From the NCBI GenBank assembly GCA_002794465.1, contig MTSL01000065.1, positions 110,450-142,449 of the forward strand: a stretch of DNA of 32,000 bases. The letters run 5' to 3'. Source of the DNA: Paramicrosporidium saccamoebae KSL3. Taxonomy: Eukaryota > Fungi > Cryptomycota. The notes below the pieces were generated by a model, which worked only from the letters and a program-made list of their open reading frames with translations, had not been told where the DNA came from and made no database searches. Below, piece by piece: positions 1 to 32,000 of this stretch; position 1 is the stretch's first letter; each line of letters begins with the position of its first letter. A program made the position numbers and the translations under genes.

Positions 1-176
1 GTTTCATTAATCTCATTAGCCAGCACCTATCGTCTTGGTCCATCAATTAATTGTAATTTACAAGTCGTATTTGTAGCCAAGAATAGCATTAGTACGCAAT
101 CTAACTGGTCTGCGTGACCCACAACGGCACTCTCTCGTTGGCTGGTATTTTTGGCATCATCGTAAAATTACACCAC

Positions 177-183
177 TATAAAA
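177..183 (+). promoter_or_regulatory. Candidate TATA box of the aspartic protease gene
   Basis: TATAAAA at 177-183, 28 nt upstream of ATG 212. Confidence 0.35.
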
Positions 184-211
184 CAGCATCGCGCCGGGGA
201 GACTTGGTAGA

Positions 212-1430
212 ATGTATCGATTACTCCCGATCGTCGTCGCCCTGTCCATCGGATCCCTCAGCGCCAAGGTGGTGAAACTTGATCTTAACAAAGTGGAGCC
301 GTCCTTGCCGCAATTGGATAATGCGCACAGCAACATGATGAACCGTTTCCAGAAGCTTGTAGCGGATGGCAAGCCAGTATCCGCACTGAGCCTGGTAAAC
401 AACATGGACACATCATACTATGGAACAATCCAGATTGGCTCACCACCGCAGGATTTCAATGTAATCTTTGACACGGGCTCCTCCGATCTGTGGGTAATGT
501 CAACGGACTGCGGCTCAATCGCATGTCAAGGCCACCCGCGCTTTGACTCAAAGATGTCGAGCACCTACAAGAACAATGGCACTAATTTTTCCATTGCCTA
601 CGGGACAGGACAGGTGTCGGGTAGTATTGGATATGTACCATAATAAGTTGTGCTGATCTTATCTTGTAGGACACCCTGACCATGTCTGGCTTAAAGATTC
701 GCAATCAAGGATTTGGTGAAACCAAGAGAGCTCCTGGAGCGGTAATCCCCAGAATTTATTGCTAAGCGTATAGACATTTATGAACACTCCGTTTAACGGT
801 CTCATGGGAATGGGATTTCAAGATCTGTCGAGTAGCAAGACGGTCACTCCGTTCCAAAACCTGCTTGCTCAAAAGCTCATTGACGAACCCGTCTTTGCCT
901 TCAAACTCAACCCAAAGGACTATAAAACTGGCGGTCAAATGACTCTTGGTGGTATGGATCCGGCAGATTATGAGGGCGAGATTACTTGGCTTCCATTGAC
1001 ACGCGCATTATACTGGGAAGTGTCCTTGGAGCACATTAAACTGGGCCGTTTTGAAATGAAGGATCCTGCGAGGGCAATCATTGATACCGGAACGTCACTC
1101 ATCGCATGTCCGTCGTACATGGCGGAATATCTAAACATGCAAATCAATGCACGTCCATCAAGTTCGGGATTATATTTTCTGGACTGTGCAACGCTCCCCA
1201 AGCTGCCTACTCTCAGTCTGAATCTTGGTGGTCATAAATTCAGCCTTTCGCCCGAAGAGTACGTTCTCAGATTTGATAATGTATGTGTCTCTGTGTTCTC
1301 TGGGCTGGATCTGCCTACCGATGATGGCCGACCAATGTGGATCCTGGGGGATGCATTCATCCGTAAATATTATTCGGTTTTCGATATGGGGAATCGTCGC
1401 ATTGGGCTTGCCAAGGCCAGACACTCTTAG
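212..1430 (+). CDS. Pepsin-family (A1) aspartic protease, Pep4/cathepsin D-like, with signal peptide
   Basis: Exons 212-634, 670-741, 774-1430; GT-AG introns of 35 and 32 nt keep frame. Catalytic motifs FDTGSS and [35 protein letters not shown]; hydrophobic N-terminus. Confidence 0.95.
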
Positions 1431-1875
1431 TTGTGGTCCTTTGGGTCTTAGAATAAAATATCTTGCAACCGTTTTGTAAGGTTAAAAGTAAGGACTGCCT
1501 GCAACTATAAGATAATGTTGATTAGCGAGTCGTGTTATCAAGATGTGTGGCGCCTTTATGGGTCAACACACTGGATTATGGGATGGTCTTTTGGACTGAG
1601 GACACCATCATAAGCGGATCTTGCTTGATATGTGGTAGACCTGCAAAATAGGGGATTAATGTCTGCGTAGAGTATGGTCAGACGAAAGAATTAGCCCCAA
1701 AAACCGTCACTCGCTTAAAGTTTTATGGCAATGAGCTCCTGCACATAGGATATTGTATCACCACGTAACACTGTCTAATAAATTGTAAATTATTAAGGCA
1801 CTACGACTCTACACCTGCTTACATTCTAACCCTTACGCCGCATATATTTCGCGGGGATGTTGTGGACCAATCAAA

Positions 1876-2410
1876 ATGTACAACGGGCTTGGACTGAGGA
1901 CAGCTCGCGGCTCTGGGACAAATGGATATGTGCAGCGAAACTTGAGTTTTGCAAAGCCCAAGCCGCAGGGAACATTTTCTTACGACCAGCCGCCGCCAAA
2001 GCCCGCCAGGAGGCCTAATGCAGACATTCTCTTGCACCGAAGCAAACGACAGATAGAAGTGGAATGTCTGACATACCAGGAAGAGCTGGAAGGATCAGAA
2101 AAGTAGGCCTACTTGTTGTTTGTTCTATTACTGTAGATATGCTGCAAAGGAGATTACAGAAAAGGTCGACAGCTTCCGGAAAAAGCAGCTCGCCAAACTC
2201 GAAGCTCATGTTAAGCGAAATTCCGAGAGTGCGCTGAAGGAAGAGAAGGAAACGGAGATGAACAGGATAAAGGATGCCTTTGGTATTAGCGATACTGCTG
2301 TGGAGGGACAGGCTTTTAAATTTGAATCAGAAAAGCAGAGGGAAGAGAGACTGGCTCGATATGCAGAAGAGGAGCGTCTTGAAAAGAGGAGGCGTCTCCG
2401 TGACCGCTAG
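1876..2410 (+). CDS. CWC21: Pre-mRNA splicing factor Cwc21/SRRM2 N-terminal (cwf21) protein
   Basis: MYNGLGLRTARGSGTNGYVQRNLS signature; intron 2103-2136 (34 nt) joins the two ORFs in frame. Confidence 0.92.
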
Positions 2411-2540
2411 CTAGTAGAAAGTAATATAGTTTTCTGTATAGCTGTATAGATGTGGTGTGTGTAGTCTCGTGTCACATCATATCATCGTGTAGTTTGTGAT
2501 TATTTCGGCTGATAATGCGACGGGGTTGCCTAGACCGACG

Positions 2541-3227
2541 ATGGGTGCAGATGGGGGCTCCATTCCCAAGCGCATAGAGCTTGTACGCACAAAGGCTCGT
2601 CCTCCCAATACCGAAACTGCCAAGCAATCCAAACTGGAATGCTGGAAGTACTGTGCGCTCAGTAAAGAGCTTCTTCAAGCACCTGTAGTAACCTGCAAGC
2701 TAGGTCGACTATACAACAAAGAGTCTATTCTAAAGTTTCTTCTGGACCGAAAGTCCTTCCCCGAAGCAGAGACTGCCCACATTAAAGGACTCAAAGATCT
2801 GGTAACACTAAATATGACACCAAACCAGTCATTCAAGCAGAACGACACAGTTAGGTCGACCCAAACGACCGACGCCGGTGCAAGTCCATTCATTTGTCCA
2901 GTGACTGGGAAAGAGATGAACGGCAACTTTCCGTTCGTCTATCTAAAAAGATGCGGGTGTGTATTATCTGAACAGGCACTGCGCGAAATTTCCGTCGAGT
3001 CGTGTCTAAAGTGTGGTAAGAAGCGTACAGCTGGCGATGTAGTCGAGCTGAACCCACGGAAGAGTGATATAGAGAGAAAGAGGCCAGCCGAGGTGCCTGC
3101 AAAGGTGCTCATTGATGATAGTGAGGAGACACCATACCTCCCCAGCGAGCGAGGCTACCGACCGTCGCTGAGTGGGTTGGCAACCTTTAGGAAGACGGCG
3201 GCAATAGATTCCTTGTACAAAAAGTAG
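2541..3227 (+). CDS. RTF2: Replication termination factor 2 (Rtf2, RING-like)
   Basis: MGADGGSIPKR start, CKLGRLYNKESIL, FICPVTGKEMNG, CGCV...CLKCG motifs; ATG at 2541. Confidence 0.9.
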   Translation: MGADGGSIPKRIELVRTKARPPNTETAKQSKLECWKYCALSKELLQAPVVTCKLGRLYNKESILKFLLDRKSFPEAETAHIKGLKDLVTLNMTPNQSFKQNDTVRSTQTTDAGASPFICPVTGKEMNGNFPFVYLKRCGCVLSEQALREISVESCLKCGKKRTAGDVVELNPRKSDIERKRPAEVPAKVLIDDSEETPYLPSERGYRPSLSGLATFRKTAAIDSLYKK

Positions 3228-3324
3228 TAAAATCCTAGCAGTTGACAAGTGGTAAAGCTGGCCCGAAAGACTCTGATGCTTTGTAGACAAGACAGTAACA
3301 GTAGATTTCTTGTATAAAAATACT

Positions 3325-4288
3325 TTAATCTGTACAAGTGTATGTGAGTAGAGGATCTACCATGGCGGGCTCAGACACACCGTACTCGGAAGCGTGAGCA
3401 ATGCAACACAGCAGCTGCATTAGTGAAATTTCGAGACAGGAGAGACGATCAGGATCCGGATTACTTAAAGAGAGCTTTTGCATTTTCCCAGTGGATGCGC
3501 GCACATTCGGTGGCTTTAATTGCTCCATTTGAGACGTTTTCCATAATATTTCGGCCGTCTCGACGTGTCCATGAAATCGTAGATAACCATAGACAAGGGC
3601 GAGTTCTTGATAAGGGAACAGATCAGGCACTTTGTTGATTTCCCCGTAAAAGCGTTGCTTTTGCTCCCTAACGTATGCACAAATGTCGAATAAGAATGGG
3701 TCAGCGCCAAAGTTTACTTTGAAACTCGATGCTGGGCTTTTTGACGAAATGGCCGCATGTATTACCTTCATCCTTGTCAGGTCATAGCTAATCAGCGCTC
3801 CCTGCGCCTGTCCATTCTTGGTAAATAGGACTTGATTTGTGTGAAAATTGATCAGACACCCGACTGTATCATCAGTGCCATATGGGTTTAGACTGCGCAC
3901 CGAAATAGCACCGGCGCCATTGTACACCTTTCCATCATCTCCGTGATAGCCAATGGAACGCTCCTCCCATCCGATGAGTTTCTCGAGATCGTTTCCCTCC
4001 TCCACCACCCCCATCGTCACAAACCTACAAATAAGAGCCACCCACCCCATCCCATCCATACCCGTTCCGCCCCGCATCAACAACCAGGACTTCAAAATAA
4101 AAGATTGCACACTGTGAAGGAATGTGCTGAAGACTGATCGCCATCGCCGCACAGCAGCCCGTCCCGCCACGATAATCGAGAGAGAGACCGTCATCATCCA
4201 CAATAATGTGGCGACCACACTGAATGAGGTCCAGACGACTGGGCACTGGCCATTGGTCGTGATCGTGGTGCAGAAGAGTCCAATACAT
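3325..4288 (-). CDS. SPRY + LisH protein, RanBP9/10 (Gid1/Vid30)-like
   Basis: Exons 4288-4062 and 4024-3325, intron 4025-4061 (37 nt). SPRY motifs YFEV, IGWEERSIGYHGDDG, DTVGCLIN, FTKNG, VNFGADPFLFD; LisH-like LVYGYLRFHGHVETAEIL; ATTAAA overlaps the stop. Confidence 0.82.
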
Positions 4289-4314
4289 AGCGATAAGACA
4301 CCCTGGTGGGCTCG

Positions 4315-4786
4315 ATGGGTAAAGCAGCCAAGAAGACTGTTCAGAAGGTGCAGAACGCTGCAGTACTAATTAAGGTTGAGCTTATTAAACTTTAGCCGTC
4401 AAAAAGTGTAAAGAAAGAGGACAGACAACGAGCCAAAAGGGCAACATGGTCCACCAGGATCAGCAAGCTCTCGGTAGACAGGACATTAGAAACTCAGTCA
4501 AAGAACGCTCCTCTAAAGCACTTTGAGCTAATGCAAACCTCTCTGGTTAATATAAAAAAAGAGTTGGACACTAAGAAAACCCCCACAAAGGCCGACCTGA
4601 ACAGGAAAAAAGTGGTGTCTGCTCGCGGTCGCGCACACGCCCTGTAGCTCTCTGTCATATTTCTCATCATATAGAGCCAAGGAACGTGCACAGTTTAGCC
4701 TCGTGATGCGCCATCCTGCCTTCCAACGTGATCCAATCGGCACCATCCATACCCATTTAACCCAGTCCTTACGGGAAAATAAATAA
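4315..4786 (+). CDS. SLX9: Ribosome biogenesis protein SLX9/FAM207A-like (absent from ORF track)
   Basis: Exons 4315-4362, 4396-4643, 4675-4786; introns of 33 and 31 nt keep frame. Basic KKEDRQRAKRATWSTRI segment and C-terminal ERAQFSLVMRHPAFQRDPIGTIHTHL motif typical of the family; AATAAA just before the stop. Confidence 0.72.
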
Positions 4787-4790
4787 CCGC

Positions 4791-5666
4791 ATGGCTGATA
4801 ATAGTGTACAAGAGGCCGAGCGGCTTTTGGTAGAAGCAGAACAGTGCGCCAAGCCCCGCAAAATTCTGTTCTTTTCAGCTTCACCGGATTATACGGAGGC
4901 GGCTGAGCGGTATAACAGGGCGGGCAATGCCTTTAAAAGCTGCAAGGAGTGGAGGTCTGCGGGAGATGCGTTCTGCAAGGCAGCCGAGATGGACGTGGCC
5001 GCAGGAGAGGTAGACGAGTCTGCTCGCAAGCTGCTTAATGCTGCTTCTTGCTACAAAAAATGTGACCCGGCTGAAGCCGTCACTAACATTCAGGCCGCGT
5101 TGGAGGTGTTGCTGCGGTCTGGAAGGTTTCACCTGGCAGCAGCTCATGAGAAGGAGATTGCCGAAATTTACGAGACTCAGTTGGACGATGCAAAGAACGC
5201 AATGGCATACTACGAACGCGCTGCCGAGCGGTACGCTGGAGAAGACTCGAATTCAATGGCGCAGAGTTGCAGACTGAAGGCGGCTACACTGGCGGCCATT
5301 TCGGGTCAGTACGAGCGTGCTGCAATGATTTTCGAAGAAGCGGCCAGCGAGTCGGTCAATGACCAGCTTAGAAAGTATTCCGTGCGAGACTTTCTCCTTA
5401 AGGGCGGCATTTGTCGTTTGTGCAGCGAAGACCGGATTGCGGGAAAGCGCTGTATTGAAGGCTATCCCATGATTGATGCCTCCTTTGCAAGTAGTCGAGA
5501 ATACAAGTTGCTAAATGACATCCTCGAGGCCTTGGATAATGAGGATGTGGAAGCATTCACCGACATTGTTTCTACATTTGATCGCACCAATGCTCTGGAT
5601 GATTGGAAGACAAAGATGCTGCTGAGGATCAAAAAGAACTTTAGTGAGGAACCCGATCTGACATGA
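4791..5666 (+). CDS. SEC17: Alpha-SNAP (soluble NSF attachment protein)
   Basis: EAAERYNRAGNAFK, GRFHLAAAHEKEIAEIYE, SREYKLL, LDDWKTKMLLRIK motifs; single exon. Confidence 0.96.
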   Translation: MADNSVQEAERLLVEAEQCAKPRKILFFSASPDYTEAAERYNRAGNAFKSCKEWRSAGDAFCKAAEMDVAAGEVDESARKLLNAASCYKKCDPAEAVTNIQAALEVLLRSGRFHLAAAHEKEIAEIYETQLDDAKNAMAYYERAAERYAGEDSNSMAQSCRLKAATLAAISGQYERAAMIFEEAASESVNDQLRKYSVRDFLLKGGICRLCSEDRIAGKRCIEGYPMIDASFASSREYKLLNDILEALDNEDVEAFTDIVSTFDRTNALDDWKTKMLLRIKKNFSEEPDLT

Positions 5667-5758
5667 TCAATCATGTAATAAAGCTGTATAATTTTATGCA
5701 TGATTCATGATAATGGGTCGGGTTCTTGAACTCGACTTTCCATGCAACTCCCAGGGTA

Positions 5759-6001
5759 ATGGGCCTGTCAGGGCTGCAGAAAGAGGTACTCCAACTGTAT
5801 AGACAATTCCAGCGCACAGTCCACCGACGCAGCATGGGGGTGCAGACAAGTGAGTTTGTGAGAATAGAATTTGAACGCAACAAAAACATACCTCTCCGAG
5901 ATGTCTCTACTATTGAGTATTTGCTACGCCGCGGTCGAGGTCAGCTAGAATGGTTTCAGAAAATGGATGTCGGGAATGTACAGCATTGGTACCCACGATA
6001 A
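5759..6001 (+). CDS. SDH6: LYR-motif succinate dehydrogenase assembly factor 1 (SDHAF1/Sdh6)
   Basis: LSGLQKEVLQLYR, IEYLLRRGRGQLE motifs; ATG at 5759. Confidence 0.85.
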   Translation: MGLSGLQKEVLQLYRQFQRTVHRRSMGVQTSEFVRIEFERNKNIPLRDVSTIEYLLRRGRGQLEWFQKMDVGNVQHWYPR

Positions 6002-6014
6002 TAAAGTCTATTCA

Positions 6015-9000
6015 TCAGGGGCGATCTAAAATATCGTCTATAGCCGTGCGTCCCGTTGACCTTGACTCAATCGGCTTGGCGGAGTCTCTATTTCGTACAG
6101 GCAGGCCCCCCTGTTGTTGATGTACAATCTTCTTCTGGGTGGCAGTCTAGAGTTACAGTAAGGTAGACCATCTTACCTGAATGACAGTAGGTGCTTTCAC
6201 GACAGGCAGCTCAGCGGGACGGCTATTGTCAAACTTTCTGGCGTACAAGTTCATCGGTCTGCGTGCCCTCGCTGCATCATCCCATGTCCTGGAATTATAG
6301 GGGACGAAACAGTCTCTGGCCTTGGAATCATCAACCATTGCCTTCCAGATTGGATTTTGGATCAACGTCGAGACCTTTCCCAAGACGAACAATGAGCATT
6401 TGGCACGTGTAAGCGCCACATTGAGACGCCGTGTATCATTCAGGAAGCCAATCCCCTTATTTTCGCCGGTACGAACACACGAAAATATAATCACCTCTCG
6501 CTCCTGTCCCTGGAAGCCGTCCTATTGAATTAACCACAGGCAAATGCCAATCTACCACGGTGCTAATTTCAATGGCTCGTAGCGCCTCGTGCCCGAAACG
6601 GTGAGAAATTTCGCTTTTCAGCGCTCTCCTCTGGTCTCTGTAAGGGGTCACTATGCCAATCTTTCCTGCCATCTACAGCGATCAACAACCAATCCACCTC
6701 CTGGGTACCTCAATGTTAGGAGCGCTATGGCAGATCATGGAAATTAGATCGGCAGCGATCCGAGCCTCCGCTGCATTCATCTTTGACCGACTCTCCACTC
6801 CCGACTGACGCTTCCATGTTCCCTCACTACCCGAAACATCAAATAGTCTAAACGGACCCAATAGCCGAGTGCTATGCCAAGGTCTCTTATTAACCGACTC
6901 CATGGATGGCCCATCAACGAGATGGCCTTGGTAAAAGTAGCTGTTGGGAAACCTGCTGATTTCGGGATGCATTCGATACTGAGTGTCCAAGAGAAGAACA
7001 CTCTCGGGACACTGCTTCTGCAATCTTACAAACAGACTTTGCTCATAGGAAAAGACTCCGGCCATTTGAGAAATCACTGTCGGTGGAAGCTGATTCGGAT
7101 CTAAAATAATTAGCAACAGCTTGCGGATACCGCCAACAAGAATGCACTGACGACAATTGTGTTGAAGTGGAACAAGACAACTAAGCTCCACCGCCTGGCA
7201 GGCTTCGTCAATGATTAAATAGTCAAAGTCAATACGGGACAAAATGTCATGGCCACTACTGCTCAAAGTGCAGCAGACAATTTGTGCATCACCCAGAATT
7301 TTCTTCCTCAAGTTGGAACGTGTATCGTCAAGAAACTTTGTGTTTTTGCGCACATTCTCCCTTGCCTCCCAGAGCAAAGTCTTGAGCGACTTTATTTGAT
7401 CTTCACGACGAGCCTGTTCTGCATTGTGCAAAGAATTCTTCAGCTCATCACATGATCGGCGTTGCGTTTCCAAAAGCTTGATGCTATTTGCTGTTGAGGC
7501 TGCAAGCAGTGCATCCACCTGGCTATCCAAAGTCAGATCCTTAACCTGATCTGATATCATATCTAAAGAGCCAATTCGTAGAATCTTGGTTTTAAATCTA
7601 TGGCCCGCTCCCGACACCAGACCATGTCGGATCCTTCGTACAATCTCGTCAATTGCCGCATTTGATGGCGCACAAATCATGACCTTGGTCTTATTATCTA
7701 CACCCACTCGCCCTAACAGAACCCCTAACAGAGCCTCAATGGTCTTTGTTTTCCCGGTGCCAGGGGGACCTTGGATCAGAGTGATGGGATTGACGTTTTG
7801 GACGACGGCGCTGATGGCTCGGGCTTGCGACATGTTAATGTCCAAGGCTTTACTAATCCCACCCAGTTCAGTAGAGACTCCAATGGCCTTAACCGACGCC
7901 AATTTTGGTGAGAATATCGCAGGCGCTAGTGTCAGATGACCCACCATATGCATGGCCGTGTACTCACGCAGACTTGTAATTACATTTCCAATTTTTTGGA
8001 ATTTCAACTTTAGACCCTCTCTCAACTCAATCTGCACGGCTGCCTTTTCGTTTGGAATAGACAACCGAATGACAATCTCCAATACTCCGCCCTTTGTCCC
8101 AGACTGCACTATAATTGCAGTCTGGGTTTCGCGAGGATTGTCAAAAAATACAATCAGATAGTCTTGATCGCACATCCAAACTCGATCATCATCTCTGTCG
8201 CGGTCATCCTGAAGCACCACCTCATGAAAGTCATCCACATGAGCAACACCCGCAATCCTTAGCGACAGAGTCTCATTGTTAACCGATTCTTCTCTTGAGC
8301 GGGCAAGCTGTGCACGGCACTCAATGAACAATAATGGCTCGAAAATGGAAGTGTAGTGTGCAGCATCAGCAAAGGTGCCAGGAACATTACAAATTGTAGC
8401 GTCATCAGGCAGAGACTCAATATCGCCCAGATTAAAGTGCAAAATCGTCCTATGGAACTGCCGGATGAGATTTGTTTCAGTGACATGGCCCATGCTGTCG
8501 CTTTTTGATGTCCCTTTCTTGTTGTTGGAACCCTCAGCCAGATCAATGAGCTTCACAGAGCGGTTAGCAATCGGAATATCTAATGGGACAGCAGGCGTCT
8601 TGGAAAAACCCAGACCGCCATAGTCTTCATCCGGATCCGATTCGCTAGTACTACTTCGAATATACTCAATTTTTTGAGGCTTATTAATTGGCCCGGATAT
8701 CCCTCTCCTCTTCGGTACAGGCGGTGCATCTCGGATCGCATCAGCTCGAAGTTGTCCAATCTTTGTCATAGGCTTGAGAGCTATTGGGATCACGTTGCTT
8801 CGAAGCGCCACCGGCAAGGCTCGTTCACGACGACGGTCCTGTGCACTATTAAATTCACTAAGGGCATGCTTCTCAACATCTTCATCAGTAAACAGAGGCG
8901 GCCGCTTTCCAGACAACTCGGCTTTGGCCGGGTCGGCTGGTGGCCTTGGAAGGATAATCGAGGTCGCCATTTCATAACTGTCTATGTAATTATTCAATCT

Positions 9001-11130
9001 TGAACGATCCTCTGAACCAAACTTGACCGTGGTAAGTAGCAATCCCAACAGCCCCACCACTGTTGGAGAAATCCGTATGCTACAACACCTTGCGAAATCT
9101 ATCAGCACTGAAATAATGCGGCTGGCACGTGAGCTGTCGATTTTGGTATCACTACCAGCATAATTAAAGTGTGTTGTAGCTAGTCTCGTGAATTCCTCTC
9201 CATTTAGCGATGTGGACTTTAGTGCGAGCTTTCGGTTTTGAGGTTTGATAGATTTACGAATACGGACTATAAAATCGAGAAGCCTCTCCAAATTTTGGCC
9301 CATAGTTCGATCAACACTACCATTTGATCCATCAGAAGCAACGATCAAAGAGACCCGAACACTTAACTGCAAAACAGAGTTCAAAAGAGCATTGCTCTCT
9401 GGAAATAAATCGACAATTGTCGCACCAGAGTCATCAACAAAGAAGACGGCGAGAAAGCTGTCAAGGAATAGCCGAGTCACCTCGAATGAGAGACTTTTTG
9501 GAATCCCATTCCGCTGGAGCCGCATAAACCCATCAATGAAATATTGTGGGTATGATTTTAGTAACTTCTGGACTTGGCTCACACTTCTACCACTGTAATG
9601 TAGAACCATTAGAATCACTGTTGTAGCAGCATCCTCTGTAAACGCATCTAGTGGCAGCCGGTCGCAGATTATTGCTATCAGAAATTGCCTCTTGACGGCA
9701 AAAGCAGCACAGTCCACCTTGGATCTTATCAGTAAGCGTAAAGATTCTCTAATGACAATCCCACTATGAGTCTCCATTTTCATTAAATCTGCCAGCATGC
9801 GAGCAAATCCGCGAAACTCTGTACTGCCTTCTGACTGCCAGAGGTACGAGTCCAAGTTCCAGCAAATCTCAGCCATGGTACTTGTAACATGTGGATCCAA
9901 CATATTTAGCACTTTTGCTTGATGCATGCATGCAGAAAGCAGTCTGTACAATTGCTGTTCATACCTGGGAAGAAGGAGTGGCAAAATGTCATCGCGTATC
10001 ATGTCCGCTAGCAATTTAAAGAGGCATTGGAGGGAGGACTGAGAGTGGATTAACGTGACAATAGGAATAATGCTATCCCCAATAGCTATCAAAAGTTGCA
10101 CGTTGGAATGGAATATCGACCACTGTCGCAGGGCGTGGATCCAAATCAACTTTACACCGGCATGTGATTCGGATCCAAGAAGAATGTCCTTTAGGTAAGC
10201 TGATTTACAAATAGAGTCGACGAGCAAACTCCAAATCGGTTCCGGCAAGTCTGTGTGAGATTCCAAGACGAAATTGATTGCATCTACAGTCGTTGTGCAC
10301 CTTGCAGGGTTGCCAAGTGATTTTAACAGTTGTCGCAGCAAGGAGCATACAGATGACTGCGGCAAATTAGTAGGACCCCACCGAGAGACAAGAATCAGCG
10401 AGGCAAAGTTGTCGGGATTGGACGAATCCAAATCCTCGACCAGTTTCCCAACATCTATAGAGCCGGCAGGAAAATTGTCTGGTCGTTCAATTTTAGAGTC
10501 TTTGAGAACGGAGGAGGCCCACTGGCGAACTGACTGGTTCGTGTCAAATAGACATGCGATAACACCGGGTAATACTCTGTTGATGCGAATCATTCGCTTT
10601 GACGTCACTAATGCGGTCAGTACTTGCGAAAAGTCCTCATGAAGAACGGCGATTTGCAAATGATCTGGAAATAGTAGCAGTTCATACAACGCATACAACA
10701 AGGCCGGTGTCTTGGCGTCTATCCTCTCTTCCAAGAACGCCCCCAAAGCACTACCAATACGTGCCGCATCAAACTCTGAAACCTTTTCCCAGAACGCCTC
10801 CAACGTGTGCGTCTCATACAATTTCGAAAAGGCCGCCTTTAGCTCTGGTCTGGCCGCGTAATATTTCTCCATGCAATCTGAACACGACTGGAGACTCTCG
10901 ATGGTGCGTTCGCAGAACCAAGACTGGCATTCGTTTTGGGGAAAGGAAAGGAGGCGAAGAAGCTCGCCAGCGAGCCGCGTGTGTCGACACCAGATACACG
11001 GAGACTCTTTCAACAACTTGATACCGCGCATAAAAATCTCACGGTCGATTTGCAGGTCAGAGGGGTTGCGGTACTTTTGAGCAATTAGGTCCATGATATC
11101 GGCAACATCCTTCTCTGCAGGTTCCCGCAT
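6015..11130 (-). CDS. SEN1: Sen1/senataxin Upf1-like superfamily 1 helicase
   Basis: Exons 11130-7131, 7100-6709, 6672-6556, 6521-6177, 6146-6015 (introns 30, 36, 34, 30 nt). Sen1 N-terminal CSDCMEKYY region, LIQGPPGTGKT, CAPSNAAIDE, IIDEACQ, ILVGDPNQLPPTV after splicing, TQYRMHP, STVDGFQGQE, RRLNVALTRAK. Confidence 0.93.
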
Positions 11131-11457
11131 TAGGGAAAAAGATTAATGTCGAAACCACGTTTTATTTTGCGACTAAACCAAAGAGAATACACACGCCATT
11201 TCAAGGGAAGCTGATAATCTTGTACTGCTGCATAGTGGGTCAGTGAGTCGGAGGATCGGGTGGTAAAGGAACTCTTTGGTTGTCAGTTAAAACGTACTTT
11301 TAGTTTCCTGGCCCTGCTATTGCTGATCATAACGATTAATCTACTAAATATTGCCAATCCGACATTTCCCAAATAAATATACTGCATCACAGTAGTATAG
11401 TGTGATCAACTCGAAAAATACTTGTACTCCAAGTTAATGGATGTCGATAGCTTTGTT

Positions 11458-12294
11458 TTATTGTGTGACCAGGCCAAGAAGGAATCTGCGCACAGAATCA
11501 ATGGAATGGTCCTCTAGACGTGCATCGTGGACTATCTGAACACGCTTGTTAAGGGAGGAGAGCTGACGGATGGCCTTGAGCGTTATTTCGGGACATCCAA
11601 CTAGCTCAACCTTGCGTAGTCTAGGACATTCGGCAATCACGGCCTGTACCTGATATGGCTGCACTCCATCTATGTGATTCATGGCTAGCACTTTCAATTC
11701 CGACATTCCCTGCACAATGGCAGGTAGTTCTTGGGTGTCTAGTACATGGCATCTGCTGATCGATACCTTCCTTAACGAAGACGGACCGGTAGAAATCCTT
11801 CGCAGCCCTGCCGCTGATACCATGCATCCTTCTAATGATAGTTCCTCTAGGCTGGAACAATATTGGGCAATATTCTCCATTGTCACGTTTGTGAGACGGA
11901 AAAGTCGGGATAGATTAAGTCTTTTGATCTGAGGGCCATGTGCTATCAGGAGGGCCTCTAATCCGCCGTCCGTCAGGTCTGGATTCCGCGTTAGATTCAA
12001 GACTTGAATTTTTGTAAAATGCTGCGCGATAAAGGACAGGTCTGTGTCATCAATATCGGCGGCCGCAAGACTGATCCGGACGGCCTGGCTTGAAGTCTTA
12101 TCAGAGAGCGCAGTTCGTAGGTCGCTTCGACTGGAAATGTGCAATGTCCTGTTATGCCAATAATGACCCGACTCTAGCAGATCCGTAACTGGGGAGAAAT
12201 GCCTCATTTGCAGTATCATTTTGTAGTCCAGGTGCAATGCCACCTGAGCCAGAAGCTCTAGAGGTAGAGGCGACGCGGTATCGAACATTGTCAT
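11458..12294 (-). CDS. F-box / cysteine-containing leucine-rich repeat protein (FBXL-like)
   Basis: LPLELLAQVALHLD F-box-like start followed by LxxLxLxxCxxxT repeats; first ATG in frame at 12294. Confidence 0.8.
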   Translation of the reverse strand: MTMFDTASPLPLELLAQVALHLDYKMILQMRHFSPVTDLLESGHYWHNRTLHISSRSDLRTALSDKTSSQAVRISLAAADIDDTDLSFIAQHFTKIQVLNLTRNPDLTDGGLEALLIAHGPQIKRLNLSRLFRLTNVTMENIAQYCSSLEELSLEGCMVSAAGLRRISTGPSSLRKVSISRCHVLDTQELPAIVQGMSELKVLAMNHIDGVQPYQVQAVIAECPRLRKVELVGCPEITLKAIRQLSSLNKRVQIVHDARLEDHSIDSVRRFLLGLVTQ

Positions 12295-12381
12295 TTGTGG
12301 GTCAATAAACAGCACATGCTATAACGGAATTTACGTAAAAGGCAATCGCTACAAAAGATCAACAAACCCCAATTGGACAAT

Positions 12382-13591
12382 TTATTGGACATATCTTCTA
12401 GGAACATACCCTTCCTTGCCGTCCTTTTCTGCGAGCCACCATTCGGGGTCCTCTCTAGTTATGATCCGCAGCTGCTCTCCCTTGAGGAAACTCAACTCGT
12501 CGTCTTGATAGTTGTCCTCGTTGGCGGCGTCAAAGTCGTACAATGCAGTGACTCTGCCGGAAGAGTTTTTCCGGCGAACAGCCTCCCCCAAGACTCTGAT
12601 CACGTCAAAATCGGTGGCGAGTCCCAAGGGCGCCTGTCCTTGCGAATCCATGGCCTCCACGTCGCCACCATGGGAAAGCAATATATCGGTAATTTGTAAA
12701 GAATTAGTATAAGCGGATGAGTGAAGTGGCGTCCAGCCATTGTCATCGCACACATTGACATTTGCTCCCTTATCGACCAAATACTCAACCATGTCCTGTC
12801 GAGACATTCCGGCAGCGCAATGTAAAGAAGTGACTCCATCAGCATTGCAAGTGTCTGGATGTAGCCCCTCATTCTCTATCAAATGCTTTACCTCTTCAAA
12901 GTCTCCCTCCAACGCGGCCTCCAACAGACACGCAAAGCTGTTGAAGCGAATCTTTCTCTCGCGCTTAACCGGCGCAGTTCCTTTCCGCAAAGTCAATTTA
13001 TCTTGAAGCTCCTCAATCTTTTCCTGACAGCCCTCTACACACTCTGCCGATTCGACGGGACAATCTTGAGCGATAGCTTCAGGATTTCCTTGTTTTTTCA
13101 GAGGCAAAGGGGAGGCTGCTGAGCCGTTTTGCAGTTTCATTACGTGTATGGGTAGACATCTGAGCGGAGACGATGCCCTCAGCGTGTTTACATATTCCGG
13201 CAGTGCTTCGCTGACATCACTATCGTTTGTATCCACCGAAAAGTCTTTCCGGTGGCTTTGAGGGGATTGTCCGTCCAAATCCGCCTCAATAATCTTTTCT
13301 GAATATAATGTTATGGCACTTTTCAGCAAATATGCATCCGTCTCGATTCCGACAGTCTCCCGCGCGATCGAAATGGTCTCTAGTCTCTCAACAATACGCA
13401 TCTAAACATCCAGCAGCATGTTTGTATTGTACCATTGTATTAGGAGAGGGCATGTTGTTTCCTTCTGTCTGCCGTCCAGCCTCGTCGGTACGACTGGTCG
13501 TGAACATGCTACGTAGCTGAGATATCCAACTTTCCTTGCGAACATGACCTGGATCCGCAATGGAGGGAGGGTTGCTGTCGTCGATCCGCAT
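12382..13591 (-). CDS. RxRF-ankyrin-SH3 protein, ASPP/iASPP-like PP1 regulator
   Basis: Exons ~13591-13433 and 13401-12382, intron 13402-13432 (31 nt). RKIRFNSFACLLEAALEGD, ankyrin repeats (GVTSLHCAA, GWTPLHSSA), C-terminal SH3 (ALYDF...DELSF...WW...GYVPRRYV). 5' end uncertain. Confidence 0.75.
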
Positions 13592-13900
13592 CCTCCACTA
13601 TCAATGCGATACAATCTGACCAATGGTTGCTAGGTCTGGACTATTTGCCATTTTTGGTAACACAATTGTCTAGCATGATTCGTCGGCACCTAATGACCAA
13701 TGTGCGCAGAGTCGAGAGTCGTGGGCCGTGAGCCGTGAGATGCGTAGCTAAAAGTAAGAGGGGGAATTGGTTATAATATCTTTACAGTAACAAGACAAAG
13801 AGGATGCATTATAGACTTTTTCACAGTTTATCTCCGTGTTGTAGATATACCCCCTCCTTACAATCATGTAATGGAATCTAGTCTTTTAACTTTAACAATC

Positions 13901-13977
13901 ATACAACAGCCTCACAGTGACCATGCAATAGCCATACAATAACCCCACAGCGACTTTACGATAACCTCGCGGTATTC
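13901..13977. repeat. Degenerate 11-nt tandem repeat (~7 units) with 33-nt higher-order similarity
   Basis: atacaacagcc tcacagtgacc atgcaatagcc atacaataacc ccacagcgact ttacgataacc tcgcggtattc. Confidence 0.6.
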
Positions 13978-14041
13978 TCATTAATCATACCTCTTAGATT
14001 GATCACAACAATTTTTTATAGGTTCTGTCGAGGTTCTAGAT

Positions 14042-15070
14042 CTACTTGGACTTTTTAACGGGTCGGTAAACACCAACTACGAGGGCATGGTCACGCTCAT
14101 ACGGCTCTAGAGTAATCTGTTCCTGAGGCTTGATGCGCTCTTCTTGCAGCTTCTTGACCTCACGGGCAAACACGGTTGCCGCATCCACAGTGGAATCAAT
14201 GCAGTTGGCCTTGATGGAAATGACAATGTGACCACCAATCTTTAGGAAATGGTGTGCATTCAGGGCAATAATACGGGCCTGGTCAGGCTGGGCAACGTCG
14301 GCAAAGATGACATCAACCATTCCAACGAGCATGCGATAGCGCTGCGGATGTCTGGCATCCTCAATGATGGGAATGACGTTGGTGCGCTTCTTTGCGACAT
14401 TGATAAGGTCACGACCGGAACGATGGGAGAACTCTACGGCGTAGACAAGACCGGTGGGGCCAACAACGTCAGAAACATGGGATACGGTGGTTCCAGAGGC
14501 GGCTCCGAGATACAACACCTTCTTTCCGGGTGCAATGTGAATGTTCTCAACACCTCCCAAAATACCCGAAGCCAACTTGCTTCGGAAGGGATTCCAGACG
14601 CGATACTCAACCTTGGTGCCATCAGGCTGATCAACACTGATGCGCTTCTCATTGTATACGGATTCTCCGGGAACCATGTTGCGTGTGACAAGCAAATCTT
14701 CCTTTCCACGGGCAATGAAGACACCTTCGTGACGATGCGGCTCAACAAGCACTTTGCTGCCGCCCTTGGCACCAAGACCTCCACGTCCACCACGGGCTCC
14801 GCCACGGCCGCCAAAGCCTCCACGGCCAGCACCTCCGCGACCTCCACGGTCTCCACCAAAGCCTCCGCGAGAACCGCCGAAACCTCCACGAGAGCCTAAG
14901 TATGAGTTAAAAAAATTGGACATTTGGCGTACCACCACGGCCGCCGAAGCCTCCGCGACCACCACCGCGTCCTCCACGGTCGCCACCAAAACCGCCACGT
15001 CCTCCACCAAAACCGCCACGTTCACCTACAGATAAGAGATACAGCAGACTAGATGAGTACCGAAACCCAT
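14042..15070 (-). CDS. NOP1: Fibrillarin, box C/D snoRNP 2'-O-methyltransferase
   Basis: Exons 15070-15061, 15025-14933, 14895-14042 (introns 35, 37 nt); GAR domain, [40 protein letters not shown]. Confidence 0.97.
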
Positions 15071-15155
15071 TTGTGTCTGTCTCAAGGATTTTCGACCCCG
15101 GTCACGTCGAACGGCCACATCCTAACCTCCCGGGTCCTAATTTCCGTCTTTTCTA

Positions 15156-16177
15156 ATGGCGGACCGCGAGTTTATGAGAAAGATGCTCGATGAGATTATG
15201 GGACCAGAGAGGAACAAGCTTCCTGACCAGTCTGGCGATTTCGGTGTCAAATTCAATGACCCAAATGTACGACAATTGGGGAATATTGCTTTATTATATA
15301 GGTGTGCAAGTATTACTTGGTGGGGTTCTGTCCCTACATGCAATTCCAGAACACAAAATCCGACATTGGCACTTGTCCCAAAAAGTACCATGAGGACAAG
15401 CTGAAGGACCAGTTCCTGGCCGTTGGAGAAAGATACAGAGAAGAATATGAGCGCGACTTTATGGATTTCCTTGAAAGACTTGTCAACGACCTGGAGCGTA
15501 AACTGCGTCGCGGAAAGGACCGTCTTGACGTCAAACCAAATGATCCCACTGCTGCACTGAACCCTGCGAATGACGAATTTGAAGAAAAGAGAACTTTACT
15601 GGACCTGCAGGTCAAGGAGCTCTTGAGCAAGATGGAAGCGGCGGGGGAGGATGGCCGTATTCAGGAAGCACAAGAGCTGATGATGGAATTGGAAAAATAT
15701 AAAGCCGAGCTGGAGCGACTTCGACAGATTGAGGCCGAGAATCCATCTTACCGGCTTGAGAAACGCATGGAAGTCTGCCCCACCTGTGGAGCATTCCTGA
15801 TTGTCGGTGATGCACAGAAAAGGATTGAGGCCCACTTTGAGGGTCGTCAACATAATGGCTGGGCACGGGTGAGGGAGACGCTGGCAGATTTGAAGCGCAA
15901 AGTTAGCTCCGGAGGGTTCAGTCGCCGTGCGGCCTCCCCGCAACGTGAGCCTGGAGAAATTGGAGAAGAACCCACAGAACGATATGCGTCAGGCAGCGAT
16001 CATCGTCGACGTGGCAGCGGCGGCGACCGTGATCGAGGCAGGGATTATGGAGGAAGGGATCGGGACAGAGATAGGGACAGAGACAGAGAACGTGACCGGC
16101 TTCATGGGTATCCCCGAGATAGAGACCATCATGAGCGACATTATGACCGGCATCGCTCACCACCACGTAGACGTTAA
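15156..16177 (+). CDS. LUC7: U1 snRNP-associated Luc7 protein
   Basis: Intron 15267-15301 (35 nt); VCKYYLVGFCP...CPKKYH zinc finger 1, MEVCPTCGAFL...HFEGRQH zinc finger 2, RD/RE-rich tail. Confidence 0.93.
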
Positions 16178-16289
16178 TAGTGTATCCAATATAATATAAC
16201 AAACCATTTTTACACAATGCAGTGTTTAAAGGTTGGCGCTGATTGGTCAAGGACATTCAATAGCTAAGCGTCCACAAGCCTTTTACAGC

Positions 16290-16969
16290 ATGGACAAGGC
16301 TTCTCCACCAACATTCAAGCTTCTACTAATGGGAGATTCAGGAGTTGGCAAGTCCAGCATCCTTCTCCGTTTTGTCGAAGACCGTTTTCTGGGCGAAGAC
16401 ATTCATGCGGCAACCATAGGTACCATTGCTGTCCAGCTAACAGTAGGCGTCGATTTCAAGGTCAAGTTTATGGAGTTGGAGGGCGAGCGTGTCAAGCTGA
16501 CCGTCTGGGACACTGCCGGACAGGAGCGTTTCCGCACCCTTACCTCCTCCTACTACCGCGGGGCACATGGCGTGGTTTTGGTCTATGATGTGTGCAGTCG
16601 CGAGTCTTTCGATGGACTGCGACAGGTCTGGATGAAGGAGCTCCAGACATATGCCATCCCAGAGGAGATGATTTTGATGATTGTCGCCAACAAAATCGAC
16701 AAGGTTCGGGTTGGTGTATGCTGACTGTGTAGGAGGGACAACGAAAAGTGACCAACGAGGAAGGGCTGGAATATGCAAAGGAACTGTCGGCACTGTACAT
16801 GGAATGCAGTGCCAAGACAAAGGTTGGCATTGTTGCAGCATTTGAAGAGCTCGTCCACACCATCATGCACTCCCCAAGGCTGGCCGCTGTCCGCAAAGAA
16901 TCCGAACAAAACACCCGTCGACTTCAAGATGGCGTCACTGAGGGAGATGTTGGAGGTTGTGCGTGCTAA
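16290..16969 (+). CDS. RAB18: Rab GTPase, Rab18/RabC-like
   Basis: Introns 16420-16446 (27 nt) and 16704-16732 (29 nt); [53 protein letters not shown]-terminal CxC (GCAC). Confidence 0.8.
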
Positions 16970-17003
16970 TTGCTTTATAAAGTCGTGTATAAATTATTAC
17001 AAT

Positions 17004-17582
17004 CTAAACGGAGGTGTGCCGTTGTTGGATGGTTTGTTGGATAGACTCGAGAGTCTTTTGCGCCCGCACCTGCGCAGATTCTAACCGCTGAACCAACTCG
17101 TCCATGGTAGCCTCTACTCCACTGAGACATTGATATAACAGCTTAACTTGATCAGATGCAAACGAATATACAGCTTCTAACCCGTCCTCTTCTACTGCAA
17201 CAGGCAAGGACCCCAAGGGAATCCCCGCATCCAACAATGCCAATACACAGGCGTTGAAAATGTGAGGAAATGCCGCTTCGAGGCTGCTCACGTTTACTGG
17301 CTGTACAGCAATCGTAATGAGCGACCTTGGATGCAGCACACCCAGGATCACCTGTTCCAGCAAGCCTTGCACCTTTAGGGCCATCGAATTCTGCACTAAA
17401 CTAGGGGGTGTCGAAAGCGACTCTAGCTGCACCACCACCGTAGCTGTCTCAATTTGTTCCTGTTTTGTCTTCACAGGCACCGGACCATATACCGCCACAA
17501 TTACCACTGTTCCTTCGCATTCCCACCGTGACGAACCATCGGCTCTATTTAGTGGTCCGAGTTCCATGGCCCCGGCCAGCAT
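17004..17582 (-). CDS. RRP46: Exosome RNase PH-like subunit Rrp46
   Basis: LGPLNRADGSS, VYGP, LHPRSLITIAVQ, NACVLALLDAGIPL motifs; start at 17582 or 17567. Confidence 0.85.
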   Translation of the reverse strand: MLAGAMELGPLNRADGSSRWECEGTVVIVAVYGPVPVKTKQEQIETATVVVQLESLSTPPSLVQNSMALKVQGLLEQVILGVLHPRSLITIAVQPVNVSSLEAAFPHIFNACVLALLDAGIPLGSLPVAVEEDGLEAVYSFASDQVKLLYQCLSGVEATMDELVQRLESAQVRAQKTLESIQQTIQQRHTSV

Positions 17583-17865
17583 GACGTCCAAGTTACTCAG
17601 TAATCCCGCCGTTGCACAGTTGTACAAGGAGCTCGTGAAGGAAGCAGAGCGCTTCCCGCAGTACAACTATCGAATGTATGCGTTGCGGAAGATACGGGAC
17701 GAGTTTGAGGCGAGGAAAGAGTTGCCAAAGTCAAAGGTGCCGGAGTTGTTGACAGAGGGGAGGAGGGAGTTGGAACGCTTAAAGCGGATGGCCACTGTCG
17801 CATCCTTATATGCCTCTGATACGTTGGTCATTGAAAATTCGGAGAATAAGACTGACCACAAATGA
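17581..17865 (+). CDS. ISD11: LYR-motif protein 4 (Isd11), mitochondrial Fe-S cluster assembly
   Basis: QLYKELVKEAERFPQYNYRMYALRKIRDEF, RRELERLKRMATVASLY...LVIE; start at 17581 or 17566. Confidence 0.88.
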   Translation: MTSKLLSNPAVAQLYKELVKEAERFPQYNYRMYALRKIRDEFEARKELPKSKVPELLTEGRRELERLKRMATVASLYASDTLVIENSENKTDHK

Positions 17866-17900
17866 ATTTTGATATATAAATGTTGTTTATTGAATGAAAA

Positions 17901-19573
17901 CTAGCGCTTCCACAGTCCGGCAAGTAAACTAGAGGGGGATGCTGATGGCGAATTTGAACTCGGCTTTGAGGCTTCCTTTGTTGATGCCCCCGTCTTTCCT
18001 GTTGAAAGATTGGGCGGAGTGAGAAGGTCGTATGCGAGATCGTAAAAAATGGGTTTCATGGGAATCATCTGAGAGGCACGCTTGTCATCCAGTAGCGCAG
18101 ATGATGCAGGTCGATAAAGTTGGAATTTGTCCAATCTCTCCAGCACACTCGTCAGCTGTGAAACCGGATGAGGACCCATCGGAGTCATCTCCAATCCTTC
18201 TTTGCGCATAACAACCATTGCTTCCTGGATCTTTTTTGTCTGCTTGAGCCAGGAATCAATGCAATTTGACACTCCCTCAAAGGCGACATTTTTAAAGACT
18301 TTTCCACTAAAGTCAGTGATAGTGGGTACAATGATCGTCTTAGTCTCACGGCCTTGCAGTGTGTGGAGAATGTGCTGGCAGGCAGTCCTATGGAAATAAA
18401 TAAATGCTGCAATCAGCTTACGATAGTCCTGATAATGTCGCTTCAAGTTTCCGTGCCTCATCTACGCAGGCTTTTGGTGCTTCGGAGCAACATAGAGTAC
18501 GAACAGTACTCGACAAGTGGCGTCCCTTTTTGGCCAAATCACTCAATTCCTTCAGAGGGCGACGTTTTAAAAAGATATCCACAATGGCCATTTCGTCGTC
18601 TTTCATAGATTGGAAAGACTGTGCCAGATGTAAGCCCTTTAGCAGACAGCCAAGATACTTTTTCACGCGATTTGAATTCGCCAAGTTAGGGATCTGCTTG
18701 ATCAGGGCCGGAAGTTCCTTTGGTTGACTTGTAGCTTCTGTAGCATTCTTCACCGCCTGCAGCGATTCCTTTTCAACCAACCAATTGACATTGTAAATTT
18801 CTATCCTTTCCAAGCCCTCCCCACCGGTTGGTTGCCCTTCAGTAAAGGTAACCCCATCCATAGCGTCATCTTCAGTCTTGACGTCAGCGCCCATATGCTG
18901 GCAATATGAGGTCAAAGACTTTATCTCTGCACAGCGAGTCTCTAAAAATGCTACATCTTCTTTGTTTTCGTAAGAGATTCGTGCTAGATTTCTAAAAATG
19001 AGGATGCGCCGGCTGGCGTACTGTCTTGACTTGTTGAATGATACCACTGCAGCATTCCAGTGCTGATAAGCAAAGTGCATCTGCGCCTCTAGCCACGCTT
19101 GATAGCCCTACACTATTACAGCTGTCCCGCCCAACTTACATCCATCTCGGATTTTTTGCAATCGCTTCCAATCCTATCCGCGAGGGTCATGGAGGCGGAA
19201 TGTGCCTTCTTCCACAGACGCCGTTCATGGTACATTTTTCTCGGTTCTGCAATCGATTCGCGTCTTACCGAGAGCGCAGATGCAGCGAGTCGTTCGACAC
19301 GGAACAGCAGAACCATGGCCGGCTCAGTTTCTCTAAGCTTCTTCAGTGGAGTCTTTTTAGGTGTGTCCCTACGACACCGGATACTACGAATCCGTCTGGA
19401 ACAGTATTTGCTAAGAAATCAGTATTAATAGGTTGACTTGCCGATATCGTGTGTAATCGTCTTGTCTGAGACCATTGCTTGATTGAGATTTGTGTATCAG
19501 AGCATGGACTACAATTGTTAAGCCTCAAGCAGCGTCATATACTCGGGAATCCAGTCTTGCTGTCGCCGGCCAT
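17901..19573 (-). CDS. SRP68: Signal recognition particle subunit SRP68
   Basis: Exons 19573-19543, 19508-19442, 19410-19140, 19107-18422, 18387-17901 (introns 34, 31 GC-AG, 32, 34 nt); NGLRQDDYTRYRKYCSRRI, LLFRVER, PMKPIFYDLAYD, terminal GLWKR. Confidence 0.85.
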
Positions 19574-19615
19574 TACCGAAACGTGAAACTGTTTATTCGT
19601 TGATTTAAACATTAC

Positions 19616-20065
19616 TTACCACAGATCACGGCGATGCTCGCGAATCTTATACCTCATGAGCCAGCCGCGCTTCTCATTAATTGACAAGCTGTCTATTCTC
19701 TCCACAAGCTCCTCCCTCGCCTGCTTCTGTTCCGCTTCCGTCAGGACGTGTTTAATCACATACGCCCTGCTGATTCCAAATTCTCCGGCTATTGACGTAA
19801 TCGGACAGCCCTTTTCTCGCATCATCTTCATTTTTTGAAGTTCCTCCGGTTTGACTACACGTCCCACCGGATTTTTGAGAAGTGGGGGGAGGTCGGTAAA
19901 GGCCTTTGGGGTGGGACGCGCTTTGGCGGAAAGGTCAAAGAAGATGCATTTTTGCGAGACACGCTGGACCTCGCTGCAAGTGTTGGGCGGTGGGTTGGGG
20001 ATTTTTGGTGGAAGACGACGACATGGCTGGGTAAAGGGCGGAGGCCGTCGGACCAATTTTTTCAT
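19616..20065 (-). CDS. Mitochondrial ribosomal protein mL58 (fungal MrpL20)-like
   Basis: LPPLL...EELQKMKMMRE...SIAGEFGISRAYV...EHRRDLW pattern resembles the fungal MRP-L20 family; basic Pro-rich N-terminus; AATAAA 19 nt after the stop. Confidence 0.6.
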   Translation of the reverse strand: MKKLVRRPPPFTQPCRRLPPKIPNPPPNTCSEVQRVSQKCIFFDLSAKARPTPKAFTDLPPLLKNPVGRVVKPEELQKMKMMREKGCPITSIAGEFGISRAYVIKHVLTEAEQKQAREELVERIDSLSINEKRGWLMRYKIREHRRDLW

Positions 20066-20499
20066 AATTATGGAAAACTGAGAAATTTGTTAACATGTTG
20101 GGTACGGAGACTCTCCGAATTGAAATCGATGAAGATGTATTGCAACCCGGTTGCGTAGTCTAATCCTAGTAGAGATGTCTATTAAGGGTATCTCCAGAGA
20201 CACCAAAGACCAGCAGAGTGCCGTTACCGTTCAGGACCCGCGATAGAATTCCCAGGACACCAGTATCAGGCCATCAAAAAACTATCATTGTGCCTATTAA
20301 AGACGACGTCTCGACACATACTAAAGCTGATGCAGATACAGCTGAGATGGCCAACGCTGCAGAACGACCAACAGTTGTGCATAGACTGACATCAATGTGT
20401 ATAATAAGCTGATTATTTTTGTGGCCTCGAGAGTTTGTATTTATTAGGTACTAGAGGCTCCATCCTTCTAGTACCAACTTACAGACGCCTAGTTGAGCG

Positions 20500-21161
20500 T
20501 TATTGTGGCTTCTGAAGCGTGTACCCCTCGGGCACTGAGGGTTCAATCTTTTTAGTTCCAACCTATATAAGCTCAGTCAAACTTGTATGCCGACTACCTC
20601 ATCCCAGTTGGTACTCAAAACAGTACCTCCAGATTCAACCTGCACATAAGACCCAATACATAATTGTACAAAAGACTTCATCATTGCCCTCCTGGTCTCT
20701 TCAGTGGCATTAGCGTAAAGTTTTTTAAAGAAAGCATCAGTAGTTTCTGGATCGTCAGCCGTCTCAGTCGCACTGCTCTTTTCCAGCTCTTCCCAATCGT
20801 GTTTGACCCGTGACGAAGAGGGATAAGCTTGTGACGAGGACCCCTTATCAGATTCCTCTTTTTCAAGACTCTTCCATTGGGCGTTGGTCGTCTTCTGCAA
20901 GTTGAGCTCCAACTTGACGCTGCCGACAAAATAGCTGCTCTCGCTTGGAGCTATTGCGCCAAAGAGGGAAAATTCACGCTGAAACTCTCCTAGGCTTGGC
21001 GAATGGAATTTGACGGCAACTGCAGCGTCTCTGAATTCAACCGACACAGTCTCTCTGTCAATGTTCTTGGCGAATATCTCCAAGGTCACTGTGGAGTCTG
21101 TCTGATACCAGTCATGCCTGTAAATTAGGCTCGATCGACAAGGACACTACCGAGCAGCCAT
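20500..21161 (-). CDS. SGT1: Sgt1 Hsp90 co-chaperone (CS + SGS domains)
   Basis: Exons 21161-21151, 21117-20670, 20639-20598, 20562-20500 (introns 33, 30, 35 nt); [49 protein letters not shown]. Confidence 0.92.
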
Positions 21162-21312
21162 GGCGTCTGATTGGCTCCTAGGCCTGCCCTGCTCCGATAG
21201 GCACTCGACCAATATGCTACTATTTCGGGCAACTTATGCGCATTACTATTTATGGATGAGCAAGACCCAGTAATGCCGCCAATCGGCAGTGCATAAAGGG
21301 CCAGGCATCTCC

Positions 21313-22775
21313 ATGCCACCTTATATGAACGGGAATCGTGTGCTGGAAGAAGAGGAACGCATATCGCTTGAACTAGTTGATGTGAACCGGTCCCTGTCTG
21401 ACATTTCGCTCGATGAAGTGGCTTCCAGTGTACCTGTGCCGTCTACGGAGGACCTGGGAAAAGATTTTGGGTGGTTAGAGCCTCCAGTGACAAGGTTGCA
21501 TCTCATAATGATGGAGGAGCAGGTCAGTCCGCCGAGCATTGACATTTGCCACAATATGATCTTTGACACAAAGGTGAAGCTTTTGATGCAAAACTTTTCT
21601 ATTCACGATCCCGACAGTATCAAGCGGTCCGAGCAGTACTGGGATGCGCTGCAACGAGAAATTGTCCTTCTGGGCGACCGTGCTGCGCCTTATGATAGCG
21701 GCGTGGCAATCTTGCCAAAGCTGTTGGATGAAATGAAGAGCATGCTGACATATTTGTACCCAGAGTCAAAGTTGATGAAGGAGAATTTACTGGAGAATCT
21801 TGATGCAGCTTTTGTGGTAGAGCAGATTAAAATTGGGAATACCGACGCAATGAGTCTTGCTGTGCTACTCGGCACCATCCTAAAGGCCAATTGCGCTCCC
21901 AAGAGAGACGGGATGATTGAGCACATGATGATGTTGGGCGGTGAAGGGAATTGGATTGGGATGCTCAAGCTGTGCTTGGAGCTGATGGAGTTGATGAAAC
22001 TGGTATGTCTTGATTGTTAGAATTGACAGTTTAGGACCTGTTGAATTACAGATTATCCAAGAACCGCAAGAACATTATCAAGGGCATTGTTGAACGTGAG
22101 AAGCAACACTTTGCGAGTCTGTTTAATTCTAAAATCCTCAGCCTGGAGTCTACTAAAAAATGGCTTTCCACGGCGAAAGCTGAGGAACAAACCCCCAATG
22201 TGCCGCTTCGAGGATTTGTAAACCTGGTGCTCTGTTGGACCGGACTTGGTATCCCCGAGACGTTTGCGCTGGACGCACAACGATTGCTTGAAATTCGCGA
22301 CTCGTTCCAGGACATTGCCATTATAACGTGTGCCTTGGTGATTCTGAAACACTGGACCAAGCGTTCGCTGAATAAGATGGCCTTGGATGAAATCAAGACA
22401 AGACTGAAAAGATGCCTATCGAATCAACAAACCAAGATTGATGATATTGGAAACCAGATCCTGTTGGTTGCGAGCCGAAGAAGGGGGAGTGCTATCAATA
22501 AAGCTGACCGGGAGCTGCTGCTCAAGTCTGTGGACAGGATACTCCATCCTGACAACGCACTATATTTGATGCTGAAACACCGGCTGGGATCAATCCTGAA
22601 GAGCTCCCTGGAGGGAAACACCATCTCTGACAGCGCGTACAAGAAAGCTGGACTAGAATTGATCCAGGCCGATATTGAAGCGCTCGTTGGCAACACTAAG
22701 CAGCTGTGGACAGTCAATTACAAGATCCATGGAGAGCTCTACCGGAGATTGCTAACCGAGCAAGAGATTCTTTGA
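21313..22775 (+). CDS. T-complex protein 11 (TCP11/Sok1) family protein
   Basis: Intron 22003-22034 (32 nt) yields MKLDLLNYRL; YWDALQREI, CAPKRD, IPETFALDAQRL, VNYKIHGELY motifs. Confidence 0.8.
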
Positions 22776-22920
22776 CTGCCAACCGAGTATAAGATTCTTT
22801 AATTGCTCTACCGCCACTCATCAAACTATAAAATCCATGAAGGGCTTTACTAACCAAACTATAAAATCCATGAAGAGCTCTAATAATCAAACTATAAAAT
22901 CCATGGAAAGCCAGCAATAA
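22754..22920 (+). repeat. Tandem copies of the TCP11 3' end: a 27-nt duplication and three ~33-nt units
   Basis: 22754-22780 vs 22781-22807; units at 22821, 22854, 22887 share caaactataaaatccatg. Confidence 0.85.
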
Positions 22921-22942
22921 ACGTTCAGTGTAGTAGCCGTGG

Positions 22943-23090
22943 CCATATTAGGCAGACGTGGCTACGAGGACCAATACCGTATTGGGCGGGCAGACGACCG
23001 GTTTGATTGGCCAAAAAAGGCGGCGGCCCGCCTGCCGGGAACGGGCTATTTAAGCAAGGGCGGGCAGGGAGGAGGACGTACTTTCCCACC
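22943..23090 (+). promoter_or_regulatory. GC-rich RNR1 promoter with CArG, CCAAT and GC boxes
   Basis: CCATATTAGG 22943-22952; CCAAT/ATTGG at 22971, 22981, 23006; GGGCGGGCAG at 22984 and 23058; TATTTAA at 23047. Confidence 0.45.
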
Positions 23091-23099
23091 CAGCCGAAG

Positions 23100-25518
23100 A
23101 TGTATGTCCTCAAACGCGGTAGACATCCTTCCTGAATGGACACTAATGAGTACAGATGGCCGCCAAGAACGAGTTCTCTTTGACAAGATTACCGCACGCA
23201 TATCAAAGCTGTGCTACGGATTGGATATGAACTTTGTGGACCCAGTAGAGATATCGATGAAGGTGGTGACAGGCATCTATCCGGGAGTAACAACCACGGA
23301 GCTAGATAACCTGGCAGCGGAGACGGCCGCGTACTTGACGACGAAACATCCGGACTATGCGCTATTGGCAGCCCGCATTGCCGTGTCCAATTTGCACAAA
23401 GACACGACCAAGCAGTTCAGTGTGGTGGTGGAGAAGCTGTACAACTATGTGAACCCAAAGTTGGGAAAGCAGTCGCCCAAGGTGACAAAGGAGTTCTATG
23501 AGATAGTGCAGAAGAATGCAGAGAAGCTGAACAGCGCCATCATCTATGATCGCGACTACAACTACAACTATTTTGGCTTCAAGACGCTGTATCGTGCCTA
23601 TCTGATGCGTCTGGACAAGGAGATCGTAGAACGACCACAGCACATGCTGATGCGTGTGGCAGTGGGGATCCATGGCAACGACATTGAGGCAGCCATTGAG
23701 ACATACAATCTGATGAGCGACAAGGCCTTTACGCATGCCTCGCCCACACTCTTCCACGCCGGTACTCCCATGCCACAGCTTTCCAGCTGCTTCTTGCTGT
23801 CCATGAAGGATGACTCCATCGAGGGTATCTATGACACGCTGAAGCGCTGTGCCGTGGTCTCGAAGCATGCCGGGGGTGTGGGTCTGAATGTCCACAACAT
23901 CCGCGCCTCTGGAAGTTACATTGCCGGCACCAATGGCTTCTCCAACGGTCTGGTTCCCATGCTCCGTGTCTTCAATAACACGGCCCGTTATGTGGACCAG
24001 GGTGGAAACAAACGCCCTGGCGCCTTTGCAATCTATTTGGAGCCATGGCATTCTGATGTGTTTGACTTTTTGGACCTCCGAAAGAACACGGGAAAAGAGG
24101 AGGCGCGCGCTCGCGATCTCTTCTATGCCTTGTGGATCCCGGATCTGTTCATGAGACGTGTCGAGGCAGACGGCGATTGGGCGCTGATGTGTCCACATGA
24201 AAGTCCTGGTCTGGCCGATTGCTGGGGCGAGGAGTTTGAGCAGCTTTATGAGCGATATGAGAGGGAAGGAAAGTTCCGCAAGGTCATCAAGGCACAGAAA
24301 CTCTGGGCAGCCATTCTGGAGGCCCAGATCGAGACGGGGACACCATACATGCTCTACAAGGACGCCTGTAATCGCAAGAGTAACCAGCAGAACCTCGGCA
24401 CCATCAAATGCAGCAATCTGTGTACCGAAGTGGTGCAATATTCCTCGGCAGATGAGATTGCCGTGTGCAATTTGGCCTCCATTGCGCTGCCCACCTATGT
24501 CCGCGACGGAAAGACTTATGACTTTGAGGAACTGCGTCGTGTGACCAAGGTGGCGACACGCAATCTGAACAAAATCATTGACATTAATTACTATCCCCTG
24601 GAGGAGACGCGTCGATCCAATCTGCGTCATCGTCCCATTGGTCTTGGTGTGCAGGGCCTGGCTGATGCCTTTATTCTGCTCCGCATGCCCTTTGACTCGC
24701 CCGAAGCATATGCCCTCAATCGTGACATCTTTGAAACCATCTACTTTGCCGCCTGTGAGGCGTCCTGTGAGTTGGCTGAGAAGGAGGGTCCTTACCAGAC
24801 ATATGAGGGCAGTCCAGCCAGCAAAGGCCAACTTCAATTTGATCTGTGGAATGTGACGCCGTCGAATCGCTGGGATTGGGCGGGTTTGAAGCAGAGAATT
24901 GCCCAATTTGGTATGCGAAACTCGCTATTGGTTGCTCCCATGCCCACGGCTTCCACCTCCCAAATCCTGGGCTTCAATGAATGCTTTGAACCATACACTA
25001 GCAATCTGTATACCCGTCGTGTTTTGGCGGGCGAGTTCCAGGTTGTCAATCCCCATCTGATGAAGGATCTTTCTGAACTTGGCATCTGGAATGAGTCGGT
25101 CAAGAATCGACTGATTTCTGATGGCGGCTCGGTGCAGCGGATTAAGGAGGTCCCTGAACACTTGCGGCTTATCTACCGCACCGTCTGGGAGATTCCCCAA
25201 CGCGCCATTATTGAGATGGCTGCTGAACGTGGCGCCTACATTGATCAGAGCATGTCGCTGAACATTCATATTGCCGAACCCACCTATGCCAAACTCACCT
25301 CAATGCATTTCTGTGGCTGGAAGGCCGGTCTCAAGACGGGTATGTATTACCTGCGAACCCGGCCAGCCGCAGATGCCATCAAGTTTACTGTGGATCAGGC
25401 TGCTCTGCTGCCCATGGCGGAAGAGTCGGCCAGCGAGTCTGGAACCGCCTCGCGGAAAGGAGGACTCGCCTGTGCCTACGGGCCGGGTGGAGAAGGATGT
25501 CTTTCTTGTAGCGGTTAA
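23100..25518 (+). CDS. RNR1: Ribonucleoside-diphosphate reductase large subunit (class Ia)
   Basis: Exons 23100-23118 and 23156-25518; intron 23119-23155 (37 nt) restores the ATP-cone start MYVLKRDGRQE; [41 protein letters not shown]-terminal CLSCSG. Confidence 0.98.
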
Positions 25519-25649
25519 TTAAATAAAGCATCTGTATCATACGGACAACTGGGATTGTGAATTGTAGGTTGGGATGATGAATTCCGAATTATGGGTCATG
25601 AGGTATGAGGTATGGATTGGCATAAAATTAGTCCTTTGAATTACGCTCA

Positions 25650-25770
25650 CAACTGTTCACACCAGCCGCCATGTGCGGCCATGTGTGCAGCCATACTCGA
25701 CTCACGTGTGATCATATGCACAATCATACTAACCTCATATGTGCAATCATGCTTATCATCACCCACATGT
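25650..25770. repeat. Degenerate ~33-nt repeat containing seven E-boxes (CANNTG)
   Basis: CAACTG 25650, CATGTG 25670 and 25680, CACGTG 25703, CATATG 25713 and 25736, CACATG 25764. Confidence 0.6.
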
Positions 25771-25836
25771 CAGCCCTCAGTGGCAAGCCCTCCTCCATAT
25801 TACCTAATTATAATGGGAGACTAGTTTATTTACATC

Positions 25837-26181
25837 CTAATGGAGTGGAAACTCGCGCGCCTCTCCCTTCAGCAACTCCTCCACCCGTCCCTCCTCCACC
25901 GCCTCCACAAACGCCCCATATCCACACCGGAATGTGCCGTCCACAAACATTTGCGGCACTACCAATTGCTGGGGCGACTTTTCCCGGAGCTCCGTTTTGG
26001 CGCGAGGGTCTGACGCAATGTCAATGGCATGGTACGCTATCCGTAGATTATCCAGCGTGTCGAAAATGTGCTGCTGTTCTCGTTTGGTCTATTGTAAATT
26101 AGTACGTCAATTCGGGAAGAGTACCAGGAGGTTTCCCGACACTGACGACCAGTACACGACAACCCCCTCGCGTTCAGACAT
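25837..26181 (-). CDS. SH3BGR-like thioredoxin/glutaredoxin-fold protein, 102 aa (absent from ORF track)
   Basis: Exons 26181-26125 and 26088-25837; intron 26089-26124 (36 nt, TACTAAT branch). VVVYWSSVSGNLLTKREQQ...IDIASD...VPQMFVDG...YGAFVEAVEEG; AATAAA 7 nt after the stop. Confidence 0.8.
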
Positions 26182-26361
26182 TCTGCACCGAATAATATTC
26201 TCCGGAAACAAGGGGTCCGTTTTCTCGACATTTTTCTCTTTTCTGCCCACATAATTTTCGCTCCGCCAACTATTCCCACTGAGGAGAATCCAACGGTGCT
26301 GCTTTTATGGCCTTACGACAATGTCTCAATTTGGCCGTATCTATGGCTTAGCAACCCCTTT

Positions 26362-26447
26362 GGCCAATCACACATCCACGCCTACGCCAGCCAATCAGTA
26401 TACCCCGAACTGACCCCAATCTCATATCAAGCGGGACGGGCCAATCA
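26362..26447 (+). promoter_or_regulatory. Array of four CCAATC boxes in the divergent SH3BGR-like / bHLH promoter
   Basis: CCAAT at 26364, 26391, 26416, 26441, same orientation, each followed by C. Confidence 0.55.
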
Positions 26448-26596
26448 TCATTCGAATCTGACGGCGTGGATGACCCCGTGCTGCGATCCCCTGAGTCGCA
26501 TATAGTACCCCCTGAAGGGTGGCGGGTTCAGTCTAGGAAGGCGCAGCAAACTGATTCTCCCTGTCCAAATTCTCTACCCAACGCCTCATCTACACC

Positions 26597-27655
26597 ATGG
26601 GAGCAACATATCCCAACTCTCCTGCATTGTCCAACAAACGCAGCACCTCGAAGGGCGCCGAGTCAACCGGGTCAAACGGGCCGAAGCGTGTCTTCGCCCA
26701 GGAAGCCATTCTCAATGGTGGACCAAACAGGACGCCCATCATGCCCTCGCTGAATGAATATATGGAGACAACCAACCAATATCCGGAACGGCGCATATCG
26801 CAGCGCGACCCCTCTCCCGCCCGCTCATCAGAAAGTGACGCATTAGGGGGCTCCGAAGAGGATAGTGAGTCTGGAACGGGCATAAATCAGCCAACTATGA
26901 TGCTCAAGCCAGAAAACGGTCCGTCCACAGTTATATTAGGCGCTGCCATCCCCGAAGGCCACGACCGTCGACAAGCCCACATTGCCAGCGAGCAGAAGCG
27001 GCGTCAGAGCATAAATGAGGGCTTTGAAGACCTCCGTCGAGTCATTCCATCCTGCACTGACACTTCGGACAGCAAGGCAGTCGTCCTTCGGAAGGCAGTG
27101 AACTACATCCGTCTTCTCCAGAGCGACCCGGCCCGACATAAGGCGATCCCACAGTATGAGCAAAGAGGCCAATCGCCTGTGGGATATGCTGCAGGACCTT
27201 CTTCGCTGCGAACAGGCTATGGACCCGCATATGGGATGCAATATGGCGGACAGTATGTCATGCAGCCGATGGGCATGAATAGTCCGCCTATCTATCATGC
27301 GTCCATGATGTCGGCGCCGCCAACACATAGTAGTGCATCGATGGGAAACCCAGCAGGACATTCCTTCGTGCGGATGCACCATCCTACGCCTCAGCAGCTG
27401 AGTGGTAGACCAATGTCGGGCTATACCGGCCCTCAACTGCCACCCATGCAACATCCCCCTACCACTCTGCCCCCTCTACAGCTCCCCTATTTGGAAGGCA
27501 ATGAAGCGCCCTACAATCGGGAAGATTATGTATCGGCAGCTTCCTTATCAATGCTACGCCAGGATGCGGGGCTGCCCTCGATAGGTAATGTTCCCGGAGA
27601 GCAACAGGACCAGTCTTTCCAAAATCCCCCTTTTGCGCACAACGACTGTCAATAG
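26597..27655 (+). CDS. bHLH transcription factor, Max/Mlx-like basic region
   Basis: [28 protein letters not shown]...[16 protein letters not shown]; Pro/Gln/Met-rich low-complexity C-terminus. Confidence 0.85.
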
Positions 27656-27745
27656 AATTTGCATTTAAATAGAACTTTATTTTGTGACCGAGTGCAAAGA
27701 CATTTACTAACCATGAACTTTATAAACGTCATAGGCATCACAAAC

Positions 27746-27808
27746 CATAAATACCATAAACACCATAGACGCCGTAGACCCCTTAGACACCATAGACCCC
27801 ATAGGTAC
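27746..27808. repeat. 9-nt tandem repeat (7 units, consensus catagacac) directly after the OAT stop
   Basis: cataaatac cataaacac catagacgc cgtagaccc cttagacac catagaccc cataggtac. Confidence 0.75.
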
Positions 27809-29228
27809 TTACTCAAGGGGACACTTTTCCAAATCCCAGTCGACAATATTAGCAAGTGCTTTACCAATAATCTCAATGCATTCATCAATCTGTTCTTCAG
27901 TGATGCACAGTGGAGGAGACTAAAATAAGAAAAATTATGATGGCAAACCAGACGGATGATATTGTCGTGAGTGGGTTTGGTTAGGATGCCGTATTGTTTG
28001 AGGAGGAGACAGATATGCCAGGCCTTTTTCCCATTCAGTCGAGCATTGTCTACTACAATCGCATTCAGCAGTCCCTTGCCACGGACTAGGGATAAGAGAT
28101 GGGGATTTTAAATTATTACCAGTGGTCAGGAGAGGAGTGTTGAGATTCCGTAATCCTCGGCGCAGTCGTTCACCCAAGACTTCGGCGCGCTCAGCAAGCT
28201 TTTCGTCTCGAAGCACCTCGAGGGCAGCAATTGCCACAGCACAGGCTATCGGATTACCACCATAGGTACTGCCATGTTCTCCAGGCTGAATGCAGAGCAT
28301 GATGTCGCGATCAGCCAGAATGGCGCTGACAGGATAGACCCCACCAGAGAGTGCCTTTCCGAGGATGAGGACGTCGGGACGAATGTCTTCATGGTCTACA
28401 GCCAAAAGCTTGCCCGTGCGTCCCAGTCCGGTTTGGATCTCATCCGCAATGAACAGTACATTATGTTTCTTGCATAATTCAAAGCATTTTTTAAGATAGC
28501 CCTCGTCGGGTACATTGATCCCTGCCTCGCCCTGGATTGGCTCGATAATTATGGCTGCCACTTTGGGTCCGTGCCGTTCCAGCACAGCCTCCAGCTGAGC
28601 CGCATCGTTATAGGCTAAAGCAGTGCTATTATCCCCACAGATTGCACCGACACCCGGAAGATACGGTCCAAATCCGTCTCGTGATTCGGGATCAGTGCTA
28701 AGACTGATGGCGCCGAAAGTGCGGCCATGGAAATTCCCAGCAAAACCAAGGATGATAGCCTCGTTGGACGGGATGCCCTTTTTCAGATATCCCCACTTAC
28801 GGGCTAGCTTTAGCGCCGTTTCTACACCTTCCGCGCCCGTGTTCATGGGCAATACCATCTCATAGCCAAAATACTCTGTAACAAACTTGGCATAGCGTCC
28901 AAACATGTCATTGTAAAAGGCACGCGACGACAGCGTAAGCCGACTGGCCTGCTCAGTGAGAGCTTTGAGGATTTTTGGGTGACAATGACCTAGCAGATTA
29001 GACTCGAATGGGCCGTATGCCTTGGTTGGCCGACGAGTAAGCGGAGAGGAAATCATAATAACGCTTGCCCTCGGGGTCCCAAACATGTACTCCCTCCGCC
29101 TTTGCCCATACTACAGGAATGGGATGATAGCTATCCAGTTACAACTAATCTTGCGTGTACTTGTGCGCACCATGGGTATTTTCCAGATTTATAATTTCCT
29201 CAGAGGTCATGGTGGGCTGTGCTATCAT
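27809..29228 (-). CDS. CAR2: Ornithine aminotransferase (PLP-dependent class III)
   Basis: Exons 29228-29161, 29130-29021, 28989-28120, 28085-27949, 27919-27809 (introns 30, 31 GC-AG, 34, 29 nt); [70 protein letters not shown]. Confidence 0.95.
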
Positions 29229-29290
29229 TGTTGTAATTGAGTACTGACCAATCCGATGAGTAATGCTACCCTATGACTCACAAAGTCGGT

Positions 29291-29800
<510 letters not shown>

Positions 29801-29804
29801 TTAT

Positions 29805-30361
29805 TTAGATGGGCAGTCTAGCACCGCAGATTCTATCGCATGCCTAGCATATTCACAACAATAGAGAGACAATACATTGGATAGTCCAGGAAGACATAGG
29901 AGAGATCCCACCACGGGCAGCTTCCTCGCAAACATGATCAGGTACGGGAAAAAGTCGCTACTACTCAGCACACATTTGATATCATCATACCCGAATAAAT
30001 TTAGAAATCCGAAAAACTCCACCGCCATTCCGATCATTGTGTGGCGATACAGGATGAGCGCCAAGCCCACTGCAAAGCACAGCGAACCCCGCCATTTATT
30101 CCGTCGAAAGAAAAAGGCCCCCGTCTTCTTCGGTCCTATCACCAACACCAGGCCGGCCAGGAAAAGCATCTATGGCTTAGAAAATAACCCTGTCTACGTT
30201 CCCAAGGGCTAGGATGCCCTGATTAAAGAGCATGATGCAGCCCAGAAGCAGCGTCATCCCGCCAAGGGCGCTCAGCCCAACACCAGCCTCTGCGATGATC
30301 AGAACTGACACTGAAAAGTACTTTGCGAATTGGAGAGCCAAACTTGTCCATAATAACCCAT
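29805..30361 (-). CDS. GOT1: Golgi transport protein Got1
   Basis: Four introns (30290-30321, 30170-30197, 29958/29961-29990, 29844-29875) give WLSNSQKAGVGL...LALGNMLFLAGL...GFLNLFGDFFP...DRICGARLPI. Confidence 0.88.
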
Positions 30362-30627
30362 TTTGAAGCTAGCCAATCGAGCAACTCGGAATAAACATAA
30401 CAAAGAGAATTGTGTGGGCCCGTATATTGAGCACCAGGGTCACCTGCTGAGCAGCACCTATCTTAAAAGGTGTCCGCAGTCTATTGCGATCCAGTACATC
30501 TTACGAAACAGTATTGCCCAACGTTATACAAGGGGCGTGTGAATGGACGCTTATGGATTACATGGAGCATCAGGGTCTCCTAATCGCATAGCCTTGGATA
30601 GCGCCACACAATATCACAGTAATGTGT

Positions 30628-32000
30628 TTATTTTAAATGTCGCAGGATAACCTCTTCTGGTGGAGAGAGAGTGATTCCACATTCACTGATAGCGTCTCTT
30701 AAATACAAGACAAAGGTCCTCGTCCTTCTGGTCCGTAGTTCTTCATCTTGGAAATTCCCACGGTGGAAAATGTGGACATTAATCGTCATAGTGTCATGGT
30801 TGATGATTGTAAATCCGCCTAAATTCAACTTTGGCAAAAAATCTTTGCTATTCTTTTGAAGAAAGGCACAAAGCTTGGCCTCTAGAGCGACAATCTTATC
30901 GTTTGGTGTTGAAGGGACCACGTTAAATTTGATTCGCTCGCTCTGGAAGGGAGATCGCCGGTTGTTAATGATCATCTCATTGCGTAATTTGGAGTTGGCA
31001 ATGTATGTGACCCGGTACTGTGGACCCAAAAAGGTAGAGGTCCAAAGGCCCAACTCTTTGACGTAATGAACTTCGTTGCCAATGATCACCTGATCGCCCA
31101 CGTCAAATGGATGGGTAAAGATGACAAAGACAATTGACTCAAAGGCCGTCTTCATTGTTCCGGTAGCCACCGCCAACACTAATCCACCAATGCCCGTCAG
31201 TGCTGCCAGGACTGTCCGCAGCGAGACCTGGAACAGCATAAGCCAGCTCAATGCTGCCACGGCCCACACAAAGACCAGAAAGAGTTGATCCAACTTTCCA
31301 ATGACGTTATCTTGGTCGAGTAATGACATTCGCAAATCTTCGCGTTCCGAGTAGGAACGTGCTATTGCGCGTTCAAACTGTTCATAATTCATGTCGCCAG
31401 TTGCCTCGGTGTCAATGAGACCAAAATAGCGTTCAGCATCAGCAGTAGGGAGATGCACTGCAATGTCTGACATGGAAATTGTCTCGCGGTGGGAGGGACA
31501 GAGACGCTTGAAGATTATTTTGGATTGGGTCTTTTCGTCGCCATGATCTTGGGCGACCGCAACAGCGAGGCGTTTCGTAGTCTTGAGGGCAAATTTGTTG
31601 TCTTCCAGACGACGTCCAAAGGCTCGTTTGTAGAATGTGGTCGAGATGCGTTGAATGATAACCTTTTCGACAAGTATTAGGGCAGAGAGGACAAACAGAG
31701 AGGCGGCAGCTCGGTTGACAATGAACTGGAGGGAATGTCCCGTGCTGTAGGCCTTTAAATAATTAGTGATGGAAAGACCACTTAATTTTTCGGCCGCCTC
31801 CCCCGCCGTACTGCCAGCCTTTATCTCGCCCAAGCTAAAGAGTGCCTGTGCCTGCTCATCCAAGGTCAGCGGGAACAGCCAGAATGAGGTCAGAAGCAAG
31901 ACGAGTGTCTCCGTAAAGTAGGCTACATATTTGTAGAGAAAGATCATCTGATCAAAACCTCGCTGGACCTTTTGTGGAGCCTCCTTGCCACGTAAACTGT
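30628..32000 (-). CDS. MscS-like mechanosensitive channel (fungal Msy1/2 type), 5' end beyond the window
   Basis: IVFVIFTHPFDVGDQVII, VKELGLWTSTF, IINNRRSP motifs; EF-hand-like DTEATGDMNYEQF; multiple hydrophobic helices. Confidence 0.85.
   Translation of the reverse strand, partial: SLRGKEAPQKVQRGFDQMIFLYKYVAYFTETLVLLLTSFWLFPLTLDEQAQALFSLGEIKAGSTAGEAAEKLSGLSITNYLKAYSTGHSLQFIVNRAAASLFVLSALILVEKVIIQRISTTFYKRAFGRRLEDNKFALKTTKRLAVAVAQDHGDEKTQSKIIFKRLCPSHRETISMSDIAVHLPTADAERYFGLIDTEATGDMNYEQFERAIARSYSEREDLRMSLLDQDNVIGKLDQLFLVFVWAVAALSWLMLFQVSLRTVLAALTGIGGLVLAVATGTMKTAFESIVFVIFTHPFDVGDQVIIGNEVHYVKELGLWTSTFLGPQYRVTYIANSKLRNEMIINNRRSPFQSERIKFNVVPSTPNDKIVALEAKLCAFLQKNSKDFLPKLNLGGFTIINHDTMTINVHIFHRGNFQDEELRTRRTRTFVLYLRDAISECGITLSPPEEVILRHLK

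What the first reader, a model, noticed from the sequence alone, without database searches (positions are those of the whole stretch)
12382..13591. ASPP/iASPP-like RxRF-ankyrin-SH3 protein in a fungal-type genome
The C-terminal ~190 aa show the architecture of metazoan ASPP proteins: an RVxF-type PP1 docking motif (RKIRF; ASPP2 has [12 protein letters not shown], here RKIRFNSFACLLEAALEGD) directly before ankyrin repeats, then a terminal SH3 ending EGYVPR. ASPP proteins are known from animals as p53 regulators and PP1 targeting subunits in polarity and junctions. They are not standard in Dikarya, and fungi lack p53. An orthologue here would suggest an ancestral opisthokont, p53-independent PP1-ASPP module, or host-derived transfer. 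The comparison is from my recall of the family, not from an alignment.
Basis: partly seen in the sequence, partly recalled or inferred. Interest (0 to 1): 0.7.

Follow-up and report, generated by a model that had tools for sequence, protein, structure and literature searches.

The report
ASPP-type PP1 adaptor outside animals
This gene encodes a short protein whose last 190 residues match the PP1-phosphatase-binding end of the animal ASPP proteins (docking motif, four ankyrin repeats, terminal SH3 domain), in an unnamed fungus-like organism, which suggests that this phosphatase-binding module is older than animals.

Summary
On the minus strand, 13591..12382 is a two-exon gene (31-nt intron) for a 392-aa protein. 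Its C-terminal 190 aa are RKIRF, four ankyrin repeats and a terminal SH3.

Among solved structures, only ASPP2 and iASPP match the whole module in one stretch (about 102 bits). BLASTP to animal ASPPs gives 35-36% identity over 200-240 aa (E 4e-32). The AlphaFold model (module pLDDT 93-98) superposes on ASPP2/iASPP at about 2 Å over about 200 residues; these fill the top 13 PDB hits.

The residues ASPP2 uses to hold PP1 are conserved in all or nearly all 26 relatives: the RVxF phenylalanine, two acidic ANK1 residues, and the SH3 groove.

The relatives are all unnamed metagenome or raw-assembly proteins. The five neighbourhoods I looked up share one gene order. They form their own branch outside animal ASPPs, so recent transfer from an animal is unlikely.

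Three limits apply. Only the C-terminal module is ASPP-like: there is no RA domain, proline-rich region or long coiled coil. The SH3 alone is generic. The host lineage is not Dikarya but could not be placed (RNR1 is 72-75% identical to early fungi, 71-73% to arthropods). PP1 binding is inferred, not shown.

The parts
13433..13591 (-). Exon 1 (residues 1-53), predicted disordered. It carries a conserved basic-Ser-Trp motif, VRKESWISQLRSMF.
   Evidence: The ORF starts at the ATG at 13591. It stays open in L006 with mostly synonymous changes. The motif is shared with P0008, P0009 and P0012.
13402..13432 (-). 31-nt intron, GTACAA...TTTAG.
   Evidence: It is a GT..AG interval that restores the frame and keeps the conserved RIVERLE residues. 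It is conserved in L006. Introns of the same size occur in the Tcp11 and SEN1 genes. Acceptors at 13387 or 13378 are not excluded.
12382..13401 (-). Exon 2 (residues 54-392 plus the stop codon).
   Evidence: It is a 339-aa ORF. It holds the Pfam Ank and SH3 domains.
12958..13401 (-). Rest of the N-terminal region (residues 54-201). It is mostly disordered, holds short conserved motifs (GIETD, HRKDFSVDTNDSD, SPLRCLPIH) and has no detectable domain.
   Evidence: pLDDT is below 50 over most of it. The motifs are conserved in alignment A2. pN/pS against L006 is 0.37, against 0.095 for the module. Pfam finds no hit there.
12943..12957 (-). RVxF-type PP1 docking motif RKIRF (residues 202-206).
   Evidence: It is the only RVxF-type match in the protein. 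Among 26 relatives the F is kept in 26 and the I in 25, and the flanks are basic. It aligns to ASPP2 RVKF and MYPT1 KVKF. It lies at the junction between the disordered region and ANK1 in the model.
12562..12942 (-). Four ankyrin repeats (residues 207-333). The first helix of ANK1 carries the acidic positions that correspond to ASPP2 D932, E936 and E938.
   Evidence: Pfam Ank_2 E 7.8e-35. The model shows four helix pairs: 208-230, 245-263, 278-296, 311-333. Position F+8 is acidic in 26 of 26 relatives and F+14 in 26 of 26. The roles of these residues in ASPP2 come from PMC6377682.
12385..12558 (-). C-terminal SH3 domain (residues 335-392), ending at the stop codon.
   Evidence: Pfam SH3_1 E 1.9e-12. 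The strands lie at 336-387 in the model. The groove residues are conserved: ALYDF, the RT-loop D-E, WW, and P-x-x-Y/F. The domain packs on the repeats as in ASPP2/iASPP.

Best explanation
The gene encodes a small regulatory (targeting) subunit of protein phosphatase 1, built on the same module as the C-terminus of the animal ASPP proteins.

Proposed mechanism, all inferred by homology:
1. The exposed RKIRF motif inserts into the hydrophobic RVxF groove of the PP1 catalytic subunit.
2. The acidic face of the first ankyrin repeat contacts the basic Lys260/Arg261 patch of PP1.
3. The terminal SH3 domain, held rigidly against the repeats, captures a PxxPxR-type proline motif in the flexible PP1 C-terminal tail.
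4. The roughly 200-residue disordered N-terminus, with its few conserved short motifs, supplies localisation, substrate or regulatory contacts.

The module is homologous to the ASPP module, not a chance look-alike. It sits in a non-animal, fungus-like lineage where p53-family proteins are not expected. Its job there should therefore be PP1 control, not p53 regulation.

Shown here: gene structure, domains, collinear homology, predicted fold, conservation of contact residues, purifying selection, synteny. Inferred: every binding step.
For: - Sequence: iASPP (6dcx_C, 2vge_A; about 102 bits) and ASPP2 (4a63_B; 101 bits) are the only PDB chains aligned in one stretch over query residues 135-337. 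BLASTP to fish ASPP gives 35% identity over 201 aa (E 4e-32), and to an invertebrate ASPP 36% over 240 aa.
- Family profile: after the family's own members, all named full-coverage ANK+SH3 hits are animal ASPP1/2/PPP1R13B.
- Fold: AF2 module pLDDT is 93-98. The top 13 Foldseek PDB hits are all ASPP2/iASPP, with TM 0.79-0.85 and rmsd about 2 Å over about 200 columns. The next class, DARPins, covers only 125 columns.
- Contact residues, taken from the ASPP2-PP1 crystal structure (PMC6377682), counted in 26 relatives: RVxF F 26/26 and I 25/26; D932-equivalent acidic 26/26; E938-equivalent acidic 26/26; RT-loop E 26/26 and D/E 25/26; both W 26/26; P 26/26.
- Selection: pN/pS is 0.095 in the module against 0.37 in the N-terminus, versus the closest relative.
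- Vertical descent: the gene order fibrillarin, this gene, F-box/LRR, SEN1 is the same in the window and in all five relatives whose context I looked up, which span both subfamilies.
Against: - No binding was tested.
- No PP1 gene lies in the window, and the genome's PP1 tail could not be read.
- The SH3 alone scores no better against ASPP than against Grb2, Src or myosin-I SH3 domains.
- The RVxF-ANK1 segment aligns to MYPT1 nearly as well as to ASPP2: 13.7 against 17.3 bits.
- The SH3 RT loop is 6-7 residues longer and the n-Src loop about 3 shorter than in animal ASPPs, so ligand preference may differ.
- AF2 may reproduce the ASPP inter-domain packing from training once it recognises homology.
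- The RA domain, proline-rich region and long coiled coil of ASPP1/2 are absent.
Confidence: 0.68

Rival explanations
1. Convergent assembly. An RVxF-ankyrin PP1 regulator of the MYPT/PPP1R16 kind gained a C-terminal SH3 independently in this lineage. It would work like an ASPP without sharing descent with it.
For: The RVxF-ANK1 spacing is the same in MYPT1, and MYPT1 aligns through the motif. MYPT1 is rank 18 in the fold search with 35% identity. The SH3 has no ASPP-specific sequence signal.
Against: The repeat number (four) matches ASPP, the SH3 follows the repeats directly, and the ANK-SH3 packing superposes on ASPP at about 2 Å. The acidic ANK1 positions that ASPP2 uses are present here, while MYPT1 has Ala and Ser at two of them. 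No MyPhoNE motif is present. The one-stretch alignment covers both domains.
Confidence: 0.12
2. Horizontal transfer. The gene was acquired from an animal host or prey and then trimmed to the C-terminal module.
For: The family is seen only in a narrow, unnamed set of organisms. All full-length named relatives are animal proteins.
Against: Identity to animal ASPPs is only 28-43%, while animal ASPPs share 48-95% among themselves. The family lacks the animal-specific ANK4 insert and C-terminal extension. In an NJ tree the animal sequences form a clan in 200 of 200 bootstraps, with the family outside it. Two deep subfamilies occupy the same syntenic slot. The gene has a host-type 31-nt intron. A very ancient transfer cannot be excluded.
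Confidence: 0.06
3. A generic ankyrin-SH3 scaffold that does not bind PP1. The RKIRF would be conserved for structural reasons as the N-terminal cap of ANK1.
For: Short RVxF-type matches are common by chance (my own knowledge). No PP1 partner was identified here.
Against: The motif is basic-flanked and invariant at F, and it lies in a low-confidence (exposed) segment just before the fold begins. The two acidic residues that bond PP1 Arg261 in ASPP2 co-vary in presence with it (PMC6377682).
Confidence: 0.12

Closest known systems
ASPP family C-terminal module (human ASPP2/TP53BP2, ASPP1/PPP1R13B, iASPP/PPP1R13L; Drosophila ASPP; C. elegans APE-1)
   Same: It has an RVxF-type motif directly before ANK1, four ankyrin repeats, and an SH3 packed on the repeats at the C-terminus. 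The acidic ANK1 patch and the SH3 proline-groove residues are conserved. Identity is 35-36%, the alignment is collinear, and the predicted fold lies within about 2 Å.
   Different: - The protein is only 392 aa.
- It has no RA/ubiquitin-like domain, no proline-rich region and no long coiled coil.
- The link between ANK4 and the SH3 is shorter by about 7 residues.
- The RT loop is 6-7 residues longer and the n-Src loop about 3 shorter.
- The protein ends right after the SH3 (...VQ*), without the animal LGLYPR... extension.
- The host is not an animal, and p53-family partners are not expected in fungi (PMC6981761).
MYPT1/PPP1R12A (myosin phosphatase targeting subunit)
   Same: It has an RVxF motif at the same distance from the first ankyrin helix. 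It is an ankyrin-based PP1 regulator that also engages the PP1 C-tail.
   Different: MYPT1 has eight repeats, a MyPhoNE motif and no SH3, and it reads the PP1 tail with its ankyrin repeats. Here there are four repeats, no MyPhoNE and a terminal SH3.
Generic SH3 adaptors (Grb2, Crk, Src-family SH3)
   Same: The SH3 sequence is canonical and scores about the same against these as against ASPP.
   Different: They match the query only over its SH3 domain; none aligns to the ankyrin repeats or the RVxF motif.

Membership tests
ASPP (ankyrin repeats, SH3, proline-rich protein) family | RVxF-type PP1 docking motif immediately N-terminal to the first ankyrin repeat | tested here: met
   RKIRF lies at residues 202-206. 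It has the same register as ASPP2 RVKF (F+8 and F+14 acidic, F+13 Gly). The F is invariant in 26 relatives.
ASPP family | Four ankyrin repeats followed directly by a C-terminal SH3, packed as one unit | tested here: met
   The model shows four helix pairs plus an SH3 at pLDDT 93-98. The top 13 PDB fold hits are ASPP2/iASPP, with TM 0.79-0.85 and rmsd about 2 Å. This is a prediction, not a solved structure.
ASPP family | Sequence closer to ASPP than to any other family over the whole module | tested here: met
   Only ASPP2 and iASPP are matched in one stretch across both domains in the PDB. All named full-coverage hits of the family profile are animal ASPPs. A strict reverse search, ASPP against this genome, could not be run.
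ASPP family | Acidic ANK1 residues and SH3 groove residues that contact PP1 in the ASPP2-PP1 crystal structure | tested here: met
   The D932, E938, D1074, E1075, W1097 and P1110 equivalents are conserved in 25-26 of 26 members. The residue roles come from PMC6377682.
ASPP family | Proline-rich region | tested here: not met
   The N-terminal 198 aa are 7% proline with no PxxP motif.
ASPP family (ASPP1/2 subgroup) | N-terminal RA/ubiquitin-like domain and coiled coil that recruits RASSF8/Ccdc85 | tested here: not met
   Pfam finds no RA hit, whereas a fish ASPP (P0112) scores 7e-41 for ASPP2-like_RA. Only one short helix (180-187) precedes the motif. A 705-aa relative from elsewhere (P0333) does have a roughly 100-residue helix, but no detectable RA domain.
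ASPP family | Binds the PP1 catalytic subunit | not testable with these tools
   No multimer prediction or experiment was available, and no PP1 gene lies in the window.
ASPP family | Binds p53-family proteins | not testable with these tools
   p53-family homologues are reported only from Holozoa (PMC6981761). The rest of this genome was not available to search.
MYPT/PPP1R12 family | MyPhoNE motif upstream of RVxF, about eight ankyrin repeats, no SH3 | tested here: not met
   There is no RxxQ[VIL][KR]x[YW] match. The protein has four repeats and a terminal SH3.

The most novel reading that the evidence does not exclude
The RVxF-ankyrin-SH3 device that grips both the PP1 catalytic core and its C-terminal tail was already present in the common ancestor of animals and this fungus-like lineage. 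If so, PP1 regulation is the original function of ASPP proteins. p53-family binding and the junction/polarity roles would be later animal additions, and Dikarya and most other sampled fungi would have lost the gene.
Probability: 0.5. Interest if true: 0.6.

Novelty: new variant of a known kind. Interest (0 to 1): 0.5.

Why it matters
ASPP proteins are studied as p53 regulators and as PP1 adaptors at animal cell junctions. In the papers I could search they are described only from animals.

A conserved, selected, minimal ASPP-type module in an organism outside animals, where p53-family proteins are not expected, would support PP1 control as the ancestral role. It would also give a naturally trimmed version of the module (about 190 aa plus a disordered arm) for biochemical study of how an SH3 domain reads the PP1 tail.

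The finding also flags a diverse, gene-dense lineage with introns of 31-36 nt. That lineage has no annotated genome among the sources searched.

Tried and rejected
- **Naming the organism.** RNR1 homologues place the window outside Dikarya, but only 72-76% identical to any named fungus. A single-gene NJ tree puts the unnamed clade outside all sampled fungi with weak support, 127 of 200 bootstraps. Paper searches for the assembly, run and sample accessions found nothing. The window holds no Rfam or tRNA markers.
- **SH3 plus last repeat as a family-specific probe.** In the PDB it ranks Grb2 and DARPins above ASPP. In the exhaustive library, multi-SH3 proteins crowd the list. Family members could still be picked out as single full-length tail matches at the C-terminus.
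- **Neighbouring Metallophos gene as the partner PP1.** Relatives have such a gene nearby. It is a divergent PP1-like phosphatase with no C-tail, and it is absent from the window. By my reading of those two translations against the PP1 sequence as I recall it, it also lacks the Lys260/Arg261 patch.
- **RA domain in the long relative P0333.** Pfam finds none, BLASTP to a full-length fish ASPP aligns only the C-terminal module, and the single-sequence AF2 model is unusable at pLDDT 40.
- **Literature on non-animal ASPPs.** Four searches found none. Absence from that library is not proof.
- **A caveat on the homology searches.** The search for homologous proteins appears to list only proteins up to about 1.7 times the query length. 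Long named ASPP-like proteins of other fungi or protists could therefore have been missed.

Full report
**What is there.** The finding's interval is a real gene on the minus strand. An ATG at 13591 opens a 53-codon exon, and a 339-codon ORF runs from 13401 to the stop at 12384-12382. The two frames differ by one base. A GT..AG interval of 31 nt (13432..13402) joins them and keeps the conserved residues RIVERLE.

Exon 1 is coding. The closest relative's genomic contig (L006) keeps it open, with an in-frame 3-nt deletion and mostly synonymous changes. Three distant relatives carry the same motif (RRDSWLAQVRxLF) within one continuous ORF. Such tiny introns are normal for this genome: Tcp11 has a 32-nt GTATGT...TTTAG intron, and SEN1 has two of about 34-36 nt. 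The product is 392 aa.

**Domains and chance.** Pfam gives Ank_2 at E 7.8e-35 and SH3_1 at E 1.9e-12, with nothing in the first about 200 residues. RKIRF (residues 202-206) is the only RVxF-type match in the protein. There is no MyPhoNE motif, no SILK motif and no PxxP motif upstream.

**Which family.** In a phmmer search of all PDB sequences, long ankyrin proteins and DARPins lead by summed score over many repeats. The only chains matched in a single stretch from before the docking motif to the end of the SH3 are iASPP (6dcx_C, 2vge_A; about 102 bits; query 135-337) and ASPP2 (4a63_B; 101 bits).

BLASTP against ASPPs recovered from the protein collection gives 35% identity over 201 aa (E 4e-32, fish) and 36% over 240 aa (E 6e-28, invertebrate). 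The alignments are collinear from RVxF to the last SH3 strand.

A profile of 18 family modules retrieves the family's own members first. After them, every named full-coverage ANK+SH3 hit is an animal 'apoptosis-stimulating of p53 protein 1/2' or 'PPP1R13B'. No other ANK-SH3 family and no named fungal protein appears.

**Predicted structure.** An AlphaFold2 model from the 16-sequence alignment is confident over the module (pLDDT 93-98) and disordered upstream. Foldseek against the PDB returns ASPP2 and iASPP C-terminal domains as the top 13 hits, with TM 0.79-0.85 normalised to the target and rmsd about 2 Å over about 200 columns. DARPins follow, covering only the 125-residue repeat part, and MYPT1 is at rank 18. 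The predicted ANK-SH3 packing is therefore the ASPP one.

**What does not discriminate.** The SH3 with the last repeat scores 47.5-48 bits against ASPP2/iASPP. It scores 42-50 bits against Grb2, Src and myosin-I SH3 domains. The RVxF-ANK1 segment aligns through the motif to ASPP2 (17.3 bits), iASPP (16.9) and MYPT1 (13.7), all weak. The assignment rests on the whole module and its architecture, not on either half alone.

**Functional residues.** The ASPP2-PP1alpha crystal structure paper (PMC6377682) names three contact sets:
- RVKF 921-924;
- acidic residues of ANK1, of which D932 and E938 bond PP1 Arg261;
- the SH3 residues W1066, D1074, E1075, E1094, W1097, P1110 and L1113, which hold the PP1 tail PxxPxR motif.

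In an alignment of 26 family members and 20 animal ASPPs, the family keeps:

| Position | Conserved in family |
|---|---|
| RVxF Phe | 26/26 |
| RVxF Ile | 25/26 |
| Basic residue at first motif position | 26/26 |
| D932 equivalent, acidic | 26/26 |
| E938 equivalent, acidic | 26/26 |
| RT-loop Glu | 26/26 |
| Preceding RT-loop Asp/Glu | 25/26 |
| Both SH3 Trp | 26/26 |
| SH3 Pro | 26/26 |

The model places RKIRF at the border between the disordered arm and the fold. That position fits a motif able to adopt the extended conformation in which ASPP2's RVxF binds PP1 (PMC6377682).

Against the closest relative, pN/pS is 0.095 in the module and 0.37 in the N-terminal part.

**Differences from animal ASPPs.**
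- The family lacks the animal ANK4 insert (...CEEDEEGF.GC...).
- Its RT loop is 6-7 residues longer and its n-Src loop about 3 shorter.
- It ends at ...VQ* right after the SH3.
- The window protein has no RA domain, while a full-length fish ASPP scores 7e-41 for ASPP2-like_RA.
- It has no proline-rich region.
- Only one short helix precedes the motif.

**Relatives and descent.** Word-indexed and exhaustive searches find only about two dozen relatives. All are unnamed proteins from Logan, JGI or ENA assemblies, plus one unannotated NCBI assembly, GCA_020047435.1.

In the window the gene sits between fibrillarin and an F-box/LRR gene followed by SEN1. The five relatives whose context I looked up show the same order, and they span both subfamilies. 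The subfamilies are therefore orthologues in diverging species.

In an NJ tree of the module, the animal sequences form a clan in 200 of 200 bootstraps. The window-type group is supported 200/200 and the P0014-type group 188/200. The family is not nested among animals. Identity to animals is 28-43%, against 48-95% among animals. Recent transfer from an animal is therefore unlikely.

A 705-aa relative (P0333, ENA) adds a roughly 100-residue helix upstream of RKIRF-ANK-SH3. No RA domain is detectable in it, and its single-sequence model is unusable.

**Host lineage.** The window's ribonucleotide reductase large subunit is 77-85% identical to unnamed metagenome proteins. To named sequences it is at most 72-76% identical, and the best of these are early-diverging fungi: chytrids, Paraphysoderma, Thamnocephalis, Umbelopsis and an aphelid. 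No Dikarya appear in the top 120.

In a single-gene NJ tree the unnamed clade is monophyletic (192/200). It falls outside the sampled fungi with weak support (127/200), and the window is nearly as close to arthropods (71-73%) as to fungi (72-75%). I therefore call it a non-Dikarya, fungus-like opisthokont of unresolved position. Other genes in the window are ordinary eukaryotic housekeeping genes.

**Mechanism and confidence.** By homology, the protein is most likely a PP1 targeting subunit that holds PP1 at three points: RVxF groove, basic patch and C-tail. Its disordered N-terminal arm would direct the complex. Homology of the module to ASPP is well supported. Each binding step is inferred.

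A PP1 tail with the Thr320-type CDK site, which lies inside the PxxPxR motif of human PP1alpha, is known from at least one fungal PP1, S. pombe Dis2, but not from Sds21 or Glc7 (bioRxiv 10.1101/190488; PMC6377682). A suitable ligand is therefore plausible in non-animal PP1s. I could not read the PP1 of this genome.

**Novelty.** I found no paper in the searchable library that describes an ASPP outside animals. No family member carries a name in any source. This is a new, trimmed variant of a known kind of PP1 regulator in an unexpected host, not a new kind of system.

Noticed in passing
window 22008-22039 (+); about 6520-6700 (-); 13402-13432 (-): Spliceosomal introns in this genome are very short, 31-36 nt, of the form GTA...TTTAG/TAG. 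Genes are packed a few hundred bases apart. This is unusual for fungi and may help identify the lineage.
   Followed up: partly
L001 17458-18411; L005 12455-13441 (relatives); syntenic gap in window about 5667-6152: Relatives carry a divergent PP1-like Metallophos gene between SEN1 and SNAP, 6-7 kb from the ASPP-like gene. It has no C-terminal tail. By my reading against the PP1 sequence as I recall it, it also lacks the Lys260/Arg261 patch. It is absent from the window (tblastn finds no hit).
   Followed up: partly
window 1-32000 versus L001, L002, L005, L007, L011: A long block of gene order is conserved across the unnamed clade: Tcp11, SGS, MRP-L20, SRP68, LYR, RNase PH, small GTPase, LUC7, fibrillarin, ASPP-like, F-box/LRR, SEN1, SNAP, then Rtf2 or SPRY. 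The clade forms its own RNR1 branch (192 of 200 bootstraps) that no named taxon joins.
   Followed up: partly
P0333 (705 aa, ENA contig of 31 kb; not in the window): This is a long form of the family. A roughly 100-residue predicted helix (350-449) precedes RKIRF-ANK-SH3, which recalls the coiled coil of full-length ASPPs. Residues about 133-205 look ubiquitin-like or RA-like by eye, but no tool supported this.
   Followed up: partly
L008 6001-6807 (P0393; JGI and ENA metagenomes, 34 index blocks): This is an ASPP-like ANK-SH3 ORF in a different, intron-rich organism with different neighbours. It is found in many metagenome samples. No RVxF is visible in the called ORF, and the true N-terminus probably lies across an intron.
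   Followed up: partly
window 13528-13545 (-), residues 16-22 of the protein: A conserved basic-x-Ser-Trp motif (VRKESW; RRRDSW in relatives) precedes a short predicted helix. It looks like a basophilic-kinase phosphorylation site and could regulate the adaptor.
   Followed up: no
window 14249-14899 (+), 14434-14889 (-), 14754-15035 (+): Long ORFs overlap the fibrillarin gene (14042-15025, minus strand) in other frames and on the other strand. They look to me like by-products of its glycine/arginine-rich repeat region, not genes.
   Followed up: no
window 26597-27655 (+); 30628-31947 (-): A bHLH transcription factor gene and an MscS-type mechanosensitive channel gene lie downstream of RNR1. 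As far as I know, MscS-like channels occur in fungi, plants and protists but not in animals, which argues mildly against an animal origin for the contig.
   Followed up: no
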